Origin: an uncultured Clostridia bacterium
GTDB taxonomy: Bacteria; Bacillota; Dehalobacteriia; UBA4068
Length of the DNA stretch: 64,000 nt
Assembly (NCBI GenBank): GCA_944393575.1
Contig: CALYAP010000014.1
Coordinates: 2,819 to 66,818 of the forward strand
Reading direction: 5' to 3'
Shown here: one piece after another, positions 1 through 64,000 of the stretch
How the letters are laid out: each line of letters begins with the position of its first letter
How positions within the stretch are numbered: the stretch's first letter is position 1
Notes under the pieces: generated by a model
What the model was told of the DNA's origin: nothing
What the model saw: the letters and a program-made list of their open reading frames with translations, nothing else
Databases searched by the model: none
Program-made: the position numbers and the translations under genes

Positions 1-4
1 ATTT

Positions 5-544
5 TTGCAGGATGCAGCCTTTTTTCTAGGGCCGCTTATCATTGTATGCGCTTATTACAAATGCGCTCCTGCTTTGTTGGGAATCAGCAGAATATCCTGG
101 CGGCAGATTATTCTTGTTGGCATTCCGCTAGGAATTGCTTTCTATCTGCTTAATCTTGCTGCCTCATTTGTCGTTAATTTGCTCTTCCCGGGAAAGATAG
201 CTGAATCACAGGATGTAATCAATCTTTTTCATCTGACTAATGATCCTCTTGACCAGGCTATACTTGTTATTTTTATTTGCCTTATCGCCCCCTTGGCGGA
301 AGAGATGCTCTTTAGAGCCTTTCTTTATCCGCCGTTGAAACGCCTCTGCGGACGGACCTGGGGTATCATCTTGTCAGGAGCCATTTTTGCGCTGATCCAC
401 ATGAATATTTGGACTTTTTTGCCTCTATGTGTCGGGGGGATTTGCTTTGCCTGGCTCTATGACCGGTATCACAACCTATGGATGAATTTTTGCACCCATA
501 TGATTTGGAATAGTATAGTTTTACTATTATACTTTATTTTATGA
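5..544 (+). CDS. CPBP-family (CAAX/Abi) intramembrane metalloprotease, 5'-partial at window edge
   Basis: Polytopic hydrophobic protein with motifs EEMLFR (EExxxR), FALIHM (FxxxH) and HMIWN (HxxxN). Confidence 0.7.
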   Translation: MQDAAFFLGPLIIVCAYYKCAPALLGISRISWRQIILVGIPLGIAFYLLNLAASFVVNLLFPGKIAESQDVINLFHLTNDPLDQAILVIFICLIAPLAEEMLFRAFLYPPLKRLCGRTWGIILSGAIFALIHMNIWTFLPLCVGGICFAWLYDRYHNLWMNFCTHMIWNSIVLLLYFIL

Positions 545-557
545 TAAGGAGAAAGAT

Positions 558-1061
558 ATGATAGTCATTGAAATGGAAAATGGTAAAAAGATCGAAGTAG
601 AGTTAGCACCAGATGCTGCACCAAATACGGTCAAAAATTTTCTTTACCTGGCTAATCAGGGCTTTTATGATGGATTGATTTTCCATCGCGTTATTAATGG
701 CTTTATGATCCAAGGTGGTTGTCCAGAAGGCAGCGGCATGGGTGGCCCGGGATATTGTATCAAGGGTGAATTTGCCAATAATGGTGTCAGAAATCCCTTG
801 CGCCATAAAAGAGGCGTCATCTCTATGGCCCGCACATCTGCTCCTAATAGTGCTGGTAGTCAATTTTTCATCATGCATCAGGATGGCTTTTTCCTTGATG
901 GTGATTATGCTGCTTTTGGCGAAGTTGTCAATGGTATGGATGTGGTAGATGAGATCGCTACTACAGCTACAGACCGTAATGACAGGCCTCTTCAGGAGCA
1001 AAAGATCAAGCATATCACCATTATTGATGAAGGCGAGATCGGTGAGCCGGAGAAGATGTAA
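558..1061 (+). CDS. ppiB: peptidyl-prolyl cis-trans isomerase, cyclophilin type
   Basis: FHRVINGFMIQGG, SMARTSAPNSAGSQFFI cyclophilin signatures; RBS AAGGAGA 7 nt upstream. Confidence 0.9.
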   Translation: MIVIEMENGKKIEVELAPDAAPNTVKNFLYLANQGFYDGLIFHRVINGFMIQGGCPEGSGMGGPGYCIKGEFANNGVRNPLRHKRGVISMARTSAPNSAGSQFFIMHQDGFFLDGDYAAFGEVVNGMDVVDEIATTATDRNDRPLQEQKIKHITIIDEGEIGEPEKM

Positions 1062-1119
1062 CGAAGCAGGTAAGAAGTAGTTTTTAATTAGCTGATTAAA
1101 TTAATAAGGAGAAATAGCC

Positions 1120-2340
1120 ATGGTATTAAAAGGAAACGCCATTGTCGCTCAAAGCGGCGGTCCCTCGCCGGTAATCAACAATAGTATCTGCGGAGTGATC
1201 CAGACTTGGTTTAAGGAGGCTGATTTTGGCACTATTTATGCTGGCATCAGCGGCATCAAGGGTATTTTAGAAGGTAATATCATTGACCTAAAGGAACAAC
1301 GTGAAGAGGATATCGCCGGGCTGCGTTATACCCCTGGAGCCGGTATTTTTTCTTGCCGTTATAAGGTCAGTGATGATGATCAGATCAAATTGGTCAATAT
1401 CCTCAAAAAGCATAATATCCGCTATTTTTTCTATAATGGTGGCAACGATAGTATGGATACCGCACATAAAACCTTTTTAGCTGCTCAAGATGCCGGCTGG
1501 GATATGCGGGTGATTGGTGTTCCTAAGACGATCGATAATGATCTACCTTTCTGTGACCATTCTCCGGGGTATGGATCAGCAGCTAAATATATCGCCGCTA
1601 CCGTCCGGGAAACCGGGATCGATTTGGAGAGTGTTTCAACTAAAAATAAAGTTACTATTCTCGAGGCTATGGGGCGTGATGCTGGCTGGCTTACTGCGGC
1701 CGCTGCGTTAGCTAAACGTTTTGATAACGAAGCCCCGCATCTGATTTATTTGCCAGAGGTAGCCTTTTCCAAAGAACGCTTCTTAAGCGATGTTGAAGCG
1801 GTTTATAAGGATCTGGGTTATTGTTATGTTGTAGTGTCAGAAGGCATTACCAATGAAAAAGGCGAGTACTGCTTTACCTCTGGTTCAGTGGACGCTTTTG
1901 GCCATATGCAGTTATCAGGGGTAGGCATTTCCTTAAAAGAGATGGTTGAAAATGAAATTGGTATCAATGCCCGCTGTAATACTTTAGGCACCGCTCAGCG
2001 CTCAGCAATGCATTTTGCATCAAAAACTGATGCTGATGAGGCCTATATGGTTGGTGCAGAGGCGGTTCATTATGCCCTAGCTGATAAAAGCGGAGTCATG
2101 GTCACTTTAGAACGTACCAGTGATGCCCCGTATAAGTGCACTTGTGGCGAAGTAGCTCTTGATCTGGTAGCGAATAATGAGCAGAAGGTACCGCTATCTT
2201 GGATCACTAAGCAAGCCAACTATGTTACTGATGAATTTATCAATTATGCCCGCCCATTGATTTTAGGTGAAGTTGAAGTACCGATGAAGGATGGCTTGCC
2301 TGATTATGTCCGCTTGGATCTTACTAAAGGACGGATATAA
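1120..2340 (+). CDS. 6-phosphofructokinase (PPi/ATP-dependent PFK family, long form ~406 aa)
   Basis: N-terminal AQSGGPSPVINN, GGNDS and PKTIDND motifs typical of PFK. Confidence 0.8.
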   Translation: MVLKGNAIVAQSGGPSPVINNSICGVIQTWFKEADFGTIYAGISGIKGILEGNIIDLKEQREEDIAGLRYTPGAGIFSCRYKVSDDDQIKLVNILKKHNIRYFFYNGGNDSMDTAHKTFLAAQDAGWDMRVIGVPKTIDNDLPFCDHSPGYGSAAKYIAATVRETGIDLESVSTKNKVTILEAMGRDAGWLTAAAALAKRFDNEAPHLIYLPEVAFSKERFLSDVEAVYKDLGYCYVVVSEGITNEKGEYCFTSGSVDAFGHMQLSGVGISLKEMVENEIGINARCNTLGTAQRSAMHFASKTDADEAYMVGAEAVHYALADKSGVMVTLERTSDAPYKCTCGEVALDLVANNEQKVPLSWITKQANYVTDEFINYARPLILGEVEVPMKDGLPDYVRLDLTKGRI

Positions 2341-2362
2341 TATCTAAAATTATTTAAATTAG

Positions 2363-2396
2363 TAAAAGGCAGCTCTTTAACGAGCTGCCTTTTTTA
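2363..2396. terminator. bidirectional rho-independent terminator between pfk and convergent anti-sigma gene
   Basis: aggcagctc-tttaac-gagctgcct stem flanked by A-run and T-run. Confidence 0.7.
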
Positions 2397-2444
2397 GATC
2401 TGCTAAGGGACAAATTATTAAAATTACAATATTGAATATTTAAT

Positions 2445-4550
2445 TTAAAAATGCAAGGTTGCTAAATGGCTCAGATTGTTGATATCGACAATGGTGATAC
2501 TATTGAAAAGGCAGATATAGATGCTATCATCGACAAAGAGTCCCCGTGCTTCATTATACCAGTTTTCTTCATCAGCACTAAAAGAACCTCTTTGATAAAA
2601 TCCTTGGGTATCGTCATAACCATAGACTTCATATTGATTATTATCAGTGGGGAAGGCAATCAGGTCATGCGCTGCTGAAACCAAGATCGCCTTATGGTTA
2701 TAGAGGGTCTGAGAGTATTGGCTGTCTAAGATTAAAGTATGCTTTTCGGTTACATTAACCGGATCGCTGGTATCGAACATTGTCAATTTTAAATTACCGG
2801 TGACACCTGTTTGTTCATCTGCATCTTGCCCCAGACCCAATAAACGGCCATCGCTGTAGGGATGAAGATATTCAGAAAAACCAGGGATTTTTAACTCGGA
2901 GAGCATTTGCGGTGCATATGGATCAGAAAGATCTACGGTAAATAAGGGGTCTACCTGCCGGAAGGTAACAAAGTAGCCGACATTGCCTGTAAAACGGACG
3001 GAATAAACCTGCTCGCCAGGGGCAAGATCTTCGATGCTGCTGGCTAACTTTAATTCTTCGTCTAGTATCCACAAGGCGCTAGTGGTAGAATTTGCTTCAT
3101 CATCCCACTGGTAATTTTGCCAACCTCTGGCTTCATCAGTATAGATTTTATAGTTGTTGTTATTAACAGTGGTCACTGCCCGCAGATATCCATTGTATTC
3201 ATCAAGCGCAAACTGACTGTCCAGCCAACCTTCGATTTGGCCGGCAGCTACCAAACTAATACTTCCGTCACTAAGGGAGAAGCGCATAATATCAGTAACG
3301 CTTTGCTCCTCATAAGCTACCACAGTATATTGATCTTCAGTATAGGGGGAGCTTTCTGCAGTTTCATAATAGCTGCGGGCAATATAGAGATTATCATGAT
3401 TCATGTAAATAGTATCTCCGCCGCCTAAAACGCTGATCTTATCTTCGATGGTCTGACTTGTTAGGTTAATAGCGCTAATAATGGTATAAGTAGAGCTTTC
3501 TGCTTCTGGTAGCAGGCAGATAGCATCAGCATTGATAATAGTCCGTTCTTCATTTTGATAAATGCCAGGAACAAAGGTTGCTGGTTGTTCACTATCGATG
3601 CCGCTATAGACTGAATATTGACTGATAAGGTATAAAGTGTTATCGATTAACCGGGAACTGGTATAATAACCATCCTGTCCGACACTATTCAATAGTTGGG
3701 GAGAAGTAGGATCGCTGATATCATAAATTAGAATAGACGTCACTTCTGTGCTGCCTGGCCAATAGTCTGCCACTGCATCTGTCTTGACGGCAGCTCCATT
3801 GGCATCGGAATTGCTTGTTGCACTAGGATAACTGCAAATCATTAATTGAGCCTTAGAAGTGATTACTGCTAAATAGTTATCATAAACATAGATCTCCGAG
3901 GCAAATTGATAGCTTTCATCTGCTGCTAATTCATCAAAGTCGGGTAGTATCTTAGTTTGGGAAAGAATAGCGCTGTCAGCACCGTTGGCACTACTGATAA
4001 TCAATTCATTATCACGAAGCAGATAGATGTTTTGCCTATCAGTTTTGACAATATCTCCTTCATCAATGCCTGCTACCTGAGTATTAGTTTGCGAATAGTT
4101 TTCGGTTTCGGCTGAGTCAAACGCAGCGCTGGATTGCGGTGTGTTTACGTTATCGCTATTGGAAATATTTGCTGTAGGGGAGGATGAAGTATCTTCGCTG
4201 ATCACCTCTTCGGTAAAGCTGGAGTCGCCAAGCGAAGTTTGAATCAACGCTTGATAGATCTCATCATAATTGCTGGCCGCATAGACTAAATCACTGGAAA
4301 ACGGTTGCTGGAGATCAGTATTCTCCCCGTAGCTATCGGGTAGAAGGGCTGCTGCACCGAGAAAGAATAATAGGCAAGCAGCGATAAGCACAGCTATTTT
4401 TCCGCTACCTTTTTTCTTGGGCATTTTCTGGTGTGACTGTTGCTGTTGCTTTTGCTGTACTTTTTGCCAGGTGCTTTCAATTTCATTTTTGTTTGCTGGC
4501 GGTGCATCTTTGGTGAGTTTATTAAGATATTGATCGAAATCTTTATTCAT
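2445..4550 (-). CDS. membrane anti-sigma factor with large extracytoplasmic beta-propeller domain
   Basis: Short cytoplasmic N-terminus, one TM (IAVLIAACLLFFLGAAALL), ~600-aa secreted repeat domain. Its ATG overlaps the stop of the upstream ECF sigma (ATGAATAA). The track start at 4628 is probably too long. Confidence 0.7.
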   Translation of the reverse strand: MNKDFDQYLNKLTKDAPPANKNEIESTWQKVQQKQQQQSHQKMPKKKGSGKIAVLIAACLLFFLGAAALLPDSYGENTDLQQPFSSDLVYAASNYDEIYQALIQTSLGDSSFTEEVISEDTSSSPTANISNSDNVNTPQSSAAFDSAETENYSQTNTQVAGIDEGDIVKTDRQNIYLLRDNELIISSANGADSAILSQTKILPDFDELAADESYQFASEIYVYDNYLAVITSKAQLMICSYPSATSNSDANGAAVKTDAVADYWPGSTEVTSILIYDISDPTSPQLLNSVGQDGYYTSSRLIDNTLYLISQYSVYSGIDSEQPATFVPGIYQNEERTIINADAICLLPEAESSTYTIISAINLTSQTIEDKISVLGGGDTIYMNHDNLYIARSYYETAESSPYTEDQYTVVAYEEQSVTDIMRFSLSDGSISLVAAGQIEGWLDSQFALDEYNGYLRAVTTVNNNNYKIYTDEARGWQNYQWDDEANSTTSALWILDEELKLASSIEDLAPGEQVYSVRFTGNVGYFVTFRQVDPLFTVDLSDPYAPQMLSELKIPGFSEYLHPYSDGRLLGLGQDADEQTGVTGNLKLTMFDTSDPVNVTEKHTLILDSQYSQTLYNHKAILVSAAHDLIAFPTDNNQYEVYGYDDTQGFYQRGSFSADEENWYNEARGLFVDDSIYICLFNSITIVDINNLSHLATLHF

Positions 4551-5091
4551 TAATAATGCCCCTTTCCTGGAGGTCTTTTCGTAGTTTGAGCTTGCTTTGG
4601 TAAAGCCGGTTGCTGATTTGTTTTTCATTCATCTGTAAGTGTGCTGCAATGTCCCGTACTGATTCTAAAAGATAATGCCTTCTAACGAATATTTCCCGGT
4701 CTGGCTCTGGTAGAAGATTGACTGCTTGTTGTAATATGTCGCTATCTTCTTGTGCCAACAAATATTCGACTATATCATGTTGGTCATAAAGCAATTCATC
4801 GTTCAAGGGAACCATATTGCTCCGTGACAGTTGTTGGAGACGGTTGATTGCCTGATGACGGGCGGTAACGATCAGTAAGCCTTTGAGCGAGCCCCGCTTA
4901 GGATTCAGCTTGGAGGCATTTTTCCAGATCTTGATAAAGGTATCGGCAATAGCCTCCTCAATATCCTCCGGATGGCCTGCTAGAACATTGGCACAAATTT
5001 TACCAACAAGCCCACGATAGGCACTGATCAGTTGATGCAGTCCTTCCTGTGGCGTTCTTTTTAATAATTTGATAATGGCGATATCGTCCAT
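4543..5091 (-). CDS. ECF (sigma-70 family) RNA polymerase sigma factor
   Basis: Region 2/4 ECF architecture; translationally coupled to the downstream anti-sigma gene; likely start at the ATGATG after an AAGGAGGA RBS. Confidence 0.85.
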   Translation of the reverse strand: MDDIAIIKLLKRTPQEGLHQLISAYRGLVGKICANVLAGHPEDIEEAIADTFIKIWKNASKLNPKRGSLKGLLIVTARHQAINRLQQLSRSNMVPLNDELLYDQHDIVEYLLAQEDSDILQQAVNLLPEPDREIFVRRHYLLESVRDIAAHLQMNEKQISNRLYQSKLKLRKDLQERGIINE

Positions 5092-5243
5092 CATATCCTC
5101 CTTGGCCAAGGAAAATATCTTTCACTTATATATACAGGTATAAGCACGTTTTTTCTTAAACGTATTTGCCAAAATGACTTGAAATTCATCCTTCAGCATA
5201 ACAACCCTTAAACTACTAATCAAATGAACAGTAGGCAAACAAA

Positions 5244-5269
5244 AACTCCCCTGTTATAACAGGGGAGTT
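5244..5269. terminator. bidirectional terminator hairpin (aactcccctg...caggggagtt)
   Basis: Perfect 10-12 bp palindrome with T-runs on both strands; ends the minus-strand small-gene pair. Confidence 0.65.
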
Positions 5270-5326
5270 TGTTGGTTATAGCACATCTTGATGTTTGTTG
5301 AAAACTTCAACTATATCACGGCGGCA

Positions 5327-5497
5327 TCAGGTGCCTTTGGGATTTTTGTTTTTGCAGTCGCAATGGGTCATCGCCCCAGTAGCTGCAATCACTTTATCTA
5401 CAGTATCAGCTCCTGCACGCATAGCGGCAACAATATCGTCTTCAGTAACCTCATCGCAATAGCATATATATTTGGGCGATGTAGTCTCAGATACCAT
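5327..5497 (-). CDS. BFD-like [2Fe-2S]-binding mini-protein (56 aa), missed by the 60-aa ORF cutoff
   Basis: My translation is MVSETTSPKYICYCDEVTEDDIVAAMRAGADTVDKVIAATGAMTHCDCKNKNPKGT, with CxC...CxC like the Bfd-like ORF at 18039; GGAG 3 nt upstream of the ATG. Confidence 0.6.
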   Translation of the reverse strand: MVSETTSPKYICYCDEVTEDDIVAAMRAGADTVDKVIAATGAMTHCDCKNKNPKGT

Positions 5498-5526
5498 TTG
5501 CTCCACGACCTTTCATTATGATATTT

Positions 5527-5754
5527 TTATAACAATACCGAGGACGTGTATTCGACTTTGATGTCATTATCTTTGGTACGTGCTAATTTGGCCTTATTGC
5601 CTCTACCATCTTCTAATGTCATTTTTTCTAGCTTATAGGTATTAAAAAAGTTGACTACCTCAGACTCGATAAAAGCAGACCAGTTTTTTACTTGAACCTT
5701 CTCTGGTTCCAAGGCTTCCTCAAGAGTTTGAGGATTAGTAGCATATTGACTCAT
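5527..5754 (-). CDS. hypothetical 75-aa protein, probably co-transcribed with the Bfd-like mini-protein
   Basis: Strong RBS GGAGGGA 5 nt upstream of the ATG; no recognisable domain. Confidence 0.5.
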   Translation of the reverse strand: MSQYATNPQTLEEALEPEKVQVKNWSAFIESEVVNFFNTYKLEKMTLEDGRGNKAKLARTKDNDIKVEYTSSVLL

Positions 5755-5962
5755 TTGGCTCCCTCCATCAAATATGGTTAATAAAATAACTGTTTGCCCT
5801 AGGGCATAAACCAGTATAGCATAAACCAGAAATGGAAGTAAAGCTGAAAAAAGTATCTGCTAATTTATGACAATGCTCTATGGGATTCAGCTAATTGTTG
5901 TTGTTAAATCCCCTTTGTTCTGGGCATAATAAGCTGAGGTATAATTGAAGGAGGAATCATAG

Positions 5963-6121
5963 ATGAGGAGATACCAAAGCTTATTTAATAACTATATGGC
6001 TGTAGTTAATATGATCCTTAGTGAGGGAAGAAAAGGATGCGGTAGGCAATGCCCTTATTGTGGTAGCTTAAGTGAAAATGATTTTGAATTTTGCCATCGC
6101 TGTGGAAAAAGAATTTCCTAA
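5963..6121 (+). CDS. 52-aa zinc-ribbon mini-protein (CPYCGS...CHRCG), missed by the ORF cutoff
   Basis: Excellent RBS GAAGGAGGA with 7-nt spacer; CxxC-N13-CxxC; lies just upstream of the dinB promoter. Confidence 0.5.
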   Translation: MRRYQSLFNNYMAVVNMILSEGRKGCGRQCPYCGSLSENDFEFCHRCGKRIS

Positions 6122-6140
6122 ATTTAGTAATTATTAGCCC

Positions 6141-6169
6141 TTGACTAGAACGTATGTTCGAGTTATGAT
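6141..6169 (+). promoter_or_regulatory. sigma-A promoter (TTGACT-17-TATGAT) with an embedded LexA/Cheo box AGAACGTATGTTCG
   Basis: -35 at 6141-6146, GAAC-N4-GTTC at 6148-6159, -10 at 6164-6169. The track ORF 6141 starts inside the -35, so that start is an artefact. Confidence 0.75.
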
Positions 6170-6221
6170 GATTATAGGTATTGGCAATTATCGTTTTTAT
6201 TGGTGGAGGGCTGATCTACGG

Positions 6222-7508
6222 TTGGAAAATATTATTTGCCATATTGATGTTAATAGCGCTTTTCTTTCTTGGACCGCAGTAGATCGGCTGCATAGATTAC
6301 CTGATTCTATCGATATCAGAGAGACTCCTGCGGTGATCGGTGGAGACCAGCAAACGCGGCGTGGTATTGTTCTGGCTAGCAGTATTGTGGCCAAATCCTA
6401 TGGAGTTAAAACTGGCGAACCACTTTTTCAAGCATTACATAAATGCCCGCATTTAGCTATTTATGCCCCTGACTATGAGCTCTATGTGCATTGTTCTGCC
6501 CGATTAATGGATTTACTGCAGAAGGTAGCGCCAGTTGTCGAGCAGTATTCCATTGATGAGGCTTGGATCGATTTGACTGGTACTGATAAATTATATGGGG
6601 ATCCGGTACGTGTCGCTACACTGCTGAAAGACCGTATCCGCGATGAATTGGGCTTTACTGTCAATATTGGTATCTCGACTAATAAACTGTTAGCTAAGAT
6701 GGCCAGCGATTTTCTGAAACCAGACCGTGTTCATACTTTATTCCCGGATGAATTAGCTGCAAAATTATGGCCCTTGCCAGTAGGCAAGCTGTTTTTTGTC
6801 GGTCCGGCTACAGAGAAAAAATTGCTTGCTATGGGTATTTTAACCATCGGTGACTTGGCGAAAGCTGATGTTCGTCATTTACGCTCACGCCTGCATAAGC
6901 ATGGCGAGATCATTTGGCATTATGCTAATGGCCGCTGTTTTGATGTGGTAGCTAGTCAAGCTTCCTTGAATAAAGGGTATGGTAATTCTACCACCACTGC
7001 TTTGGATATTATCGATATTACCGCTGCCCATAAGGTATTGCTATCACTGAGCGAGACTGTGGGGGCCAGAATGCGACGGGACAACCAGTATGGTTCTTGT
7101 TTGACGCTTCACTTGCGTAGTAGCCAATTTCACGACTTTTCTCATCAATTGCAATTAGCCTATCCAACTAATTTGACCTTAGAGATATATCAGGCCGCCT
7201 GCTTGGCCTTGAATCAATTATGGGATAAGCATACGCCTTTGAGACAGCTGGGTATTTATATGAGTAAGGTCGATCATTATGGTATAAGACAAGGTAGCTT
7301 ATTTACTGATGATAATTATACTAAATTATCGCAAGTCGATAAAACCGTAGATAAAATAAGGGAAAAGTTTGGCAGCGATGCTATTTTCCGGGCCTGTTTG
7401 GCAGAAAAGAACATTAGGCCAATGAGTGGCGGCCCTCTCTCTGATCCCTTCCGGCAGCGGTCGCGATCTTCTGATAATCGTTCTTTGACTAATGATATTA
7501 AGAAATAA
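6222..7508 (+). CDS. dinB: DNA polymerase IV (Y-family translesion polymerase)
   Basis: MENIICHIDVNSAF aligns with MxKIIHVDMDxFF; fingers/palm/little-finger order. I chose the TTG at 6222 as the start. Confidence 0.9.
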   Translation: MENIICHIDVNSAFLSWTAVDRLHRLPDSIDIRETPAVIGGDQQTRRGIVLASSIVAKSYGVKTGEPLFQALHKCPHLAIYAPDYELYVHCSARLMDLLQKVAPVVEQYSIDEAWIDLTGTDKLYGDPVRVATLLKDRIRDELGFTVNIGISTNKLLAKMASDFLKPDRVHTLFPDELAAKLWPLPVGKLFFVGPATEKKLLAMGILTIGDLAKADVRHLRSRLHKHGEIIWHYANGRCFDVVASQASLNKGYGNSTTTALDIIDITAAHKVLLSLSETVGARMRRDNQYGSCLTLHLRSSQFHDFSHQLQLAYPTNLTLEIYQAACLALNQLWDKHTPLRQLGIYMSKVDHYGIRQGSLFTDDNYTKLSQVDKTVDKIREKFGSDAIFRACLAEKNIRPMSGGPLSDPFRQRSRSSDNRSLTNDIKK

Positions 7509-7820
7509 TTGAGCAAAGACGAAAAAAGACAGCTGTTAAGGCACCATCCGTAAGAAAGGTGCACTAAGACTTTTGTATATCAAATTAAAATTGTTGTGTT
7601 TTACCGGTGTAGCCTTTGGTTATGCCGTTTTTTCTTTGCTGCGTTCCAGTTCCGCTAAATGCTCTTGGAGTGATTCTTCCATTTCGAGTTTTCTTTCCTA
7701 TTCAGTTGTTGCTCTCTAAAAAGAGTATTTTATGTCCTACCAGATCAGAGATTATTTGTCAAGTTGCGTATAGACAGGCAAAAGTAAGGGCATACTAAAT
7801 AATTTTCCCTTCCGTAAATC

Positions 7821-7844
7821 GTGATATATTGCTATATAGATCAC
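7821..7844. promoter_or_regulatory. inverted repeat GTGAT-N14-ATCAC with internal palindrome CTATATAG; candidate operator upstream of the flavodoxin-fold operon
   Basis: Seen in sequence; ~270 bp upstream of 8115. Confidence 0.3.
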
Positions 7845-8114
7845 AATTTGTTTTATTCTCATAATATCCTCTCAACAATCCCTATTCCCTGTCGCATAAA
7901 GCGTCATACATACTTTTTACACATATTTAACCGAAAGCGGGTAGTTGCTTTATGCTGCACATTATATAATCAAAATGGAATATTGTCTTTGTGATAAGTT
8001 AAAATGCGAGACGCTTTTGGGGCCTTTTCATCACAAACGTTTCGACAAACCAGACCGCTATGTTTTCGGTAAGAATGGCGTTAAAAAGTTATTTTAAAAG
8101 GAGAAGCTGGTATA

Positions 8115-8611
8115 TGAAGGTGATAATCCACGATCTTAGAGAAGGGGAGGCTCTTTTTCTGGGAAAATCGGATAAGGATTCGGTTGTCATTCATGCGAAC
8201 AATCAGTATGCTCCCTGCTGTGGCTGTTTTAAGTGTTGGCTGAAGAACGCCGGTTTTTGCATAATGAAGGATTCTTTGCAGCACATTGGAGCGCTCATTG
8301 GCCAGAGTGATCCGCTGATCATCGTCAGCCAGTGCTGTTATGGTGGGTATAGCAGCCCTGTCAAGGCTATCTTGGATCGTGCGATTGGGGAGTCTCTCCC
8401 GTTTTTTACCTGGCGGGGCGGGCAAACTCACCACATTAGCCGTTATCCCCATCGGAAGTTGCTGCGTGTTTATTTTTATGGGGAATGCACGAAATTTGAA
8501 GAGGAGATAGCCAAAGAGGTTGTCGAGCGCAACCGTCTGAATCTGGATTATGAGGAAGCGGATGTGGTTTTCTTCAAAAATATCGAACAGATAAAGGAGG
8601 CCAGCTTATGA
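8115..8611 (+). CDS. Isf-like flavodoxin-fold protein with compact Cys motif (CCGCFKCx7C) but lacking the N-terminal FMN phosphate-binding loop
   Basis: APCCGCFKCWLKNAGFC followed by DPLIIVSQCCYGGYSSPVKAILDRAIG resembles the Isf / NADPH-dependent FMN reductase fold. RBS AAAGGAGAAG 7 nt upstream; ATGA overlap with the next gene. Confidence 0.55.
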
Positions 8612-9351
8612 ATCTTCTAATCTTGAATGCAAGTCCCAAGAAAAAGGGTGGCGCCTCCCGATTTTTCTCGGGTTTATTCCGGCTGTTTCTGCCGGGCATC
8701 CGAAAAAAAGTGGTATCCCTTAGCTGTCAACAAGATTTTCAGCGAGTACTGGAACTATTGCCCGGCATGGATGTGGTATGCCTTTTCGTCCCTCTTTATG
8801 TAGATGGCCTTCCGTCCCATATAGTGGAATTTCTCATCCAAGCGGAGGGATACTGTAAAAATCATCCTTGCCAGTTCCGATTGTATGTACTTGCCAATAA
8901 CGGTTTTGTCGAAGGAAAACAAAATCGACCCGCTCTAAATATGCTTCAGGCGTGGTGTGAAAGGGCAGAAATCACTTGGGGTGGCGGAATCGGAATTGGC
9001 GGCGGGGTGATGCTCCAGGTATTGGGGATCATTTACCCCATCCTGATTGGAATCATCCTGTTGCAAATGGCGTTATCCCTTTGCAGCATCGGCACCATTT
9101 CAGGCGAATTATGGCGTTCTTTCGTCATCCAGATGTTAACATGGCTTTTTCTCAATAGCGGCATGTTGTGGTGTATGGCACGTCTTTCGTCAGCTATCCG
9201 TAGGGAGCGAGTATTGCCCAACCAATTTACGCGGGTCATGATACCCTCTTGGCTGTTTATCCCCATCGCGGACGTATTTATGATTTTATCTTCTCTCTTT
9301 CAAGGCCGCTTTCTTTTCGCACTTTTGCAGCAGGACAAATGGCATAGTTAA
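8608..9351 (+). CDS. NAD(P)H-dependent FMN reductase-like flavodoxin-fold domain fused to a C-terminal multi-TM membrane anchor
   Basis: LILNASPKKKGGASRFF phosphate-loop-like N-terminus and VVCLFVPLYVDGLPSHIVEFL; C-terminal ~100 aa form hydrophobic helices. Confidence 0.55.
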   Translation: MNLLILNASPKKKGGASRFFSGLFRLFLPGIRKKVVSLSCQQDFQRVLELLPGMDVVCLFVPLYVDGLPSHIVEFLIQAEGYCKNHPCQFRLYVLANNGFVEGKQNRPALNMLQAWCERAEITWGGGIGIGGGVMLQVLGIIYPILIGIILLQMALSLCSIGTISGELWRSFVIQMLTWLFLNSGMLWCMARLSSAIRRERVLPNQFTRVMIPSWLFIPIADVFMILSSLFQGRFLFALLQQDKWHS

Positions 9352-9364
9352 TAGGAGGATAGTT

Positions 9365-9910
9365 ATGGAGCATATCATTGTCTACGGCAGCCATTATGGA
9401 AGCACCCGCCGATATGCGGAAAAACTGTCTGAACAAACCGATATTCCGGCGGTTAGTTATAAACAAATGCCAGATCTTTCCGATATAAAAACTATTATCT
9501 ATTTGGGTGGATTGTATGCTGGCGGCGTCCTGGGATTGGCAAAAACCTTGCGGGGCCTCTCCTTGCATGGGGGACAAACGTTGATCATCGTCACAGTGGG
9601 TTTGGCTGACCCCAAAGAACCGGAAAATCGAGAAAATATTCGAGTATCTCTTCAAAGACGGCTTCCGACAGAACTGTTTTGTCGGACGAAAATTTTTCAT
9701 CTTCGAGGGGGTATTGATTACCAGAACCTGAACGTCGGACACCGCACGATAATGGCATTACTGTACCAGTCTGTTTGCAAGACGTCTTGTGAAAAGCAAA
9801 CCGCAGAGAATCGGGCATTTATAGAAACTTATGGAAAACAGGTGGATTTTACAGATTTCCGTGCGTTGCAACCGATTATTGAGGAAATACAGGGGAAACG
9901 ATATGAATAA
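9365..9910 (+). CDS. flavodoxin-domain protein (HemG-like / Flavodoxin_5-type)
   Basis: MEHIIVYGSHYGSTRRYAEKL and IIYLGGLYAGG pattern matches the long-chain flavodoxin/HemG-like family; RBS TAGGAGGA. Confidence 0.6.
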   Translation: MEHIIVYGSHYGSTRRYAEKLSEQTDIPAVSYKQMPDLSDIKTIIYLGGLYAGGVLGLAKTLRGLSLHGGQTLIIVTVGLADPKEPENRENIRVSLQRRLPTELFCRTKIFHLRGGIDYQNLNVGHRTIMALLYQSVCKTSCEKQTAENRAFIETYGKQVDFTDFRALQPIIEEIQGKRYE

Positions 9911-10712
9911 AACCTTTAAAAATATACTGAAAATCCTTCTAATCGGTCTTATCACCACTATCGTCCGCATCATCGGGCAACTTTCTATCCCAGCTGGCGA
10001 GCAGACAGTTCTGGAGCCTAGTGTTTTCGCACAAAACGGTACCATGCCACTGGCTTTTACTGTCTATGGGATTTTCGCTTACTCACTGATTGCTTCGTTG
10101 TTCCTGCTCATCCGGAACCGGTTGGGCGGAAAGCTGATTTTACAGGGTCTGAAATACGGCCTTTCCTGCTGTGTTGTGTGGATTGTTTATCTTTTAGAAC
10201 CTTTACCCCATGTAGCGGTCATTGATCGGATTACTTACCCAGTGGCTGATAGCTTGGCTTTGATTGTTATGGGTTTGCTGCTTGGATGGCTATTTGGAAA
10301 ACCCAAATATTCAGCAGGCCTGCAGAAAACTGCATTTCCTGTCCTTCCAGTGCTGACCGTGACTGCCTGCTTCTTCGCCGGGCGGATGATACAATATTTT
10401 ATCTTTGGCATTTACTCTTCTTTTGATGAGAAACCATTGGAAACGGTACTGTGGTGTCTGTTGACAGGTCTTGCAATCTCCTGTGTGATGTCATGGCTGA
10501 ATCTTTATATTAGCAACGGAAATAGGGTAAAGAGGGCAATGATTTTGGGCTGCCTTTTGTTTGGGGTGGATTTGATTCTCTTCAATTTCTTTATGCCATT
10601 AGTGTTTGATGCAGACATCTCCGATCTGATCCTCCGAAGCTTAATCGACATCCTGGCAGTGACTCTCGGATGTCTGTCATTCTCGAATAAGCGTAATGCC
10701 GTTGAGCTGTAA
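9903..10712 (+). CDS. uncharacterised polytopic membrane protein (~7 TM)
   Basis: ATGA overlap with the upstream flavodoxin gene; hydrophobic throughout; no family recognised. Confidence 0.5.
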   Translation: MNKTFKNILKILLIGLITTIVRIIGQLSIPAGEQTVLEPSVFAQNGTMPLAFTVYGIFAYSLIASLFLLIRNRLGGKLILQGLKYGLSCCVVWIVYLLEPLPHVAVIDRITYPVADSLALIVMGLLLGWLFGKPKYSAGLQKTAFPVLPVLTVTACFFAGRMIQYFIFGIYSSFDEKPLETVLWCLLTGLAISCVMSWLNLYISNGNRVKRAMILGCLLFGVDLILFNFFMPLVFDADISDLILRSLIDILAVTLGCLSFSNKRNAVEL

Positions 10713-10726
10713 GGAAGGGGAACTGG

Positions 10727-11917
10727 ATGCAGGAAAAACGAAGTATTCGCTTTGGGAAATGGGTGCTTAAGGTTGTGGTATCTTATGCGGTGTTTATTAT
10801 CATCGGCCTGCTATTCTCCCTTGTCCCGGCCAGTCGTCTTGGATTGTCTGAAGAAATGTTTTTCAACCTTCGGATGTTTTTCATGCTCTTTGGCCCGATC
10901 TATCTCACCCTGATCGTCAAAATTATTTTGACCTTTATTCCTGCCATAAAAAAGCAGACAAAAGATATCGCCGAAAAAAGCAGGGGAGTTTTGTTTACCA
11001 TCACGGCACTGCTGCTATTTGCTAACCTATCCAATGCGCAGACGGTCTCCGACTTTACAACTGGATATGTCCAGGGCAAAGGATTGCGGAATCTGGAAAA
11101 AAGTAAACGGTATTCCCTGAAAGGCAAGCGTTTTCTAAATGTCTTTCTGCCGGTGGGGTTCTATTTGCTGGTTTTAGAACTGTTGACGCTCATCGTCTGT
11201 ATTGTCGTTTTTGCACCTCTTTCACAGATTGCCAGCCATGCCTTTATTCTTACCATTGCTTTGACCGCCTTGCTGTTGCTTTTGATTCCGCTTATCCTAT
11301 CCTTAATTTCTGGTTATCAGGGAGACAAGGCCGTATATAAAGAAAGGCTCGCACAGGAAAAGCAAGCTGCTGTCCAGTCAGATGTCCGGGTGCTGGAAAC
11401 CGACCCAGTTTGCCGGAAGCGGTATCTCCTGCTGCCAAAAATATTGACACTGTTAGTTTGTCCTGGCGTTTGCTTGATTTCTGGACTTGTACTTTCTCTT
11501 ACCAAGAACGCTCAGGATCTTTTGACCGTCCAGCTATTGAGGAGGCCATTTTTGGTGTTGATGGCTGTCGCCGTTTTCTCCTTTATCCCTCTGCTGATGT
11601 ATTGGGTCAACTGCTCCGGAACATCCTTGGTACAGCGGGTTTATCTTGAACAGAACCAGCTGTATTATACCGGTTACAGTGGCAGCATGGAGGAACGTAG
11701 GGAATTCACCTTTACACTGCTTCAACTGGAGAGCTATCGTGTTGGGAAAAGAGCCATCCGCATCCGAGGGCAGTTTACCAAAAAGACAAAGGATTCTTAC
11801 GCTACCAATAAAAAAGGCCCGTTCACCAAAACATTGTGGCTCCCTCGAACCTTCACGTTGGAACAGGAACAGGCCCTGTTGCAATTTTTACATGATAAAG
11901 CAGCTCATGTTCATTGA
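10727..11917 (+). CDS. uncharacterised membrane protein with N-terminal TM bundle and C-terminal soluble (possibly bacterial PH-like) domain
   Basis: RBS GGAAGGGGAA; multiple TM segments; C-terminal 90 aa are hydrophilic and K/R-rich. Confidence 0.5.
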   Translation: MQEKRSIRFGKWVLKVVVSYAVFIIIGLLFSLVPASRLGLSEEMFFNLRMFFMLFGPIYLTLIVKIILTFIPAIKKQTKDIAEKSRGVLFTITALLLFANLSNAQTVSDFTTGYVQGKGLRNLEKSKRYSLKGKRFLNVFLPVGFYLLVLELLTLIVCIVVFAPLSQIASHAFILTIALTALLLLLIPLILSLISGYQGDKAVYKERLAQEKQAAVQSDVRVLETDPVCRKRYLLLPKILTLLVCPGVCLISGLVLSLTKNAQDLLTVQLLRRPFLVLMAVAVFSFIPLLMYWVNCSGTSLVQRVYLEQNQLYYTGYSGSMEERREFTFTLLQLESYRVGKRAIRIRGQFTKKTKDSYATNKKGPFTKTLWLPRTFTLEQEQALLQFLHDKAAHVH

Positions 11918-12076
11918 CCGTTTTTTACTAGCTATACAAGAAATAAAGGCATAACGACACATAAAAAAGCAATCACTGTGCTGGAAGGCATACATTTCTT
12001 TACTAATTTAATGGATAAATTTTGATGATATTTTATTGTTTCCGACGTATTTCATGAATAGGAGGTGAGTTTGATG

Positions 12077-12253
12077 TACAAAACGGTGGTTGTCAAATAT
12101 TCTCCTAAGGCAAAGGAAATGGCCGTCAGAGTAGAGGAAACGGCCAACAAAATGGAACAGGACGGGTTTGAACTGGTTTCCTGCTCTATCACACCTTCTT
12201 CCAAAGGAATCCTGGTATTCAAAAAATCTGGTGAACTGGCGCTAGAAAAATGA
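12077..12253 (+). CDS. DUF4177-like mini-protein (58 aa)
   Basis: RBS AGGAGGTGA; MYKTVVVKY...DGFELVSCS...ILVFKK pattern recalled for DUF4177. Confidence 0.45.
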   Translation, partial: YKTVVVKYSPKAKEMAVRVEETANKMEQDGFELVSCSITPSSKGILVFKKSGELALEK

Positions 12254-12270
12254 GTCTTTCTTGTCGCAAA

Positions 12271-12315
12271 GAAAAAAGCACTTAGAAGCGAATGGTTCTA
12301 AGTGCTTTTGTTTTT
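12271..12315. terminator. bidirectional rho-independent terminator
   Basis: A6-agcacttagaa-loop-ttctaagtgct-T9. Confidence 0.8.
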
Positions 12316-13217
12316 ATGGTATTCAGAGCAGCGTCTTGTTTGGCCTTTGCCTTTTCTAAATCCTCAAAATCTCCTAAGTCGGTCAGTTGAACTTCCGATG
12401 CGTCTACAGTGAGCAGCACAAGCTGTCACAGCCTTATTTTTATAGCCGATTTTTATTTTCAGAAGCGGTAACCAAAAAATGCTGCTGCCATACATTGTTT
12501 CGTAGCTGATTCAGCTTTTCTCATTGGTCAGTTCTTCAACTTTTTGGATAATATTATAAACATGGCTTCTTCTCGGAGACACAGAAAGATATAAAAACCG
12601 GTCTTTGTCAGCAGTACATACGCTTTACGGATGTGAATATCAATCCCACCAGCCGGAGCAGATATTCATCGAGAATCAGGAATAGACACAATAGAGAAAA
12701 GGGCAAATAAACTATTTGGTTTGTCCGCTCTATATATTTGATTGAGAAATAGTACTATACATCTATATTGACAGCGGTAGAACTGGGTTTCAGGTTGATT
12801 TCTGAGCGCTATGAGTTGATCTCAGAGAGCTCTGAGCACAGTAGCGTGATCCACGCCAGCAACAAGTATTTCAGCCACTGGAGCGAGCCGCTCAGTGACA
12901 ATATACTGAGCCCTGAGCTCCAGGATAGTCTGCTTTTCCATGCTCATGTAGTGAAGCATTTATCGGTTGTGGAACCGTGTTAAGGCCAGTGCCCAGACGG
13001 TTCTGCCGACCAAAATTCTAGCAGCTGGCTGACTGGATGCTAGATTTGCGACGTTGCCAAGTGTTGTTTTGATTCCGGCGGTTGGGGTATCTTCTACATG
13101 GTATTTGAAGCTTTTTCATTCCAGCGTTGGCAATAGAAAGAGTAAACCCACTCACCCCATTTGGGTGGGTATGCGTGAGTGGGAAGATAAAAACAAAATA
13201 TTGCATCATAGAAAACA

Positions 13218-13257
13218 AGACGGGCAGAGTTTGAAAACTCTACCCGTCTTTATTATC
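13218..13257 (+). terminator. rho-independent terminator ending an unannotated, apparently non-coding, plus-strand transcript
   Basis: agacgggcagagtt / aactctacccgtct stem followed by TTTATTAT. Confidence 0.55.
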
Positions 13258-13384
13258 GGTAATTCTCCAATATGATTGCTTTTCCTATAAAACCAATTAT
13301 TCCGGCTGATTCCAAAAGCCGAAAAGAGAAAGCTTCCTTGCAAAGTGTCTCCCGTAAAGGCTGTCTTTTTTGCTTTTCCCCGGG

Positions 13385-13414
13385 GTATAAATGTTTGGGT
13401 TTACGGTAATAATT
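13385..13414 (+). promoter_or_regulatory. forespore sigma-F/sigma-G-type promoter for sigG (GTATA-15-GGTAATAATT)
   Basis: -35 GTATA 13385-13389, 15-nt spacer, -10 GGTAATAATT matches GGnnAnAnTn. Confidence 0.65.
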
Positions 13415-13448
13415 GATTCATAAGCGCCAACTCCGAGGAGTGAATAGC

Positions 13449-14219
13449 TTGCTTAATAAAGTGGAGATCTGCGGTGTTAATACCGCTAAGTTGCCAGTAT
13501 TACCAAATGACAGAATAAATGAATTGTTTGTAGAGATGCAAAAGGGGAATAGAGAGGCCCGGGAGGAGCTGATTGCCGGCAACCTTCGTCTGGTTTTGAG
13601 CGTTATCCAAAGGTTTAATAATAGAGGTGAAAATGCCGATGACCTTTTTCAGGTTGGCTGCATTGGTTTGATAAAAGCAATCGATAATTTTGATCTAAGC
13701 CAAGGCGTACGCCTTTCTACCTACGCTGTGCCGATGATCATTGGTGAGATCCGCCGCTATTTGCGTGATAATAATGCGATTCGTGTTTCCCGCTCTATGC
13801 GTGATATCGCCTACCGTGCGCTCCAGGCCAGAGACGCTTTTGTCAATGAGCATGGTAAGGAACCAACGATCGATGAAATAGCTAAAAAAATAGATTTGCC
13901 GCGCGAAGATGTTATTTTTGCTTTGGACGCAATAGCTGACCCGATATCCTTATTTGAGCCTATCAGCAATGAGAGTGGCGACCCAGTATACATGATGGAT
14001 ATGGTTGGCGATGAAAAATATGGCGAAAAGACCTGGCTGGAATCCCTGAATATCCGGGAAGGATTGTCCAAATTAGGCGAACGGGAGAAAAAGATTATCA
14101 ATCTACGCTTTTTTGTCGGCAAAACGCAGATGGAAGTGGCAGAAGAGATCGGTATTTCTCAGGCGCAGGTGTCACGCTTGGAAAAAGGCGCTTTGATGCA
14201 GCTGCGTAAGTATATTTAA
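13449..14219 (+). CDS. sigG: sporulation sigma factor sigma-G
   Basis: Near-identity over long stretches to B. subtilis SigG as recalled (NKVEICGV, GNLRLVLSVIQRFNNRGE, FQVGCIGL, MIIGEIRRYLRDNN, QMEVAEEIGISQAQVSRLEK). TTG start after a GAGGAG RBS; the track start at 13413 is too long. Confidence 0.93.
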   Translation: MLNKVEICGVNTAKLPVLPNDRINELFVEMQKGNREAREELIAGNLRLVLSVIQRFNNRGENADDLFQVGCIGLIKAIDNFDLSQGVRLSTYAVPMIIGEIRRYLRDNNAIRVSRSMRDIAYRALQARDAFVNEHGKEPTIDEIAKKIDLPREDVIFALDAIADPISLFEPISNESGDPVYMMDMVGDEKYGEKTWLESLNIREGLSKLGEREKKIINLRFFVGKTQMEVAEEIGISQAQVSRLEKGALMQLRKYI

Positions 14220-14319
14220 GCGATGCGGAAATTATTGAAGAAAATTTGCAGTTCTATTTATGAATTCATTTTTTTGCGTGGTTATTTAGAACACGAACAG
14301 CAAGAAGGAGATAAAATAG

Positions 14320-14928
14320 ATGACCAAAACAAAAGTATTTAAGTGGTTAGCGGTAGCTTTGATAATTTTACTCTCGGCCTTATCTTTTTATATTTTTGGT
14401 GATGATAGCCAGGTATTATTTGCTAATGCCAGCGCCAACGAGAAGCCGTTGCGTCTTCATGTTTTAGCTAATAGTGATAGCACAGAAGATCAACAGTTAA
14501 AGCTGCAAGTAAGGGATTTTATTATTACTTTATTAAAGCCGCAGTTAGCTGATATTGAGAATAAAGAAGCAGCTATGAATCTGATTGAGGCAAATATTCC
14601 TCAGTTGACTGAGGCCTGTAATGCGTTCTTGAACGGTAAGGCTGATTATCAGGCTACTTTAGCTCTAGAGAGGGCGGATTTTCCTGAGATAAATTATGAT
14701 GGAATGGTTTTTGCCTCGGGGGAATATGATGCTCTGCGAATCATTCTTGGCGAAGGGGAAGGAAAGAATTGGTGGTGTGTGCTTTTTCCACCGCTATGCT
14801 TTGTTGATCTAGCTTCTGAATATGATCCTGATTTGGCTTTAAGCGTTTGGTCTTCTTATACGGGAGAGCAATCAGATAATGGCGTGCAGATCAAATGGAA
14901 GCTCTCCGAATTGTTTGGCGGCAAATAG
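14320..14928 (+). CDS. spoIIR: stage II sporulation protein R
   Basis: Signal/TM N-terminus, RLHVLANSDS motif, CVLFPPLCF. Confidence 0.85.
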   Translation: MTKTKVFKWLAVALIILLSALSFYIFGDDSQVLFANASANEKPLRLHVLANSDSTEDQQLKLQVRDFIITLLKPQLADIENKEAAMNLIEANIPQLTEACNAFLNGKADYQATLALERADFPEINYDGMVFASGEYDALRIILGEGEGKNWWCVLFPPLCFVDLASEYDPDLALSVWSSYTGEQSDNGVQIKWKLSELFGGK

Positions 14929-14935
14929 TAGTCTT

Positions 14936-15274
14936 TTATAATTCCCATTCCTCCCAGTCATATTCTTTATGTTTGGCAGGTTCGATATCCTGTACTCTGG
15001 TATCGACAATATCTGTTACAATCGGCTTTGAGCGTTCATCTCCAATCAGGATGACGTCAAGGCCGATTTTTTTGATTTTATCCCAGGGAATGATAGTCTC
15101 TTCGCTGCGCACGAAAAAGCCTAAAAAACGGCTTTCACCAGGGATAATAACCGCATCGATAGAACCAGCATTGATATCTATTTCGATATCATAAACATAT
15201 CCTAGTTTTTTCCCATCTATTTCATTGATCACATCTTTGCGACGAAGTTCGGAAATAAGGAACATCTTTATCAC
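14936..15274 (-). CDS. PRC-barrel sporulation protein, YlmC/YmxH family
   Basis: ~110 aa, KIGLDVILIGD PRC-barrel signature, located between spoIIR and nrdR. Confidence 0.8.
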   Translation of the reverse strand: MIKMFLISELRRKDVINEIDGKKLGYVYDIEIDINAGSIDAVIIPGESRFLGFFVRSEETIIPWDKIKKIGLDVILIGDERSKPIVTDIVDTRVQDIEPAKHKEYDWEEWEL

Positions 15275-15469
15275 CTCTTAGCTTTTATATATGCGAATAA
15301 TTGCGGTATCATACCCTAAAACAGTAATTGATAGGAGAATAATTAAAACATATTTATTTCTTAAAAAAGCTTGCAATGCTTTATCTGGTGTTTTATAATA
15401 AAAAATATACTAGATGAAGTATAGCTTGAGCATTAATCTAATCATATATCTACGGTTAGGGGGATATTT

Positions 15470-15949
15470 ATGAGATGCGTTTTTTGTGGACATGAGGACT
15501 CTAAGGTTCTGGATTCCCGTCCGGTAGAAGAAGGTCGGAGCATTCGCCGCCGCAGAGAGTGCCTGGCTTGCGGTAAAAGATTTACTACCTATGAAAGGGT
15601 AGAGGAGCTGCCGCTGATCGTTGTCAAGTCCGATAACCGCCGAGAAATGTTTGATGCTAATAAAATTTTGAACGGTTTGATCAAGGCTTGTGATAAACGA
15701 AGTGTCCCTATCACTGTGCTGGAATCGATCGTTAATGATATTGAAAGAGAGCTGCGCAATAACCTAGAACGTGAGGTTTCTTCCAAGGAGATCGGCGAAC
15801 TAGTAATGGCTCATTTGCGTGGCGTTGATCAGGTAGCGTATGTTCGTTTTGCCAGTGTTTATCGTAAGTTTGAAGATGTCTCTACCTTTATAGACGAAAT
15901 CAAAGCGCTGCAAAAGGAACTGCAGACCACTAAAGCAGAAAATAATTAG
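15470..15949 (+). CDS. nrdR: transcriptional repressor NrdR
   Basis: MRCVFCGHEDSKVLDSR...CLACGKRFTTYE zinc ribbon plus ATP-cone. Confidence 0.95.
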   Translation: MRCVFCGHEDSKVLDSRPVEEGRSIRRRRECLACGKRFTTYERVEELPLIVVKSDNRREMFDANKILNGLIKACDKRSVPITVLESIVNDIERELRNNLEREVSSKEIGELVMAHLRGVDQVAYVRFASVYRKFEDVSTFIDEIKALQKELQTTKAENN

Positions 15950-15972
15950 ACCTTTGTTAATATTATTTTAGC

Positions 15973-16007
15973 AACGCTTCTTGACTGCCAAGAAGCGTTT
16001 TATTTCT
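15973..16007 (+). terminator. rho-independent terminator after nrdR
   Basis: aacgcttctt-gactgcc-aagaagcgtt-TTATTTCT. Confidence 0.8.
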
Positions 16008-16157
16008 GTGAGCTATTTTATGCTTTTTGGCAGGTGATAAGAAGGCAGCAGCAGAAATATTAACTGTTATAGATCTTGTGGTCAACTTTATTGTCGATAA
16101 ATAAATATATGATTTAACGGTAAATTTTAGCTGCTAAGATGGCAAGGAGGTTCGAAG

Positions 16158-16466
16158 ATGCGGATAGAGGAACACCCGATACTCAAGTTTGACCGAGGGA
16201 AAAAGATTACCTTCTATTATAATGGCGAAAAAATAGAAGGCTATGAAAATGAAACTGTTGCTGAGGCCCTGCATGCAGCAGGCATTAGGCGTTTAGGCTA
16301 TTCTCCTGAATTACATCGCCCCCGGGGACTTTTTTGCGCGATAGGTAATTGCTCAAGTTGTTTTATGACTGTTAATGGCGAGCCTAATGTGCGAGTTTGT
16401 GTCTTGAAATGCGCAGAGGGAATGCAAGTAGAGGAGCAGCAGTCCAAGGGGGTAGTAAAAATATGA
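16158..16466 (+). CDS. [2Fe-2S]-binding small subunit (HcnA / opine-oxidase small-subunit type)
   Basis: ~100 aa with C-x-C...C Cys cluster (CAIGNCSSC...VC); RBS AAGGAGG. Confidence 0.75.
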   Translation: MRIEEHPILKFDRGKKITFYYNGEKIEGYENETVAEALHAAGIRRLGYSPELHRPRGLFCAIGNCSSCFMTVNGEPNVRVCVLKCAEGMQVEEQQSKGVVKI

Positions 16467-17551
16467 AGGATATTGAGGTATTGATTATCGGTGGTGGACC
16501 TGCCGGACTTTGCGCTGCCAGTGCTGCAGCCTCTATGGGCGCTAAAGTGCTTATTTGCGAAAGAAACCAAGATCTAGGTGGTCAGTTAATGATCCAGACC
16601 GGCAAATTTTTTGGTAATAAACATGCTGGGATGAGAGGATTCCAGATTGGCGCAGAACTTTTGCAGGAAATTGCTGCTTATCCCCAGATCGAAGTTTGGA
16701 CTGGGGCTACGGTCCTGGGCATTTATGAGGACGGTGTAGTTACCTGCCTTTATCAAGGAGAACATCAAAAGATTAAACCTGCTAAAATCATTATCGCCAC
16801 TGGAGCCTCAGAGAATTTTTTGAGTTTTCCTGGTAATGATTTGCCTGGTGTTTATGCGGCGGGAGCGGCAGAGACCTTGGTTCATGCTGGGGTTAAGCCT
16901 GCAGAAAGAGTTTTGATGGTAGGTGCCGGCAATATCGGCCTTACTGTTAGTTACCAGTTGAAACAATCAGGAGTAGATGTTGCAGCTGTTATCGAGGTAA
17001 TGCCGCAGATCGGTGGTTACCTAGTGCATGCCAGCAAATTGCAAAGATGTGGCATTCCGATCAAAACCTCGATGACAATTGCTGAGGCTTATGGTAATGG
17101 TAAGGTTGAGGGTGCTAAAATCGTTAAGCTAGATGAAAACAGACAGGTTATTCCTGGCTCTGAGGAGGATATCGTTTGTGACGCTATTTGCTTATCAGTA
17201 GGACTTAGCCCCTTGGCTGAACTATGTTGGCTGGCTGGCTGCAAGATGGCTTGTATCCGCGAATTAGGCGGCTGCGTTCCCCTGGTGGATCAAACGATGG
17301 AAACTACAGTATCAGGTGTTTATGCTGCTGGCGATGTCAGCGGGTTGGAGGAGGCTACCACAGCGATGCTGGAAGGCCGCTTGGCCGGAATTAGCGCCGC
17401 AGCTGCTCTTGGTTATAAGGTGGATCAGGCTGCTGAGATGCAGGAAGCCTGCCGTAGGGAGCTCAAAACTCTGCGTTCAGGCCCGATGTCGGAAAAGATT
17501 CGCCACGGATTAGAAAAAATGGCGGCTAAGAGAGGAGCGGTGGTATGCTGA
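16463..17551 (+). CDS. FAD/NAD(P)-binding pyridine-nucleotide-disulfide-type oxidoreductase subunit (HcnB / PDH1-alpha-like)
   Basis: [16 protein letters not shown] Rossmann N-terminus, second GxGxxG (MVGAGNIGL); ATGA overlap with the upstream gene. Confidence 0.8.
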
Positions 17552-18039
17552 GCAAAGATGGAATCCCCACTCAGGAAGACCTGCAACAGGTTATTCCTGC
17601 TGAAGAACGGTTGCAAAAAGGGCCTGTAGCTATTTTAGAATGTTTCCAAAAAATACCTTGCGCTCCTTGTGTTAAAGCTTGTCCTCAGGGTGCGATTACT
17701 ATTGGCAAAGATATCAATGAAATCCCTGATTTTGATGCTGAAAAATGCATCGGTTGCGGACAATGTATTACCAGCTGTCCTGGACAAGCAATTTTTGTCG
17801 TTGATATGACTTATAGTGATGATAATGCTTTAGTCAAATTCCCGTTTGAGTTTGTGCCTTTGCCAAAAGTCGGACAATATGCCTGTGGTTTAGATCGGAG
17901 CGGCGCGGAGATGGGTTGGTTTGAGGTCGCTGAAGTGATTGCCAGTGGAGAGCAAAACAAAACCTATATTATTGCCCTCAAGGTACCTAAAGAATTGGCG
18001 ATGCAAGTGAGAAATATCAAGGTAGGAGGGTATAAATAA
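17545..18039 (+). CDS. 4Fe-4S dicluster ferredoxin-domain subunit
   Basis: CAPCVKACP and [12 protein letters not shown] motifs; start overlaps the upstream stop. Confidence 0.8.
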
Positions 18040-18329
18040 TGGCTGATCAGACTATTGTTTGCCGTTGTGAAGATGTAACCAGAGAAGATATTTTAGCGGC
18101 GATTAATGCTGGCTGCCGTACTTTAGATGAGATAAAACGAGTCACTCGTGCGGGGATGGGACCATGTCAGGGACGGACCTGCCGTAATCTGATCGCCCAA
18201 GAGCTGGCAAAAATCTATGGGATATCGGTAGAGGATGTACTGATGCCTACCTTCCGTGCTCCGGTGGAACCAGTTAAGGTTGGCGTCTTAGCCCAGGCCT
18301 ATCAGGAAGAGGAAGGAGAGAATAAATAA
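18039..18329 (+). CDS. BFD-like [2Fe-2S]-binding domain protein
   Basis: CRCEDVTREDI...CQGRTCRN. Confidence 0.8.
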   Translation: MADQTIVCRCEDVTREDILAAINAGCRTLDEIKRVTRAGMGPCQGRTCRNLIAQELAKIYGISVEDVLMPTFRAPVEPVKVGVLAQAYQEEEGENK

Positions 18330-19492
18330 TGAAAAAAGCCTATGATGTTATTATCATCGGCGGCGGTATCGTTGGCTGCGCGGTAGCCTTTGAGTTAGCC
18401 AAGCGTGGCCGTTCGGATATCCTGCTTATTGATAAAGAATACCTCTCTTCTGGTGCTACCGGACGCTGCGGGGCCGGTATCCGTCAACAATGGGGCTCTA
18501 TGCTCAATGCTACCTTAGCTGTTGAGAGTACGCATATATTTGAAACATTGGAAGATTATACCGGATATGACCGCTCCTGTGGTCTGAATCAGTCCGGTTA
18601 TCTGCTGTTGGCTTATACTGAAAAAGAATGGGAGCAATTTCAGGAAAATCTTGCTGTACAGCATAGCCTGGGTGTTGATTCTTTCACTGTGGGGTTGGAC
18701 GAGAATATTTATCAGTATGTCCCCCATATCAATACTGCTGGGTTATATGGAGCTACCTTTTGCCAGAAAGATGGGCATGCTGATCCTTTTCATTGTACTT
18801 TTGCTTATGCTCAGGGTGCTAAGAAGATGGGTGTAGATATTCTCACTTACACCCATGTCGATCAGATTTTGGCAGAGCAGGGCAAGGTCAAGGGCGTTCT
18901 TACTGATCAAGGTGAGTTTAGCGCTAACACCATAATCAACTGTGCCGGGGGATGGGCCCCGGGATTGGCTGCTCAAGTAGGCGATGAGATACCAGTTTTT
19001 CCCGAGAGGCATCAGATTATGGTTACAGAGCCAGTGGCTCCATTAGGTGCTGATGGCAAATATATGCCGATGGTGATGTCCTTTTCTCGCAAGTTTTATG
19101 TACAGCAAACACCGCATGGCAGCTTAATCATGGGTATTGGCGAAACAGAACCGATTAGTTTTAATATCAATTCGACCTGGCAGTTCTTGGAAAAATGTAG
19201 TAAGGTTGTTACTGATACTCTTCCCGCCTTAAAAGAGCTTCGCATTGTGCGGCAATGGGCAGGTCATTATGATATGAGTCCAGATAGAAGCCCAGTCATT
19301 GAATTTTCTCCCCATGCAGAAGGGTTAGTTACTATATGTGGTTTTTCGGGGCATGGATTCATGGTAGCTCCAAGAACTGCCATCTTGGTGGCTAATGCCT
19401 TATGCGGAGAAGATGATAGTATTGATATCAAAATGTTCGCCTCCTCCCGTTTTCAGTCTGGCAAATTGCTCTTAGAGCCATCCGTTGTTTGA
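18329..19492 (+). CDS. FAD-dependent oxidoreductase (DAO family; sarcosine-oxidase-beta / HcnC / proline-dehydrogenase-beta-like)
   Basis: MKKAYDVIIIGGGIVGCAVAFELAK dinucleotide fold; ~387 aa. Confidence 0.85.
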   Translation: MKKAYDVIIIGGGIVGCAVAFELAKRGRSDILLIDKEYLSSGATGRCGAGIRQQWGSMLNATLAVESTHIFETLEDYTGYDRSCGLNQSGYLLLAYTEKEWEQFQENLAVQHSLGVDSFTVGLDENIYQYVPHINTAGLYGATFCQKDGHADPFHCTFAYAQGAKKMGVDILTYTHVDQILAEQGKVKGVLTDQGEFSANTIINCAGGWAPGLAAQVGDEIPVFPERHQIMVTEPVAPLGADGKYMPMVMSFSRKFYVQQTPHGSLIMGIGETEPISFNINSTWQFLEKCSKVVTDTLPALKELRIVRQWAGHYDMSPDRSPVIEFSPHAEGLVTICGFSGHGFMVAPRTAILVANALCGEDDSIDIKMFASSRFQSGKLLLEPSVV

Positions 19493-19561
19493 TTTGGATG
19501 CTCAAAAGTTGTCGTTATTTGTCTCTTGAGACTGATCTAGCTGGATGCTATAATATTAAAG

Positions 19562-20557
19562 ATGGGTAAAATTATTCCAATTACAACCAAAAACACCCCT
19601 AAAAGACACTGGCACAAAGGCCATTTGTTAATAGCGGCAATAATATTAGGGGTTGTCATCTTTTTGTTGGTGACGCTGATTAGCTTTATTAATTACTTAA
19701 GGCTCGATATGGTGCGGGCAGAACTTGGTACCATCGATACCTTTTTCAAGTGTCCGGTGGTAATTGTTAGGAGCGAATCAGTGATTTATGCTCCTGATTA
19801 TGGCCAATTTATCCCTACTGTAGAATCTGGCCAAAAAGTCAGGGCAGGCAGTACTATCGGCTATATGACAACAGATACGGATCAGAATATTGATACAGGT
19901 AGCACTGCGGTGACTACGGATATCGGCGGTTTGGTTTTTTATGATTTGGACGGCTGGGAGGAGCTGCTTACTCCGGATAATATTTTATCGGTTGATTGGC
20001 AGCAAGTATTTGCCCAAATGTCTACCGAAAACAGTGACTCTACTGATACGGAGGTGGATAGTGCTCCGGCTAACCTAGGAACTGGCCGGAAAGTAGCTCG
20101 TGTGGTGGATAATCTTGCCGATATTTATGTCTGCTTATTCGTTGAAGAGGATATCACTCCATATCTTAATGATGGCAGGATTAGCTTACGTTTTGAAGGC
20201 TTGCCGGAGGGTTATACTTTGACCGGTTATGTGAACGAGGCGGAAAACATCACCAGCGAAGATAGGTATATCATTGCCAGCATTAATGTAGAGGATGATT
20301 TTCTAAATGAATTGCGTTATGGCGAGGCTGATGTGGTTGGTGAAACTACCAGCGGAATAGAGATACCTAAATCAGCGGTTACCACCAACGATGAAGGTCA
20401 GACCGGTGTTTATATTAAAGATAGAAATAAATTAGCTTTCTGTGAAGTAGAAGTTTTAGGCGAGAGCGAGGAGACTGTTATCGTCGAAGGTATCAGTGCT
20501 ACTGATATGGTTGCCAGCAATCCTAGCTCTGCTAAAGTTGGACAAAAAGTGTATTGA
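19562..20557 (+). CDS. membrane-anchored protein with HlyD/periplasmic-adaptor-like C-terminal beta domain
   Basis: Single N-terminal TM, then soluble domain ending in a beta-rich segment; family not confidently recognised. Confidence 0.4.
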   Translation: MGKIIPITTKNTPKRHWHKGHLLIAAIILGVVIFLLVTLISFINYLRLDMVRAELGTIDTFFKCPVVIVRSESVIYAPDYGQFIPTVESGQKVRAGSTIGYMTTDTDQNIDTGSTAVTTDIGGLVFYDLDGWEELLTPDNILSVDWQQVFAQMSTENSDSTDTEVDSAPANLGTGRKVARVVDNLADIYVCLFVEEDITPYLNDGRISLRFEGLPEGYTLTGYVNEAENITSEDRYIIASINVEDDFLNELRYGEADVVGETTSGIEIPKSAVTTNDEGQTGVYIKDRNKLAFCEVEVLGESEETVIVEGISATDMVASNPSSAKVGQKVY

Positions 20558-20567
20558 GGTGATAAGA

Positions 20568-21251
20568 ATGACCATTGCAGAGTCTATTGCAAAAGTAAGA
20601 GAGAATATTGCCAAGGCGCAGGCTAATAGCCAGTATGCAGCTTCTTCGGTTCTACTGTTAGGTGTTACAAAAACTCAGACAGTAGAAAAAATGCGCTTGG
20701 CCGAACAGGCAGGTATTACTGATTTTGGGGAAAACCGTGTTCAGGAAATGATGTCTAAATATGAGGAATTCCCCAATATTAACTGGCATCTTATCGGACA
20801 TTTGCAGACGAATAAAGTGAAATATATCATTGGGCGTACTGTTTTGATCCATTCGTTGGATAGTATTGCCTTAGCTGAAGAGATAGAAAAACGCAGTGGG
20901 GCTGCTGGCATTATTACTAATGCCTTGGTTCAGCTCAATATTGCTGAAGAAGAGACTAAAAGCGGCATTCATGAAGAAGAATTAGCTGATTTTTTGGAAG
21001 CGATGGCTGATTATCCTCACTTGCGCATCCAAGGCTTGATGACTATCGGCCCTCATGTGGAGGCCCCAGAAGAGATTCGACCTGTCTTTGCTGAACTACG
21101 TAAACTGTATGAACGAGAAAAGCAAAGAGATCTGCCTCATTTGGATTTCCGCTTCCTTTCTATGGGGATGAGCTATGATTACCCGATAGCAGTTGAAGAG
21201 GGCGCTAATATAGTGAGAGTCGGCAGCAGTATTTTTGGCGCGAGAAATTAG
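20568..21251 (+). CDS. YggS/YlmE-family PLP-binding homeostasis protein
   Basis: LLGVTKTQ, HLIGHLQTNKVK, alanine-racemase-N fold; start MTIAES after RBS GAGGTGA. Confidence 0.9.
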   Translation: MTIAESIAKVRENIAKAQANSQYAASSVLLLGVTKTQTVEKMRLAEQAGITDFGENRVQEMMSKYEEFPNINWHLIGHLQTNKVKYIIGRTVLIHSLDSIALAEEIEKRSGAAGIITNALVQLNIAEEETKSGIHEEELADFLEAMADYPHLRIQGLMTIGPHVEAPEEIRPVFAELRKLYEREKQRDLPHLDFRFLSMGMSYDYPIAVEEGANIVRVGSSIFGARN

Positions 21252-21338
21252 AATTTTGCAGGAATTATCCGTTTTTACATAGAAGTAAAACAGATAGCTG
21301 TTTATTTTGCACTTTCAATCACGAAAGGAGAGATATTA

Positions 21339-21845
21339 GTGGCTGGTATAATGGACAAAGTTAGTGACTTTTTCTTTAAAAATGAGGATGATATTGAAGA
21401 ATACAATGATTTTTCTGAGCCGGTAGGCGATGCCTCCGCTGATAAAGCTGCTTATAAACCACAAGAGAAAAAAGCGGTTAAGAAAACTAATTTGATTAGT
21501 GTTCCTTCCAAAAGTAAAAATGCCGATAATTTGGAGATCGTTCTCTTTAAAGCGGTTACCTATGATGATATGCAAGAAATCGCTAGAACTATCAAAGAGC
21601 GCAAGATAGCTGTAGTGAATTTTGAAGATATGGATAAAGCTGTTGCCCAGAGAATGGTAGATTTTCTCTCCGGCGCTGCCTTTGCCCTCGATGGCGTTCC
21701 GCGTAAGGTTTCTGGAGGCACCTTTATCTTTAGTTCCTCTCAGGTTGATATGAGCGGTCAGATTATGGAAGGCGATGGCGATTTTGAGGCAGAGGATTTT
21801 GAGAACGATGACCGTTTTTCCTCTAACCAATGGCTGCGCTCGTAA
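21339..21845 (+). CDS. sepF: cell-division protein SepF
   Basis: C-terminal VNFEDMDKAVAQRMVDFLSGAAFALDG matches the SepF core. Confidence 0.9.
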   Translation: MAGIMDKVSDFFFKNEDDIEEYNDFSEPVGDASADKAAYKPQEKKAVKKTNLISVPSKSKNADNLEIVLFKAVTYDDMQEIARTIKERKIAVVNFEDMDKAVAQRMVDFLSGAAFALDGVPRKVSGGTFIFSSSQVDMSGQIMEGDGDFEAEDFENDDRFSSNQWLRS

Positions 21846-21878
21846 GCGTTTGCCCTTTTAGCGAGGAGGTCTTTAGCA

Positions 21879-22139
21879 ATCGTTATTCAGATTATCAAGA
21901 CTATATTTAATGTTTATTATGTCTTGATTTTAATCAGGGTGATCTTTTCCTGGATCAGGGTGCAGGACAACTTTTTTACCCGTTTTATTTACGAGGTCAC
22001 TGAACCCGTACTAGGGTTATTTAGGCGTCTTATTCCACCACGCCCTAGTTTCCCTATCGATCTTTCTCCAATTATCGCTTTTGTAGCTTTACAGTTATTG
22101 GAATCCATTATAATCCAGGTGCTGATTCGCATATTATAA
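21879..22139 (+). CDS. YggT/YlmG-family membrane protein; probable non-canonical ATC/ATT start (the canonical-start ORF 21924-22139 would lack the first TM half)
   Basis: GAGGAGG RBS at 21864-21870 is 8 nt from ATC 21879; the in-frame upstream residues align with the YlmG N-terminus. Confidence 0.6.
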   Translation: MVIQIIKTIFNVYYVLILIRVIFSWIRVQDNFFTRFIYEVTEPVLGLFRRLIPPRPSFPIDLSPIIAFVALQLLESIIIQVLIRIL

Positions 22140-22261
22140 TTGGTCTATAAGTATTAACAATTCGCCGTAGGGCCAAGTGTGATAGCTATGCTCCTATGGC
22201 GAAAAACTTTTATGCTGTGATTAGTCAATATAAAGCAAGAAAGGTATTGGTAAGTAAACTT

Positions 22262-25039
22262 ATGGCAAAGCATGATCATGAGAATAAGACAGAATATGGC
22301 AATACGCTGAATTTACCCCAGACTGATTTCCCTATGCGGGGCAATCTGCCCCAAAAGGAGCCGGATATCCTGGCTAAGTGGGAAGAGATGGATATGTATC
22401 ACCGGATCGGTAAGAAAAATGCCGGTAAACCTAAATTTATCCTTCATGATGGACCTCCATATGCCAATGGCGATATCCATTTAGGCCACGCTATGAACAA
22501 GGTCCTCAAGGATATGATCGTTAAATATAAAAACATGACCGGTTTCGATGCGCCATATGTTCCGGGGTGGGATACCCATGGCTTGCCCATTGAGCAAAAA
22601 GCCATTAAGGACTTAGGGCTGAACCGCGATAAGGTCAGCAAAGCTGAGTTTAGAGAAAAATGCAAGGAATTTGCCATCTCTTATGTTAATATCCAACGTG
22701 AAGAATTTAAACGTCTTGGTGTTATCGGCGATTGGGACAACCCTTATTTAACTCTGCGTCCGGATTATGAAGCCATTCAGATTAAGGCTTTTGGTGAAAT
22801 GGCCAAGAAGGGCTATATTTATAAAGGACTTAAGCCAATTTATTGGTGCCCAGAATGCGAAACCGCACTCGCTGAGGCCGAGATTGAGTACGAGGATCAT
22901 AAATCTGCCTCTATCTATGTTAAATTCCAGGTAGCCGATGGGAAGGGGATTTTGCCTAAAGATGCTTATGTCATCATTTGGACCACTACCCCATGGACGA
23001 TTCCTTCCAACTTGGCAATCACCCTGCATCCAGATTTTACCTATGCACTGATTGCTATTCGTGGTGAAAAATGGTTGGTAGCCAAAGAGATGATCGATGC
23101 TTTTCTGTCTAGCGCCAAGATCGAAGATCCATATGAAATTATCCAGGAATTCATGGGTAAGGATTTGGAGTATATCACTTATAAACATCCGCTTTATGAC
23201 CGTATTTCTCCATTGATCTTGGGCACTCATGTTACTTTAGATGCCGGTACTGGCTGCGTGCATACTGCTCCTGGTCATGGTGCTGACGACTTCATCGTCG
23301 GTAAAAAATATGGCTTAGAAATTTATTCGCCACTGGATGATAAAGGACGTTTGGATGAGACCACTGGTCCTTTTGCCGGCATGCCGACCACTGAGGCCAA
23401 TAAAGCAGTCAGCCAAGCTTTGGAAGATTGCGGTGCGCTGATTCATTTCCAGCTTTTCTCCCATCAGTATCCGCATTGCTGGCGCTGTCATACGCCGATC
23501 CTTTTCCGTGCTACTGAGCAGTGGTTTGCTTCGATCGATGGCTTTAGAGAAAAGACTTTGCAGGAGATCGATAATGTCAAATTTATCCCCTCTTGGGGGC
23601 GTGACCGTATCTATAATATGATTCGCGATAGGGGCGATTGGTGTATTTCCCGCCAGCGTACTTGGGGTGTGCCGATCCCGATCTTTTATTGTGAAGATTG
23701 CGGTGAATATATCATTAATGATGATACGATCGAGCATTTACAGGAGCTGTTCAAAGAGCATGGTTCTAACTGCTGGTTTACTATGAATGAGGAGCAGTTG
23801 ATGCCGGCTAATTACCAGTGCCCTAAATGCGGGGGCAAGCATTTCCGTAAAGAAACTGATACTATGGATGTATGGTTTGATAGCGGCAGCAGCCATTTTG
23901 CTGTTTTGGAGAATAAAGAACGTTGGCCTGAGCTAAGTTGGCCGGCTGATCTTTATCTTGAAGGCAGCGATCAGCATCGCGGTTGGTTTAACTCTTCATT
24001 GTGTATTTCTGTCGCTAACCGTGGCGTTGCGCCGTATCATCAGGTGCTAACTCATGGCTTCCTGGTCGATGAGGAGGGTAAAAAACAGTCCAAATCTTTA
24101 GGAAATACGATCAGCCCACAGGATATCATTAAGGATTTAGGTGCTGATGTACTGCGTCTGTGGGTTTCCTCGACAGATTACCGTTCCGATATCGCTAACT
24201 CCCATGCCATCTTTAAACAGATGGGGGAGGCTTACCGCAAGATCCGCAATACCATGCGGTATCTGCTGGGAAATCTTTATGATTTTGATATCAATAAGGA
24301 TATGGTGCCCTTTGACCAGATGCCGGAACTAGAAAAGTGGGCGATGATCAAACTCCAGGAGCTGATCGCTAAGGTTCGCGCAGCTTATGAGGAATATGAG
24401 TTCCACATTGTTTTCCACGCTATCCATAAGTTCTGCGTGTTGGATATGAGTGCTTTTTATCTGGATGTAATCAAGGATACCCTTTATACAGAGAAACCAG
24501 ATAGTGCCAAACGCCGCAGCTGTCAGACTGTGCTCTATCATATAGCTCATGCACTTACTCGCTTGTTGGTGCCGATTCTTGCTTTTACCACAGAAGAAAT
24601 TTATCAATATCTGCCTAAGCCAGCTGATAGTCCGGAATCAGTGCTGTTGTTGGATATGCCAGAGGTTGATCCGGCTATTACCGACCCTGCATTGGAAGAA
24701 AAATGGCAGAAATTCTTGGTTTATCGAGAAGAGGTTACTCGGGCATTAGAAAATGCTCGCCGGGATAAGACTATTGGCCACTCCTTGGATGCGGCAATAG
24801 TGCTTCACCCAGATCAAGAGGCTTATGATATTCTTAATAGCGTTAAGGATGACCTGGCTCGCTTGTTTATTGTCTCCCAAGTTCAGCTGGCAGCGGCAGA
24901 TGACACTGAGGGATTGCAGGTAGAGGTTAGCCAGGCTCAAGGTGCTAAGTGCTCCCGTTGCTGGATTTACAGTGATACGGTTGGGCAGGATGCTGAGTAT
25001 CCGGAACTATGTGAGCGTTGTGCCTCGGTATTGAAATAA
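22262..25039 (+). CDS. ileS: isoleucine--tRNA ligase
   Basis: HMGH ([13 protein letters not shown]) and KMSKS (KQSKSLGN) motifs, C-terminal Zn finger; start at [21 protein letters not shown]. Confidence 0.97.
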
Positions 25040-25077
25040 AAAAGCAACATGCTTTTATCCGCCAAGGAGGATTGGAC

Positions 25078-26058
25078 ATGGTAGAGTTTATTGGTAAACC
25101 ATCGCAAGAGCGTATGGAGGTCTTTCGGGGGCGCAATATCATTGATATCAGCAGTCTGACGCGAGATGAGATTGAAACCATTATGCAAACTGCTGCTTAT
25201 TATGATAAGGCATTGACTGAAAAAGTCAGGCTCTATGATATGGACGGCAAGATCATGGCTTCTCTCTTTTTCGAGCCGTCAACCCGTACCAGATTATCCT
25301 TTGAGTCTGCTATGGAGCGCTTAGGCGGTAAAGTAATCTCTTTGACGGAAAGTACTACAGCGCAGATTTCCTCTACCTCCAAAGGGGAGACCCTTTATGA
25401 TTCCATCAGAGTAGTAAACTATTATTGTGATGTCATTGCCTGCCGCAGTCCTATTGAAGGCGCTAGACTGGAGATTAGCCGTGCCGCTACTGTTCCCTAT
25501 ATTAATGCAGGTGATGGTTCTGGAGAACATCCTACCCAGGCTTTGCTGGATGTCTATACTATCTATAAGGAAAAAGATGGCTTAGACGGACTGACTTATG
25601 CTATTTGTGGCGATCTAAAATATGGCCGTGCAGCTCATTCTTTCCTGGAAGCATTAGCTAAATTTTCAGTGAAGAAAATCATTTTAGCGTCACCGCAGGA
25701 ATTACGAATGCCAGCAGAATACCTGGCTAAGTTGAAAGATTCCAATATTGAGATTGAAGAATGTTATGATCTTGATTATGCTGTGGCCAATGCTGAGGTG
25801 ATCTATATGACCCGGGTACAAAGGGAGCGCTTTGCTTCTATGGATGATTATCTCCGCAATAAGGATCTTTTCATTATGACGCCCAACCATGTGGATTCAT
25901 TTATTGGTGACGCTATTATTCTCCATCCGCTGCCAAGGCTTAATGAGATTACCTTAGAAGTTGATGATTATCCTGGCGCTGCTTATTTTAGACAAGCTGG
26001 CAATGGTTTACCGGTGCGCATGGCAGTGCTGGCTTTGGTTACAGGTAGCGTTAAATAA
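25078..26058 (+). CDS. pyrB: aspartate carbamoyltransferase catalytic chain (E. coli-like), orphan, with no pyrI or other pyr genes adjacent
   Basis: STRTR, HPTQ and HPLP motifs; NAGDGSGEHPTQALLD and YFRQAGNGLPVRMAVLALV closely match enterobacterial PyrB. Confidence 0.85.
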   Translation: MVEFIGKPSQERMEVFRGRNIIDISSLTRDEIETIMQTAAYYDKALTEKVRLYDMDGKIMASLFFEPSTRTRLSFESAMERLGGKVISLTESTTAQISSTSKGETLYDSIRVVNYYCDVIACRSPIEGARLEISRAATVPYINAGDGSGEHPTQALLDVYTIYKEKDGLDGLTYAICGDLKYGRAAHSFLEALAKFSVKKIILASPQELRMPAEYLAKLKDSNIEIEECYDLDYAVANAEVIYMTRVQRERFASMDDYLRNKDLFIMTPNHVDSFIGDAIILHPLPRLNEITLEVDDYPGAAYFRQAGNGLPVRMAVLALVTGSVK

Positions 26059-26083
26059 ATCCTTGGGTTTGATGCTTACATGT

Positions 26084-26128
26084 TTCCCGGGTGAGTAGTA
26101 TAGCTGACCCGGGAAGTTTTATATTTTG
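26084..26128 (+). terminator. rho-independent terminator after pyrB
   Basis: ttcccgggt...acccgggaa stem plus GTTTTATATTTT. Confidence 0.7.
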
Positions 26129-26182
26129 CCTGTACTCTCATAACCTAGGCCCTATCAGGTATAATAGATATAGATACCAAAT

Positions 26183-26599
26183 ATGGGAATGATGAGAATG
26201 AAGCCAGGAATAAAGGTTTATCATCGTAAAAAATCAACAGAACAACAGGTAGAGATGGTTGAAGAGCAACGTGTCAGCGCAGAAGGCTCGGTAGTTGTCA
26301 CAGATCTCAAGTTGCCAGAAGAGCAATTGACCAAAGATGACATTCGTGCGCTCAAGGCTCTTGCTATAGATTTTGAAAGAACACTCGATTATTATCATCT
26401 GCGTAATCACCCCTGGCGCAATATTGTTTTAGGCCTGGTCAATGGTATGGCTCGTGGTTTAGGATTTGCTGTTGGTTTGACTGTTTTAGCGTTTATCCTA
26501 GTATCGATTATCCAGAGCCTTAATTTGCTCAATATTCCTATTATCGGTGATTTTTTGGCTGATTTATTGGAATATATCGATGGGGTACGTGGCTTATAG
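26183..26599 (+). CDS. small membrane protein (DUF5665-like), unknown function
   Basis: Charged N-terminal half, two TM helices in the C-terminal half. Confidence 0.5.
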   Translation: MGMMRMKPGIKVYHRKKSTEQQVEMVEEQRVSAEGSVVVTDLKLPEEQLTKDDIRALKALAIDFERTLDYYHLRNHPWRNIVLGLVNGMARGLGFAVGLTVLAFILVSIIQSLNLLNIPIIGDFLADLLEYIDGVRGL

Positions 26600-26623
26600 A
26601 CTTGAATTAGTGATGGAGGTCTT

Positions 26624-27106
26624 ATGTTTTGGATCATTCTTATCGTAGCTGTTGGCGTAGATCAGCTAACTAAATATTTGATCGTCAACTCTCTTGCTTT
26701 GGGTGAGAGCATCCCAGTAATAAATAACTTTCTTGATTTCACCTATACACTCAATGAAGGTGCGAGTTTTTCCATTTTGCAGGGCCAGCGGATTATTTTT
26801 ATTATCGTGACACTGGCAGTTTTGGCTATTATCTTTTTTCTCCTGCGCAAGATTCCTAAAGATATGAAGCTTTTCCGCGCTTTTATCGCTCTCTTTTGCG
26901 GTGGTACGATCGGTAATTTTATCGATCGTTTACATACTGGGGCGGTAATTGATTTTATTGATTTGGGCTGGTTCCCTGTTTTTAATATTGCCGATAGTTG
27001 TATTTGTGTTTCGGCTATTGCCATCTGCTTGATGCTGCTTTTTGGTAAGCCTGGGTCCTTATTGAGCAGTAAGAAAGAGAAGACCAATCATGAATCAAAT
27101 CAGTAA
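26624..27106 (+). CDS. lspA: lipoprotein signal peptidase II
   Basis: Four TM; NxxDRL and FNIAD motifs. Confidence 0.93.
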   Translation: MFWIILIVAVGVDQLTKYLIVNSLALGESIPVINNFLDFTYTLNEGASFSILQGQRIIFIIVTLAVLAIIFFLLRKIPKDMKLFRAFIALFCGGTIGNFIDRLHTGAVIDFIDLGWFPVFNIADSCICVSAIAICLMLLFGKPGSLLSSKKEKTNHESNQ

Positions 27107-28034
27107 ACAAAAATATACTTTAAATATAGCCACTGCGGACCAAGGGCAAAGGCTGGATGTTTATTTGGCTGGTCGGTATCCGCAATTTTCCCGTTCCTAT
27201 ATCCAGAACTTGATCAAAGGCGGTGCGGTCCTAGTCAATGGCAAAAAGGTAAAAACTGGCTATAGTTTGCTTAATGGTGATACGGTTACTATGGAGATCG
27301 CTGATGCTGTTTCTATGAAGGCAGAACCAGAAAATATCGAGCTGAATATCATTTATGAAGATAGTGATATTATAGTCATCAATAAGCCGCAGGGTATGGT
27401 GGTTCACCCCGCAGCAGGACATATGGAAGGGACTTTAGTCAACGCCCTCTTACACCATTGCGGTGATCTATCTGGCATCAATGGTGTGATCCGCCCCGGT
27501 ATTGTGCATAGGATAGATAAGGATACTTCTGGCATTTTGGTTGCAGCCAAAAATGATGCTGCTCATCTCGGCTTAACAGCCCAGTGGGCAGATCATAATA
27601 TCACGCGTGTTTATCATGCCTTGGTACATGGCGTGGTCGCAGAAGATAAGGGCACCATTGATGCTCCCATTGGCCGCCACCCTCGTGATCGGAAGAAAAT
27701 GACTGTGGAGCCGAATAAAGGCAAGAATGCTATTACCCATTATCGAGTTTTAGATCGTTTTGCTGTAGCAAATACTTCCTATCTGGAATTGACGTTGGAA
27801 ACTGGCCGCACCCATCAAATTAGGGTGCATATGGCATATTTAGGCCATCCGGTATTAGGCGACCCTGTTTATGGACGGAGAAAAGATCCCTATGATTTAG
27901 CTGGTCAGGCATTGCATGCTAAGGTGCTGGGTTTTAAGCACCCAATTAGTGGTGAATATCTGGAATTTGATAGCCCTCTGCCGCAATATTTCGAAGATCT
28001 TTTGACACGCTTCCGTGAGGAGGATAACCGATGA
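27090..28034 (+). CDS. rluD: 23S rRNA pseudouridine synthase, RluA/RluD family
   Basis: S4 domain plus HRIDKDTSG catalytic motif. Confidence 0.93.
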   Translation: MNQISKQKYTLNIATADQGQRLDVYLAGRYPQFSRSYIQNLIKGGAVLVNGKKVKTGYSLLNGDTVTMEIADAVSMKAEPENIELNIIYEDSDIIVINKPQGMVVHPAAGHMEGTLVNALLHHCGDLSGINGVIRPGIVHRIDKDTSGILVAAKNDAAHLGLTAQWADHNITRVYHALVHGVVAEDKGTIDAPIGRHPRDRKKMTVEPNKGKNAITHYRVLDRFAVANTSYLELTLETGRTHQIRVHMAYLGHPVLGDPVYGRRKDPYDLAGQALHAKVLGFKHPISGEYLEFDSPLPQYFEDLLTRFREEDNR

Positions 28035-28732
28035 GTACACTCTCTTATGCGGAAATTTTTGCCCGAGAGGCAGCCCTCATCGGTCAAGCAGGGGTTAAAA
28101 AATTAGCGGCTGCTTCTGTTGCCGTCTGCGGTTTAGGGGGAGTAGGGTCATATTTAGTGGAGGCATTGGCCCGTTCGGCGATCGGTAAGCTGCTATTGAT
28201 CGATTTTGATCAGGTAGCAGTGTCTAATATTAACCGTCAGCTATGTGCCCTTAGCAGCACTGTTGGCCGCGATAAAGCAGATGTGATTGCTGAACGTATC
28301 CGTGAAATCAATCCTTTTTGTGAGCTGAGAATAGCCAAGGTGTTTATTGATGAAAATATTCCGTTTCCTGAACTTTTAGCCGGTATTGATTATATTGGTG
28401 ATGCTATCGATTATGTCCCGGGCAAGATTGCTTTGATCGAATACGCCTATCAGCAGCAAATACCGATCATTGCTGCAATGGGAGCTGGACGACGTCTAGA
28501 CCCAAGTAAACTGATGATTGCCGATATTGCCAAAACATATGGCTGTCCTTTGGCTAAAAATATTCGGAAGCGATTGCGTGAACGTGGTATCTATAGCGGT
28601 GTCAAAGTTGTCTTTAGCACAGAACCACCTTTGCCGACTGAAGGTGATGAGTTGGGAAGTATGGCTTTTGTACCAGCAGTAGCAGGTATGATGATGGCAG
28701 CGCAGATCGTGAGAGATATTCTGGATGGTTAG
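28031..28732 (+). CDS. ThiF/MoeB-family E1-like protein (tRNA t6A dehydratase TcdA-like)
   Basis: VCGLGGVGS Rossmann motif, ~233 aa. Confidence 0.75.
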   Translation: MSTLSYAEIFAREAALIGQAGVKKLAAASVAVCGLGGVGSYLVEALARSAIGKLLLIDFDQVAVSNINRQLCALSSTVGRDKADVIAERIREINPFCELRIAKVFIDENIPFPELLAGIDYIGDAIDYVPGKIALIEYAYQQQIPIIAAMGAGRRLDPSKLMIADIAKTYGCPLAKNIRKRLRERGIYSGVKVVFSTEPPLPTEGDELGSMAFVPAVAGMMMAAQIVRDILDG

Positions 28733-28741
28733 AGGTATAAG

Positions 28742-30079
28742 ATGGACATTTTTGATACTGTAGCCGCAGAAAAGAAAAAAAATTCAGCCCCTTTAGCTGC
28801 TAGAATGCGCCCCTCCACTCTTGATGAATTTGTCGGTCAAGAAGAAATAGTAGGCAAGGGCAGGCTTCTCCGCCGGGCAATTGAGGCTGATCAGTTGTCG
28901 TCAATTATTTTTTGGGGTCCTCCTGGCTGCGGAAAAACTACTTTGGCGGAGATCATTGCCAATACTACTGGAGATAATTTCCGTACCCTTTCGGCTGTCA
29001 GCTCCGGTATTAGCGATATTCGTGAGATAGTCAAATTTGCTAAAGATGAGCTGAAATTTTATGGCCGAAGAACCGTTCTTTTTATCGATGAAATCCACCG
29101 TTTCAATAAAACGCAGCAAGATGCTTTATTGCCAGCAGTGGAGGATGGCACCATAATTCTCATTGGCGCTACTACGGAAAACCCATATTTTGAGGTTAAT
29201 AGCGCTTTGATCTCCCGTTCGCGGATTTTTCGCTTAAAAGCGCTTGACGAAGCTGATATCATCACTCTTTTACGAAGAGCCATTACTGATGAACGAGGCT
29301 TAAAGAGTTATCAGGTGCAGATCGACGATGATGCTTTGGAGCATTTGGCGTCAGTTTGTGGTGGTGATGCCAGAACAGCTTATAATGCTTTGGAATTAGC
29401 TGCCATCACTACTGCTCCAGATGATAAAGGCATTCGTCATATTGATTTAGCGATCGCTGAGGAAAGTATTCAGAAGCGTAATATCAGCTATGATAAAAAA
29501 GGGGATTGGCATTATGATGTCATCTCGGCTTTTATTAAAAGTATGCGTGGGTCAGATCCTGATGCTGCCTTGCATTGGTTGGCAAGGATGACTGAAGCTG
29601 GCGAATCACCAGAATTTATTGCCCGCCGGATCGTCATTTGTGCTGCTGAAGATGTTGGGTTGGCCGATCCTTTCGCCTTAACTCTAGCTATGTCGGCTGC
29701 TGAGGCAGTGCATTTTGTTGGTTGGCCAGAGGCACGGATTCCTTTAGCAGAGGCTGCAGTATATATCGCAATGGCTCCTAAATCCAATTCGGCTTATATG
29801 GGGATCGATGCCGCGATTGCCGATGTGCATAATAAGCCTTTCTCCGGGGTGCCAATCCATTTGCGGGATGCCAATTATCGTGGCGCTAAACAGTTGGGCC
29901 ATGGCAAAGGGTATAAATATCCCCATGACTATCCAGGACATTATACCCCGCAGCAATATTTGCCGGAAGAGTTTCAGGATAGCCGCTACTATTTCCCTTC
30001 TGAAAATGGTAGGGAATTAAAGATGGCCGAGACTTTAGACGCCTTGCTGAAAAGGAAAAAGAACCTTGACAAAAAATAA
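28742..30079 (+). CDS. rarA: replication-associated recombination protein A (AAA+ ATPase)
   Basis: GPPGCGKTT Walker A, FIDEIHRFNK, MgsA C-terminal domain. Confidence 0.93.
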   Translation: MDIFDTVAAEKKKNSAPLAARMRPSTLDEFVGQEEIVGKGRLLRRAIEADQLSSIIFWGPPGCGKTTLAEIIANTTGDNFRTLSAVSSGISDIREIVKFAKDELKFYGRRTVLFIDEIHRFNKTQQDALLPAVEDGTIILIGATTENPYFEVNSALISRSRIFRLKALDEADIITLLRRAITDERGLKSYQVQIDDDALEHLASVCGGDARTAYNALELAAITTAPDDKGIRHIDLAIAEESIQKRNISYDKKGDWHYDVISAFIKSMRGSDPDAALHWLARMTEAGESPEFIARRIVICAAEDVGLADPFALTLAMSAAEAVHFVGWPEARIPLAEAAVYIAMAPKSNSAYMGIDAAIADVHNKPFSGVPIHLRDANYRGAKQLGHGKGYKYPHDYPGHYTPQQYLPEEFQDSRYYFPSENGRELKMAETLDALLKRKKNLDKK

Positions 30080-30145
30080 GCCCAGTGCTATGATGCTACA
30101 TATTCTACAGGGCATTGATGTTTATCGTCAAAGGGGGTAGAATAA

Positions 30146-30511
30146 ATGTATAATGAAACTGTCCTCGACCACTTCAATAATCCACGTAATGTTGGAAAAA
30201 TAGAAGATGGTGTTATCGGCGAAGTATCTAGTCCGGGTTGTGGTGATACTACTTTTATTTACCTCGATATCGAAGATGGTGTTATCAAGGACATCAAATT
30301 TAAAACTTTTGGCTGTGCCGCAGCTATTGCATCGTCAAGTATGTTGACTACTATGGTCAAAGGAATGTCCTTAGAGGATGCTAAAAAAATTACTAATGCG
30401 GATATTGTTAAGCAGCTAGGAGGCCTGCCAGAAGTGAAGATTAATTGTTCTGTTCTGGCGGCAGATGCTTTAAGGAAAGCTATTGAGCAATATGAAGAGA
30501 AACATCAATAA
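30146..30511 (+). CDS. iscU: Fe-S cluster scaffold, IscU/NifU-like
   Basis: GCGD, LPEVKINCSVLA motifs. Confidence 0.9.
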   Translation: MYNETVLDHFNNPRNVGKIEDGVIGEVSSPGCGDTTFIYLDIEDGVIKDIKFKTFGCAAAIASSSMLTTMVKGMSLEDAKKITNADIVKQLGGLPEVKINCSVLAADALRKAIEQYEEKHQ

Positions 30512-31541
30512 GCAACAAAAAGTAATAGTAGCCATGAGCAGCGGCGTGGATAGTTCCGTGGCCGCTTTTTTACTGCGCGAAAAAGGATATCAGGTTATTG
30601 GGGCTACTTTTGAGAATGGCTATGGCAATCCTGCTGAGCGGGCTGCTGCAATTTGCCGGCAGTTAGGTATTGAACATCAGGTTATAGATATCCGTGATAG
30701 CTTTGATAAGCAGGTCGTCCGCCCATTTATTGAGTCTTATTTATCCGGACAGACGCCGAATCCATGTGTTTTATGCAATGAAAAGATTAAATTTCCCGTC
30801 TTTCTGCCGCTGCTCGAACAGCTAGAGGCTGATTTTATCGCTACAGGTCATTATGTGCGACTTTTTAAGCAGGGGAGTCGTTTTATTTTGCGGCAGGCTG
30901 TTTGCCAACAAAAGGATCAATCCTATTTCATGTACCGCATACCTCAACACATTTTAGCAAAATGCATATTTCCTTTAGGCGAGTATACTAAGGAGCAGGT
31001 TCGTTTTATCGCTGAAGAAAATGGGCTCATCTCAGCTAAGCAGAAGGATAGCTATGATATCTGCTTTATTGAATCAGGAGATTACCGCCAATATCTAGCT
31101 GGTACAGATAGCAACTATCTGGTTCCAGGGGAGATTGTGGATAGCAGTGGCTCGGTAGTCGGAGAACATCAAGGTTTAGCGCATTATACCATTGGCCAAA
31201 GGCGCGGGGTGGATGTATCTTTAGGCTATCCTGCATATGTAGTTAAAATAGACCGGTCTAATAACCGGTTGGTATTAGGAGCAAAAGAGGATCTCTTTAC
31301 TGATACAGCACGAGTGGAATCATTGGTCTTCTTGCCTTTTGATTATCTGGAGACGCCAATAAAAGCCGAAGTGAAAATACGCTATAAAACTGTGCCTGTA
31401 TCGGCCCAGATTATTCCTGATACTGATTCTCCACGGTGTGCTGAAATTATTTTTGATTCTCCTGTATGGTCGGTTACCCCAGGCCAGTCTGCAGTATTTT
31501 ATGATGGTGATATGTTGCTCGGCGGTGGATATTTAAAATAG
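30483..31541 (+). CDS. mnmA: tRNA 2-thiouridine(34) synthase
   Basis: VAMSSGVDSSV P-loop; C-terminal beta-barrel; the true start may be the ATG at 30492. Confidence 0.9.
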   Translation: MSNMKRNINKQQKVIVAMSSGVDSSVAAFLLREKGYQVIGATFENGYGNPAERAAAICRQLGIEHQVIDIRDSFDKQVVRPFIESYLSGQTPNPCVLCNEKIKFPVFLPLLEQLEADFIATGHYVRLFKQGSRFILRQAVCQQKDQSYFMYRIPQHILAKCIFPLGEYTKEQVRFIAEENGLISAKQKDSYDICFIESGDYRQYLAGTDSNYLVPGEIVDSSGSVVGEHQGLAHYTIGQRRGVDVSLGYPAYVVKIDRSNNRLVLGAKEDLFTDTARVESLVFLPFDYLETPIKAEVKIRYKTVPVSAQIIPDTDSPRCAEIIFDSPVWSVTPGQSAVFYDGDMLLGGGYLK

Positions 31542-31584
31542 TTTTTATCTCAACTTTTGCCCGTAGGCGGATAGATGTTATCTA

Positions 31585-31989
31585 TTAATTATTGTTATTG
31601 AGAAAATGCAGTATACCCAGGCAAGACAAGCCTATTCCTAACATGCCAAAGCCGGAATACATATCTATTTCATGCAGAATGGATAATACCAGAACAGCAA
31701 CTCCCATTGCTAAAGCTACTGCTTTAAGAATGAGGGGAATAATAGCATCTATTTTTGAGGATTTATTATCCGGATGAACTTTGCTCTTAATTTGCATAAG
31801 CTCATCTACTGATATGCCAAATATTTCTGCTAATTTAGGCAAAGAATTTACATCAGGGCAGGATAAATCCCGTTCCCATTTGGAAACAGCTTTATCTGTT
31901 ACTCCCATTTTTTCTGCTAATTCTAGCTGTGTCATGCCCTGTTCTTTCCTAAGTGATGTAATCATCATGCCTAACGTTTGTTGTTTCAT
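31585..31989 (-). CDS. membrane-anchored XRE-family HTH transcriptional regulator
   Basis: N-terminal HTH_XRE (QGMTQLELAEKMGVTDKAVSKWE) followed by two TM helices; RBS CGGAGGAATAAAGCC. Confidence 0.8.
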   Translation of the reverse strand: MKQQTLGMMITSLRKEQGMTQLELAEKMGVTDKAVSKWERDLSCPDVNSLPKLAEIFGISVDELMQIKSKVHPDNKSSKIDAIIPLILKAVALAMGVAVLVLSILHEIDMYSGFGMLGIGLSCLGILHFLNNNN

Positions 31990-32047
31990 GGCTTTATTCC
32001 TCCGTTTGTTTGATGGTTGCATCGTATCTTAATTTAGTCTTTAGCTC

Positions 32048-32095
32048 AACCGACTGTTAGTTTATTAAGGTAAACCGATAGTTTACCGATAGTTT
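32048..32095. promoter_or_regulatory. tandem iterons ACCGATAGTTT x2 plus a degenerate third copy, in the divergent intergenic region between the XRE regulator and the PRC-barrel gene
   Basis: Perfect 11-bp direct repeats at 32074-32084 and 32085-32095; related copy at 32048-32064. Confidence 0.55.
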
Positions 32096-32342
32096 ATCAG
32101 CTGGCGATTAATTTTTTCTAATAAATTGACATTTTTATTGTTTTTGTTTGTTTCTTCTATATGTGGTATTTTCAGTATAGCATATGTTTAAGAATTTCTA
32201 TTCATTTGAAATAAACATATATAGTATAACGGTTTAAAGTATCAATTTTGATTTTAAGAAACAGCAAAATATGGCTGATAAATAGTTGCTTTGGCAGCTA
32301 TTTTTTTTGTTCTTTTGGCCACAATAAAATGGAGGTGAGAAG

Positions 32343-32747
32343 ATGATCAGCGGAAAGCAATTACACGGGTTAAAAGTACTCGACAAAAACGGTATTGTTT
32401 TGGGTGTAGTACAGGATCTATTGGCCGATAAACAAAGCGGCATCATTAAAGGATTCATCATTAATCTGCCTGGTTTTATTTCCACCTTAGCTTTTTTATC
32501 AGGCCAAGATGTCCTCAGTATGGATCTATCTGGGATGATTGTTGCAGACAAAAGCTGTCTTAAACGTATGTCAAAAGCTAAACAACAAGATCGCTCTTCC
32601 CTGCGAATGGGTGAGATAGAAACCGCTAAAGGATATATAACTGATATCTTATTGGAACCGGATAGGATAAGTGCAGTAGAAATATCCCAGGGAGTATTGA
32701 ACGATATTCGTGTAGGAAGGCAAACAATACCGTGGGATGAAGTGTAA
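32343..32747 (+). CDS. PRC-barrel domain protein
   Basis: LKVLDKNGIVLGVVQDLL...GFIINL PRC-barrel; RBS GGAGGTGAGAAG. Confidence 0.75.
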   Translation: MISGKQLHGLKVLDKNGIVLGVVQDLLADKQSGIIKGFIINLPGFISTLAFLSGQDVLSMDLSGMIVADKSCLKRMSKAKQQDRSSLRMGEIETAKGYITDILLEPDRISAVEISQGVLNDIRVGRQTIPWDEV

Positions 32748-32760
32748 AGGAGGTGAGAGC

Positions 32761-32967
32761 ATGAAAAGCAGAGCGCGTCGTTGGTTGATTGCAGGAACAG
32801 TATTGGGTGCAGCTGGCACCCTGGCTGGGGTAGTAATGGCCCAAAAATCTAATATATCGATGAAAAAAATTCGCAGCCAGGCCTCCAAAATGACTAGAGC
32901 TGCTGGACATCAGGCCGGTAATTTTATCAGTTCTATCGGTGATTCGCTTGCCGATAAATTACGTTAG
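32761..32967 (+). CDS. small membrane-anchored protein (68 aa), unknown function
   Basis: RBS AAAGGAGGTGAGAGC; one TM, then a basic tail. Confidence 0.5.
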   Translation: MKSRARRWLIAGTVLGAAGTLAGVVMAQKSNISMKKIRSQASKMTRAAGHQAGNFISSIGDSLADKLR

Positions 32968-33019
32968 CAAAGGGCGGCTAAGCCGCCCAACATAATAGAG
33001 GATAGGGAGGAAATAGTGC

Positions 33020-34075
33020 ATGCACATATTAGCAAAAAGAAAATTGTGGCGTTATGCAGTGGCCATAGTCTTTGTATTGGCAGCTATTGTTCTGCTGGTT
33101 AAGGTATGGCCGATCATTTCTCCCTTTCTTATTGCCATTTTATTAGCATATTTAATCAACCCGCCGCTAAAAAAGATGACTGCTTTAGGTATCCCCATTG
33201 GTGTGTCGCTGCCAGTACTTTATTTTTATCTTTTTGTTGGGTTGTATTTTATTTTAGTGATAACAGTTCCGCTTATTCTTGAGCAACTGCGTAATCTTTT
33301 CGCCTATTTGCCAGAAGTATTTCAATCTCTCAGTTCCTTTTTAGATAGTTTTAACCAGCAAAATGCTTCTGGACTTATTTCTTTTGATTTTCAAAAAATC
33401 GTTGATGGAATTGTCGCAGGTATGGATGATCGTATAGCCGCTTATAGTACCAAGATCGCGGATTTGGTCTTTTCCTTGCCCCAAGTGCTTTTATATACTG
33501 TTTTAGCGCCAATTTTAAGTTATTATTTTCTGCGTGACCGGGAAAATATCAAAAATAGAATTGTATCTTTATTATCACCATCAGCACGACCTGAATTTTT
33601 GCGCATGGCTGGTGAAGTCAACCACTTGGTTCGCGAGTTTATCAGCGGCTATCTGGTAATCGCTCTGGTTGTAGCTGTTATAGCCACCATTTTCTACTGG
33701 ATAGTGGGTATAGATTACCCACTAGTTTTAGGACTGCTGATGGGTATCGGTGATCTGATCCCTTATTTTGGTCCAATTATAGCCGCTATCCCTGCAGTGC
33801 TTTTAGCAATAACCGTCAGCCCTGGCAAAACGATCATCATTATTATTGGTATTTTGTTATTACAACAACTTGATAGCTCGGTTATCACCCCGAGAATAAT
33901 CGGTGACCGTATTGGGCTGCATCCAGTGACAACTATTTTTGTCGTGATGGCAGGAGGTTATTTATGGGGGATCGCTGGTGCAATATTTGCTATTCCTTTA
34001 GCAGCTGTTTTGATTTTATTGTGTAAATATGTTTCTGGAAGGGTCTTTGCGTCAGACCAGGAGCTCTCCCCTTAA
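33020..34075 (+). CDS. AI-2E family transporter (YtvI-like sporulation integral membrane protein)
   Basis: 8 TM; conserved C-terminal ...ITPRIIGDRIGLHP... motif of PF01594. Confidence 0.8.
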   Translation: MHILAKRKLWRYAVAIVFVLAAIVLLVKVWPIISPFLIAILLAYLINPPLKKMTALGIPIGVSLPVLYFYLFVGLYFILVITVPLILEQLRNLFAYLPEVFQSLSSFLDSFNQQNASGLISFDFQKIVDGIVAGMDDRIAAYSTKIADLVFSLPQVLLYTVLAPILSYYFLRDRENIKNRIVSLLSPSARPEFLRMAGEVNHLVREFISGYLVIALVVAVIATIFYWIVGIDYPLVLGLLMGIGDLIPYFGPIIAAIPAVLLAITVSPGKTIIIIIGILLLQQLDSSVITPRIIGDRIGLHPVTTIFVVMAGGYLWGIAGAIFAIPLAAVLILLCKYVSGRVFASDQELSP

Positions 34076-34244
34076 CGAAGAAAAATGTCCTTGCCATATC
34101 TTGACTTTTTTCCCTCAAGGGGTATACTGATATAGGATATGAAGATGTATCACACCTTCATAAGGGATAACGAAGCGATTTCTGTTTACAGGAGTCGCGT
34201 TTTATTATTAATTTGACTTTAGTTATTAAGGTAAGGAGAAACCC

Positions 34245-35219
34245 ATGGGAAAAAAGGAAATACTTTATATATTGATTACCGCTTTTCTTTTTAGTACGAT
34301 GGAGGTCGCTCTCAAAATAGCAGGTAATGATCTAGATCCATTTCAAGTTAATTTTATCCGTTTTGCAGTTGGTGGACTGTTTCTTTTGCCTTTTGCCTTG
34401 CGGGATATGAAGAAACGCCAGGTTAAGCTAAATAAAATTGATATTATTTATTTATTCGCTTTAGGAATAATTTGTATTTGTATCAGCATGTTAGCATTTC
34501 AGTTGGCGCTATTGTATGCTAATGCCAACTTAGTAGCTATCATTATTTGTAGCAATCCTATCTTCACGATGATTTTTGCTCATTTTTTGGCTAATGATAA
34601 ATTTACTAAAAAGAAAGCGCTGGTTCTTCTGCTAAGTGCAATAGGTTTGGTCATTGTAGCCAATCCATTTAACCTGGGAGAAGGTAATTCTCTGTTAGGT
34701 ATTTTGTTGAGCTTGTTGGCAGCGGTTTCCTTTGGCTTATATAGCGCACTTGGTAAGCGTAGAATCGAAAAGATCGGCGATGTTCCTCAAACCAGCCTTA
34801 GTTTTATCTTTGGTTCGCTGGTGATGATGGTAATTATGCTCATTATGGATAAACCTATTGTTTCCGGTATTGAATGGGGAGATGTGCCGCTTATCATTTA
34901 CTTGGGCGTCTTTGTCACAGGCATTGGTTATTATTTTTATTTCGAGGCTATCCATGCTTGCGGCCCATCTAATGCTTCGATTGTTTTCTTCCTTAAACCG
35001 ATCTTTGCCCCGATTATAGCATTTATTATTTTAAAAGAGCCGATTACGATCAATATCATTATAGGCTTAGTCTTTATTTTAACAGGCTCTTATATTAATA
35101 TCCGCAAACCCAAAAAAGTTTTAGATGAAAATGATCCTAACTATGAAGAGAACAATAATACTTCTGCGGCAACTGTAGACGAAATAGGTGCTGAGGAAGA
35201 GAAAAAACCGGTGGAATAG
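34245..35219 (+). CDS. EamA/DMT-superfamily transporter
   Basis: 10 TM; two EamA repeats. Confidence 0.8.
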   Translation: MGKKEILYILITAFLFSTMEVALKIAGNDLDPFQVNFIRFAVGGLFLLPFALRDMKKRQVKLNKIDIIYLFALGIICICISMLAFQLALLYANANLVAIIICSNPIFTMIFAHFLANDKFTKKKALVLLLSAIGLVIVANPFNLGEGNSLLGILLSLLAAVSFGLYSALGKRRIEKIGDVPQTSLSFIFGSLVMMVIMLIMDKPIVSGIEWGDVPLIIYLGVFVTGIGYYFYFEAIHACGPSNASIVFFLKPIFAPIIAFIILKEPITINIIIGLVFILTGSYINIRKPKKVLDENDPNYEENNNTSAATVDEIGAEEEKKPVE

Positions 35220-35371
35220 TTCCATCGGTTTTTTATCGACATTCCACTCAAGTTTTAAATATTTACTTGACAATTATTGTATTATTTAATAATAATTATT
35301 TGCTTAAGTTGATTTAATATGATAAAATTTAAAAATGGGATTTTTCCTATTTCTTTAAAGGAGATATGGAT

Positions 35372-38032
35372 ATGAAATACATGAAAGCCAGTGAAATACG
35401 TCAAAGTTATTTGGACTTTTTTGCATCAAAGGGGCATAAAAAAGTTCCTAGCTCATCATTGGTTCCCTATAACGATAATACGCTGCTTTTTACTAATGCC
35501 GGAATGGTTCAGTTTAAAGATATCTTTTTAGGGTTGGAAAAGCGTGATTATACCCGGGCTGTAACTGCACAACGTTGCGTTCGTGCTGGCGGTAAGCATA
35601 ATGACCTGGATACTGTAGGCCGTACTGCCAGACATCATACCTTCTTCGAAATGATGGGTAATTTTAGCTTTGGTGATTACTTTAAGCGGGAAGCTATTAC
35701 CTTTGCTTGGGAATATCTGACTCAGGTTTTGGAAATGCCCAAGGACAAGCTTTATGTAACCGTTTATGAGGAGGATGATGAGGCCAGAGAATTATGGCAT
35801 GAGATCAGCGGTATGGATTATGATCGCATCTTCCGCATCGGCTCTAAAGATAATTTTTGGTCGATGGGTGATACTGGTCCATGCGGCCCCTGCTCAGAGA
35901 TCTTTTTTGACCGAGGTGAGAAATATACTTGTGATGCCCCTGAATGCGGTATTGGTAAATGCGACTGTGACCGCTGGATGGAGATTTGGAATCTGGTTTT
36001 CATGCAGTACAATCGTGATGAGAACGGCGTATTGACTCCTTTGCCTCGCCCCAGTATTGATACTGGTATGGGCTTGGAGCGCGTAGCCTCTATTCTTCAA
36101 GGCGTTGATAGCAACTATGATACTGATATTATGCGCGACATTATTCATGGGGTGGAGGAGCTGAGCGGTCATAAGTATTATGGCGATCACCGTGGCTTCC
36201 CGCTGCGTGTTATTGCGGACCATGCTCGTGCCTGTTCTTTTCTTATTGCTGATGGTGTTTTGCCATCTAATGAAGGCAGGGGATATGTGCTGCGCCGTAT
36301 CCTTCGACGTGCCGCTCGTTTTGGTATTGTTTTGGATATGAATGATCCGTTTATCTATAAGCTATTCCCTTATGTTAAAGCAGCAATGGCTGATGCTTAT
36401 CCGATTCTCATTGAAGAAGAGGATAATATCGTCCGGGCCATTAAGATGGAAGAAGAACGTTTCCACCTGACCCTCAAGGCTGGCATGAACATTGTCCATG
36501 ATATTATTGATAGAATGCACGCTGCCGGAGAGACTGTTTTCGGCGGTAATGATCTGTTTATGCTCTATGATACCTATGGTTTCCCTCTCGACTTAGCCAA
36601 AGATATTGCTGAGGAAGAAGGCTTTACTGTTGATGAAGACGGTTTTAATGCCGCTATGGAACAGCAAAGAAGCAAATCCCAAAGTGCCAGATCTGATGCT
36701 GGTGCAGGTGACGATGCTATTGAACTGGGACAATTACTGGCTGATATGAACCCGGGGCGCTTTACCGGCTATACTGAGGTTGAAACTAGGTCTACTGTGA
36801 CGGCGATCGTTTGCGGCGGGCAAAAGGTTAATGCTGCCCAGACTGGAGTAGAGGGATGGTTGACTCTTGAGGCCACTCCTTTTTATGGCGAGAGCGGTGG
36901 GCAGATCGGCGATATTGGTTTGATGAACAATAATAACGTCAAGATTATTATCACTGATACGAAAAAGCTCCCTAATGGCTTGATTATTCATAAATTTGCG
37001 GTGCAGGAGGGGAATGTCGCTGTTGGTGATGAGTTGCAAGCTTCAATCGATATCGAACGCCGTCATGCTATAGCTCGCAACCATTCAGCTACCCATTTAT
37101 TGCATTGGGCTTTGCGTCAAACTCTCGGAGAACAGCTGCATCAGGCCGGCTCTTTGGTTACTGATGAGAGACTACGGTTCGATTTCAATCATTTTGAGGC
37201 GTTAACTTTAGAACAATTACGGGAGATAGAAAATAAAGTCAATAAGCAAATTCTGGCAAATTTGCCTATTGTTACTCAGGAAATGCCCTTAGAAGAAGCT
37301 AAGGCTACTGGGGCAATGGCTTTCTTTGGCGATAAATATGGTGATATTGTCCGTTTGGTAAGTATGGGCGATGTCAGCCGAGAGTTATGCGGCGGTACTC
37401 ATTGCCAATATACTGGTGAGATTGGTCAGATTAAGATTTTGAGCGAAAGCGGCATTGGTTCCGGAACACGTCGTATCGAAGCACTCACCGGTTTTGCGGC
37501 TTTAGAATACTATCAGCAGGAAGAAGACAAACTGCATCTTCTCGCTGAGATGCTGAAGAGTAATCCGCAGAATATGGAAAAACGCCTGGAAACATTGCTG
37601 GCGGAAAATAAAACCTATGCTAAGGAAATCGAAAAATTACAGGCACGTTTGGATAAGGATAATATCGAGTCACTGTGGCAGAATGCTCAAGAGATCGCAG
37701 GAATCAGGATTTTAACAGCCCAGGTGGCTGCTGCCGATATGCCTGCCTTGCGCAAGGTTATGGATATGTTGAGAGATAAACTGCCAGTAGCGGCTATCGT
37801 ATTGGCTGCTGCCCAAGAAGATAAAGTTCAATTTGTGGTTAGCATAGCAAATGAGGCTCAGGCCAAAGGACTGCATGCTGGTAAATTGATCAAGGAGATT
37901 GCTGCCATTTGTAATGGGTCAGGCGGCGGCAGACCGGATATGGCACAGGCTGGTGGTAAGGATAATTCCCCAGAAAAGATTAAAGCTGCTTTAGCTAAAG
38001 CTCAGGAATTAATTACTACAGCTCTTAGATAG
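35372..38032 (+). CDS. alaS: alanine--tRNA ligase
   Basis: MKYMKASEIRQSYLDFF N-terminus, HxxxH...CGGTH editing motif, C-terminal DHHA1; the track start at 35366 is probably 2 codons too long. Confidence 0.97.
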   Translation: MKYMKASEIRQSYLDFFASKGHKKVPSSSLVPYNDNTLLFTNAGMVQFKDIFLGLEKRDYTRAVTAQRCVRAGGKHNDLDTVGRTARHHTFFEMMGNFSFGDYFKREAITFAWEYLTQVLEMPKDKLYVTVYEEDDEARELWHEISGMDYDRIFRIGSKDNFWSMGDTGPCGPCSEIFFDRGEKYTCDAPECGIGKCDCDRWMEIWNLVFMQYNRDENGVLTPLPRPSIDTGMGLERVASILQGVDSNYDTDIMRDIIHGVEELSGHKYYGDHRGFPLRVIADHARACSFLIADGVLPSNEGRGYVLRRILRRAARFGIVLDMNDPFIYKLFPYVKAAMADAYPILIEEEDNIVRAIKMEEERFHLTLKAGMNIVHDIIDRMHAAGETVFGGNDLFMLYDTYGFPLDLAKDIAEEEGFTVDEDGFNAAMEQQRSKSQSARSDAGAGDDAIELGQLLADMNPGRFTGYTEVETRSTVTAIVCGGQKVNAAQTGVEGWLTLEATPFYGESGGQIGDIGLMNNNNVKIIITDTKKLPNGLIIHKFAVQEGNVAVGDELQASIDIERRHAIARNHSATHLLHWALRQTLGEQLHQAGSLVTDERLRFDFNHFEALTLEQLREIENKVNKQILANLPIVTQEMPLEEAKATGAMAFFGDKYGDIVRLVSMGDVSRELCGGTHCQYTGEIGQIKILSESGIGSGTRRIEALTGFAALEYYQQEEDKLHLLAEMLKSNPQNMEKRLETLLAENKTYAKEIEKLQARLDKDNIESLWQNAQEIAGIRILTAQVAAADMPALRKVMDMLRDKLPVAAIVLAAAQEDKVQFVVSIANEAQAKGLHAGKLIKEIAAICNGSGGGRPDMAQAGGKDNSPEKIKAALAKAQELITTALR

Positions 38033-38104
38033 CCAAACAAAGGAAAAGCTGTTGGTCTGTAGAATAATTATAGTGGTCATGATGTTGCCGAAGGAGGCGG
38101 AATT

Positions 38105-38383
38105 ATGTCAGCAGAGTTTAAGTTTGGTACATTTGCCGGAGATGAAACGGTGACTTTTGATGTTAAATCAGAAGAACAATTAAAGCCTGGCGAAGTGCTT
38201 CACGCCGTCTATGCCGCCTTGCGCGAAAAAGGTTATAATCCTATCAACCAATTGGTTGGTTATCTGATTTCGGGAGATCCGGCTTATATCACAAGTTATA
38301 AAGAAGCCCGTAGCCTGATTAGAAAGGTGGAACGGGATGATTTGATCGAAGAACTTGTTGCAAGTTACTTGAAGGAGGAATAA
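38105..38383 (+). CDS. ireB: IreB-family regulatory phosphoprotein (UPF0297/DUF965)
   Basis: ~90 aa; [28 protein letters not shown]; canonical position after alaS. Confidence 0.85.
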
Positions 38384-38417
38384 ATCAAGGCGGGTATAAA
38401 GCCCGCCTTGATTTTTG
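38384..38417 (+). terminator. strong rho-independent terminator after ireB, abutting the aldo-keto reductase start
   Basis: atcaaggcggg-tataaa-cccgccttgat-TTTTT. Confidence 0.8.
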
Positions 38418-38426
38418 TGCTAGTTT

Positions 38427-39377
38427 ATGGAATACCGGGAATTGGGTGATACTGGTATATTGGTGTCTAGGGTCTGCTTTGGTAGTCTTACCTTAGGCCC
38501 ACTATGCGCTAATTTATCTTTAGCTGAAGGTAGAGATTTGTTGCTGGAAGCCTTTAATCTAGGGGTTACCTTTATCGATTCGGCTGAGCAATATCGTACT
38601 TATCCATATATTAGAGCTGCTCTTGATCAAAGCGAGGTGCCAATAGTCGTTGCTAGTAAGACTTATGCCCATAATGACCAGGAGGCTTCTTGGGCTATCG
38701 AGGATGCCCGTATAGCTTTAGGCCGCGAGACCTTGGATATCTTTTTGCTGCATGAAGTGCGAGATGAAGAAGATTGGCATTCCCGGTCAGCGGTGTGGCA
38801 AGTGCTGTTAGATGCTAAGGCCAATGGTATTATTAAAGCAATAGGTCTTTCTACCCATAGTGCTAGGGTTGCATCCATGGCTGCAAATATTTCAGAAGTG
38901 GATATCATTCACCCTTTGCTGAATTTAGCGGGTATTGGCATCAATGATGGCGGCACTGATGCTATGCTATCTGCCATAGCTGCCGCCAAAGCAGCAGGAA
39001 AAGGTGTTTATAGTATGAAGGCTATTGCCGGCGGTGGACTGATGCACCAAGCGAAGGAAGCCATTTGCTGGGCTTATCAACAACCTGAAGTTGATGCAGT
39101 CGCCATAGGCTTCAAGGACAGAGCTGAATTAATCACTGATATTGGCTGGTTGAATGGGGAAGAACCAGCAGAGGCGCAAGAGGTTGCTTTAATTGATCGA
39201 AATATGACTTTTGATAAGGAACCTAGTTGCCATGGGTGTGGCCTATGTATTAAACGCTGCAGTACTGGCGCTCTTTATCTTGGCGATGATAATTTGGTAG
39301 CTTGGGATAAAAGCAAATGCCTTTATTGCGGCTATTGCATAGCTGCTTGCCCCTGGTTCTGTATTTCTTTTTGTTAA
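38427..39377 (+). CDS. aldo/keto reductase fused to a C-terminal 2x[4Fe-4S] ferredoxin domain
   Basis: MEYRELGDTGILVSRVCFG AKR N-terminus; CHGCGLCIKRC and CLYCGYCIAACP at the C-terminus; no recognisable SD. Confidence 0.8.
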   Translation: MEYRELGDTGILVSRVCFGSLTLGPLCANLSLAEGRDLLLEAFNLGVTFIDSAEQYRTYPYIRAALDQSEVPIVVASKTYAHNDQEASWAIEDARIALGRETLDIFLLHEVRDEEDWHSRSAVWQVLLDAKANGIIKAIGLSTHSARVASMAANISEVDIIHPLLNLAGIGINDGGTDAMLSAIAAAKAAGKGVYSMKAIAGGGLMHQAKEAICWAYQQPEVDAVAIGFKDRAELITDIGWLNGEEPAEAQEVALIDRNMTFDKEPSCHGCGLCIKRCSTGALYLGDDNLVAWDKSKCLYCGYCIAACPWFCISFC

Positions 39378-39393
39378 AGAAAGGATTGTGGTG

Positions 39394-39816
39394 ATGGGAA
39401 GAATAATGGGGTTAGATGTCGGCACCAAAACTATTGGAGTGGCTATGAGCGATGAACTGGGGTTAACTGCTCAGGGCATTAAGACTATTTACCGTAAAAG
39501 TATCGATGCTGATATGGCTGAGTTAGCGCAACTGATCGATGATTATCAAGTTGAGGAGATAATGATCGGATTGCCGCTCAATATGAATGGTACCCCTGGT
39601 CCTTCGGTGGAGATGGCCCGGGCACTAGGTGAGGAGATCTCCAGCAGACATGATATGAAGATTACTTACCGTGATGAACGTTGTTCCACTATGGCCGCCA
39701 CCAGGATCCTTTTAGATGGTGATCTCTCACGCAAAAAGCGGAAAAAGGTGATCGATAAGATGGCTGCTGTTTTTGTTCTTCAGGGGTATCTTGATTATTT
39801 GCAGAACAATAAGTGA
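39394..39816 (+). CDS. ruvX: Holliday-junction resolvase-like YqgF/RuvX
   Basis: MGLDVGTKTIGVAMSD. Confidence 0.9.
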   Translation: MGRIMGLDVGTKTIGVAMSDELGLTAQGIKTIYRKSIDADMAELAQLIDDYQVEEIMIGLPLNMNGTPGPSVEMARALGEEISSRHDMKITYRDERCSTMAATRILLDGDLSRKKRKKVIDKMAAVFVLQGYLDYLQNNK

Positions 39817-39892
39817 TGTTGCTTGATTTTTAGATAGTGATTGGTTATACTAGGAGCCTGCAAGTAAAAAATATAGAGGAGTATACAAGACT

Positions 39893-40153
39893 ATGAGCGA
39901 TATGATTACTTTGATCGATGAAGATGATGTAGAGCATGAATTTGCTGTTGAAGCTTTTTTAGATGTTGATGGCAATAGATATGCAGTACTGGTTCCGCAA
40001 AGCGAGGAGTTCGTTGACGAGGCAGTAATAATGCGTTTTGGCGAAGATGAAAATGGCGAGGAAGTCCTTTTCGATATTGAAGATGATGAAGAATGGGAAA
40101 AGGTTGCTGATGCCTATGAAGCCTTTGCTGATGAAGAGTATCAGGATGACTAA
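39893..40153 (+). CDS. DUF1292 (YrzB-like) acidic small protein
   Basis: DEDDVEHEF...RYAVLVP pattern; canonical position after ruvX. Confidence 0.75.
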   Translation: MSDMITLIDEDDVEHEFAVEAFLDVDGNRYAVLVPQSEEFVDEAVIMRFGEDENGEEVLFDIEDDEEWEKVADAYEAFADEEYQDD

Positions 40154-40166
40154 CTCATTAATAAAT

Positions 40167-40206
40167 AAAAACGAGCCAGCTATCAAGATAGCTGGCTCGT
40201 TTTTAT
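40167..40206. terminator. bidirectional terminator shared by the DUF1292 gene and convergent corA
   Basis: acgagccagctatc / gatagctggctcgt stem with A and T runs. Confidence 0.8.
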
Positions 40207-40224
40207 ATGTCGATAGGTCTTAGC

Positions 40225-41157
40225 TTAAAGCATGTCTTTTTTGCGCAGCAGAATAATACAGAAAATGCAAGCAATAAGTGCAGCCACTAGAATGATAACA
40301 AAGCCGAATATCGACCCTGAATTTTCAAAAGGAACACTGACATTCATACCCCAGAAACTGGCGATCATCGTCGGAATAGCCAAAATAATGGTGATGGACG
40401 TCAGTAATTTCATGGTGGTCGAAAGATTATTAGAAATCATGGATGAAAAGGCGTCAGTGGTGGATTTAGTAATATTGCCGTAAATCTCCGCCATTTCGAT
40501 AGCCTGGGAATTTTCGATAATAACGTCTTCGAGAAGATCAACATCCTCTTCATACATTTTAATCGTTTTTCCCCGCAGCAGCCTATTCATCACCTTGGCA
40601 TTATAACGTAGGGAGGTGGAAAAATAGGTTAAGCTCTTTTGAAAATTTAGCAGAGCCAGTAATTCTTTGTTTTTCATGCTTTTGGTCAGCTCTGCTTCCA
40701 TTTTTTCTGCCCTGCGATTAATATCACGCAGATAGCGGAGAAAAAGTGTGGTTTTGCGATTCAGTGTATGGAAAATAAAACGTGTTTTCTTAAAAGTAGC
40801 AATTCCCTTAATCCTGCTAAGGTTGAATTCTTCCAGCAAGTTGGTGTCTTCCAGACAAACAGTTACGATATAGTCGTCATTAAGAATCATACCTAGAGGA
40901 ATTGTATCATAGATGATATCATCATCAGTTCTGATTGGCACATTGATAATGATCATCGCTTGATCATCTTCTACTTCAACCCTTGGAATCTCTTCATCAT
41001 CGAGGGGATATTTCAAGAAGTCATAATCAAGACCGGTCTCTGCAGATACGCGGTTTATTTCTGCTTCAGTCGGATTGACCAGATTGATCCAGCAGTCCTT
41101 TTCAATTTCATCCCGACATTGTAATTTATTATCAATAGTACGATAGATGAAAATCAT
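40225..41157 (-). CDS. corA: CorA-family Mg2+/Co2+ transporter
   Basis: C-terminal two TM with the GMN motif (FWGMNV); ATG start after RBS AAAGGAGG. Confidence 0.9.
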   Translation of the reverse strand: MIFIYRTIDNKLQCRDEIEKDCWINLVNPTEAEINRVSAETGLDYDFLKYPLDDEEIPRVEVEDDQAMIIINVPIRTDDDIIYDTIPLGMILNDDYIVTVCLEDTNLLEEFNLSRIKGIATFKKTRFIFHTLNRKTTLFLRYLRDINRRAEKMEAELTKSMKNKELLALLNFQKSLTYFSTSLRYNAKVMNRLLRGKTIKMYEEDVDLLEDVIIENSQAIEMAEIYGNITKSTTDAFSSMISNNLSTTMKLLTSITIILAIPTMIASFWGMNVSVPFENSGSIFGFVIILVAALIACIFCIILLRKKDML

Positions 41158-41337
41158 AGACAAACCTCCTTTGGTAGGGAGGCTAGGCGATCATGACCAC
41201 GCACGGCCTCCCTTGATAACAATGCAGATAATATGAGTGATAGTCGCTACTCGGGCAACCGTCCATGGTATCACCTCCAAAAAATTTTCATGTAAATCGC
41301 AACCAATTTATTATACTGCATATTTTTATTTTTGCAA
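41158..41337 (-). promoter_or_regulatory. corA promoter (TTGCAA-16-TATAAT) and ~145-nt structured leader with an anti-SD hairpin and a 27-codon uORF
   Basis: See findings. Confidence 0.45.
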
Positions 41338-41525
41338 AGCTTTTTTACGCTAATTTTAAAAAATTAACATTATTTTAGCAGGCCGAAAGAAGATTGCTTG
41401 TTTTTATCGATACAGCATGATATTAGTTATTTGATGATATTAGGTGAATTATTTGCTCCGGATAAAGATATATTGTATAATAACCGTAGCATCTATACAC
41501 ATCTTACATATTTGGAGGACACTCT

Positions 41526-42866
41526 ATGCGACAAATGACAGCAGTTATTCTCGCTGCCGGCCAGGGAACGAGGATGAAAAGCAATAAACCTAAAGTTTTG
41601 CATGAAGCAATGCATAAACCATTGGTTCAATATGTTATTACTGCAGTTCATCATGCGGATATTGAAGATATATGTATCGTTGTTGGCCATGGTGCTGATG
41701 AAGTTAAAAAAGCGCTTGGTGAAGAAGGGTATATCTATGCTCTTCAAGAGCAACAGTTGGGAACTGGCCATGCTCTTATGCAGGCTATGCCGGTTCTCCC
41801 GCCTAGCGATAGTATTATGGTTCTATGCGGAGATACCCCTTTGCTTACAGACACTACCCTGCAGCAACTACGGGAATATTTTACTGCCACTGAGGCTGCG
41901 TGTACTATAATGACCACTGTTTTACCTGATGGAGGTAATTATGGCCGCATTGTCCGTGATGCTAATGATGAGGTTGCAGCTATCGTAGAAGCGCGTGATG
42001 CTTCTGCTGAAGAGTTGGCTATTGGCGAAATAAACAGTGGCGTCTATTGTTTTGACCGTGAGGCGTTGACAATGGTCATTGATAAGCTTACCCCTAATAA
42101 TTCGCAAGGGGAATACTATCTGACTGATATCATTAGTGAGCTCAGAGCTATTGGCAAAAAGGTTAATGCCTATGTTTGCCAAGATGCTGACGAGATCATG
42201 GGTGTCAATGACCGCTATCAGCTTTTTCAAGCCTCAGAAATACTTAGAAAGAGAAAAAATATGGCACTGATGCTCTCAGGTGTTACCATGGTGGATCCTA
42301 ATACGGTTTATATTGATGATACTGTGGAAATAAGCCCTGACTGTATCATTGAGCCGCAAGTATATATCGAGGGCGTTTGCCGCATTGGCAGTGGGTGTCA
42401 TATTGGCCCATCCGTCAAGATTAGTAATAGCGTTCTTGGCGATAATTGTGAGGTTGGCCCATTTTGCTATCTCCGCCCGGGGACAGTTTTAGCGAATGGG
42501 GTTAAGGCGGGACACTTTGTTGAAATTAAGAAGAGCCACGTGGGTAGTGGCTCTAAGGTACCTCATTTAAGCTATATCGGTGATGCTGAGATTGGGGAAG
42601 GAGTCAATATAGGCTGCGGCACTATCACCTGTAATTATGATGGCAAAAATAAATATTCCACCACTATTGAGGATGAAGCATTCATTGGCTGTAATACTAA
42701 TTTAGTGGCTCCGGTAACTGTTGGCCACCGTTCAACTATAGCAGCTGGTAGTACTATAACCGAAGATGTTCCGGAAGATTCTTTAGCCATCGCTCGCGGT
42801 CGTCAGCGTAATATCAAGGGTTGGACGGAAGCTAAAGATCCGCGCTATAAAAATAATGACGAATAG
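41526..42866 (+). CDS. glmU: bifunctional GlcNAc-1-P uridyltransferase / GlcN-1-P acetyltransferase
   Basis: LAAGQGTRM N-terminus; C-terminal left-handed beta-helix hexapeptide repeats. Confidence 0.95.
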   Translation: MRQMTAVILAAGQGTRMKSNKPKVLHEAMHKPLVQYVITAVHHADIEDICIVVGHGADEVKKALGEEGYIYALQEQQLGTGHALMQAMPVLPPSDSIMVLCGDTPLLTDTTLQQLREYFTATEAACTIMTTVLPDGGNYGRIVRDANDEVAAIVEARDASAEELAIGEINSGVYCFDREALTMVIDKLTPNNSQGEYYLTDIISELRAIGKKVNAYVCQDADEIMGVNDRYQLFQASEILRKRKNMALMLSGVTMVDPNTVYIDDTVEISPDCIIEPQVYIEGVCRIGSGCHIGPSVKISNSVLGDNCEVGPFCYLRPGTVLANGVKAGHFVEIKKSHVGSGSKVPHLSYIGDAEIGEGVNIGCGTITCNYDGKNKYSTTIEDEAFIGCNTNLVAPVTVGHRSTIAAGSTITEDVPEDSLAIARGRQRNIKGWTEAKDPRYKNNDE

Positions 42867-42951
42867 TAAAGGAAATCAACTTTAAATAGTGAATAAAAAT
42901 ATAGTTGATATACTATTTAGTTATACTGCAAGAAATACTGGAAGGAGAGTC

Positions 42952-43905
42952 ATGATGAGCAGCTTCAAGATGAAGTTATTCACAGGTAATGCTAACAGTC
43001 CACTGGCAGAAGAGATCGCCGAATACCTTGGCATCCCAGTGGGGATAGCTAAGGTCAAAACATTTGCCGATGGTGAAATCGCAGTAGAGATTGGTGAGAG
43101 CGTACGTGGCTGTGATGTTTTTATTGTTCAGCCTACTTGTGCCTCGGTAAATGATAATTTAATGGAGCTGTTAATTATGATCGATGCTATGCGCCGCGCT
43201 TCAGCACAGCGTATCGCTGCGGTTATTCCTTATTATGGCTATGCCCGTCAAGAAAGAAAGACCAAAGCCCGCGATCCTATTTCCGCTAAGTTAGTCGCTA
43301 ATTTGATTTCAGCAGCTGGTGCTGATAGGGTCATTGTTATGGATCTGCATGCTGGAGCTATCCAAGGCTTTTTTGATATTCCCGTAGACCATTTGCCAGG
43401 AGTGCCTCTACTAGCAGAATACTATAAAAATATTGGTCTGGACAACCTAGTTGTTGTTTCTCCTGATGTCGGCGGTGTAGTAAGAGCAAGAAATATGGCT
43501 AATAGACTAGGCGTTGACTTAGCTATTATCGACAAACGCCGCAAAGAAGCTAATCAGTCTGAAGTCATGCATGTTATTGGCGATATCAAAGATAAAAATG
43601 TTATCATTGTCGATGATATTATTGATACTGCCGGAACTATTACCAAGGGAGCCAAGGCGCTGAAAGATCTGGGAGCTAAAGATATTTATGCCTGCTGTAC
43701 TCATCCAGTCTTTTCGCCGCCTGCCATGGAACGCCTGGAAAATTCTGAGATCAGCGAGGTTTTAGTTACTAATACTATCCCGATCGATCATCAGCGCCAA
43801 GGATATTCTTCCAAGATCAAGGTGCTGTCAGTGGCAGCTCTCTTAGGAGAAGCTATTATTAGAGTCCACGAAAATCTCTCTGTAAGCCGTCTTTTTGACG
43901 AGTAG
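42952..43905 (+). CDS. prs: ribose-phosphate pyrophosphokinase
   Basis: [18 protein letters not shown]-terminus, PRPP-binding DDIIDTAGT; the track start at 42889 is too long. Confidence 0.93.
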
Positions 43906-43908
43906 ATA

Positions 43909-44850
43909 TCAGTCTAATTTCTGCTTTAGATCACTTTCAGCAATATTATTGGCGTCGGGATTATCTATCCCGGCGTCATCTATTTCATCAACTCCTTCAG
44001 TCAAAACGTGCTTTTCTAAAACCGCATCTTCATCGATAGCGATTTCATCTTTAAGTGGAGCTTGGTCGGGATTTTGTTGTGGGACATTTGGGTGATCTAA
44101 TTTTTCTTGGTTATTAGCTGATGAAATAGTAGCGTTTGGAGAAACCGTTTTTTCTTGCTCTTCTTCCCATGAAGTAGTTTCATTGAAATCGGCATCTCTT
44201 TTTTTCATTTTTTCCATTTTCTCGTTGATATTGGCAGAGAGACGTTTGGTCATATCTGCGGTGTTGCTCATAAATTCCGATGCTTTCTCTTTGACTGTCT
44301 CGGCAGCATTACCCATATTGGTTAAAAAGGTGTTCTCGATATCCATAGCATCATCAGTTGCCTCATCTTTGAGCATAACTGTCCGGCCAGCAATAGCGAT
44401 AATATGTTCGCCATTGACCAGCGACCGCACCTTGAAAAATCCATCTGGAGCTATTTCCAGGCCACTGATTTTACCTGTAGCGCTGTTAAAGCGGTATTCC
44501 TCTATTTTGCCTAATGTTCTGCCTCCTGTGGTAAACACACGGGAGCCTATAATACTCACGGGATGGCGCAGTGCGCGGATAAACCTGCTGCTTTGCCCTC
44601 TTCTTTCAATACAAGTGGCGGTTTCTACGGTTACCCCATCTTCACCGAAGTTATAAACTGCTTCAAAAGGGAGAATCCGCTCGTCCTTGCCCAAGCGCCT
44701 TCTTTCTAAAATAAATCCCTGGATAGCACAAGCCTTGACGTCCACTAAGAGCTGACGGATATTTCCTAAGTATAATCCTTCATTGCAGCTATATACCGGC
44801 ATACCAATGATTTTTCTGGTACTGATATCCCTGACAACTTTTTCAGCCAT
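43909..44850 (-). CDS. tandem PRC-barrel protein with a long acidic low-complexity C-terminal tail
   Basis: Two PRC-barrel modules (IIGMPVYS...; IIGSRVFTTGGRTLGKIEE...), then ~130 aa E/D/N/Q-rich. Confidence 0.7.
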   Translation of the reverse strand: MAEKVVRDISTRKIIGMPVYSCNEGLYLGNIRQLLVDVKACAIQGFILERRRLGKDERILPFEAVYNFGEDGVTVETATCIERRGQSSRFIRALRHPVSIIGSRVFTTGGRTLGKIEEYRFNSATGKISGLEIAPDGFFKVRSLVNGEHIIAIAGRTVMLKDEATDDAMDIENTFLTNMGNAAETVKEKASEFMSNTADMTKRLSANINEKMEKMKKRDADFNETTSWEEEQEKTVSPNATISSANNQEKLDHPNVPQQNPDQAPLKDEIAIDEDAVLEKHVLTEGVDEIDDAGIDNPDANNIAESDLKQKLD

Positions 44851-44946
44851 TTTTGTTCACACTCCCATATCTCTTTTGCAAAAATATATGGAGAAAAAGT
44901 GCGATATATGCTTTTTTCTCGCTATACTATATGATAAAATATCCTC

Positions 44947-45540
44947 ATGAAGATTATTTTTGGGTTGGGAAATCCGGGAATGCGCTATGCAACTACCCGG
45001 CATAATTGCGGCTTTTTGACTTTAAACAGCTTGGCTGCTCAGTTGAATCTTTCTTTTGATAAAAAGATAGAGGACAACTTAGTGACTATTGCCGCTGTGG
45101 CCGGAGAAAAGGTCCTTTTGGCCAAGCCGCAATTATATATGAACTTAAGTGGTTTTCCTGTAGCTAGATTGTGCCATTATTATAAAGTCGATTATACCGA
45201 CATTCTGGTTATTCTGGATGATCTCTCTTTGCCGCCGACCTCCTTACGTTTTAGACGGGGCGGCAGTGACGGTGGACATAATGGAATGAAATCGATCATT
45301 GAACAAACTGGCACCAAAAACATCAACCGCCTCAAGATCGGCATTGGCGAGGCAGCATTTAATACGGTGGATCATGTTATAGGCCCATTTACAGGAGAAG
45401 AAATACCTGCTTTCGCCAAGACGTTTAATGTAGCAGCAGAGGGAGCCCTTTGTTGGGTAAAAGAAGGAATTGACGCTGCGATGAATAAATATAATTGCTT
45501 GGAACCGCTTCTGGCACAGGAAAATGACGGAGACAATTAA
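44947..45540 (+). CDS. pth: peptidyl-tRNA hydrolase
   Basis: MKIIFGLGNPG...TRHNCGF...GHNGMKS. Confidence 0.95.
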   Translation: MKIIFGLGNPGMRYATTRHNCGFLTLNSLAAQLNLSFDKKIEDNLVTIAAVAGEKVLLAKPQLYMNLSGFPVARLCHYYKVDYTDILVILDDLSLPPTSLRFRRGGSDGGHNGMKSIIEQTGTKNINRLKIGIGEAAFNTVDHVIGPFTGEEIPAFAKTFNVAAEGALCWVKEGIDAAMNKYNCLEPLLAQENDGDN

Positions 45541-45700
45541 AATAGAAGCGGGATAAAATATCATTAAACAGTTTTATTATGGTGCGGTATTACAGCAATT
45601 AAGGGGGTGCGATTTTAGGAATCGCACCAATTCTGCGTGGATACAATTCCTTTATATAGACTAGACGCATTGATGTAAAGCACATTTATTAGGAGGATAT

Positions 45701-48700
45701 ATGCAGCGTATATTTGATGCTTGGCATCAGCAAATAGAATATCAAAAAATATTGAATGCCATCAAAAGGAAGCAAATTTCAGTGCTTTCTGGATTGCCCC
45801 AGCCGGCCAAGGCCTCCTTGACTGCGGCTTTATTTGCTGATATGGCTCAGCCTTTTTTGATCGTTACTGCAGAAGAGAGTGAAGCTATCGCGCTGGCAGA
45901 TGATTTGCGTTCTTTTCTGGGTGAGAAGGTACTGCATTTTCCTGTTCTGGAACTGCTGCCTTTCGAAGTTTATGCTCATAATATCGAATTAGTCTCCGCC
46001 AGGGTTGATGCGTTATCCCGCTTAGCACGTGGAGAAAAAATATTGGTAGTAGCTTGTGTTAATGCCATCACCAGGCGTTTGACGCCGCCGCAGGTTTTCT
46101 TGCGCCATCATCTGACACTGGCGCCGGGAGATATTTTTGATCCGGGCGAATTGGCTACCCGTTTTGCCGATATGGGGTATGAGCGGACAGCGTTGACTGA
46201 AATACCAGGATCATTCAGCCTTAGAGGTAGCATTATTGATGTTTTCCCTATTACTGAAAGCCGTCCTTATCGTATTGAATTCTTTGATGATGAGATTGAA
46301 ACAATTCGCTTTTTTGATCCAGATTCACAACTTTCTTCTGAACAGGTATCGCAAATTACCGTTGCTCCGGCCCGCGAGCTGCCGGTAGATGATTTGGCAC
46401 GCAGTCAAGCAGCTCTTCTGTTGGAACAGGAACTGGAAGAAACTAAACAGCGCCTCCATGGCGAAGATAAGAAAAGACTTGGTGATATTTTTAATCCGCT
46501 ATTAGAACACTTGCATGAGGCTATTTGGGATAACTCGATGGAATCACTGATGGGTTATTTCTATAATGATGCTGGCAGTATTTTTGATTATCTTGTTGAT
46601 GGAGTTATTATTCTCTCTGAGCCGCAGCAGATCAAACAAGTATCTGAAGATCTCAAAAATGAACGCAATACCCGCTATTTTGACCTTTTGGATCAAGGAC
46701 GCTTATTACCATCGTTTTATCATAATTTTTTAGATTATCAGGAATTATATCAGGGGTTCTGTAGGCATAGGCTGTTTTTGCTATGTCAATTAAGCCCTCA
46801 GACTGGGGATATCACTCCTGCTTTGGAACAGTCATTTTTGGCCCGTGAATTACCTAATTATGCTCGTGATCCGCAAGGCTTCGCTAAAGATATGAAGGAG
46901 TTTTATCATGCCGGTTACCATATCTTTATTGCGGTGAGCTCTGAAACTCGCTATCACAGAGCTCAAGAAATAGTATCCGAGTTAGGACTATCTGGGGTAA
47001 GTATTGTCAGAGCAGCCTTTAACAGCGGCTTCGAAAGTCCAAAACTGAAAATTGCTTTGGTTACAGAGAAGGAGCTTTTTGCTAAAGAAGGACGAAGAAA
47101 ACAGCGCCGCACCTATAAGGGTGGGGAAAAAATAGCCAACTTCCTTGATTTGCGTGCTGGTGATTATGTGGTCCATATCTATCAAGGTATCGGCCAATAT
47201 ATGGGCGTAGAGCGCCTCAAGGTAGGAGATGTTGAGCGCGATTATCTGCTGATTCGCTATCAAGGTGAAGATAAGCTTTATTTACCAGTTGATCAGCTAG
47301 ACCTGATCCAAAAATATGTGGGTAATGAAGGCAATGCGCCTAAACTCAACCGTTTAGGCGGTAGTGAGTGGGGCAGAACAAAGGCTAAGGTTCGTGCTGC
47401 TGTCCAGAGAATGGCTGAAGACCTGCTTAAGTTATATGCTGCCAGAGAGCAGACAAAGGGGTATGCTTTTTCTCCTGATGTGCCCTGGCAAAGAGAATTT
47501 GAGGATGCTTTCCCTTATGTAGAGACAGAAGATCAGTTAACCAGCATTGCTGAGATCAAGAAAGATATGGAATCAGAACAGGTGATGGACCGTCTTCTTT
47601 GTGGTGATGTGGGTTATGGTAAGACAGAGATCGCTTTGCGCGCGGCCTTCAAGGCTGTTATGGATGGCAAGCAGGTTGCCATTTTAGTGCCTACCACGGT
47701 TTTGGCCCAGCAGCATTATCATACAATCACTGAACGTTTTGCCGGATTCCCGGTTAGCTATGCTTGTTTATCAAGATTTTATTCACCGAAAGAGCAAAAA
47801 GAGACAGTGCGCAAATTGGCCTCTGGCGAGCTGGATTTGGTTGTTGGCACACATAGGCTGCTATCAGCGGATATCAAGTTCAAGGATTTAGGTTTGCTGA
47901 TAGTTGATGAAGAACAGCGTTTTGGCGTAGCCCATAAGGAGAAAATCAAAGCACTGAAAACGCAGGTAGATGTTTTGACTCTCTCGGCCACGCCGATTCC
48001 ACGCACCTTGCATATGGCATTGGTCGGCATGCGGGATATGAGCATTATTACTACTCCGCCTGCGGATAGACATCCGGTGCAGACTTATGTAGTAGAATAT
48101 CATGAACGGCTAATCCGCGATGCTATTGCCCGAGAGGTAGGAAGAGGGGGCCAGGTATTCTTCCTGCATAACCGGGTATTTGATATCTATAATGTCGCAG
48201 AAGAATTACAGCGTATTTTGCCCGGTATCCGTATCGCAGTGGCACACGGCCAGATGAAGGAAAAAGAATTGGAACAGGCGATGCTTGATTTTATCGCTGG
48301 ATCAGCAGATGTTTTAGTATGTACCACCATCATTGAAAGTGGCCTGGATATCCCTAATGTTAATACGCTGATTGTTGATGATGCCGATACTTTTGGCCTT
48401 TCTCAGCTTTACCAGCTGCGGGGTAGGGTAGGGCGTTCAGAACGACAAGCTTTTGCTTATTTCACTTTTAAGCGGGAGCGGCTGATTAATGATATTGCTA
48501 AAAAGCGCTTGACAGCTATTCGTGATTTTACTGAATTAGGCTCGGGCTTTAAGATTGCCATGCGCGATCTTGAGCTACGCGGTGCCGGCAATATTCTTGG
48601 CCCCGAGCAACATGGACATATTATGGCCGTTGGTTTTGAGCTTTACTGCAAACTTTTAGAGGAAGAGATGCTTAAAGCATCAGGAAAAGAAACTCCCCAG

Positions 48701-49168
48701 CAAGAGATATCTACGTTGTTGGAACTGGATCTCAATGCTTATATCCCGGATGCATTTGTTCAGGATTCCATGCTAAAAGTAGAGATTTATAAGCGTATGG
48801 CTGCTGCAGAAAGCAATACGGATATTGACGACCTAGCCGATGAGCTGCGGGATCGGTATGGTGATTTACCTGATACCGTTATTAATTTATGTAAGCTAGG
48901 AAAAGTTAAAGTCCTAGGTAAAAAATTACAAATAGTCTCTATTATCCAAAAAGCAGATTATATCGAGGTTAAATTTGCCGATGAGCATCATGTCAGCGGC
49001 GAAAATCTTTTGTCACTATTAGAACATTGGAAGGATAAGGTAGCCTTTGTCAATAAAAAGTTTTTTGCTATTAAATTGCATACTGCTGGAATGGATACTA
49101 AGGATTCTTCTAGAACCGATATGTTGATCAGCATGCTAAGCGAACTTGAACGTAATGTGAACAAATAG
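45701..49168 (+). CDS. mfd: transcription-repair coupling factor
   Basis: UvrB-homology N-terminus, CarD/RID, DEAD/H helicase (GDVGYGKTE, DEEQRFG), TRG motif. Confidence 0.97.
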   Translation: MQRIFDAWHQQIEYQKILNAIKRKQISVLSGLPQPAKASLTAALFADMAQPFLIVTAEESEAIALADDLRSFLGEKVLHFPVLELLPFEVYAHNIELVSARVDALSRLARGEKILVVACVNAITRRLTPPQVFLRHHLTLAPGDIFDPGELATRFADMGYERTALTEIPGSFSLRGSIIDVFPITESRPYRIEFFDDEIETIRFFDPDSQLSSEQVSQITVAPARELPVDDLARSQAALLLEQELEETKQRLHGEDKKRLGDIFNPLLEHLHEAIWDNSMESLMGYFYNDAGSIFDYLVDGVIILSEPQQIKQVSEDLKNERNTRYFDLLDQGRLLPSFYHNFLDYQELYQGFCRHRLFLLCQLSPQTGDITPALEQSFLARELPNYARDPQGFAKDMKEFYHAGYHIFIAVSSETRYHRAQEIVSELGLSGVSIVRAAFNSGFESPKLKIALVTEKELFAKEGRRKQRRTYKGGEKIANFLDLRAGDYVVHIYQGIGQYMGVERLKVGDVERDYLLIRYQGEDKLYLPVDQLDLIQKYVGNEGNAPKLNRLGGSEWGRTKAKVRAAVQRMAEDLLKLYAAREQTKGYAFSPDVPWQREFEDAFPYVETEDQLTSIAEIKKDMESEQVMDRLLCGDVGYGKTEIALRAAFKAVMDGKQVAILVPTTVLAQQHYHTITERFAGFPVSYACLSRFYSPKEQKETVRKLASGELDLVVGTHRLLSADIKFKDLGLLIVDEEQRFGVAHKEKIKALKTQVDVLTLSATPIPRTLHMALVGMRDMSIITTPPADRHPVQTYVVEYHERLIRDAIAREVGRGGQVFFLHNRVFDIYNVAEELQRILPGIRIAVAHGQMKEKELEQAMLDFIAGSADVLVCTTIIESGLDIPNVNTLIVDDADTFGLSQLYQLRGRVGRSERQAFAYFTFKRERLINDIAKKRLTAIRDFTELGSGFKIAMRDLELRGAGNILGPEQHGHIMAVGFELYCKLLEEEMLKASGKETPQQEISTLLELDLNAYIPDAFVQDSMLKVEIYKRMAAAESNTDIDDLADELRDRYGDLPDTVINLCKLGKVKVLGKKLQIVSIIQKADYIEVKFADEHHVSGENLLSLLEHWKDKVAFVNKKFFAIKLHTAGMDTKDSSRTDMLISMLSELERNVNK

Positions 49169-49265
49169 TCATAAAGTTTTTCTTTTCCTGTCACAAAGCC
49201 TGTGCTATAATGATAAAGCTATTAGCAGCAATTTTTATAATCATAATTGAGGAAGGATGATATTC

Positions 49266-50420
49266 TTGAAAAAAACATTAGTTGTAATGTTATTTGTGGT
49301 GATGTGCCTCTTTGCTGCCTGTGACAGTGATTCTTCTGATAAAGGTGCTGTTATTGGTAGCGTCAATGGCGTTGATGTCTATCAGAGTGAATATGATTAT
49401 TTCTTTAGCAATATCTTTTTAAGTAATTATTCTAACGTTTATTATTCTTATATGGGGATTGACTTCAATGATGAAGAAAGCGCCAGTGATACTATAGCGA
49501 TGTTTGAAAGCACTGCTTGGCAGTATACGGTTAATTTCTCTCTTATTGAACAATTAGCTAATGAATATGGGATAACTTACGAAGATAATTACATGAAAGA
49601 TCTTCTCCCTTGGGGATATTATCGTGCGATTCAGATCAGTGATCTCCAAACCCAGTTGATAGAAAAAGTAAGGGAGGAAATGCTTGCCGAGATCGAAGTT
49701 TCTGAGGAAGATATCCAGGCCGCCTATAATGAGGATCCTGCTCTGTGGGATGGGCGCTCCACTTCTCATATTCTAATCCAGTGTGATGTTAACGATGAAG
49801 CAGCGCTTGCTGAAGCAAGAGCTGAAGCTGAAGATATTATCGCTCAGCTCAATGACGGTGCTGACTTTGCCGAGCTGGCGCAAGAATATTCGGATGATGG
49901 CTCTGCTAGCAATGGTGGCGTCATCGATGCTTATATCAATGTTTATGGCGATGAGGTCGGGACTGAAAACAGCTACTATACTGAATATGTAGACGCTGCT
50001 TATGCTCTTGCCAATATTGGTGATTATACTTTAGAACCAGTATTGAGTAGTGCTGGCTACCATATAATCAAACTTGACGATATTCGTAGCGGCTATGATG
50101 CGGTAAAAGATATCGTTGCCGATAGTCTGAAAACAGTCAGTGATGATGATGTTTATACTAGGTTGGATGAGATGCTAGCCGAGGCATATGACGCAGCTGA
50201 TATCCAGATTAATTATGATTTTAAATACTATGATCCTGATGCTGAGGAAGATGCTAGTGGTGATGATGCAACCAATGGTGACGACGCTACCAATAGTGAC
50301 GATACCACTGATACCACTGATGATGCTGCCAATGATACCTCAGGAAGTGATGATGCTGCTGGACAGAACGATAATGCCAACTCTGATGACCTAGAGAATC
50401 CAGCCAATACTACTGAATAG
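49266..50420 (+). CDS. parvulin-type peptidyl-prolyl isomerase lipoprotein (PrsA-like) with an Asp/Thr/Asn-rich C-terminal tail
   Basis: TTG start giving the MKKTLVVMLFVVMCLFAAC lipobox; PpiC domain (HILIQ...GGVI); the tail DDATNGDDATNSDDTTDTTDD is low-complexity. Confidence 0.8.
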   Translation: MKKTLVVMLFVVMCLFAACDSDSSDKGAVIGSVNGVDVYQSEYDYFFSNIFLSNYSNVYYSYMGIDFNDEESASDTIAMFESTAWQYTVNFSLIEQLANEYGITYEDNYMKDLLPWGYYRAIQISDLQTQLIEKVREEMLAEIEVSEEDIQAAYNEDPALWDGRSTSHILIQCDVNDEAALAEARAEAEDIIAQLNDGADFAELAQEYSDDGSASNGGVIDAYINVYGDEVGTENSYYTEYVDAAYALANIGDYTLEPVLSSAGYHIIKLDDIRSGYDAVKDIVADSLKTVSDDDVYTRLDEMLAEAYDAADIQINYDFKYYDPDAEEDASGDDATNGDDATNSDDTTDTTDDAANDTSGSDDAAGQNDNANSDDLENPANTTE

Positions 50421-50446
50421 TAGATAAAATAGCTTAATTTATCTAA

Positions 50447-50486
50447 AAGCCGTTAAACTAATAGTTTTCGTTTAACGGCTTTTTAT
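50447..50486. terminator. bidirectional terminator between the prsA-like gene and spoIID
   Basis: aagccgttaaac / gtttaacggctt stem plus T-run. Confidence 0.75.
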
Positions 50487-50504
50487 ATTAATGTGTGGTA
50501 TATT

Positions 50505-51449
50505 CTAAGTCTCATCTTTATGAATGATGGTTCCGGGGTAGTACTGTTGGAGTATTTCCCGGTAATCATATCCCCTTTTGGCCATGCCATCTGCTCCATA
50601 TTGGCACATACCCACCCCATGGCCATAGCCGATAGTGGTAAAAACAATATTATCACCAATAATAAGCCAGTTAAAAGCAGCAGAGTTAAGTGATAGCTTG
50701 GTTCGTAATTCTGTTCCTTTATACAAAGTGCCATCAATAGATAGGGTATTAATTCTATCTCCAGGGGTATATGCTTCAACCTGCATACTATATAATTTAT
50801 CAATATCGGTTGCCAATAAAGAGGCTGCTTCAGCTAGGGTAAAACGCTGATAACTACTGAATTTGGGCGAATGTCCACAATAATCACAGTCTACTGCCAC
50901 TAAGTAGGGAAGAGCCTGGCCCCAACAGGCCTCTGCGTTTTCTGTTCTTCCCCCACAGGTAGAGCAAAATGGCGTCTCTGCGATAGTATCTTGCCAAAAT
51001 AAAATTTCTCCTCTGGTGGCAAGCACCGCATCAGCTATTTTGGCATAATATTTATCATAGTTTTCGCCCCACCTCACCCGTAATTCCAGTTCATCTACAT
51101 AAGCCTGACAGTGGGTAGAATCACAGCACACCGCAGCTTCGCCATGTCTGGGTTGGCCGTAAGGCTCACAATGGGAAAGGATATAAGTTCTGGCTGCTAT
51201 GGCCTGTGCTTTTAATGCTTCATCTTCGAAAGAAGCAGGCATTTCTGCCGCTACTACACCCATGACGAAGCGTTCCAACTCTATCTTTTCATTTTCACCA
51301 TCTTTATTGACAATAGTGATATAAGTTTCTGGGGGCAGTTCTTCTTGCTGATCTTGTTCTCCTATTTTAACTGCTATCAAGATCAGAACTGTTATTGTCA
51401 TTAACACCAAGATGGCGCGTTTGATATCTAAGCGAAAACGAAAACGCAT
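50505..51449 (-). CDS. spoIID: stage II sporulation protein D (lytic transglycosylase)
   Basis: SpoIID/LytB domain (SFEDEALKAQAIAARTY...FCSTCGGRTENA...YGHGVGMCQYGA). Confidence 0.9.
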   Translation of the reverse strand: MRFRFRLDIKRAILVLMTITVLILIAVKIGEQDQQEELPPETYITIVNKDGENEKIELERFVMGVVAAEMPASFEDEALKAQAIAARTYILSHCEPYGQPRHGEAAVCCDSTHCQAYVDELELRVRWGENYDKYYAKIADAVLATRGEILFWQDTIAETPFCSTCGGRTENAEACWGQALPYLVAVDCDYCGHSPKFSSYQRFTLAEAASLLATDIDKLYSMQVEAYTPGDRINTLSIDGTLYKGTELRTKLSLNSAAFNWLIIGDNIVFTTIGYGHGVGMCQYGADGMAKRGYDYREILQQYYPGTIIHKDET

Positions 51450-51610
51450 ATTTCCACCCCCTGTCCGATACTATGCTAATAGAGAAAAAAAGATGCGTTA
51501 CTCTTCAGTCTGAATCAGCTTGCTTAAGAGGTTGCAGGATAAATTCTTTCAACCTTGAATATATATTCTGTTATAGGTTAATAGAAAAATAAGCCAAAGG
51601 GAGAATTGAA

Positions 51611-52864
51611 TTGAAAAAAATTCTGATCGAAGGAGGAAATCGCCTTTTCGGTGAGGTGCATATCAGTGGTGCTAAAAACTCAGTTTTGCCGCTGATAGCT
51701 GCTACCTTATTGACTGATGGTGTTTCCATAATAGATGATTGCCCTTATCTATCGGATGTGCGGACGATGTGCCTGGTTTTGGAACATCTTGGCGCTAAGA
51801 CCCATTTTGATAATGGCGAGCTTATTCTTGATACCTCTAACTTAGACGCAGTAGAGCCACCTGGAGAATTGGTGCGTAAAATGCGTGCTAGCTTCCTTAT
51901 TATGGGACCATTGCTAGCCAGAACTGGTAAGGCGCAGATGAGTTTGCCGGGCGGTTGTGCGATTGGTGCGCGGCCGATAGATTTGCACCTTAAGGGATTT
52001 GAAGCACTAGGTGCAGAAATAAATATCGGCCATGGGTTTATCGAAACCCATGCCGATAAATTAAAAGGTGCCCGTATTTATCTAGACTTTCCTTCAGTAG
52101 GTGCCACAGAAAATATTATGATGGCTGCCTCTTTGGCGGAAGGCACCACTATTATCGATAATGCTGCTCATGAACCAGAGATCATTGATTTGGCTAATAT
52201 GCTGGGGGTAATGGGTGCTAATATTAAGGGTGCAGGTACCAATACTATCCGTATTGAGGGTGTTAGCTCCTTGAAACCAGCCCGTCATACTGTCATCCCA
52301 GACCGCATCGAGGCTGGCAGTTTTCTCTGTATGGCTGCTGCTACTGGAGGAGAATTAATTCTTAACAATGTCCTGCCAGAGCATTTGCAGCCTTTGACTG
52401 CTAAACTATCTGAGATCGGCGCCACTATTGAGACTGGTTTTGATAGTATTCATATTTTAGGTCCGGAAGAGATTTCTCCTGTAGATATCAAAACGCTTCC
52501 TTACCCTGGATTTCCCACTGATATGCAAGCCCAGATGATGGCTTTGCTTACTGTATGTAAAGGGACCTCTATCGTTACAGAAACTGTTTTTGAAAATCGC
52601 TTTATGCATGCTGCTGAACTGCGTAAGATGGGTGCAGATATCCGAATCAAAGGGAGTAGTTCCGTGATCAATGGCGTCAGCCATTTAGAGGCAGCTTCAG
52701 TCGAATCCACTGATCTAAGGGCGGGGGCGGCTATGGTTATTGCTGCTCAAATGGCAAAAGGCATTTCCGAGATCAGCGGCCTGCATCATATCGAACGTGG
52801 TTATGAAGGATTTGTTGAAAAGTTAGAAAAAATAGGTACTCGTATTTGGATTGCCGATATATAA
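51611..52864 (+). CDS. murA: UDP-N-acetylglucosamine 1-carboxyvinyltransferase
   Basis: TTG start giving MKKILIEGG; catalytic Cys loop LPGGCAIGARPID; adjacent to spoIID as in Bacillus. Confidence 0.95.
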   Translation: MKKILIEGGNRLFGEVHISGAKNSVLPLIAATLLTDGVSIIDDCPYLSDVRTMCLVLEHLGAKTHFDNGELILDTSNLDAVEPPGELVRKMRASFLIMGPLLARTGKAQMSLPGGCAIGARPIDLHLKGFEALGAEINIGHGFIETHADKLKGARIYLDFPSVGATENIMMAASLAEGTTIIDNAAHEPEIIDLANMLGVMGANIKGAGTNTIRIEGVSSLKPARHTVIPDRIEAGSFLCMAAATGGELILNNVLPEHLQPLTAKLSEIGATIETGFDSIHILGPEEISPVDIKTLPYPGFPTDMQAQMMALLTVCKGTSIVTETVFENRFMHAAELRKMGADIRIKGSSSVINGVSHLEAASVESTDLRAGAAMVIAAQMAKGISEISGLHHIERGYEGFVEKLEKIGTRIWIADI

Positions 52865-52903
52865 TAAGCATCAATGAATTATTTTTATCATCTTATTCAT
52901 AAT

Positions 52904-53944
52904 TTAGACAATGGCTTTGAGCTCACGTAAAACGATCTCAGGCCAATAGTCGCTTTTCATTGCCGCTTTAGCGGCAAAGATTTTTTTAGCCGGCCGATAT
53001 GGCCTCGGTAATAGCATTGCCGAGAAGGCACTTGCTGCCCCTAGTACCGATGCGTCTAGTGGGATATCTTCCGCGGACAGGCCGTCTGGATAGCCGCTGC
53101 CATCTAAATTTTCATGATGCCAACGGACAATATTAACCGTGCTTTGCGGCAGAAAAAGGCTTTCACATAGCTGAGCGGCTAAAATGGGATGCCGCTGGAT
53201 GCGTTTGTATTCAGAAAGCGTCAGCGGACCTGGTTTATGAAGAGCTGCCCCAGCACTTTCTGCCATAGCAATATCAGCTAAGGCTGCGGCTATTCGCAAT
53301 TCGTCTTGTTGCGCGGCAGAGAATCCTAATCTCCGCCCTATTTCTAAGGCATAAGATGCAGTCATTTGGCTATGGCGCCGCAGGTAAGGATCCCCTGAGG
53401 CCATATAGCGGCTGGCTAGATGGATATAAGCATTAAGTGTTGGTACATCTGGCAAAGGCGGGGCAGATAACATCAATTCTGCAAAGATTCCTCCTTCAGC
53501 ATGGCGCAGTTGTTCCTCTGCGGCTGCCGGCAGTCGGGTATGTTCCACTGGTGGCGAGCAAGCTGCCCCATAGCAAAAATCCAGAGCCATGCCCTGATAA
53601 TCAAAAATAGCTGGAATTGATGTTGCGGCTGCGGCTTCACGAATTTCTTCCGCCAATGATTCTGCTTGCCATAGTGGAGTAGACGAGAGTAAGATGGCAA
53701 AAATAGAATCGCTCCACCTAGCGCACATCGCTGATCTAGGGGCAGTATTGCTAATAATATCAGCCGTTATTTTAAGCAAATGGTCTGCTGCCAGAGGGGT
53801 GAGCCGCCCTTGCCATAATTCAAAATCGCGCAGCTTGAGCAGTAGCAGAGTTAGCGGTTTGGCTGGACGTGCTTCAGCCGCTAGTTCTGGTAGAGCAATA
53901 TGTAATTGATGTCTGGACATTAGTCCTGTAAGTAGATCTGTCAT
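52904..53944 (-). CDS. degenerate-GGDEF + HD-GYP domain protein (putative c-di-GMP phosphodiesterase or sensor)
   Basis: Begins DLLTGLMSRHQL (GGDEF start) but lacks the GG(D/E)EF motif; C-terminal HD...HHENLDGSGYP; noticeably GC-richer than its neighbours. Confidence 0.75.
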   Translation of the reverse strand: MTDLLTGLMSRHQLHIALPELAAEARPAKPLTLLLLKLRDFELWQGRLTPLAADHLLKITADIISNTAPRSAMCARWSDSIFAILLSSTPLWQAESLAEEIREAAAATSIPAIFDYQGMALDFCYGAACSPPVEHTRLPAAAEEQLRHAEGGIFAELMLSAPPLPDVPTLNAYIHLASRYMASGDPYLRRHSQMTASYALEIGRRLGFSAAQQDELRIAAALADIAMAESAGAALHKPGPLTLSEYKRIQRHPILAAQLCESLFLPQSTVNIVRWHHENLDGSGYPDGLSAEDIPLDASVLGAASAFSAMLLPRPYRPAKKIFAAKAAMKSDYWPEIVLRELKAIV

Positions 53945-54240
53945 GCGGAAATATTCATTTTTGTGTTCAAGATAACCTGCCCTTTTGCTGAATTTTTTAA
54001 CGACAAATTCCGCCTTTTATAACTAATTTATCCCAGTAGCTAAAAAAACTATAATTATTTCTATGGGTATGATAAAATTTAGAGGTATTTAGGATTAATG
54101 ATGAGGCTTGGTTATAGTGGATACTTTCATGCACTATAGCCAAAAAAGATTTAAGAAAAAAATTCTTGCTAATTAATATCTTTTTATGCAAGTTTTTACT
54201 GATAAAGATTGTAATTATTATGAATCGTGGAGGTTGCAAA

Positions 54241-54797
54241 TGCAACATCTTAGCGATGAACAATTAGTAGTGCTGGTTTTGCAGGGGCAAAGCGAAGCAT
54301 TCGCCATATTGGTTGAACGTTACCAAAAGCAAATTTTTGCTTTAGCTTATCGTCTGGGCGGTGATTATGACGAAGCCCGAGATATGGCGCAGGAGGCGTT
54401 TGTCCGTATATATCAGGAATTATCCCGCTTTGATTCTTCGCGGCGGTTTTTCCCCTGGATGTATCGAGTGGCTCATAATACTTGTGTTAATATCTTGCAT
54501 AAACGGCCTAAAGAAACAACTCCTTTGGAAGCTGTTTATGATTTGGCTGCTAGTGATACTTCCGATGAAGGAAGTCCGGTAGCGCGTTATGAGCAATTGG
54601 AATTAGGCGATGCGATCAATGGTGCCCTGCAATCACTACCAGAGAAATACCGCTTTCCTTTGATTTTGAAATATTTGGAAGGCATGAGTTATCAGGAGAT
54701 AGCAGAGCAGCTTGATCTTCCGGTTTCGACGATTGAAACACGCCTTTTCCGCGGTAGAGCAATGCTGAAAAAGGCATTGAAAGAGTATCAAAAGTAA
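54241..54797 (+). CDS. ECF RNA polymerase sigma factor
   Basis: MQHLSDEQLVVLVLQGQSEAF region 2; region 4 HTH; RBS GGAGG 6 nt upstream; the track start at 54186 is too long. Confidence 0.85.
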
Positions 54798-54837
54798 CAA
54801 TATGCGCGGTATTATCAATTGGTTTTGAGGATCGATA

Positions 54838-56067
54838 ATGATGAATTGCCAAGATATCGAAATCTTAATACAAAAAGCTATTGATAATAACCTGTCCGAA
54901 GCGGGACAGGAAGTTTTGCATGCGCATTTATCCACTTGCCCGGCTTGTGCTCAGCTTTATCAGGAATATGTAGAGTTGGATCAGATGTTGAAAACTACTT
55001 TGCCGGATGTGGTAGTTCCTGAGGATTTGAGCAAAACAGTGATGTCCGCGGTAAATGATCTGAAAGTTGTTCCATTGAAAACTGCTTCACCTAAACGGAA
55101 AACTTTCAGGAGAGTCTCATTGGTTGTAAGCGCTGCTGCTTTATTTTTGGCAGTAAGCTTTAGTGGTTTATTTGAATCACCTGATTCTCCTGATGATCCA
55201 GGTCTGCCTATTGCTGAGATCACTCCTGATGATATAGACACTAATATTCCTGATGTGAATAATCCTTCTGAAGATCTTGATGATGCCAACCAACAAGATC
55301 CAGAACAGACTGACGCTAATAATCCACAGGCAGATCCTGATTCCGATTCTGATGCACAAACGAATCCAGAGAATAATGATTCTATTCCTCCTGCCAATAA
55401 TGGGTTAACTACTCACAGCGATACTTCTCAGACTTATGGTGGGGGAATATCATTGCCCCAAGTAGCCTATGGCGGCACTAACCATGGAAGCTATTCATTA
55501 TATACATTGGCTTCTCATGAAGATTATGACGCGATTTTGCCTAGGGTAAAAGATAATATTGTGACCTATTATCTTAATGCTGATGGTTATTATTTAGAGT
55601 GGCAAACTGATCTTAACCGTGGTAGTGAACCGGTTTTTGTTGGTGAAATTGAAAGCTTACCTGCAGAAAATACTATTGCTGGTTTTGCTGATCGTAGTAG
55701 TGAATATGGCTATAATTATGTTGTAGCTAATGCTAATGATGGTATGCGGCAAGCTATTAACTGTGGTGGTGAGGACGCTGGTCTATGGATGTTAGATTTG
55801 ACAAATGCCAATGCTACGCCAGTTTTAGTTGATAGTAATAATGGCGGCGGCAAAATAGTCAGTTGGGCTCCAGACAGCAATAAGGTTTTGTATACTAGCG
55901 CTAATGGTTCGCTGCATGTTTATTATCCCAATGAAAACGTGATTCTTGATATTTATAGTGGGCAAACTTCTTATGTTTGTTGGGCTAGTGATTCCAAAAA
56001 TATTGTTTTCTCCGCTATGGATGATACGACTGGCCATCTAAGTATTTTTGGTGTTATTGTTCCATAA
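54838..56067 (+). CDS. zinc-finger (ZAS, HxxxCxxC) anti-sigma factor with TM, acidic linker and C-terminal TolB-like beta-propeller
   Basis: HAHLSTCPAC; TM at ~95-115; D/N/P-rich linker; WAPDSNKVLYTS / CWASDSKNIVFS propeller blades. Confidence 0.75.
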   Translation: MMNCQDIEILIQKAIDNNLSEAGQEVLHAHLSTCPACAQLYQEYVELDQMLKTTLPDVVVPEDLSKTVMSAVNDLKVVPLKTASPKRKTFRRVSLVVSAAALFLAVSFSGLFESPDSPDDPGLPIAEITPDDIDTNIPDVNNPSEDLDDANQQDPEQTDANNPQADPDSDSDAQTNPENNDSIPPANNGLTTHSDTSQTYGGGISLPQVAYGGTNHGSYSLYTLASHEDYDAILPRVKDNIVTYYLNADGYYLEWQTDLNRGSEPVFVGEIESLPAENTIAGFADRSSEYGYNYVVANANDGMRQAINCGGEDAGLWMLDLTNANATPVLVDSNNGGGKIVSWAPDSNKVLYTSANGSLHVYYPNENVILDIYSGQTSYVCWASDSKNIVFSAMDDTTGHLSIFGVIVP

Positions 56068-56104
56068 TAAAGTCTTGCTGTATAATGTTAATTAGGTTAA
56101 ACTA

Positions 56105-56145
56105 AATACTAACGGCTTCAGCCGTTAGTATTTTTGTTTTTCTTT
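56105..56145 (+). terminator. rho-independent terminator
   Basis: aatactaacggc-ttca-gccgttagtatt-TTTTGTTTTT. Confidence 0.85.
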
Positions 56146-56226
56146 TATGCTAGTAGGAGTAAATACTTAATTAATAGTCATAATATTCTTCTTAACCGAG
56201 ATGATTTTTAGAAAGGTAGGGTATAT

Positions 56227-56757
56227 ATGGGTAATCTTTGGCATGATATGTTGCCTAGTCGGATCAAACCAGAAGATTTTATTGCGGTAATTGAAATATC
56301 TAAGGGTAGTAAAACTAAATATGAATTGGATAAAGAGACTGGTGCTTTGATTTTGGATCGCATTTTGTATACCTCAACTCATTATCCGGCTAATTATGGT
56401 CTTATCCCCCGTACTTATGCTGATGATAATGATCCATTAGATGTTTTGGTGCTTTGCAGCGAACCATTAGCTCCATTGGCATTAGTTAGGTGCTATCCTA
56501 TTGGGGTTATTGCAATGATTGATAATGGGCATATGGATCAAAAAATTATTGCTATTCCTTATGAGGATCCTAATTATAATGTTTATCATGATATCACTGA
56601 TCTTCCAGCGCATATTTTTGAAGAAATGCGCCACTTCTTTCAAATTTATAAATCACTGGAAAATAAAGAAACTGCTGTGAATGAAGTAGAGAGTAGGGAA
56701 GCTGCTATAGACATAATCAACGAATGCATTGCTAAGTACCAGGAAAAGTTTTGTTAA
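56227..56757 (+). CDS. ppa: inorganic pyrophosphatase (family I)
   Basis: IEISKGSKTKYELDKETG, DPLDVLV motifs. Confidence 0.93.
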   Translation: MGNLWHDMLPSRIKPEDFIAVIEISKGSKTKYELDKETGALILDRILYTSTHYPANYGLIPRTYADDNDPLDVLVLCSEPLAPLALVRCYPIGVIAMIDNGHMDQKIIAIPYEDPNYNVYHDITDLPAHIFEEMRHFFQIYKSLENKETAVNEVESREAAIDIINECIAKYQEKFC

Positions 56758-56869
56758 TAGATACTTGTACCTGTAGTTAAGTTTTGTCTGGAAAAACGCT
56801 TGATAATTGCTTTTATGCCTAAAATGTGCTAAACTAGGAATAATTATTATCATTTAAGGAGGCGTTAGG

Positions 56870-58720
56870 ATGCACTGTGTAAAAAAGATCAGAGACGATG
56901 TCTTTTGGGTGGGGAGCAGTGATCGTCGTTTAGCTCTTTTTGAAAATGTTTTCCCAGTCCCTCGTGGCGTTTCTTATAATTCATATTTAGTGATTGATGA
57001 GAAAACGGTTCTTTTGGATACGGTAGATAGAGCTGTTAGCAATCAATTTTTTGAAAATCTGGAATATTTATTAGCAGATAAAACACTTGATTATTTGATC
57101 GTCAACCATATGGAGCCAGACCACTGCGCCTCAATGAGCGAGCTGCTTTTACGCTATCCGGGTGTTACTGTAGTTGCTAATCAAAAAACGATCAATATGA
57201 TTAAACAGTTTTTTGATTTCGATATTGATGCCAGGGTAATGGTAGTTAAGGAGGGTGATGTTTTAGATACAGGTAAGCATAAATTCACCTTCGTGATGGC
57301 CCCAATGGTACATTGGCCAGAGGTAATGGTTACCTACGATAGTTTTGATAAAACGCTTTACTCAGCAGATGCTTTTGGTACTTTTGGCGCGATTAATGGT
57401 AATATTTTTGCTGATGAAGTGAATTTTGAGAGCGAATGGCTACCTGATGCCAGGCGTTATTATACCAATATCGTTGGTAAATATGGTACGCAGGTACAGG
57501 CCCTTTTGAAAAAAGCTGCGGGAATAGATATTGGTATGATTTGTCCTCTGCACGGTCCAGTATGGCGGACAAATCTAAATTGGTATATTGATAAATATCA
57601 TACTTGGAGCACTTATACTCCTGAAGAAAAAGCAGTTTTGATCGTTTATGCATCTGTATATGGAGATACCGAGAATGCTGCTAATATCCTGGCTTCACGT
57701 TTAGCTGATGCTGGTGTAAGAAATATCGCGATGTATGACGTATCAGTCACTCATCCGTCAGAGATTGTATCGGAAGCGTTTAGATGCAGCCATATCGTTT
57801 TTGCCTCTACAACCTATAACGCTGGCATCTTCTGCAATATGGAGACGGTCCTTTTAGACCTTAAGGCTCATAATTTGCAAAACCGTACAGTAGCCTTTAT
57901 TGAGAATGGCTCTTGGGCTCCTACTGCCGGCGAATTGATGCGCGAGATTGTCTCTGGAATGAAGGATATGACAATCCTTGATCCATCACTTACCATAAGA
58001 TCTTCGTTGAAAAAGAATCAACTGGATGATCTAGACCGTTTGGTAGAAGCTATTACCGGAACTCTATTTACTACTGCCAATATCATTCTTAATGATAAAA
58101 AAATTGAACAAGACGCTATGTTCAAGCTGTCGTATGGCTTATTCGTCTTGACTTCGCGTGATGAAAAAGATAATGGTTGTATTATCAACACCGTGATGCA
58201 GATTACTGATTCACCAAAACGGATCTCTATTGCAGTCAATAAGGCCAATTATACTCACGATATGATCGCCAAAACTGGTCTTTTCAATCTATCGGTATTA
58301 ACTGAGGAGGCTCCATTTAAGCTCTTCCAGCATTTTGGCTTCCAAAGTGGGCGGACTGTTGATAAATTTCTTCCTGGCGGAGACTATACCTTTGATGAGA
58401 GGAGCGATAACGGACTGCTTTATTTGCCGCAAGCAGCCAACTCCTTCATCTCCGGTAAAGTTATCAGTGCCGCTGACTATGGAACGCATACTTTGTTTAC
58501 TGCTGATGTTACTGAGGCTAGAGTGTTATCTAATGTACCTTCGGCAACTTATGCATATTACTTCTCGCATATTAAACCGAAACCGCAGCCAGTTGAAAAG
58601 AATAAGAAAGGCTGGGTATGTAAGATTTGCGGTTATGTTTATGAGGGTGAAGTGCTTCCCCCAGACTTTATCTGCCCGTTATGTAAACATGGCGCGGAAG
58701 ACTTTGAGCCACTATCATAA
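56870..58720 (+). CDS. multi-domain flavodiiron protein: metallo-beta-lactamase diiron core + flavodoxin + flavin-reductase-like + C-terminal rubredoxin
   Basis: HxExDH (NHMEPDHC), flavodoxin-like VLIVYASVYGDTEN, rubredoxin CKICGY...CPLCKHG. Confidence 0.85.
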   Translation: MHCVKKIRDDVFWVGSSDRRLALFENVFPVPRGVSYNSYLVIDEKTVLLDTVDRAVSNQFFENLEYLLADKTLDYLIVNHMEPDHCASMSELLLRYPGVTVVANQKTINMIKQFFDFDIDARVMVVKEGDVLDTGKHKFTFVMAPMVHWPEVMVTYDSFDKTLYSADAFGTFGAINGNIFADEVNFESEWLPDARRYYTNIVGKYGTQVQALLKKAAGIDIGMICPLHGPVWRTNLNWYIDKYHTWSTYTPEEKAVLIVYASVYGDTENAANILASRLADAGVRNIAMYDVSVTHPSEIVSEAFRCSHIVFASTTYNAGIFCNMETVLLDLKAHNLQNRTVAFIENGSWAPTAGELMREIVSGMKDMTILDPSLTIRSSLKKNQLDDLDRLVEAITGTLFTTANIILNDKKIEQDAMFKLSYGLFVLTSRDEKDNGCIINTVMQITDSPKRISIAVNKANYTHDMIAKTGLFNLSVLTEEAPFKLFQHFGFQSGRTVDKFLPGGDYTFDERSDNGLLYLPQAANSFISGKVISAADYGTHTLFTADVTEARVLSNVPSATYAYYFSHIKPKPQPVEKNKKGWVCKICGYVYEGEVLPPDFICPLCKHGAEDFEPLS

Positions 58721-58742
58721 TTTTTAGCTAATAATTGCCTTG

Positions 58743-58797
58743 ACGGGCACCTGCTGGCGCTATGCCCGGAGGTGCCCGTTAATTTTATCTCTTTTTG
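58743..58797 (+). terminator. rho-independent terminator after the flavodiiron gene
   Basis: acgggcacct...aggtgcccgt stem plus T-rich tail. Confidence 0.65.
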
Positions 58798-58938
58798 AGC
58801 AGAGGATTTTATATCCTTAAGCAGAAATAGCTATTTATACTTGAGTTTGTATAAAAATGGCATGATCGTATTTATGATGTTTTGCAGGGCAAGTAGTAAT
58901 ATCTATAAAGATACTCTTTATTTATTGGAGGTAATCTC

Positions 58939-59994
58939 ATGCGTGAAATGTTTAGCCTGATCAAACAAAATATTGAAACTGGCAATGATGTAATTTTAGT
59001 AAGTATTATTGGTGATTTTGGCTCTGCCCCCAGAGGAGCCGGTGCTCATATGCTGGTTAATCATTCCGGCCGTATTTATGGCACCATTGGCGGTGGCGCT
59101 GTTGAGTATCAGTCAGAGAAATTGGCTGCCGAAGCACTACAAGAAGGACGTTCTTTAATTAAAGCCTTTAGCCTGGATCAGAACCAGGTTGAAGATATCG
59201 GTATGATTTGTGGCGGCAATGTTTTAGTGATTTTTCAATATATTAGTGCTAACGACGATCAAGGTGTCGAAGAGATTTGTGATGAAGCCCTTGCCATGTT
59301 GGATAAAAATGAAGATGCCTGGATGGTTTGTGAACTTTTGGATGATGATAGCTGGAAAATGGGGCTCTATAGCGAGTCCGCTGGTTTGATAGGTATTGAT
59401 GCCGATGTTGATGGCATAAGAGAGCATCTGCGCACTAATTCTGTGCGTTTTAACTTCCGTGATAAAAAATATTATAGTGAGCCGATCCATCAAGGAGGCA
59501 GGGTATTGGTTTTTGGCGGTGGACACGTTGCTCAGGAATTAGTGCCAGTTTTGGCTCATGTAGGGTTTAGCTGTGTGGTCATCGATGACCGGCCGGAATT
59601 CACTAGACCTGAGCTTTTTCCTGGAGCTAAAGATGTTATTATGCAGGGGTTTGAGGATATAGATTCTTATTTGCATATTAACAGAAGAGATTATATTGTT
59701 ATCATGACTCGCGGACATGCTCATGATTATACAGTACTGCGTCAATCTTTGCTGGTAGATACCACTTATGTTGGGTGCATTGGCAGTCGTGCTAAAATCA
59801 GCGGCACTACCCAGCGTTTGCTTAATGATGGCATTCCGCAAGAAAAGATCGATCACATTCACTGGCCGATCGGTCTGGCTATTAAAGCGGAAACACCGGC
59901 GGAAATCGCTATTAGCATTGCCGGGGAGTTGATTATGGTGCGGGCAGAGCTGGCCGGACAGAAGCCACAATGGAACCATGCATGGCTAGGTTAA
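58939..59994 (+). CDS. XdhC/CoxI-family molybdenum-cofactor insertion accessory protein (orphan)
   Basis: XdhC_CoxI N-domain plus Rossmann-like XdhC_C (VLVFGGGHVAQEL). Confidence 0.75.
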   Translation: MREMFSLIKQNIETGNDVILVSIIGDFGSAPRGAGAHMLVNHSGRIYGTIGGGAVEYQSEKLAAEALQEGRSLIKAFSLDQNQVEDIGMICGGNVLVIFQYISANDDQGVEEICDEALAMLDKNEDAWMVCELLDDDSWKMGLYSESAGLIGIDADVDGIREHLRTNSVRFNFRDKKYYSEPIHQGGRVLVFGGGHVAQELVPVLAHVGFSCVVIDDRPEFTRPELFPGAKDVIMQGFEDIDSYLHINRRDYIVIMTRGHAHDYTVLRQSLLVDTTYVGCIGSRAKISGTTQRLLNDGIPQEKIDHIHWPIGLAIKAETPAEIAISIAGELIMVRAELAGQKPQWNHAWLG

Positions 59995-60087
59995 ATTTAG
60001 ATAAATTATTTTAGTAATTTACTTGACTAATGCGATAAAGTATTGCATAATACTGTCATCAAGTTAGGCGGAGGTTATTGCGTAAAT

Positions 60088-61203
60088 ATGGCTAATCCAA
60101 ATATGTCCTGGGAAGAGCGTCTGCCGATGCAATTACGCTCCTTATATCGTAGCTATGGTTATCAGATATATAAAATGTCTGATTTTGAGACCTATGATCT
60201 TTATCGGGAGAATAAAAATTTTCTCTCTGATAATAATGTTTTGACTTTTACCGATATTGATGGCCGTTTGATGGCGCTTAAGCCAGATGTGACGATCAGT
60301 ATTGCTAAGGATACCAAGCCAGAGGAAATGATTAGAAAACTATTTTATTCTGAGCATGTTTTTCGCCGGATGCCGGGAGCTAACCAGTTTACTGAGATTA
60401 AGCAAATGGGGTTAGAGTATATCGGCGCAGATACCGGCTATGCCGAAGCGGAAGTCATTTCCCTGGCTTGTCAGAGCTTAGCAGCTATTAACCAGGAGTA
60501 CTTTCTTGGCGTCAGCCATATGGGTTATATCTCAGCCTTGATGGACGAGCTAAAGATAGATGATCCTACTCAAGAAATCCTCCTTCAGGCTATCGGCCGT
60601 AAAAGCGCTGGCGATATAGCTATTGCGTTAAAAGATATTTGTTTGACTAAAAAGCAGCAGGCTGCAGTCTTTTCGCTGATCGATCTTCCTGCGTCGTTAG
60701 ATGAAGCTTTGGATCAGTTGAGATCGATGGCTTTGAATACAGATATGCTTAACGCTATTAGCGAATTAGAGGCGGTTTTCAGCGCCTGTGAGGTTTGGGG
60801 TCTGAAGCCTAGATTAAGAATGGAATTATCTCTGCTCAATGATTTAGAGTATTATAATGGTATTGTCTTCCAGGGATATATCAAAGGATTGCCACGAGCG
60901 ATATTGAGCGGTGGCCGTTATGATAAATTATTGCAACGTTTTGGTAAAAGCCAGCCGGCTTTAGGATTTGCCATTTATCTCAATGATATTTGGGGGGCGT
61001 TTGTGCAACCTAGAGATTATGATGTAGATATCCTGCTAATCTACACAGATCAGACTCCCTGTCAGATAGCTGAAGCTGTACAAGAAATATTAGCAGAGGG
61101 GAAAACAGTACTGGCTGCTAAAGATATACCGCCGGAGATTAGCGCTAGGCAGGTAGTTCAGTTAAACGATATTTTGGCAACTAAGGAGAATGACAAATGC
61201 TGA
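60088..61203 (+). CDS. hisZ: ATP phosphoribosyltransferase regulatory subunit
   Basis: HisRS-like catalytic core without anticodon domain, immediately upstream of a short-form hisG; the exact start is uncertain. Confidence 0.85.
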   Translation: MANPNMSWEERLPMQLRSLYRSYGYQIYKMSDFETYDLYRENKNFLSDNNVLTFTDIDGRLMALKPDVTISIAKDTKPEEMIRKLFYSEHVFRRMPGANQFTEIKQMGLEYIGADTGYAEAEVISLACQSLAAINQEYFLGVSHMGYISALMDELKIDDPTQEILLQAIGRKSAGDIAIALKDICLTKKQQAAVFSLIDLPASLDEALDQLRSMALNTDMLNAISELEAVFSACEVWGLKPRLRMELSLLNDLEYYNGIVFQGYIKGLPRAILSGGRYDKLLQRFGKSQPALGFAIYLNDIWGAFVQPRDYDVDILLIYTDQTPCQIAEAVQEILAEGKTVLAAKDIPPEISARQVVQLNDILATKENDKC

Positions 61204-61814
61204 ATATAGCTCTGCCTACTGGCAGAATGGGGGAAAAGGCTTACCGCTGTTTTGCGGATATTGGTTATGCCTGCCCAGGAATGGAAAACCAAAATCGCAA
61301 ATTAGTTTTTGTCGACGAAAAACGTGGTTTGCGATATATGCTGGTCAAACCAAAAGATGTGGCTATGTATGTTGAATATGGCGCAGCAGATATCGGCGTC
61401 GTAGGACGTGATGTCATTATGGAAAGCCAGCCGGATATTTATGAGCTGCTCGATCTGGAATTTGGTAAATGTCGCTTTGCTGTTGCCGCGCCGGAGGGGT
61501 GGCATGATGATCTTAGCCGGCCTTTGCGGGTGGCTACTACTTATTGCCATGTTACTAGTGAATATTTCCTTAGTGTGGGCAGACAAATAGAAACAATCAT
61601 GCTTCATGGTAGTGTGGAATTAGCTCCCTTGATTGGTCTATCAGATGTAATAGTTGATATTGTTGAGTCAGGTACCACGCTAAGAGAAAATAAATTGGTG
61701 GTTGTGGCGGAGATTGCTCCTTCCAGTGCCCGCTTGATCGCCAATAAGAGCAGTTATCAGTTCAATCGAGAACTTATCGATGAAATCAGAAGTAAAATGG
61801 AGGCTGCGAAATGA
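61197..61814 (+). CDS. hisG: ATP phosphoribosyltransferase, short form
   Basis: MLNIALPTGRM...; ~205 aa. Confidence 0.95.
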   Translation: MLNIALPTGRMGEKAYRCFADIGYACPGMENQNRKLVFVDEKRGLRYMLVKPKDVAMYVEYGAADIGVVGRDVIMESQPDIYELLDLEFGKCRFAVAAPEGWHDDLSRPLRVATTYCHVTSEYFLSVGRQIETIMLHGSVELAPLIGLSDVIVDIVESGTTLRENKLVVVAEIAPSSARLIANKSSYQFNRELIDEIRSKMEAAK

Positions 61815-63097
61815 TTCGCATATACGAGGGTAGTGAATTTAATGAGGATGTACTGCTTGCCCGGAGGCAAAGTGTTAAAGATGATAGAGTGGAGCAGATT
61901 GTCGCTGAGATAATAGAGCATGTAAAAACCGAAGGCGATGTAGCTTTACGGGAGTATAGTGCTCGCTTTGATCATGCTAATATCGAAAAACTGCGTGTAT
62001 CCAAAAAAGAGATAGAAGCTGCCTGGGAACATACTGATGAGGAATTCCGTACGGTTTTGGAAAAGGCAGCTAAAAATATTCGTGACTATCATCGCAGGCA
62101 GATACGAGAAAATATTGAGATTCCTAAAGGTGATGGCATCATTTTAGGCCAGCGCTTTACTCCCATTGCCAAGGTGGGTATTTATGTGCCTGGAGGTACT
62201 GCTGCTTATCCTTCCAGCGTGCTAATGAATGCTATCCCTGCAAGCTTAGCTGGTTGTGAACAGATAGTGATGGTGACGCCTCCCTTAGCTGATGGCAGCA
62301 TTGCTCCAGATATTTTGGCTGCTGCACGTGTAGCTGGAGTTACTGATATATATAAAGTCGGCGGTGCGCAGGCTATTGCGGCTTTGGCTTATGGAACTGA
62401 GAGCATTCCGGCAGTAGATAAAATAGTCGGACCGGGAAATATTTTTGTTGCTACTGCCAAAAAACAAGTCTTTGGCATGGTAGATATCGATATGATTGCT
62501 GGTCCTAGCGAAATTTTAGTGATAGCTGATGAGGCTGCACGGCCAGATTATCTTGCTGCTGATTTGCTTTCACAGGCGGAGCATGATGTGCGGGCCTCTG
62601 CTACTTTGCTGTGTCTATCTAGAAAGAAAGCGGAGGCAGTCAAAGAAGAACTAATTGAACAGCTGCAGCAGCTGCCTAGGGAAGAGATTGCTGCTAAATC
62701 GCTTACTGATCAAGGTGCGATTATCATTGTTCATAACCTTGAACAGGCTGTTGATTTTGCTAACCGTATTGCACCTGAACACTTGGAACTAGCTGTAGCC
62801 AATCCCTTTTCCTGGTTGCCTAAGATCAAAAATGCTGGCAGTATTTTCTTAGGCGAGTATGCGCCAGAGCCTTTAGGCGATTATTGGGCTGGGCCTAATC
62901 ATGTGCTGCCTACTCTTGGTTCTGCTCGTTATTCCAGTCCATTATCAGTTGATGATTTTGTGAAACGCAGCAGCTATATTTATTATACTCAGGAAGCATT
63001 GGCAAAGGCAGCCCATGATATTGAAGTCTTTGCATCGCGTGAAGGACTTGATGCGCATGCCAATAGTATTAAGATAAGGACGGTTGAAGAAGAATGA
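61811..63097 (+). CDS. hisD: histidinol dehydrogenase
   Basis: [24 protein letters not shown] motifs. Confidence 0.95.
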
Positions 63098-64000
63098 GCC
63101 GTTTTCTCAATAGCCGGTTAAACCGCTTGGCGCCGTATGTTCCGGGGGAACAACCGCGTAATACTACCCGTTTGATTAAGCTGAACACTAATGAAAATCC
63201 TTATCCCCCAGGTAATAAGGTCAAGGAAGCTCTAGCTAATGCTGCTTGCGACCAGCTGCGTCTTTATCCGGACCCAGATACTACTGCTTTGATAGCTGCG
63301 GCAGCGCAGGTATATGGCGTAAAGCGCTCCCAAATTTTACTTGGGAATGGTAGTGATGAACTGCTGGCCTTCTGCTTTCAAGCTTTTGGTGAAGATGGTG
63401 TTGCTTTCCCTGATATCAGCTATGGCTTTTATCAAGTATGGGCAGGCCTATACGGAGATATTTATACGCAAATACCGTTGCGGTCAAATTTACAGATTGC
63501 CGTTGAGGATTATGAAGGACAAAAGGGAACGGTGATTATTGCCAACCCCAATGCACCCACTGGTTTAGCTTTGCCGCTATCAGATATAAGGTTTCTTTTA
63601 GAACAGGATAAGGATCGTTTAGTGATAGTAGATGAGGCCTATGTAGATTTTAACGAAGAAAATGCCTTACCGCTCTTGGCTGAATACGATAATTTGTTGA
63701 TCATCAGGACTTTATCTAAGGGGTATTCGCTTGCCGGTGCCCGTATCGGACTGGCTATTGGCAGCGAGGCTATCATCGATGATTTGCGGCGGATCAAGTT
63801 CAGTTTTAACCCTTACAATATCAACCGCTTAAGCCTTTTAGCAGGTGAAGCTGGTTTGCTAGATCAGGAGTATTTTAGCCAATGCCGGGAACGGGTCATT
63901 GCCTCCAGACAAAGATTACAAGCTGCCTTGTGCGAAATGGGCTTTACTATTCCGGATAGTCGCGCTAATTTTCTTTTTGTTGGAGAGCATCCGCAGATAA
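63094..64000 (+). CDS. hisC: histidinol-phosphate aminotransferase, 3'-partial at window edge
   Basis: ATGA overlap with hisD; LNTNENPYPP and class-II aminotransferase fold. Confidence 0.9.
   Translation, partial: MSRFLNSRLNRLAPYVPGEQPRNTTRLIKLNTNENPYPPGNKVKEALANAACDQLRLYPDPDTTALIAAAAQVYGVKRSQILLGNGSDELLAFCFQAFGEDGVAFPDISYGFYQVWAGLYGDIYTQIPLRSNLQIAVEDYEGQKGTVIIANPNAPTGLALPLSDIRFLLEQDKDRLVIVDEAYVDFNEENALPLLAEYDNLLIIRTLSKGYSLAGARIGLAIGSEAIIDDLRRIKFSFNPYNINRLSLLAGEAGLLDQEYFSQCRERVIASRQRLQAALCEMGFTIPDSRANFLFVGEHPQI

Follow-up and report, generated by a model that had tools for sequence, protein, structure and literature searches.

A probable mobile-element relic with an intact modular cargo operon between dinB and sigG of an uncultured Clostridia bacterium

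The window, the whole stretch of 64,000 nucleotides that we analyzed, contains a 5.8-kb segment in which neighboring genes and mobility genes have decayed to fragments and one operon of six genes, G1 to G6, has stayed intact under purifying selection. We read this segment as the relic of a mobile element whose modular cargo operon encodes a membrane flavin-dependent redox or detoxification trait, and we assign this reading as a whole a probability of roughly 0.5. That the segment is a relic and that its cargo is modular is very probable; the biochemical mechanism is put forward tentatively.

Insertion into the dinB terminator and relics of the element

The operon is flanked by dinB and sigG, where the preliminary description had placed it, with sigG-spoIIR directly downstream. 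A related metagenome contig, L043 (dinB 78% and sigG 95% identical in amino acid sequence), provides the empty counterpart of this site. There, dinB, one intact hairpin, and sigG are contiguous; L043 positions 1526-1563 align to window positions 7502-7539, and L043 positions 1566-1802 align to window positions 13360-13596. Because the arms of this hairpin are 5.8 kb apart in the window and contiguous in L043, the DNA from about 7540 to 13359 is a 5.8-kb insertion.

7522-7541, + strand: dinB terminator hairpin, left arm, forming inverted repeat I2 with 13352-13371; left junction at about 7539/7540
7540-13359 (approximate), no strand: inserted segment, mobile-element relic plus cargo operon, 5.8 kb, wholly absent from L043
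13352-13371, + strand: dinB terminator hairpin, right arm; right junction at about 13360

An occupied site in the window and an empty one in L043 are what is expected of an integrated element. The segment was acquired horizontally, its point of entry being the dinB terminator loop just upstream of the sigG promoter region. With a GC content of 0.452, the operon exceeds the remainder of the window (0.424; highest value of any 5.8-kb interval there, 0.444). It had been suggested that the operon was inserted here or had replaced spoIIGA-sigE. The empty site bears out insertion and not replacement: dinB lies next to sigG in L043, so spoIIGA-sigE was not displaced here.

The DNA to the right of the operon had been taken to be non-coding. 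It holds relics of three genes together with DNA from the relaxase side of the element.

12309-12407, - strand: CotH kinase relic, last 33 codons (tblastn, 76% identity to residues 447-479 of L016 CotH, E 5e-10)
12484-12644, - strand: PadR-family regulator relic, frameshifted (residues 20-73 of L016 PadR in two frames, E 3e-10)
12768-12983, + strand: IS21-family IstB relic (PF01695, 33.8 bits, cut-off 24.1, E 3.3e-8, profile positions 176-224 of 238)
13215-13353, no strand: relaxase (MobA/MobL)-PadR intergenic relics (82-86% DNA identity to L016 positions 12724-12774 and 13150-13233)

The CotH stretch matches nine other loci, the PadR protein of L016 belongs to PF03551, the IstB relic is 32% identical to the intact IstB protein of L038, and a hairpin (13217-13250) lies within the relaxase-PadR intergenic relic. 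The flanks are decayed mobile-element DNA rather than plain spacer. Inside the segment, no intact recombinase, transposase, or relaxase gene was found, only relics; given the IstB fragment, the earlier statement that no transposase is present is true only for intact genes.

Intact mobility genes accompany the operon elsewhere. In L016, it lies beside a MobA/MobL relaxase, a DUF5906 primase, and large serine recombinases, and this locus thereby unites the serine recombinase, relaxase, and primase of the integrative mobilisable elements of Firmicutes. The window differs from such elements in having no intact mobility gene, and its ends are definable only as two junctions. A Resolvase/Recombinase gene and TnpW are found at L007, and ICE-like genes at L008.

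Related operons often lie near a relaxase, a serine recombinase, and a sigI/RsgI-VTC-DUF4956-CotH cluster; at nine loci, sigI-like, RsgI, RsgI-PepSY, VTC, DUF4956, and CotH genes are oriented divergently or convergently relative to the operon. The same gene families occur in the sigma factor-VTC-"tubulin-like" (DUF4956)-CotH cluster of Clostridium perfringens NELoc-2 (PMC2879425) and as the cotH, polyphosphate-polymerase, and DUF4956 accessory genes of Gram-positive pel loci (bioRxiv 10.1101/768473). As a point of difference, this partner cluster stands outside the window operon and has its own sigma-I-type promoters. Unlike many copies, that of the window has lost the sigI/RsgI cluster.

Layout, modularity, and promoter of the operon

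Six open reading frames (ORFs) on the + strand lie between dinB and sigG, preceded by a promoter cassette and followed by a terminator.

7915-7970, + strand: conserved promoter cassette (TTTTAC-N6-TTAAC, about 33 nt, TATAAT)
8114-8611, + strand: G1, 165 aa, soluble, FMN_red-like, CX2CX2CX7C, no N-terminal FMN phosphate loop
8608-9351, + strand: G2, 247 aa, flavodoxin/FMN_red-like N-terminal half (LNASPKKKGGAS loop), hydrophobic C-terminal half with about three transmembrane (TM) segments
9365-9910, + strand: G3, 181 aa, Flavodoxin_5 (HemG-type) protein
9903-10712, + strand: G4, 269 aa, membrane protein with eight TM helices and no assigned family
10727-11917, + strand: G5, 396 aa, about six TM helices, then a beta-rich C-terminal domain with a helix at its end
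12074-12253, + strand: G6, 59 aa, small and soluble, usually but not always 3' of G5
12274-12309, no strand: bidirectional terminator hairpin between G6 and the formerly convergent CotH gene (14-bp stem, T-runs on both strands)

G1 and G2 overlap by an ATGA (-4), G2 and G3 are separated by 13 nt, G3 and G4 overlap by 8 nt, and G4 and G5 are separated by 14 nt. The distance from G5 to G6, which has its own Shine-Dalgarno (SD) motif, is 156 nt, and hence only five genes are translationally packed. The preliminary description, in which G1 began at 8115 (corrected here to 8114), had extended the coupling to all six genes and had credited each with a strong SD motif. AAGGAG or AGGAGG motifs do precede G1, G2, G3, and G6; those of G4 and G5 are weaker and G-rich. 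The terminator predicted at 12271-12315 is present as the hairpin at 12274-12309, which recurs 3' of CotH in L007, L015, and L023. All six ORFs are intact and 99-100% conserved among same-species contigs, their dN/dS values against two diverged copies are 0.08-0.21, and called proteins for all of them exist in public assemblies. They are real genes under purifying selection.

Among 185,579 species genomes, genes of the operon were found in about 30, from gut Clostridia, where they lie on mobile DNA. The pattern is patchy, at 53-85% identity, with hosts spread across Oscillospiraceae, Lachnospiraceae, and Christensenellaceae. The genes form a co-oriented, conserved module; the set recurs in other species, and its order is kept in many genera. 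It is not the one fixed set of six that had been described. All six genes are present in L010, L011/L039, and L016, and G4 is missing from L019, L023, L024, and L034. G3-G4-G5, in some cases with G6, is found in L009, L012, L014, and L017; G3-G4 stands alone in L040 and L127, G1-G2 in L122 and L124, and G5 in L020, L026, and L031. Overall, about one locus in three lacks G4 and most loci lack G1-G2; some variants have two more genes (cl12a/b) ahead of G1. G1-G2, G3-G4, and G5 each also occur by themselves, be it in other phyla or in a housekeeping setting, and G1-G2 is still an overlapping pair in as remote a host as a distant Firmicute or a Treponema. G3 adjoins G5 or G4 at 21 loci. G6 lies beside G5 at 60-88% identity in at least 17 loci and is elsewhere or on the opposite strand in L009, L035, and L036. 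These results show that the operon was assembled from three separately occurring two-gene units, G1-G2, G3-G4, and G5-G6. Because these units can stand apart and are combined in several ways, it is unlikely that the six products are obligate subunits of one complex.

The half-sites of the promoter cassette, TTTTAC and TTAAC, are about 11 bp apart and are accompanied by a poor -35 element and a TATAAT -10 element. The window holds one exact copy only. At 17 or more related loci, the cassette precedes the first gene, be it G1, G3, G5, or the extra cl12 genes, and it is also found distally upstream of the sigI-like gene. All versions of the operon are driven by this one conserved cassette. It may be a sigma-A promoter that depends on an activator, conceivably one of the OmpR/PhoP direct-repeat type. 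Sigma-I promoters have ACCCC or an A-tract at -35 and CGWA at -10 (PMC4711584, PMC10575876). Promoters of this type (ACCCC..CGTA) precede sigI and the RsgI-PepSY/VTC sub-operon at seven loci; none was found upstream of the G operon at any locus or in window positions 7540-8113, and CGWA is not conserved in the operon promoter alignment.

Properties of the encoded proteins

Searches of Pfam, NCBIfam, PADLOC, PDB sequences, and the literature matched the operon to no described pathway, in agreement with the initial impression that it could not be mapped to a described system. Models of anti-phage defence in PADLOC gave zero matches at E<=1 for all six proteins.

Three products had been described as having a flavodoxin fold. 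Of these, G3 alone passes a flavodoxin HMM; it matches Flavodoxin_5 (PF12724) at E 8.7e-16 and 59 bits (cut-off, 27) over profile positions 1-136 of 145. The FMN phosphate-binding loop of flavodoxins is N-terminal and of the S/T-x-x-G-x-T type, and the G3 loop Y-G-S-x-Y-G-S-(T/A)-R-R-Y, conserved in 11 homologs, is predicted to be such a loop. With its near-whole-profile match and its 181 aa, G3 falls in the same length class as the HemG-type long-chain flavodoxins; HemG hands electrons to membrane quinones. G3 differs from HemG in having no heme-pathway context and in being translationally coupled to the eight-TM protein G4 or adjoining G5.

For G1, the match to FMN_red (PF03358) is below threshold (21.9 bits; cut-off, 24) and covers profile positions 48-96 only, spanning the P-x-Y-x-G-x-S..LDR region. 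Its cysteines, C35-x2-C38-x2-C41-x7-C49, conform to the compact CX2CX2CX4-7C motif of iron-sulfur flavoproteins (Isf); C35, C38, and C49 show no variation, and 7 of 8 homologs have C41. The intact FMN-binding flavodoxin core of Isf is lacking: the N-terminus (MKVIIHDLREGE...) has no S/T-rich phosphate loop, and the same is true of all homologs.

The G2 protein of the window has zero Pfam matches. Among its 846 homologs, those at 43-56% identity carry PF03358 or the name "multimeric flavodoxin WrbA"; the PF03358 carriers (precomputed table) are full-length, and the match is faint in L122. On this basis, G2 is probably a member of a membrane-anchored FMN_red-like family, its TM segments being estimated by hydropathy analysis. 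PF03358 in distant members of the G2 family and the cysteine motif of G1 recall WrbA (COG0655) and Isf. As differences, G1 is without the N-terminal FMN phosphate loop, both proteins are under the Pfam threshold, and G2 has a C-terminal multi-TM anchor that soluble WrbA and Isf lack. Profile-profile comparison detected no relationship between any of G1, G2, and G3, and G1 and G2 have no solved structural relatives.

G4 and G5 had been called membrane proteins without a family, and so they remain. The match of G4 to DUF6789 is below the Pfam threshold (15.2 bits; cut-off, 27.1). It has eight predicted helices with short loops, and its model, of medium confidence (pLDDT 67.6), shows a weak resemblance to the RND superfamily (MmpL, SecDF, HpnN, Patched/NPC1) at the level of the fold only, with 7-11% identity, no periplasmic or luminal domains, and no HMM link. 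RND proteins have 12 TM helices in two 6-TM repeats and two large extracytoplasmic loops; with 269 aa, eight helices, and short loops, G4 does not qualify as an RND member.

G5 gave zero Pfam or NCBIfam matches, and 25 distant relatives are likewise without a Pfam family. The family is very small, with 112 representatives at E<=1e-3 among 1.84 billion. The G5 model is of low confidence (pLDDT 59; C-terminal domain, 70-86), and fold searches were uninformative. A bacterial PH (bPH) identity for the C-terminal domain found no support (no HMM match; best Foldseek E-value, 0.17); only a strand-strand-...-helix pattern hints at something PH-like. G6, described as a DUF4177-like peptide of 58 aa, has 59 aa and matches no Pfam family at E<=1, DUF4177 included.

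Candidate roles of the operon

As a best guess, the products may together confer a flavin-dependent redox or detoxification trait that is associated with the membrane. Putative cytoplasmic flavin/Fe-S proteins (G1, G3, and the N-terminal domain of G2) would dock on the membrane partners G4, G5, and the C-terminal domain of G2, and the docked proteins would reduce or otherwise process a substrate that is lipophilic or located in the envelope. Such a trait would be traded among gut Clostridia as accessory cargo. Several neighbors point toward resistance or transport, namely the MATE gene within the operon of L021, TelA, ABC and ABC-F proteins, GNAT acetyltransferases, and a TetR-G4like-ABC arrangement. 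Neighbors differ from locus to locus, so such associations carry little weight.

Alternatively, G4, perhaps with G5, might do the work of a transport, efflux, or immunity module, with the flavodoxin-fold proteins ancillary or regulatory. KefF and KefG are flavodoxin-fold oxidoreductases that serve as ancillary subunits of the membrane transporters KefC and KefB, and a comparable arrangement may be seen in G1-G2 and G3-G4, where a small cytoplasmic flavodoxin-fold gene lies just upstream of, and overlaps, its membrane partner. There is, however, no sequence relationship to the Kef proteins, and neither G4 nor the C-terminal domain of G2 is a CPA2 antiporter. G4-family genes lie by ABC transporters and a TetR regulator in L040 and L125 (a TetR-G4like-ABC arrangement), an ABC-2 transporter gene lies 3' of G5 in L008, and a MATE gene separates G4 from G5 in L021. 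Against this, ABC neighbors are common everywhere, many operon copies are without G4, and G4, as described above, has neither the RND architecture nor a sequence-level link to that superfamily, its model being of medium confidence only. We regard a transport module as doubtful. In the preliminary description, the operon was proposed to encode a single dedicated complex, embedded in the membrane, for flavin/Fe-S electron transfer or redox sensing. Tight packing of G1-G5, the conserved order of the three full sets, the four-cysteine motif of G1, and the flavodoxin-type domains in G3 and the G2 family are consistent with it. A stoichiometric complex with six obligate subunits would be incompatible with the loss of G4 or G1-G2, the solitary occurrence of the units, or the addition of cl12a/b, and a dedicated complex is accordingly unlikely.

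The operon could also be the output of the accompanying sigI-like/RsgI system and thus belong to an envelope-stress regulon. Its proximity to the partner cluster at nine loci, the CotH relic directly after G6 in the window, and the cassette shared with the distal sigI promoter would fit this idea, but the sigma-I-type promoters precede sigI and RsgI-PepSY/VTC and not the G operon, CGWA is not conserved, and many copies, including that of the window, are without the sigI cluster; we therefore consider regulon membership quite improbable. A sporulation-related function, suggested by sigG and spoIIR directly downstream and by CotH, a spore-coat kinase family, is very improbable: the empty site in L043 makes the position beside sigG an accident of insertion, other copies lie in unrelated contexts, the promoter has a plain TATAAT -10 element, and G1-G2 also occur in Treponema. 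The clearly decaying surroundings might suggest that the six ORFs are themselves fortuitously juxtaposed or decaying leftovers without current function. That reading has a very low probability and is already largely refuted by their intactness, their conservation among same-species contigs, their low dN/dS values, and the recurrence of their order in many genera.

Insertion of the operon into the dinB terminator

The six-gene operon G1-G6 was originally described between dinB and sigG as a possible insertion, or a replacement of genes such as spoIIGA-sigE. By scanning metagenome contigs with the dinB protein, we found a relative with an empty site, contig L043 (dinB, 78% amino acid identity; sigG, 95%). 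In L043, sigG begins approximately 100 nt after dinB, and a single terminator hairpin, AAAAAAGACAGCT-TTTAAC-AGCTGTCTTTTTTT, lies between the two genes. In the window, 5.8 kb separates its two arms (7522-7541 and 13352-13371; inverted repeat I2), and the alignment with L043 covers 7502-7539 and picks up again at 13360. Because the hairpin is whole in L043 and split in the window, positions ~7540-13359 are, on this comparison, an insertion that opened the dinB terminator at its loop. Insertion is thus borne out and replacement is not: sigG follows straight after dinB in L043, and nothing was displaced. The same evidence speaks against a sporulation-related function, which we disfavor. At 0.452, the GC content of the operon is slightly higher than elsewhere in the window, where 5.8-kb segments reach at most 0.444.

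Genes and terminator of the dinB-sigG interval
6141-7508, dinB, left neighbor
8114-8611, + strand, G1, 165 aa
8608-9351, + strand, G2, 247 aa
9365-9910, + strand, G3, 181 aa
9903-10712, + strand, G4, 269 aa
10727-11917, + strand, G5, 396 aa
12074-12253, + strand, G6, 59 aa
12274-12309, 14-bp hairpin with T-runs on both strands, 3' of G6
13413-14219, sigG, right neighbor

The junctions from G1 to G6 measure -4, +13, -8, +14, and +156 nt; G1-G5 are therefore tightly packed and G6 stands apart, with a strong Shine-Dalgarno sequence of its own. Translational coupling, proposed for all six genes in the preliminary description, accordingly fits G1-G5 and not G6. Called genes exist for all six proteins in public assemblies, DNA identity over the whole region is 99.2 to 99.7% among six same-species contigs, and dN/dS is 0.08 to 0.21 for every gene when two diverged copies, L010 and L016, are taken as the reference. 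On these grounds G1-G6 are real, selected genes, and the purifying selection speaks against their dismissal as junk ORFs. With homologs of G5 in ~30 species, the module is also conserved beyond this strain.

The flanks of the operon, previously taken for plain non-coding DNA, hold gene relics.

Relics in the right flank
12309-12407, - strand, last 33 residues of CotH (76% identity, E = 5e-10)
12484-12644, - strand, frameshifted PadR fragment
12768-12983, + strand, 71-aa ORF, IS21 IstB fragment (PF01695, 33.8 bits, above threshold)
13215-13353, intergenic relic matching L016 DNA between the MobA/MobL relaxase and PadR genes

The IstB fragment has no remnant of IstA beside it. On the left, homology to other copies begins at ~7675 and takes in the promoter cassette, and the 135 nt at the left edge of the insert (7540-7675) match nothing among the loci compared. 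Two terminator-like hairpins (7605-7627 and 7664-7688) lie near this end. An Rfam search of positions 5000-16000 at E ≤ 1 returned no RNA family, riboswitch, or leader in the flanks, only two chance miRNA-like matches. Judged by these alignments, the flanks are the remains of decayed genes rather than spacer. The odd isolation of the operon thus has a well-supported, ordinary explanation: it is cargo that outlasted the mobile element around it, which has decayed. This is mainly what the locus shows at present.

Three side observations concern the neighboring genes. A GTATA-N15-GGTAATAAT motif at 13383-13412, immediately upstream of sigG, resembles sigma-F/G promoters. Only ~25 nt separate it from the insertion junction on its left, and L043 has it too, so the insertion appears just to have spared a putative sigG promoter. 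Upstream of dinB, a 52-aa zinc-ribbon ORF (5963-6121) has weak DUF7575/DUF7577 matches in a precomputed table. Gene callers start dinB 27 nt 3' of the start of the longest ORF (446 versus 455 aa).

Mobile context and modular gene content

G5 has ~200 close homologs without a name or Pfam domain, and at E ≤ 1e-3 a library of 1.84 billion yields only 112 representatives. With each species represented by a single genome, it was present in ~30 of 185,579 species at 53 to 85% identity. The carriers are mostly gut Oscillospiraceae (Faecalibacterium sp. An122, Gemmiger, Intestinimonas, Allofournierella, and Owariibacterium), together with some Lachnospiraceae and one Christensenellaceae. Neighboring genes include DUF2812/PadR, a MobA/MobL relaxase, a DUF5906 primase, and a 646-aa serine recombinase in locus L016, Resolvase/Recombinase and TnpW in L007, and ICE-type genes in L008. 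The patchy spread and these mobility-type neighbors place the operon on mobile DNA.

Gene content of the operon in related loci
G1-G2-G3-G4-G5(-G6): L010, L011, L016
Two extra paralogous single-TM genes plus G1-G2-G3-G5-G6, without G4: L019, L023, L024, L034
G3-G4-G5(-G6): L009, L012, L014, L017, L128
G3-G5-G6: L007, L028
G5 alone, housekeeping genes on either side: L020, L026, L031
G3-G4 alone: Gallibacter L040/L041; L127
G1-G2 alone, overlap retained: a distant Firmicute; Treponema

Given this variation, the six-gene set is a divisible composite of three two-gene units. A single six-subunit complex, as first envisaged, is disfavored, since G1-G2, G3-G4, and G5 each occur alone in some loci. 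Two apparent fusions of G1 and G2 (P0484 and P0488) were rejected as Rosetta-stone evidence: their linkers are out-of-frame translations, and they are therefore assembly or frameshift artifacts. The extra paralogs of the variant without G4 lie between the cassette and G1 (in L023, at 6399-7193 and 7241-8011; also in L013, L019, L024, and L034). Each encodes ~260 aa with one N-terminal TM helix and no Pfam family.

The shared promoter cassette and the sigI cluster of related loci

Upstream of G1, at 7915-7970, lies a cassette composed of TTTTAC-N6-TTAAC, ~33 nt, and TATAAT, the last at 7965-7970. It is conserved before the first operon gene in at least 17 loci, whichever gene leads, and is found distally upstream of the sigI-like gene also. 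Its -35 position is poor (TAGnnG), and its upstream half-sites, ~11 bp apart, resemble the direct-repeat sites of OmpR/PhoP-type activators; the cassette may be a site for such an activator. A sporulation-type reading of the -10 element was dropped because TATAAT alone is conserved there. The 5' untranslated region (7972-8116) has no special structure (fold z-score, 0.02). In L020, a G5 homolog with its own cassette (9910-11167) lies between a Na:alanine symporter gene and murE/priA, and promoter and gene appear to have moved together as a mini-cassette.

In nine loci the operon adjoins a six-gene cluster encoding a sigI-like sigma factor, RsgI, RsgI-PepSY, VTC, DUF4956, and CotH. The cluster, 73 to 96% identical across genera, points away from the first operon gene in some loci and in others faces the operon from beyond G6; the CotH relic in the window is a survivor of this second, convergent arrangement. 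C. perfringens NELoc-2 includes the same gene families, which also accompany Gram-positive pel loci. Promoters matching the sigma-I-type consensus, ACCCCGGTTTT...CGTA (PMC4711584, PMC10575876), precede both the sigI-like gene and the RsgI-PepSY/VTC/DUF4956/CotH suboperon. They are well conserved, with a 15- to 20-nt leader, at 6598-6571 and 4839-4812 on the - strand of L016 and at equivalent sites in L007, L009, L013, L015, L023, and L025. These sites suggest that the cluster, common with NELoc-2, is an autoregulated sigma-I regulon. No promoter of this type was found before the G operon, so sigma-I probably does not control it.

Protein families and possible function

The claim of three flavodoxin-fold proteins stands for G3, which belongs to Flavodoxin_5 (E = 8.7e-16) and whose phosphate loop is intact. 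G1 has an FMN_red match below threshold and a conserved CX2CX2CX7C motif, without a phosphate loop. G2 itself matches no Pfam family. Its family comprises 846 proteins of ~250 aa, the more divergent of which either contain PF03358 or bear the name "multimeric flavodoxin WrbA"; the C-terminal half of G2 is hydrophobic. The G5 model is poor (pLDDT 59), with five to six strands and a helix in the C-terminal 95 residues; stand-alone relatives of ~170 aa match residues 220-394, and no assignment held up under fold and family searches. G6 has no family match, which leaves its "DUF4177-like" label unsupported. Searching PDB sequences, first protein by protein and then with G1-G4 family profiles, gave nothing meaningful, and hhalign, with low-diversity profiles, found no relation among G1, G2, and G3 or between G4 and G5. 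PADLOC gave no anti-phage defense match for the six proteins, and a literature search on Flavodoxin_5 and DUF6789 found nothing relevant.

The evolutionary reading, in which the cargo has stayed intact while its mobile element decayed and is built of modular two-gene units with a shared cassette, is well supported. The module is a real, conserved variant of flavodoxin-fold oxidoreductase cargo, a kind already known on mobile elements, and consists partly of families without any model. The pairing of putative cytoplasmic flavin/Fe-S proteins with membrane partners, and neighbors often of resistance or transport flavor (MATE, ABC, ABC-F, GNAT, TelA, and TetR), suggest a membrane-associated redox or detoxification trait. 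The three units might even constitute an undescribed modular class of "flavodoxin-plus-membrane-partner" devices, to which we assign a probability of about 0.15. Each device would couple a cytoplasmic flavin/Fe-S protein, as power source or gate, to a small dedicated membrane protein (the G2 C-terminal domain, the RND-like G4, or G5), resulting in redox-driven export or reduction of a lipophilic compound across the membrane. Mobile elements would spread the units as promoter-equipped cassettes among gut Clostridia, and a possible benefit is tolerance of redox-active or membrane-active compounds in the animal gut. Alternatively, and this is the main rival, the system could be transporter centered, with G4 as an RND-like module and the flavodoxins as ancillary subunits.

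If the operon is a transferable redox or detoxification trait, dominant gut Clostridia would be exchanging a new accessory function (carriers include Faecalibacterium, Gemmiger, Intestinimonas, and Blautia relatives of chickens and humans), and three families without a Pfam or NCBIfam model (G4, G5, and G6) would gain a function. The shared cassette offers a concrete handle for locating the regulator and inducing signal. As a "dark" accessory trait of gut Clostridia, the module is tractable.

A plasmid collection yielded no DNA match and no G5 protein match, only two remote G4-like matches. On an Aerococcus tenax megaplasmid (L126, 4911-6680), a remote G4-like gene (27% identity) lies directly upstream of ApbE, an FAD:protein FMN transferase gene, an adjacency that could connect the G4 family with extracytoplasmic flavinylation.

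Follow-up and report, generated by a model that had tools for sequence, protein, structure and literature searches.

Gene A, a small gene near the left end of the window (the window being the whole 64,000-nt stretch of DNA that was analyzed), and the translationally coupled gene B probably encode, on balance, the iron-sulfur subunit and the flavin subunit of a two-part oxidoreductase resembling the iron-sulfur flavoprotein Isf, in either heteromeric or fused form. The observed basis for this reading is the homology of both A and B to Isf, their complementary loss of motifs, their near-obligate adjacency together with repeated fusion, and the flavodoxin folds of both proteins. It takes the place of the stand-alone, Fe-S-only derivative that an earlier, sequence-only reading of the window had proposed: A occurs as half of a conserved gene pair or fusion in which B supplies the flavin loops that A is missing.

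Cysteine motif and flavin loops of gene A

The ATG of gene A is at 8114, one nucleotide before the start given in the sequence-only reading (8115), and its stop codon ends at 8611; a GGAG ribosome-binding site lies 8–11 nt 5′ of the ATG, and the homologs begin at the same methionine, MK(V/T)IIHDL. All three peptides quoted in that reading belong to this frame, specifically MKVIIHDLREGEALFLGKSDKD at residues 1–22, APCCGCFKCWLKNAGFCIMKD at residues 33–53, and DPLIIVSQCCYGGYSSPVKAILDRAIG at residues 66–92, and the cysteine motif it described is present as C35-x2-C38-x2-C41-x7-C49. A is a soluble protein in which hydropathy revealed no transmembrane segment. The features of the gene are as follows:

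8114–8611, forward strand: gene A, Isf-like protein of 165 aa that has a flavodoxin fold and the Cys motif but no phosphate loop
8132–8179, forward strand: A residues 7–22, expected site of the FMN phosphate loop and helix 1, located from alignments and the model
8216–8260, forward strand: predicted [4Fe-4S] ligands C35, C38, C41, and C49, from alignment with the Isf cysteines
8339–8380, forward strand: Y76-G-G-Y-S...K84...D88-R89 of the strand-3 loop and helix 3, common to Isf
8429–8446, forward strand: H106-H107-x-x-R110-Y111, specific to the A family

The cysteine motif is more than a chance arrangement, arising in 0.14% of 200,000 shuffles of the protein's own residues, and among the window's other stop-free segments with 100 codons or more, only one contained such a motif, at 39318. 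The sequence at that position, CLYCGYCIAACPWFC (ORF 38427–39377), is a classical ferredoxin-type 4Fe-4S motif, CxxCxxCxxxCP. From a search of 1.84 billion proteins, the best 150 cluster representatives at 50% identity were examined, and 142 of them retained the motif of A; of the other eight, seven were fragments or frameshifted, and P0309 had a Tyr in place of the third Cys. All 26 rows of the family alignment (A1) also contained it, except for one Tyr at C49. The family consensus around the cysteines is CxGCFxCWxKTPGxC, whereas the extra C36 and the C74/C75 pair of A were not conserved in the family alignments.

Twenty genuine Isf sequences, the best match being named from Methanosarcina lacustris, were aligned as a reference set. 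The Isf strings given in the sequence-only reading, IAPCKACGACRDQDFC and VAAPVYMGNYPAQLKALFDRS, are correct and both occur in "iron-sulfur flavoprotein [Methanosarcina lacustris]." Invariant across the 20 sequences were I6, S7, S9, and P10 of the phosphate loop; the cysteines C47, C50, C53, and C59; D63, P83, G87, K94, D98, and R99; and the loop residues G121, S123, N125, G127, Q128, and E129, with GGSRNGGQE present in most of them. The A family matched Isf by hhalign with a probability of 97.8% and an E-value of 1e-12, residues 16–92 of A aligning with residues 30–102 of Isf, and an Isf HMM gave A 32.3 bits across these same residues. In this alignment, C35, C38, C41, and C49 of A fall column by column on Isf C47, C50, C53, and C59, and D53, G77, K84, D88, and R89 coincide with Isf invariants, the last four corresponding to G87, K94, D98, and R99.

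The Isf motif, CX2CX2CX5-7C (CX2CX2CX4-7C in the wider form against which A was compared), most likely ligates a [4Fe-4S] cluster (PMC3164229). Compact Cys4 motifs can also bind Zn, and the catalytic flavin determinants have been lost from A, as would suit a Zn site, or else a structural or regulatory (redox-sensing) site, in a non-catalytic pseudo-subunit that stabilizes or regulates the flavoprotein B; nevertheless, the motif of A is homologous position by position to the site described as holding the [4Fe-4S] cluster of Isf (PMC3164229), and its anaerobic hosts are rich in Fe-S proteins, which makes this reading very unlikely. An Isf relative in an anaerobic Firmicute had been called unusual, yet Isf is widespread in anaerobic prokaryotes (PMC3164229), and one survey reported Isf genes in every strain of Clostridium cluster I that it covered (bioRxiv 10.1101/803486); a review (PMC8097209) does not treat Isf.

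Family libraries recognized A only in part. The Pfam model FMN_red (PF03358) covered residues 40–90 of A from the window at 21.9 bits, below its gathering cut-off of 24, and matched 14 of 26 A relatives at E ≤ 0.01. Neither A nor B matched the flavodoxin models PF00258 and Flavodoxin_5, and NCBIfam gave no meaningful match for any of genes A to E. Sequence and profile searches of PDB sequences with A, in a set that does not include Isf, returned nothing significant, and a near-exact Isf query of PDB sequences retrieved only a flavone reductase, at 42 bits.

The absence of an N-terminal phosphate loop (G-I-S-G-S-P-x-K-x-x-N in Isf), as described in the sequence-only reading, is borne out family-wide by alignments of 143 relatives. 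Strand 1 leads into the motif I-I-H-D7-L, in which an invariant Asp (D7) follows the strand in place of a Gly or Ser, and no G/S/T-rich loop comes after it; in the HMM alignment of these 143 diverse relatives, no residue at positions 9–24 exceeds a frequency of 34%. The loop is not intact in the family. Residues 7–22 are unconserved and ~12 residues shorter than expected, and the sequences place 16 residues between strand 1 and strand 2 in A, versus ~28 in Isf, where they carry the loop and helix 1. The model of A (pLDDT 82) has strand 1 at residues 2–6, a four-residue helix at 13–16, for which pLDDT drops to 65, and strand 2 at 23–27. The overall fold is flavodoxin-like alpha/beta, as in the Isf family; the N-terminus itself did not align to Isf or FMN_red by hhalign, the Isf HMM, or Pfam.

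In the second flavin loop of Isf (P-x-Y; P-V-Y after strand 3), the invariant Pro is Q, R, or K in the A family, with the Tyr position shifted. The C-terminal half of A did not align to Isf by hhalign, and both the hhalign and HMM alignments end before the third flavin loop, where R-G-G-Q-T-H-H of A resembles R-N-G-G-Q-E of Isf by eye only; model confidence is low at residues 93–101. Within the A-specific H-H-x-x-R-Y, H107 and R110 are conserved at 92% and 90%, and the motif is also present in the A–B fusions described below. The wider pattern, E/Q-M/T-H-H-x-x-R-Y, lies in a region of low model confidence and might serve to bind a ligand or phosphate or to form an interface.

Against a two-part reading, the conserved Y-G-G-Y-S and H-H-x-x-R-Y of A could bind a flavin or another ligand non-canonically. 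Taken further, these motifs would replace the phosphate loop in binding FMN or another flavin, making A a complete, divergent Isf and B a second flavoprotein, an arrangement in keeping with the Isf-like strand-3 loop and helix 3, with the by-eye resemblance at the third loop, and with the conserved His-His-Arg, whose positive charge could bind phosphate. We nonetheless consider it unlikely, given that A lacks the canonical phosphate loop and most of helix 1, that the invariant Pro of Isf has been lost, that the alignments stop short of the third flavin loop, and that model confidence is low over residues 93–101.

Gene B, adjacency, and fusion

The reading that we prefer, a two-part enzyme, places the flavin on B, which overlaps A by 4 nt (ATGA):

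8608–9351, forward strand: gene B, 247 aa, a flavodoxin-like domain (residues 1–130) followed by a hydrophobic helical tail
8629–8658, forward strand: B residues 8–17 (ASPKKKGGAS), predicted FMN phosphate-binding loop, aligning with GSPRKGQN of Isf
9004–9300, forward strand: B residues 133–231, predicted membrane anchor, from hydropathy and AF2

B matched Isf over Isf residues 1–100 with a probability of 95.5%, including both the phosphate loop and P-x-Y, and the gap in the alignment falls exactly over the Cys insertion of Isf. The losses are complementary, A having the cysteines without the flavin loops and B the flavin loops without the Cys insertion. In the B-family alignment, P10, K11, and S17 are invariant, and the family motifs are S-P-K-K-x-G-x-S, P-L-Y-V-D-x-x-P-S, and N-x-G-F-x-E-G-x-Q-N, of which not every position is strictly invariant. 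The C-terminal half of B did not align to Isf; there, the putative anchor consists of a long helical hairpin and a third hydrophobic helix (AF2 helices at 133–160, 166–199, and 214–231). Pfam FMN_red gave no match to B from the window and matched 14 of 24 B relatives. Direct profile comparison of A with B by hhalign detected no similarity, and the label of paralogs therefore rests on the match of each to Isf. Two cysteines of B, C83 (8854–8856) and C117 (8956–8958), are nearly invariant in two-gene B proteins and are not kept in the A–B fusions.

To survey the loci, a pattern scan was applied to one genome per species, from which 80 loci were kept and 79 were testable, one of the 80 contigs ending too early. 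At 77 of the 79, B began downstream of A after no more than ~110 nt, and the stop codon of A and the start codon of B commonly overlapped or adjoined; the non-adjacent loci were L085, which has no B, and L024, in which a B-like gene lies 4 kb away. The reverse survey, starting from B relatives, found A immediately upstream. Full-length A-linker-B fusions made up 17 of the 150 best representatives, with lengths of 386–547 aa, variable low-complexity linkers, and a domain order equal to the gene order, A then B (e.g., P0289 and P0336). Three further candidates, P0180, P0184, and P0205, were rejected as fusions because their linkers are out of frame, marking them as metagenome assembly or frameshift artifacts.

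These linkage data bear on the possibility that A is a stand-alone, flavin-free [4Fe-4S] carrier, similar to a ferredoxin built on a flavodoxin scaffold, with B only an operon neighbor. Such a carrier would account for a conserved Cys motif alongside a missing phosphate loop, for a soluble protein without a transmembrane segment, and for the one genome (L085) with A and no adjacent B; however, it is quite unlikely in view of the adjacency at 77 of 79 loci with commonly overlapping or abutting codons, the recurrence of A–B fusions, and the many conserved surface and loop residues of A beyond the cluster site.

The A–B family was defined by an A-type domain (CxGCFxCWxKxPGxC, no P-loop) followed, in the next gene or the same chain, by a B-type domain (SPKxxGxxS, PLYVDxxPS, NxGFxEGxQN), and the window contains this arrangement. 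The family is large, comprising at least 2,394 clusters when grouped at 50% identity, and relatives of A were found in at least 581 species genomes. The taxa with A–B include Clostridia (e.g., Lachnospiraceae, Oscillospiraceae, and Christensenellaceae), Erysipelotrichaceae, Treponema, Coriobacteriia, Anaerolineae, Muribaculum, and Paenibacillus. Human-gut metagenome contigs from a spore-forming bacterium resembling Lachnospiraceae share synteny with the window and encode a near-identical protein (P0004); no contig was found for the exact window protein (P0001).

Operon and regulatory surroundings

The sequence-only reading had made A the first gene of a membrane-protein operon, and for this lineage the description stands: the five genes from A to E lie close together, and three of them (B, D, and E) encode hydrophobic proteins. 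Across the family, only A–B is conserved, with C, D, and E restricted to the nearest relatives. A gap of 13 nt separates B from C and one of 14 nt separates D from E; C and D overlap. The remaining features of the operon and its upstream region are as follows:

7909–7973, forward strand: conserved upstream element, candidate promoter/operator, from blastn against related loci and alignment A5
9365–9910, forward strand: gene C, Flavodoxin_5 (HemG-like), Pfam PF12724, E-value 9e-16
9903–10712, forward strand: gene D, 269 aa, polytopic membrane protein without a family assignment
10727–11917, forward strand: gene E, 396 aa, polytopic membrane protein without a family assignment
12274–12309, no strand assigned: bidirectional terminator-like hairpin that probably ends the operon

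Synteny of gene C is kept in L008–L014. As candidate core components, C, D, and E were rejected because they co-occur only in relatives of at least ~63% identity. The operon of the window encodes three different flavodoxin-fold proteins in a row (A, B, and C).

Upstream of A, dinB ends at a terminator, leaving a leader of ~490 nt before A. Within this leader, an element of ~65 nt is conserved in four related loci (L007, L008, L009, and L011) and contains a TATAAT/TACAAT box (TATAAT in the window, at about 7965–7970) and an imperfect inverted repeat, AAAGCG-N6-TGCTTT in the window, which matches the consensus AAAGCG-N6-CGCTTT at 5/6 positions. A repeat search of the upstream region found no inverted repeat, the short imperfect one being visible only in the multi-species alignment, and Rfam matched nothing in the window, this element included. 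The element at 7909–7973 is a candidate promoter and operator on sequence grounds. Further upstream, beyond dinB, the reverse strand at 4543–5754 encodes an ECF-type sigma factor, a small BFD-like [2Fe-2S] domain protein (5327–5506), and a 75-aa ORF, a group that is syntenic in gut metagenome contigs.

At related loci, the gene immediately upstream of A is co-directional in 61 of 73 cases and of TetR or PadR type in roughly a third of the 73, with 15 matches to TetR_C_33, five to TetR_N, and six to seven of PadR type. MerR, aldo-keto reductase, hydrolase, and PNPOx-like genes are also found near A–B at some loci; the operon of the window itself has no adjacent regulator. Neighborhoods with TetR/PadR, MerR, aldo-keto reductase, and hydrolase genes fit an inducible redox or xenobiotic response, and the repressor-adjacent contexts favor an inducible detoxification or stress role. 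A UvrA-like double-ABC ATPase paralog is encoded upstream of A–B in two loci (L007:2373-4847 and L009:2373-4847), and another is located in the Treponema locus, ~1.4 kb downstream of A (L024:6907-9465).

Proposed division of cofactors and comparison with known systems

From the homology, motifs, and linkage described above, we infer the cofactor content of the A–B pair, its physical complex, the direction of electron flow, the donor, and the acceptor. The four cysteines of A (C35, C38, C41, and C49) would hold one [4Fe-4S] cluster in an Isf-type insertion between strand 2 and helix 2, as their alignment suggests, and B, judging from its motifs and fold, would bind FMN through the loops that it has kept. 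Linkage and fusion suggest that A and B associate, and they would do so as a pseudo-homo-oligomer, in the manner of Isf subunits. The cluster on A would receive its electrons from a low-potential donor, most likely ferredoxin, and would pass them singly across the subunit interface to the FMN on B. The FMN on the membrane-anchored B may then reduce a membrane-proximal or lipophilic acceptor, which could be O2 or H2O2, as for Isf, or alternatively a quinone or xenobiotic. Reduction of O2 or H2O2 is the activity reported for Isf. Work by Andrade et al. from 2005 reportedly describes Isf as a tetramer with electron exchange between a cluster and an FMN that belong to different subunits; if so, distributing the two cofactors onto paralogous subunits needs no new geometry and is mechanistically natural.

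More tentatively, and with somewhat less than even confidence, we propose that A and B represent an unrecognized, very widespread class of membrane-associated Fe-S/flavin oxidoreductases of gut and rumen anaerobes, in which the Isf cofactors would be split onto paralogous subunits or domains of an obligate heteromer that passes electrons from ferredoxin to lipophilic acceptors (quinones, xenobiotics, or oxygen species) under TetR/PadR-type small-molecule control. If the split-cofactor model is true, the pair would be a clean, natural case of subfunctionalization of a two-cofactor redox protein into Fe-S and flavin subunits, and the model would provide a working hypothesis for a large, generically named family, many members of which come from human and animal guts. 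We found no library model or paper that describes the A–B pair, and the existing names of family members are "flavodoxin family protein," "hypothetical protein," and "multimeric flavodoxin WrbA." The family is a candidate for the reduction of oxygen or xenobiotics (drugs, dyes, or polyphenols) in gut Firmicutes because its genes are often located behind TetR/PadR repressors and its fold class is that of quinone, azo, and nitro reductases.

Among flavodoxin-like reductases, SsuE, ChrR/YieF, AzoR, NQO1, and SP1951 differ from the A–B pair in lacking an Fe-S site, in forming homo-oligomers with FMN or FAD in each subunit, and in possessing the phosphate loop that is absent from A. The flavone reductase FLR/Cd1 of Flavonifractor plautii (PDB 7d38) has all of its 310 aa in one chain, without an A/B split, and its phosphate loop is intact. 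Cd1 is the closest solved sequence to Isf and itself has, at the Isf position, a C-x2-C-x2-C and then a fourth Cys 11 residues further on; the main text of the paper on this enzyme does not mention Fe-S or cysteines. The HemG-type long flavodoxins (Flavodoxin_5) include gene C, which is outside the conserved core, whereas A and B match none of them.

The closest system is Isf itself (Methanosarcina thermophila prototype; COG0655, "multimeric flavodoxin WrbA"/PF03358), with which the pair shares a flavodoxin-like fold and anaerobic hosts. The Cys motif of A occupies the same strand 2-helix 2 insertion with all four Cys aligned, and A also shares with Isf the D that follows this motif, as well as G...K...DR in the strand-3 loop and helix 3. 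In contrast, Isf is a single chain of ~190 aa with both FMN and cluster, and here the determinants are divided between A and B. The last Cys spacing is x5 in Isf and x7 in A, which also lacks the GSPxKxGN phosphate loop and the Pro of P-x-Y and has an unalignable C-terminal half, while B adds a membrane tail; the window proteins also score below the FMN_red gathering cut-off. The A–B pair is an extension of the Isf/FMN_red superfamily with known cofactor logic, and it overturns no established view.

Follow-up and report, generated by a model that had tools for sequence, protein, structure and literature searches.

A translationally coupled pair of flavodoxin-fold genes with a predicted membrane hairpin: a candidate Isf-like Fe-S/FMN oxidoreductase of gut anaerobes

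In gut bacteria, flavodoxin-fold FMN reductases (ChrR, AzoR, WrbA, MdaB and Isf) have a central place in the metabolism of quinones, azo dyes, drugs and oxidants, and to our knowledge they have been described solely as soluble homo-oligomers. Members of PF03358 (NADPH-dependent FMN reductase/ChrR (YieF), SsuE, ArsH and YhdA/AzoR) are homodimers or homotetramers. Isf, with Methanosarcina thermophila as the source of the prototype, is a homo-oligomer in which each chain has the FMN site as well as the cluster. KefF/KefC and the WrbA/MdaB-type quinone reductases are peripheral or docked on a separate membrane protein. A gene cassette with features of these systems, arranged differently, was analyzed in a window of 64,000 nucleotides from an uncultured Clostridia bacterium. 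The literature was searched for membrane-anchored forms of FMN reductase or Isf and also for Flavodoxin_5, and no description of the family reported here came up. Features of the cassette, with window coordinates, were as follows:

7605-7627: own terminator of dinB, the gene upstream of the cassette
7915..7972, + strand: conserved upstream block, TTTTACACAGATTTAACCGAAAG...GATAGTyGCTTTATGCTGC...TATAAT (TATAAT at 7965-7970), from an alignment with seven related cassettes
8114..8611, + strand: gene A, 165 aa, flavodoxin-like fold without the FMN phosphate loop, N-terminus MKxIIHDL
8216..8260, + strand: Cys motif of gene A, C35-x2-C38-x2-C41-x7-C49
8608..9351, + strand: gene B, 247 aa, FMN-reductase-like subunit with an inserted membrane hairpin (predicted); the ATG overlaps the stop codon of A (ATGA)
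8608..9000, + strand: B residues 1-131, five beta/alpha units, flavodoxin-like fold
9004..9201, + strand: B residues 133-198, hydrophobic two-helix hairpin (H133-161 and H166-198), predicted to span the membrane with both ends cytoplasmic
9223..9300, + strand: B residues 206-231, strand YTRVMxP (R209 and P213 invariant) and the last helix of the fold
9365..9910, + strand: gene C, 181 aa, Flavodoxin_5 (PF12724), flavodoxin-type phosphate loop GSHYGSTRRYA
9903..10712, + strand: gene D, 269 aa, polytopic membrane protein with no family assigned; the start overlaps the stop of C
10727..11917, + strand: gene E, 396 aa, membrane protein with a soluble C-terminal domain and no family assigned
12074..12253, + strand: gene S, small conserved protein (~59 aa from MYKT), last of the cassette
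12274..12309, no strand assigned: bidirectional terminator-like hairpin with a 14-bp stem, 3' boundary of the cassette

The A-B gene pair and its relatives

The N-terminal part of B contained a five-stranded parallel beta-sheet, as in the flavodoxin-like fold. Candidate FMN loops were NASPKKKGGAS, PLYVDGLPSH and NNGFVEGKQN, together with strand 5 and its Gly loop (WGGGIGIGGG). In the phosphate loop, NASPKKKGGAS, S9 was present in at least 90% of homologues and P10 was invariant, and PLYVDxxPSH and NNGFxEGxQN were kept across B homologues; by sequence pattern, the putative FMN-site loops (after strands 1, 3 and 4) match those of the reductases. Identity to the PF03358 enzymes named above was 9-15%, and the ~65-residue hydrophobic hairpin before the last strand and helix sets B apart from them. 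Pfam gave no match for the window B protein at E ≤ 0.1, the PF03358 gathering threshold was not reached, and some B homologues had only a 'faint' precomputed PF03358 match. The family comprised 846 homologues, mostly ~248 aa in length and conserved from end to end (2092, 1229 and 115 cluster representatives at E ≤ 1e-3, 1e-10 and 1e-30, respectively). B is a real, conserved and previously uncharacterised flavin-reductase-like protein of gut anaerobes.

The original prediction was that B joins an FMN-reductase-like N-terminal part to hydrophobic helices, and the homologues, the model and the alignment all confirmed this observation. An artefact, in which a frameshift had fused a reductase gene with a membrane-protein gene, has practically no probability. 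Frameshifts do occur in database entries P0060, P0064, P0085 and P0082, but they link A to B or break single copies without creating the architecture (in P0060, P0064 and P0085, the long 'fusions', a frameshift lets A read through into B). Full-length homologues, dozens of them independent and from several phyla, were conserved across the junction, which excludes the fusion of two open reading frames.

Gene A lacked the FMN phosphate loop, and helix 1 was essentially missing too (MKxIIHDL). After strand 2 it carried the Cys motif, in which C35, C38 and C41 were invariant and C49 was kept in at least 90% (31-35 homologues). The spacing follows the compact Isf-type pattern CX2CX2CX5-7C, defined for [4Fe-4S] ligation (PMC3164229), and from its sequence the product of gene A is probably a [4Fe-4S] subunit. 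The Cys motif was absent from B and the phosphate loop was present there, a division of labour with A. Isf and A have in common a flavodoxin-like fold, a compact four-Cys motif and strictly anaerobic hosts, and the Fe-S plus FMN inventory of Isf would be expected for the A-B pair as well; unlike in Isf, these features are split between two genes, and one of the subunits (B) is predicted to be inserted in the membrane. It is through the Cys motif, and that feature alone, that A would be linked to Isf. The first gene, described earlier as Isf-like, has the Cys motif but does not combine it with an FMN site in one polypeptide, as A has no phosphate loop. No Isf entry was returned for A by the PDB profile search or the fold searches, and PDB sequence searches gave nothing relevant, whether the query was the single A sequence or the A-family profile. 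Recent paralogy of A and B was considered and rejected (profile-profile E = 0.18, not significant, helix-2/strand-3 region only).

The key new result is that A is the partner of B, by obligate A-B linkage and natural fusions. In 76 of 77 informative species loci A lay directly upstream of B or was fused to it. A 4-nt overlap of the A stop with the B start was found at 71 of the 77, and other overlaps at three more; the remaining cases were an in-frame fusion (L043), a tandem pair (L058, also with the 4-nt overlap) and one exception (L047). Further A-B fusions were P0401 (membrane type) and P0470, P0490 and P0497 (soluble type), and in both L043, which is from a C. symbiosum MAG, and P0401 the in-frame joining of A and B through a linker looks genuine. 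The distribution of A-B was patchy and cassette-like, with the gene pair duplicated in some genomes.

The soluble-type proteins belong to a sister family of ~205-216 aa 'flavodoxin family proteins' without the hairpin (e.g., P0435, P0443, P0446 and P0458), which is larger than the hairpin-type B family, is likewise partnered with A (a soluble-type pair is found at, e.g., L090) and shows fusions of the same kind. Both families share PLYVDxxPSH, NCGFYEGxQN and WGGGIGIGxG, a C-terminal strand and helix with an invariant Pro, and an overlapping A-type partner with the Cys motif, as seen for P0446. In the sister family, a short polar linker (VPAGHGPKK...) stands where B has its hydrophobic hairpin, and the last helix is amphipathic; the family is therefore predicted to be soluble. 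Its Pfam matches were weak (Flavodoxin_2/FMN_red), with a sub-threshold match to EFR1-ferredoxin. This family is likewise uncharacterised.

The predicted membrane hairpin of subunit B

Transmembrane segments of B were predicted from hydrophobicity scales and AF2. The hairpin was inserted between strand 5 and the last strand and helix, beginning right after the Gly-rich strand-5 loop, and was modelled with pLDDT 89-97 (block means). Alignment with the ~210-aa soluble relatives placed shared motifs on both flanks (GIGxG and RLSxAIR..N.F...P.F) and an insertion of ~45-55 residues in the hairpin region, the N-terminal part of which replaces their polar linker. The last helix is hydrophobic in B and amphipathic in the soluble relatives, and for this reason it is probably interfacial in B.

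The C-terminal hydrophobic region of the original prediction was accordingly retained as a predicted membrane hairpin, on hydrophobicity, the positive-inside pattern and the insertion relative to soluble proteins. That its helices instead make up a soluble oligomer's core or bind a hydrophobic ligand is very improbable. Helices 2 and 3 are marginally hydrophobic (2-4 kcal/mol; predicted insertion free energy of helix 2, ~2-3 kcal/mol), which would suit such a role, but helix 1 is comparable with bona fide transmembrane helices (Kyte-Doolittle 2.58, insertion energy ~0), mean K+R was 0.27 in the connecting loop vs. 4.7 in the return loop after helix 2, and the soluble sister family has a polar linker at the same position. 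The predicted hairpin and the obligate partner A argue against the arrangement of a soluble NAD(P)H-dependent homo-oligomer for B. B differs from KefF/KefC and the WrbA/MdaB-type enzymes in having its own integral hairpin (predicted) and a partner with an Fe-S motif.

Among the homologues aligned, the hairpin had no conserved His or charged residue marking a quinone site. A heme-binding hairpin was rejected (no conserved His in the B helices, and a single conserved His in D). An identity of B as an extracytosolic, ApbE-flavinylated FMN reductase, of the type described in PMC11334425, was also rejected: with strand 1 beginning at residue 2, B lacks a signal peptide, and its domain is cytoplasmic by the positive-inside pattern. 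No ApbE-type protein was among the most frequent Pfam families of the neighbours.

The downstream module, cassette boundaries and genomic context

Gene C matched Flavodoxin_5 (PF12724; E = 8.7e-16, 59 bits vs. a cutoff of 27). HemG, the menaquinone-dependent protoporphyrinogen IX dehydrogenase (NF008316), has this domain in common with C, as well as a length of 181 aa and a flavodoxin-type phosphate loop; the host of C is a gut Clostridium, not a gammaproteobacterium. The resemblance to HemG claimed for C in the original prediction did not extend beyond the shared Pfam domain. The equivalog NF008316 was not matched by C, which had no NCBIfam match up to E ≤ 10; the positive control, E. coli HemG, scored 334 bits vs. 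a cutoff of 142. BLASTP of C against E. coli HemG, including the long-loop region, gave a best E of 0.34 with aligned segments out of register. HemG identity of C was ruled out by these two results. No heme-synthesis genes were found in the cassette, and no quinone or heme genes among the best 25 NCBIfam families of the window (ileS, alaS, mfd, glmU, murA and hisD are housekeeping).

C followed A-B in 24 of 80 species loci and was absent from most A-B loci; where C itself was informative (n = 64), it occurred with A-B in 31 loci and alone or with D/E/S, but without A-B, in 33. D was present in 15 of 80 species loci and had no Pfam or NCBIfam match. S was conserved 3' of the cassette in 13 species loci (E 1e-26 to 1e-31), the conservation starting at MYKT. 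The module formed by C, D, E and S is separate and optional; it is often downstream of A-B and does not belong to the core machine, and in this clade it may serve as a dedicated donor or partner for A-B.

In the window, genes A, B and C were closely packed in a single transcription unit. The block at 7915..7972 was the sole conserved non-coding stretch 5' of gene A in the alignment with seven related cassettes and is the putative promoter/operator; it was not among the + strand predictions of a generic sigma-70 scan. No riboswitch or structured leader was found 5' of A: Rfam had no match in the window at gathering scores and none in 7500-8200 at E ≤ 1, the leader folded no better than shuffles (z = 0.49), and a covarying consensus structure was not found.

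Hosts of A-B include Lachnospiraceae, Oscillospiraceae (including Intestinimonas and Allofournierella isolates), Erysipelotrichaceae and termite-gut spirochaetes. Among the cultured carriers are Intestinimonas butyriciproducens An565 (L029) and Allofournierella massiliensis DSM 100451 (L030), and matching stretches in species-representative genomes numbered 453. Regulators directly 5' of A-B were TetR (7-9 loci) and PadR (4 loci), with L074, L068 and L084 as examples, and the cassette of the window had no adjacent regulator. Genes nearby encoded an Old Yellow Enzyme-type flavin oxidoreductase (PF00724), an aldo-keto reductase, metallo-beta-lactamase-fold and MatE proteins and an alpha/beta-hydrolase. 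The TetR/PadR context hints weakly at detoxification, weakly because the neighbours were heterogeneous and most loci had no informative neighbour. Among A-B neighbours no respiratory genes were seen, and genes for coping with peroxide or oxygen (rubrerythrin, flavodiiron protein, PerR) did not recur.

Proposed function and alternatives

The architecture of A-B (folds, motifs, hairpin insertion and linkage) is well supported; from here on we infer the chemistry, namely which cofactors are bound, that A and B form a heterodimer, which way electrons flow and what accepts them. Our main reading, held at a probability of about 0.5, is that A-B is a membrane-tethered, heteromeric Isf-like Fe-S/FMN oxidoreductase with a lipophilic acceptor for its low-potential electrons. 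A would be a flavodoxin-fold subunit that has lost the phosphate loop, kept CX2CX2CX7C and probably holds the [4Fe-4S] cluster. B would have kept all three loops that bind FMN in the NADPH-FMN-reductase fold, and its two-helix hairpin would hold it at the cytoplasmic side of the membrane. The Gly-rich strand-5 loop lines the flavin and substrate pocket in related reductases, and as the hairpin begins right after this loop, the flavin site would lie at the bilayer surface. The low-potential donor could be ferredoxin, NAD(P)H or a flavodoxin (C, for example); its electrons would enter at the Fe-S cluster of A, move to the FMN of B and be passed on to a lipophilic membrane acceptor, which could be a quinone-like compound, a hydrophobic xenobiotic or phenolic, or O2. 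Ion pumping would not be expected.

Three other functions were weighed against this reading. A membrane-located Isf that protects strict anaerobes from oxidative stress, using ferredoxin electrons to reduce O2 and H2O2, is unlikely. In its favour, A has the Isf-type Cys motif, Cruz and Ferry (2006) reportedly found that Isf can use electrons from ferredoxin to reduce O2 and H2O2, and A-B occurs in oxygen-sensitive gut Clostridia and termite-gut spirochaetes. However, rubrerythrin, flavodiiron protein and PerR were not recurrent beside A-B, where TetR and PadR were found instead, the searches of PDB profiles and folds gave no Isf structure or sequence, and the hairpin is left unexplained, because O2 and H2O2 are not confined to membranes. 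The original prediction placed three flavodoxin-fold proteins in a row and proposed a relay in which a HemG-like C delivers electrons to membrane quinones. The row itself stood, with flavodoxin-type folds in the products of A, B and C, and tight packing in one transcription unit and the loci at which C accompanies A-B would fit a three-step relay; the role of C did not, as C is optional (most A-B loci lack it, and 33 C loci lack A-B) and is not HemG, the hydrophobic segment is in B and not in C, and quinone and heme genes were missing from the best 25 NCBIfam families of the window. Such a relay appears improbable. For an energy-conserving respiratory entry, a ferredoxin:quinone oxidoreductase in place of Rnf or Ech, a membrane anchor with Fe-S and FMN (as we infer them) would be the minimal inventory. 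But the hairpin has just two helices and conserves no charged or polar residue within the membrane, which makes ion translocation implausible, a large soluble sister family uses the same partner, the distribution is patchy and cassette-like with duplicated pairs, and respiratory neighbours were not found, so that this function is very unlikely.

A broader form of the main reading is speculative, and we give it a small chance: A-B and the sister family would constitute an unrecognised, split heteromeric Isf-type class, with A as the Fe-S entry and B as the site of FMN catalysis, and the hairpin branch would give gut anaerobes a minimal integral-membrane ferredoxin/flavodoxin:lipophilic-acceptor oxidoreductase, supplied by C-D-E-S as a dedicated donor or partner set and feeding membrane quinones or membrane-partitioned dietary or host compounds (phenolics, bile pigments).

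The two-gene module, the natural fusions and the availability of cultured strains make the proposal directly testable. The A-B locus points to an uncharacterised branch of these reductases that divides the enzyme between an Fe-S-motif subunit and an FMN subunit; in a subset of this branch, the hairpin would put the FMN subunit in the membrane. If the proposed chemistry is true, strict anaerobes would have a new route for passing low-potential electrons to hydrophobic acceptors, which would bear on the transformation of xenobiotics and drugs, on oxygen tolerance and on electron disposal in organisms often presumed to lack respiratory chains.

Cassette layout and flanking sequence

The genes of the cassette, A through S, were closely packed on the + strand, and the coordinates and peptides quoted in the original prediction were correct.

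Features of the cassette and its borders (window positions)
7605-7627: terminator-like hairpin, 3' of the upstream dinB gene
8114-8611, + strand: A, 165 aa; RBS AAAGGAG; the listed ORF start at 8060 is an upstream extension
8608-9351, + strand: B, FMN-reductase-like, 247 aa; RBS AAGGAGG; ATG overlaps the TGA of A
9365-9910, + strand: C, 181 aa
9903-10712, + strand: D, 269 aa; start overlaps the C stop
10727-11917, + strand: E, 396 aa
about 12074-12253, + strand: S, small ORF, ~59 aa
12274-12309: strong terminator-like hairpin, 3' of S

Upstream of A, the sole conserved non-coding stretch was 7915-7972, with the pattern TTTTACACAGATTTAACCGAAAG..GATAGTCGCTTTATGCTGC..TATAAT; it is a possible promoter and operator. 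No gene for a regulator adjoined the cassette in the window; TetR or PadR genes occupied that place in distant relatives.

The 7799-12350 segment had 76-81% DNA identity to cassettes at loci L046, L010, L012, L018, L013-L016 and L048, over the whole cassette, S and about 300 nt upstream of A included. Those genomes carried the labels of different families, Lachnospiraceae and Oscillospiraceae/Ruminococcaceae, or that of 'Faecalibacterium sp. An122'. As the window flanks (dinB, sigma factor genes) were not found next to the compared cassettes elsewhere, and the rest of the window comprised housekeeping genes, horizontal transfer of a discrete cassette is suggested.

The DinB/Pol IV gene directly upstream (6141-7508) was called from a TTG about 34 residues ahead of the IMS domain, and its real start probably lies further downstream. 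The window contained three ECF/sigma-70 matches. An ECF-type sigma factor (4543-5109, - strand, within 2445-5109) lay upstream of the cassette, with a 727-aa ORF downstream of it that is a possible anti-sigma factor, and a second sigma-70-family gene (13413-14219, +) lay downstream of the cassette. No sigma factor gene was conserved beside the cassette in other genomes.

Family, fold and hairpin of B

No match to B was obtained in Pfam or NCBIfam. A search at E<=1e-3 returned 846 proteins, most of ~248 aa and aligned end to end, and an exhaustive HMMER search over 1.84 billion cluster representatives found 2092 relatives at E<=1e-3, 1229 at 1e-10 and 115 at 1e-30. In an alignment of 55 sequences (down to 42% identity), invariant residues occurred from end to end, also within the hydrophobic part and in the segment that follows it (P10, P62-D66, P69, G126-G133, R209, P213, F224, M225 and G233). 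A frameshift fusion of two ORFs was rejected on these grounds. A genome scan of species representatives located 453 stretches encoding a B relative; the best 80 were from gut and anaerobic habitats, in Lachnospiraceae, Oscillospiraceae/Ruminococcaceae (including Intestinimonas, Allofournierella and Gemmiger isolates), Erysipelotrichaceae, Treponema and other Spirochaetes, Brevinematales and one Leptolinea MAG.

Against the PDB, the B family profile matched AzoR/YhdA NADPH azoreductases (residues 1-72, E 0.004), and the family is part of a very well known fold class. The AlphaFold model (pLDDT 89, pTM 0.84) comprised five beta/alpha units (residues 1-131), helices 133-161 and 166-198, a strand (206-209) and a helix (214-231). 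All three canonical FMN loops were present and conserved. The segment WGGGIGIGGG, originally counted as transmembrane, was strand 5 plus its Gly loop. Scored on the Hessa scale by their best 19-residue windows, the three C-terminal helices came out at about 0, 2-3 and 3-4 kcal/mol, vs. 12-23 for the soluble helices, and mean K+R was 0.27 in the loop between helices 1 and 2, 4.7 in the loop after helix 2 and 3.6 in the tail. These values fit an N-in, two-span hairpin, C-in topology, with the third helix interfacial and not spanning. In a rival reading, the hairpin is not in the membrane.

The exhaustive search also returned a larger set of ~205-216-aa proteins matching profile positions 1-140 only. 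These retained PLYVDxxPSH, NCGFYEGxQN, WGGGIGIGxG and the C-terminal strand/helix with its invariant Pro, but where B has the hairpin they had a short polar linker (VPAGHGPKK...), and their last helix was amphipathic. Relative to this soluble sister family, B carried an insertion of ~45-55 residues and a last helix that had become hydrophobic; by this sequence comparison, the membrane form is a derived branch of a soluble family. One soluble-type relative (P0424, 386 aa) ran at its C-terminus into about 15 tandem NPSTLQPF repeats, probably by read-through into repetitive DNA or as an assembly artefact.

Coupling of A and B

Of the 80 species loci, 77 were informative for A-B linkage. In 71 of them an overlap of exactly 4 nt joined the A stop and the B start, and in three others the overlap was 1, 13 or 19 nt; L043:5335-6747 was an in-frame fusion (470 aa), and L058, mis-paired in the automated count, had tandem pairs with the 4-nt overlap. 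The genes were apart only in L047 (1184-6789), by about 4.2 kb; a ~850-aa gene lay between them. Further fusions were P0401 (membrane-hairpin type) and P0470, P0490 and P0497 (soluble type), all five being natural in-frame fusions via low-complexity linkers. A 165-aa A gene also preceded and overlapped the soluble relative P0446. Tandem pairs stood side by side in L058:141-2538 (Treponema MAG) and L087:4320-6744 (Acetatifactor MAG), with the second B copy more divergent (E 2e-16 and 9e-05).

The N-terminus of A (MKxIIHDL) was without a phosphate loop and helix 1 was nearly absent. Its Cys motif, C35-x2-C38-x2-C41-x7-C49 (first three Cys invariant, fourth at least 90% conserved), corresponded to the compact CX2CX2CX5-7C signature of iron-sulfur flavoproteins (Isf; PMC3164229); B lacked such a motif. 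Whereas Isf has its FMN site and Cys motif in one chain, here they were split over two genes that are coupled in translation and sometimes fused. Sequence and fold searches brought up no Isf entry. We infer a heterodimer in which a cluster in A feeds the flavin of B.

Downstream module and proposed role

C was a Flavodoxin_5 protein (E 9e-16). The predicted likeness to HemG did not hold: the HemG equivalog model failed to match C even with the cutoff relaxed to E<=10, and BLASTP gave an insignificant alignment of C to E. coli HemG, which as positive control matched that model at 334 bits. Among the 80 species loci, C lay behind A-B in 24, every one of them in the clade at least ~51% identical to the window's B; D occurred in 15, E in about 10 and S in 13, and D or E was singly absent from some. 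Scanning metagenomes with the C family turned up 80 loci, and in 64 of them there was room ahead of C. A-B or B preceded C in 31; in the remaining 33, C was alone or with D, E or S, and upstream were an intergenic gap and divergent genes. C-D-E-S is thus a module of its own that frequently, though not always, sits behind A-B. Neither D nor E had a Pfam or NCBIfam match or heme-type His pairs. S (MYKTVVVKYSPKAKEMA...GFELVSCSI...) was conserved at the cassette end, accompanied C/E also where A-B was missing, had no Pfam match and only a weak NCBIfam match (Sp36 family, E 0.04).

The folds, the motifs, the hairpin insertion, the A-B linkage, the fusions and the sister family come directly from the data; the mechanism built on them is proposed. 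A, with a [4Fe-4S] cluster, and B, with FMN, would form a complex at the cytoplasmic side of the membrane. The flavin pocket would face the bilayer, since the hairpin starts right after the strand-5 Gly loop, and electrons would pass from a low-potential donor via the Fe-S cluster and FMN to a lipophilic acceptor, without ion pumping.

Three rivals to this path were weighed. The relay originally proposed, through three flavodoxin-fold proteins in a row, includes C, which follows A-B in the window and is separable elsewhere. An energy-conserving ferredoxin:quinone reductase was the second; no respiratory genes were found near A-B in the 45 loci that lack C/D/E. TetR (7-9 loci) and PadR (4 loci) regulators were the commonest adjacent genes there, located immediately upstream in the same orientation. 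Scattered among the other neighbours were MatE, alpha/beta-hydrolase, Old Yellow Enzyme-type flavin oxidoreductase (PF00724), aldo-keto reductase, metallo-beta-lactamase-fold and MerR/PNPOx genes. As a modest signal, this neighbourhood resembled the surroundings of quinone and xenobiotic reductases. The third rival, a membrane-located Isf-type O2/H2O2 reductase, is in keeping with the Cys motif of A.

No description of the A-B family was found in Pfam, NCBIfam or the searchable literature, and what is new would be an Fe-S/FMN heteromer split over two subunits, one branch of which is integral to the membrane. This overturns no paradigm; it is readily testable, and of interest for gut-microbe redox and xenobiotic biochemistry.

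What the first reader, a model, noticed from the sequence alone, without database searches (positions are those of the whole stretch)
9903..11917. Two uncharacterised polytopic membrane proteins coupled to the flavodoxin triad; the second has a soluble basic C-terminal domain
I can assign no family to the 269-aa and 396-aa proteins. The first overlaps the HemG-like gene by ATGA. The 396-aa protein has ~6 TM helices and then an ~90-aa K/R-rich domain (YLEQNQLYYTGYSGSMEERREFTFTLLQLESYRVGKRAIRIRGQF...). This is reminiscent of membrane-flanked bacterial PH-like domains.
Basis: inference. Interest (0 to 1): 0.5.

Follow-up and report, generated by a model that had tools for sequence, protein, structure and literature searches.

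The report
Two unassigned membrane proteins, flavodoxin operon
Two real but unclassified membrane proteins sit in an operon with flavodoxin-like genes in a gut Clostridia genome; the larger one founds an unannotated family whose short relatives lie next to putative toxins in type VII secretion loci, so a protective role is at least as likely as a redox one.

Summary
Both genes (269 aa, 9903-10712; 396 aa, 10727-11917) are real, under purifying selection (dN/dS 0.05-0.17) and match no Pfam, NCBIfam, PADLOC, PHROG or PDB family.

- **269-aa protein:** about 8 TM helices, N-in. It is consistently but sub-threshold DUF6789-like. It is missing or broken in about a quarter of related operons.
- **396-aa protein:** 6 TM helices plus a basic cytoplasmic beta-sheet/helix domain. 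Its conserved core, the last TM hairpin plus that domain, also exists as free-standing proteins of about 170 aa (hhalign 99.5%). These lie, often in tandem, just after a putative membrane-active effector in type VIIb secretion loci.

Linkage to flavodoxin genes is clade-specific. The HemG-like gene is adjacent in 29/31 loci where the 396-aa protein is at least 60% identical, in 2/12 at 45-60%, and never beyond.

A conserved promoter motif precedes the operon, solo copies of the 396-aa gene, and neighbouring sigI-rsgI operons.

Best reading, low confidence: a stress-induced, immunity-like membrane protein with optional flavodoxin passengers. The bacterial PH-domain idea is neither confirmed nor excluded. 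Function remains untested.

The parts
7914..7970 (+). Conserved promoter region. It contains the motif TTTACACATATTTAACC (7916-7932), GGGTAG (7939-7944) and TATAAT (7965-7970).
   Evidence: The same architecture occurs in 23 unique promoters, including solo copies of the 396-aa gene. The motif also precedes the sigI-like gene in all 6 loci where it is adjacent. In the window there is only one hit with at most 1 mismatch.
8114..8611 (+). g165: a flavodoxin-fold protein with a weak FMN_red match and a CX2CX2CX7C cysteine motif. Optional operon member.
   Evidence: Present in 13/28 close loci.
8608..9351 (+). g247: flavodoxin-like N-terminal half plus 3-4 C-terminal TM helices. Optional operon member.
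   Evidence: No family match. Present in 13/29 close loci.
9365..9910 (+). g181: HemG-like flavodoxin (Pfam Flavodoxin_5).
   Evidence: Pfam E 8.7e-16. Adjacent to the 396-aa gene in 29/31 close loci.
9903..10712 (+). g269: the 269-aa polytopic membrane protein, about 8 TM helices, N-in/C-in. It has conserved extracytoplasmic loops (EPLPH, FDADIxD) and five near-invariant cysteines.
   Evidence: DUF6789 matches sub-threshold in 27/28 members, best E 8e-5. dN/dS 0.05-0.17.
10727..11917 (+). g396: the 396-aa membrane protein, 6 TM helices plus a cytoplasmic domain. Founder of an unannotated family.
   Evidence: dN/dS 0.10-0.15.
11384..11914 (+). The conserved C-terminal module of g396 (residues 220-396). 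It comprises a short strand, the TM5-TM6 hairpin, a 5-strand sheet and a C-terminal helix. Motifs: RKRYLxLP, NCSGxSLxQ, YSGS and PRTF.
   Evidence: AlphaFold pLDDT about 90. Homologous to stand-alone proteins of about 170 aa: whole-library E 5e-15 to 6e-5 and hhalign 99.5%, E 2e-22. Alignments.
11615..11914 (+). The soluble, basic beta/alpha domain of g396 (residues 297-396). The positive-inside rule places it in the cytoplasm.
12074..12253 (+). g62: a small 59-aa conserved ORF downstream of g396, probably the last gene of the unit.
   Evidence: Follows g396 in 34/47 close loci. No family match.
12274..12309 (.). Strong bidirectional terminator-like hairpin (14-bp stem) after g62.

Best explanation
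The region is a six-gene operon: g165-g247-g181-g269-g396-g62. Its constant member is the 396-aa protein.

**What g396 is.** It founds an unannotated family of membrane proteins defined by a C-terminal module. That module is a TM hairpin whose two cytoplasmic ends (a short N-terminal strand and a C-terminal domain of about 100 aa) assemble into a basic beta-sheet capped by a helix. Four further TM helices precede it in the long form.

**What I infer it does.** The family acts as a membrane-embedded, stress-induced protective or 'immunity-like' adaptor. It would bind a client (a membrane-active toxin or a resident membrane protein) through the hairpin and the cytoplasmic domain. It is not a redox cofactor carrier.

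**The other genes.** In one gut-Clostridia clade the gene shares its transcription unit with a HemG-like flavodoxin and a small 59-aa protein. It variably also shares it with two more flavodoxin-fold proteins and the 269-aa protein. The 269-aa protein is an accessory 8-TM protein, distantly DUF6789/DUF1440-like, with a conserved extracytoplasmic face. It is dispensable for the unit.

**Shown:** gene reality, architecture, family boundaries, homology to the short form, the genomic contexts, and the shared promoter motif.

**Inferred:** the cytoplasmic location of the domain, the immunity-like role, the link to the sigI-type regulon, and any physical partnership with the flavodoxin.
For: 1. **The family is narrow and unannotated.** There were 111 hits in 1.84 billion cluster representatives. 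No Pfam, NCBIfam or PDB match was found.

2. **The conserved residues lie in the C-terminal module, not the N-terminal TM helices.** Nearly invariant positions are R230, P288, S300, Q303, Y314, G319, S320, R342, R374, E381 and L388.

3. **The module exists on its own.** Free-standing proteins of 167-184 aa align end to end with residues 225-396. A natural in-frame deletion in L081 recreates this short form.

4. **Short forms sit in type VIIb secretion loci.** Three short forms less than 50% identical to each other lie in this gene order: EssC, two WXG100 genes, a 111-118-aa ORF, a 402-415-aa protein with two hydrophobic helices, the module (one to two copies), a TPR protein, then another WXG100 gene. 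That is the usual position of immunity genes. Immunity to channel-forming effectors is usually provided by polytopic membrane proteins (PMC12744356).

5. **Other relatives lie in accessory contexts.** One is at a prophage edge beside holin and endolysin (L049). One is in a mobile-element-like region (L050).

6. **Flavodoxin linkage is clade-limited and has been lost in places**.

7. **The promoter follows g396.** The motif TTTTACAnAnnnTTAAC, about 49 nt upstream of TATAAT, precedes g165-first, g181-first and solo-g396 units. It also precedes the adjacent sigI-rsgI operons in 6/6 loci. This suggests one inducible envelope-type regulon.

8. **g269 is absent, frameshifted or partly deleted in several otherwise intact operons**.
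Against: - Nothing here is functional evidence.
- The 402-415-aa neighbour in the type VII loci matches no known toxin or LXG family, so the 'immunity position' is itself inferred. The three loci share one architecture and may be one orthologous island type.
- The window holds no type VII genes, and g396 is not in tandem copies there.
- Tight, translationally coupled linkage of g181 and g396 in 29/31 close loci is classic evidence of a shared function. An immunity reading does not explain it.
- The promoter motif lacks an obvious canonical sigma-I A-tract/CGWA pattern (PMC10575876).
- Locus counts include near-identical metagenome contigs.
- The 269-aa structural model is poor (pLDDT 60).
Confidence: 0.35

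Rival explanations
1. g269 and g396 are the membrane subunits of a flavodoxin-based redox module. They would anchor the three flavodoxin-fold proteins at the membrane and pass electrons to or from the quinone pool or an extracytoplasmic acceptor. For g269 the path could be a relay through its conserved cysteines (C89/C90, C185, C194, C257).
For: - The operon has overlapping or closely spaced genes.
- g181-g396 adjacency holds in 29/31 close loci, and g269 always lies between them when present.
- g247 is itself membrane-anchored.
- g269 has near-invariant cysteines inside TM helices and conserved charged residues.
- g396 has an invariant Glu in TM3 within the close family.
Against: - Every g396 homologue below about 57% identity whose context was read lacks flavodoxin neighbours. 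That covers the 12 loci in the 45-60% band (10 without) and 8 more distant contexts.
- The flavodoxin genes were deleted in L019 while g396 and g62 were kept.
- g269, g165 and g247 are each optional.
- Family-wide conserved residues of g396 lie in the cytoplasmic domain and show no cofactor-binding motif.
- The invariance of the g269 cysteines is weakly informative, because all known members are at least 66% identical.
Confidence: 0.25
2. The C-terminal module is a very divergent bacterial PH (bPH_2, YdbS/YdbT-type) domain. The protein would then work like YdbST or DdE/DdF: membrane proteins needed for export of, or resistance to, small membrane-active peptides such as leaderless bacteriocins.
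For: - The architecture is the same: a TM hairpin followed by a cytoplasmic beta domain ending in a helix, in a short 2-TM form and a long 6-TM form. Compare YdbS (159 aa, 2 TM) and YdbT (493 aa, 6 TM) (PMC8657885).
- Relatives occur in bacterial competition loci.
Against: - No bPH Pfam model matched any of 31 members, even at E<=10.
- Foldseek against PDB gave no PH-fold hit among the 50 matches listed; the best matches were sheet-plus-helix proteins at E>=0.1.
- The long form has one beta domain, not three.
- No TM-hairpin repeat was detectable.
- No bacteriocin or ABC genes are in the operon.
Confidence: 0.15
3. g269, alone or with g396, is a transporter or channel, and the flavodoxin-fold proteins are its ancillary or regulatory subunits. 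The analogy is KefF/KefG, which activate the KefC/KefB potassium efflux systems. That analogy comes from my own knowledge and was not tested here.
For: - g269 has 8 TM helices with many conserved charged or polar residues inside helices, and conserved extracytoplasmic loops.
- It is co-transcribed with flavodoxin-fold proteins.
Against: - No transporter family matched by HMM or by fold. The best Foldseek hit had E 0.63 and TM-score below 0.3, on a low-confidence model.
- No internal repeat typical of transporters was found.
- g269 is dispensable in many operons.
Confidence: 0.1
4. The ORFs are chance reading frames or decaying pseudogenes.
For: None, apart from isolated broken copies in other genomes: a frameshifted g269 in L011, a partly deleted g269 in L026, and an insertion in g396 in L087.
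Against: - There are hundreds of full-length homologues.
- dN/dS is 0.05-0.17 with dS of about 1.
- Ribosome-binding sites and start positions are conserved.
Confidence: 0.01

Closest known systems
YdbS/YdbT and DdE/DdF (bPH_2, Pfam PF03703; COG3402/COG3428)
   Same: - A TM hairpin directly followed by a small cytoplasmic beta-rich domain that ends in a helix.
- A short 2-TM form and a long 6-TM form.
- Association with bacterial competition and peptide-resistance functions (PMC8657885).
   Different: - No sequence-profile match.
- No PH-fold match in PDB.
- The long form here has a single beta domain and an unrelated N-terminal 4-TM part.
- It is co-transcribed with flavodoxin-like genes, which is not reported for YdbST.
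Polytopic membrane immunity proteins of type VIIb secretion toxins (e.g. ExiC/ExiD, DUF5079/DUF5080)
   Same: The short relatives are small membrane proteins encoded directly downstream of a putative membrane-active effector in an EssC/WXG100 locus. They occur in tandem paralogous copies, and orphan copies occur elsewhere (PMC12744356).
   Different: - No homology to those DUF families.
- The neighbouring effector is unclassified.
- The window gene is not in a type VII locus and is not duplicated.
- Protection has not been tested.
TMEM70/TMEM186/TMEM223 (Pfam PF06979)
   Same: A TM hairpin followed by a soluble domain of about 90 aa. It was one of two families matched weakly by more than one module sequence, and the only one whose match reached the soluble domain: 2 of 21 members, E about 0.09.
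   Different: - The match is not significant and is far below the gathering score.
- That family is eukaryotic and mitochondrial.
- Its role in assembling membrane-protein oligomers comes from my own knowledge and was not tested.
DUF6789 (PF20587) and DUF1440 (PF07274, YagU-like) for the 269-aa protein
   Same: Residues 47-132 align to most of the DUF6789 model in 27 of 28 family members (best E 8e-5). DUF1440 matches in 2 members.
   Different: - Every score is below Pfam's gathering threshold.
- The 269-aa protein is about twice as long, with an extra N-terminal helix and three to four further TM helices.
- Both DUFs are themselves functionally uncharacterised.

Membership tests
bPH_2 / YdbS-YdbT (PF03703) | Sequence-profile match to the Pfam bPH models | tested here: not met
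   No bPH family at E<=1 for the window protein, at E<=5 for 10 distant members, or at E<=10 for 21 module sequences.
bPH_2 / YdbS-YdbT (PF03703) | A TM hairpin immediately followed by a cytoplasmic beta domain of about 80-100 aa capped by a C-terminal helix | tested here: met
   AlphaFold model: helices 227-258 and 266-302, strands 304-373, helix 378-395, pLDDT about 90. Positive-inside charge distribution.
bPH_2 / YdbS-YdbT (PF03703) | PH superfold shown by structure comparison | tested here: inconclusive
Type VIIb secretion membrane immunity proteins | Encoded directly downstream of a secreted toxin in an EssC/WXG100 locus | tested here: inconclusive
   Met for the short homologues P0314, P0319 and P0334, although the upstream 402-415-aa protein is only a putative effector. 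Not met for the window gene, since the window has no type VII genes.
Type VIIb secretion membrane immunity proteins | Protects cells against the cognate toxin | not testable with these tools
   Needs co-expression or competition assays.
DUF6789 (PF20587), for the 269-aa protein | Score above Pfam's gathering threshold (27.1 bits) | tested here: inconclusive
   The window protein scores 15.2 bits, E 0.023. 27/28 members match below threshold, best E 8.1e-5. The match is consistent but never significant by the curated cut-off.
Known transporter families, for either protein | HMM or fold match to a transporter family | tested here: not met
   Pfam and NCBIfam gave none. PDB profile searches gave none. 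Foldseek best E was 0.63 for g269, on a low-confidence model.
Membrane redox subunits (heme or quinone carriers, thiol relays such as CcdA/DsbD) | Family-wide conserved cofactor ligands or HMM match | tested here: not met
   No HMM match. The residues of g396 conserved across the family are not His or Cys pairs. g269 does have conserved cysteines, but only within a narrow family at least 66% identical.
TMEM70 family (PF06979) | Sequence-profile match above threshold | tested here: not met
   E 0.093, 13.1 bits against a cut-off of 22. Only 2 of 21 members matched.

The most novel reading that the evidence does not exclude
The TM-hairpin plus cytoplasmic beta/alpha module defines a new class of membrane immunity or adaptor proteins of Bacillota. 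The short form would neutralise membrane-active type VII effectors. The long form would have been recruited into a sigma-I/RsgI-controlled envelope-stress regulon. There it would tether a HemG-like flavodoxin, with optional Isf-like and membrane-anchored flavodoxin-fold partners and an 8-TM cysteine-rich protein. Together these would form a previously undescribed flavodoxin-driven membrane repair or redox-defence system.
Probability: 0.12. Interest if true: 0.65.

Novelty: new variant of a known kind. Interest (0 to 1): 0.4.

Why it matters
Both proteins belong to families missing from current annotation resources, yet they are conserved and under selection in human- and chicken-gut Clostridia such as Gemmiger, Intestinimonas, Owariibacterium and Faecalibacterium-like isolates.

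If the module is an immunity-type adaptor, it would do three things:
- add a new family to the type VII toxin-immunity repertoire;
- give a handle on an unclassified putative effector;
- link a sigma-I/RsgI-type envelope signal to flavodoxin-like proteins, a connection not described so far.

If the redox reading is right instead, it would be a new membrane partner for HemG-like flavodoxins.

Either way, this work yields testable parts: a defined minimal module, natural deletion variants, cultured host strains, and a conserved promoter motif.

Tried and rejected
**Searches that gave nothing**
- The AFDB Foldseek library was not available.
- Foldseek against PDB gave nothing significant for either model.
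- PADLOC and PHROGs: no match.
- tblastn of g396 against the plasmid and phage collections: no match.
- Rfam over 7000-13600: no match.

**Ideas tested and dropped**
- Internal duplication of the g269 halves or of the three g396 TM hairpins: hhalign probability at most 12%.
- A conserved 5'UTR RNA structure: the consensus fold is only -3 kcal/mol with one covarying pair.
- Homology between the module and the other '2 TM plus soluble' proteins of the type VII loci (225 aa and 181 aa): none.
- g62 as DUF4177: one member in 12 matched, at E 0.11. This is a resemblance only.
- The glycine zipper in g247 (GGGIGIGGG) as a conserved toxin-like feature: present in only 5/11 homologues.
- The operon as a cassette on a recognisable mobile element: no integrase or transposase recurs in the flanks, and only one IS3-like fragment was seen by eye, in L012.

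**Left unresolved**
- Reading the promoter motif as PhoP-type hexamers or LytTR-type direct repeats. The canonical sigma-I A-tract/CGWA pattern is not evident either.

**Could not be run**
Full report
**1. What is there**

On the + strand the window carries a compact gene row:
- g165, 8114-8611
- g247, 8608-9351
- g181, 9365-9910
- g269, 9903-10712
- g396, 10727-11917
- a small ORF, g62, 12074-12253, followed by a strong hairpin terminator at 12274-12309

Gene callers on identical metagenome contigs give the same products: 165, 247, 181, 269, 396 and 59 aa.

The flanks are ordinary chromosome. A cyclophilin-like isomerase, a phosphofructokinase-like gene, an ECF sigma factor (Pfam) with a beta-propeller protein downstream, and a DinB-type polymerase (Pfam) lie upstream. 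A SigF/G-like sporulation sigma factor, SpoIIR and NrdR lie downstream (the first two are my reading of the ORF translations).

The g181/g269 overlap is 8 nt (ATGAATAA), not ATGA. g396 follows g269 after 14 nt, with a GGAAGGGG ribosome-binding site.

**2. Are the two genes real?**

Yes.
- Each has more than 100 listed full-length homologues at 60-100% identity.
- Start positions agree across alignments.
- Pairwise dN/dS against five related loci is 0.05-0.17, with dS about 0.9-4.5.

**3. The 269-aa protein**

Hydropathy and the AlphaFold helices give about 8 TM helices. The K/R distribution fits N-in/C-in.

The short extracytoplasmic loops are the most conserved parts: PAGEQTVLxPSxFAQNGTMP, EPLPH and FDADIxD. 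Five cysteines are near-invariant: C89, C90, C185, C194 and C257. However, all 133 known members are close relatives.

No family passes threshold. DUF6789 matches residues 47-132 in 27 of 28 members (best E 8e-5) and DUF1440 matches in two. So it is probably a distant, enlarged relative of those uncharacterised 4-TM families.

The model is poor (pLDDT 60), and Foldseek finds nothing. No internal repeat is detectable.

**4. The 396-aa protein**

It has six TM helices plus an amphipathic helix in a very basic loop. A soluble tail of about 100 aa follows, with 16 K/R against 9 D/E in residues 301-396. All the long, basic segments fall on one side, so the tail is predicted to be cytoplasmic.

With a 44-sequence alignment, AlphaFold gives pLDDT 78 overall and about 90 for residues 220-396. 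The order of elements there is:
- a short strand (221-223)
- helix 227-258
- helix 266-302
- five strands (304-373)
- a C-terminal helix (378-395)

**5. Family limits**

A profile search of 1.84 billion cluster representatives found only 111 hits, most of them fragments. Two informative groups emerged:
- Distant full-length proteins of 337-440 aa at about 20% identity.
- Proteins of 167-184 aa that align end to end with residues about 225-396.

Profile-profile comparison of the close family with the short proteins gives 99.5% probability, E 2e-22. The positions conserved across everything lie in the module: R230 in RKRYLxLP, P288, S300 and Q303 in CSGxSLxQ, Y314, G319-S320, R342, R374 in PRTF, and E381.

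None of these proteins hits any Pfam family. PDB sequence profiles give nothing.

**6. Is the domain a bacterial PH domain?**

The outline fits YdbS/YdbT: a TM hairpin, a cytoplasmic beta domain capped by a helix, and short and long forms (PMC8657885).

The tests that could be run did not support membership:
- No bPH model matched at E<=10 in 21 members.
- No PH-fold hit was among the 50 listed Foldseek matches against PDB. The best matches were sheet-plus-helix proteins at E>=0.1.

**7. Genomic contexts**

In 33 genome loci and 35 metagenome loci I mapped the six window genes. The table gives how often each gene is present next to the g396 homologue. These are loci whose g396 homologue is at least 60% identical to the window protein.

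| Gene | Loci with the gene / loci assessable |
|---|---|
| g181 | 29/31 |
| g269 | 27/36 |
| g247 | 13/29 |
| g165 | 13/28 |
| g62 | 34/47 |

These counts include near-duplicate contigs.

The operon occurs in several forms: g165-g247-g181-g269-g396, g181-g269-g396, g165-g247-g181-g396 (in Gemmiger, Intestinimonas and Allofournierella isolates), and g396 alone.

At 45-60% identity only 2/12 loci have g181. One example is the P0244 clade, where g396 lies between an MFS transporter and aromatic amino-acid genes.

Distant full-length relatives are single genes in unrelated places. One lies divergent from pstSCAB, one next to a LysM protein, one next to ScpAB, and one at the edge of a prophage beside holin and endolysin.

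Broken or rearranged copies also occur:
- L019 keeps a 5' stub of g165 fused upstream of g396-g62, so the flavodoxin genes were deleted.
- L081 carries an in-frame deletion that reduces g396 to the short form.
- L011 and L026 have a broken g269.

**8. Short forms and type VII secretion**

P0314, P0319 and P0334 are less than 50% identical to each other. Each lies in this gene order:
1. EssC (FtsK/FHA domains)
2. two WXG100 genes (TIGR03930, E 9e-24)
3. a 111-118-aa ORF
4. a 402-415-aa protein with a helical N-terminus and two hydrophobic helices
5. one or two tandem module paralogues
6. a TPR protein
7. another WXG100 gene

This is the position normally held by immunity genes. Immunity to channel-forming type VII effectors is usually provided by polytopic membrane proteins, and orphan copies are common (PMC12744356).

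The putative effector itself matches no known family. Another short form lies in a mobile-element-like region with an adhesin and a Dam methylase. The window itself has no type VII genes.

**9. A shared promoter**

Upstream of the operon lies TTTACACATATTTAACC (7916-7932), then GGGTAG, then TATAAT (7965-7970).

The same layout recurs in 23 unique promoters: TTTTACAcAGatTTAAC, about 49 nt, then TATAAT. It recurs whether the first gene is g165, g181 or g396 itself.

In all six loci where a sigI-like/rsgI-like operon lies next to the unit, the same motif (at most 1 mismatch) also precedes the sigI-like gene on its own strand. The identifications rest on SigI E 9e-54 and RsgI_M E 1e-19.

Sigma-I operons are reported as autoregulated and linked to heat, envelope, iron and carbohydrate sensing (PMC4711584, PMC10575876). 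The canonical A-tract/CGWA pattern is not obvious here, so the regulon link is tentative.

The key point is that the promoter travels with g396. That makes g396 the constant cargo and the flavodoxin genes and g269 variable passengers.

**10. Interpretation**

The strongest facts pull in two directions.
- Within the close clade, g181 and g396 are almost always adjacent. That argues for a shared function.
- Across the family, the protein works without any flavodoxin. Its conserved core is a cytoplasmic domain on a TM hairpin, and its minimal form sits where immunity genes sit.

I therefore rank the readings as follows:

| Reading | Confidence |
|---|---|
| Stress-induced, immunity-like membrane adaptor | 0.35 |
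| Redox anchor | 0.25 |
| Divergent bPH/YdbST-type function | 0.15 |
| Kef-like transporter with flavoprotein subunits | 0.10 |

None of these is demonstrated.

**11. Novelty and score**

Both proteins are members of unannotated families. The architecture of g396 resembles known TM-hairpin plus beta-domain proteins, without detectable membership.

This is a modestly interesting result with clear experimental handles. It is not a new mechanism. Interest is 0.4.

Noticed in passing
window 7914-7970; also L007, L011, L013, L014, L020 and L023 upstream of the sigI-like genes: A conserved promoter motif, TTTTACAnAnnnTTAAC about 49 nt upstream of TATAAT, is shared by the operon, by solo copies of the 396-aa gene, and by adjacent sigI-rsgI operons. 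This suggests one regulon. The transcription factor or sigma factor that reads it was not identified.
   Followed up: partly
window 12074-12253: A 59-aa conserved ORF (MYKTVVVKYSPKAKEM...GFELVSCSI...GILVFKK) follows the 396-aa gene in 34/47 close loci. In L035 and L036 the same domain forms the C-terminus of a 331-aa protein whose N-terminal part looks to me like a PHP phosphoesterase (not tested). No family matched; DUF4177 was seen once, at E 0.11.
   Followed up: partly
window 12303-12407, minus strand: A 35-codon relic of the 3' end of a CotH-family kinase gene, 80% identical to the intact gene in L007. An intact or longer CotH-family gene lies a few hundred bp to about 1.4 kb downstream of g62 or g396 in L007, L008, L011 and L023, and upstream of the unit in L013. 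The 1.1-kb 'empty' stretch before the SigF/G-like sigma-factor gene is therefore probably deletion debris.
   Followed up: yes
window 8114-8611 and 8608-9351: g165 has an Isf-type CX2CX2CX7C cysteine motif but lacks the N-terminal FMN phosphate loop. g247 has such a loop (LILNASPKKKGG), plus C-terminal TM helices that begin with a GGGIGIGGG glycine zipper. The zipper is conserved in only 5 of 11 homologues.
   Followed up: partly
L081 5938-6534; L087 2904-6246; L019 1-153; L011 7191-7974: Natural variants were seen in related loci:
- an in-frame deletion that turns the 396-aa protein into the 2-TM short form (L081);
- an insertion of about 2.7 kb inside the gene (L087);
- deletion of all flavodoxin genes, leaving a stub of g165 (L019);
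- an apparently frameshifted 269-aa gene in the complete Owariibacterium komagatae genome (L011).
   Followed up: partly
L043 7052-7729 and 9381-9926; L041 8761-9306: The same type VII loci encode two further unassigned '2 TM plus soluble domain' proteins, of 225 aa and 181 aa, each following a WXG100 or TPR gene. Neither is detectably related to the module.
   Followed up: partly
L011 about 5897-5931, minus strand: Copies of the promoter motif with two mismatches lie about 100-140 nt upstream of an operon. By eye its products resemble vWA-, XpaC- and TelA-type stress proteins, though they were not scanned against any family library. This hints at a wider envelope-stress regulon.
   Followed up: no
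L017, L020, L021 and L033, upstream of g165; relics in L013 and L023: In the variant operon without g269, two paralogous membrane-anchored proteins of about 260 aa (no family match) sit between the promoter motif and g165. A 3' relic of such a gene sits between the promoter and g181 in L013 and L023.
   Followed up: no
window 13217-13250: A strong 15-bp-stem hairpin, scored as a minus-strand terminator, lies in the non-coding stretch upstream of the SigF/G-like sigma-factor gene. No gene is assigned to it and there is no Rfam match.
   Followed up: no
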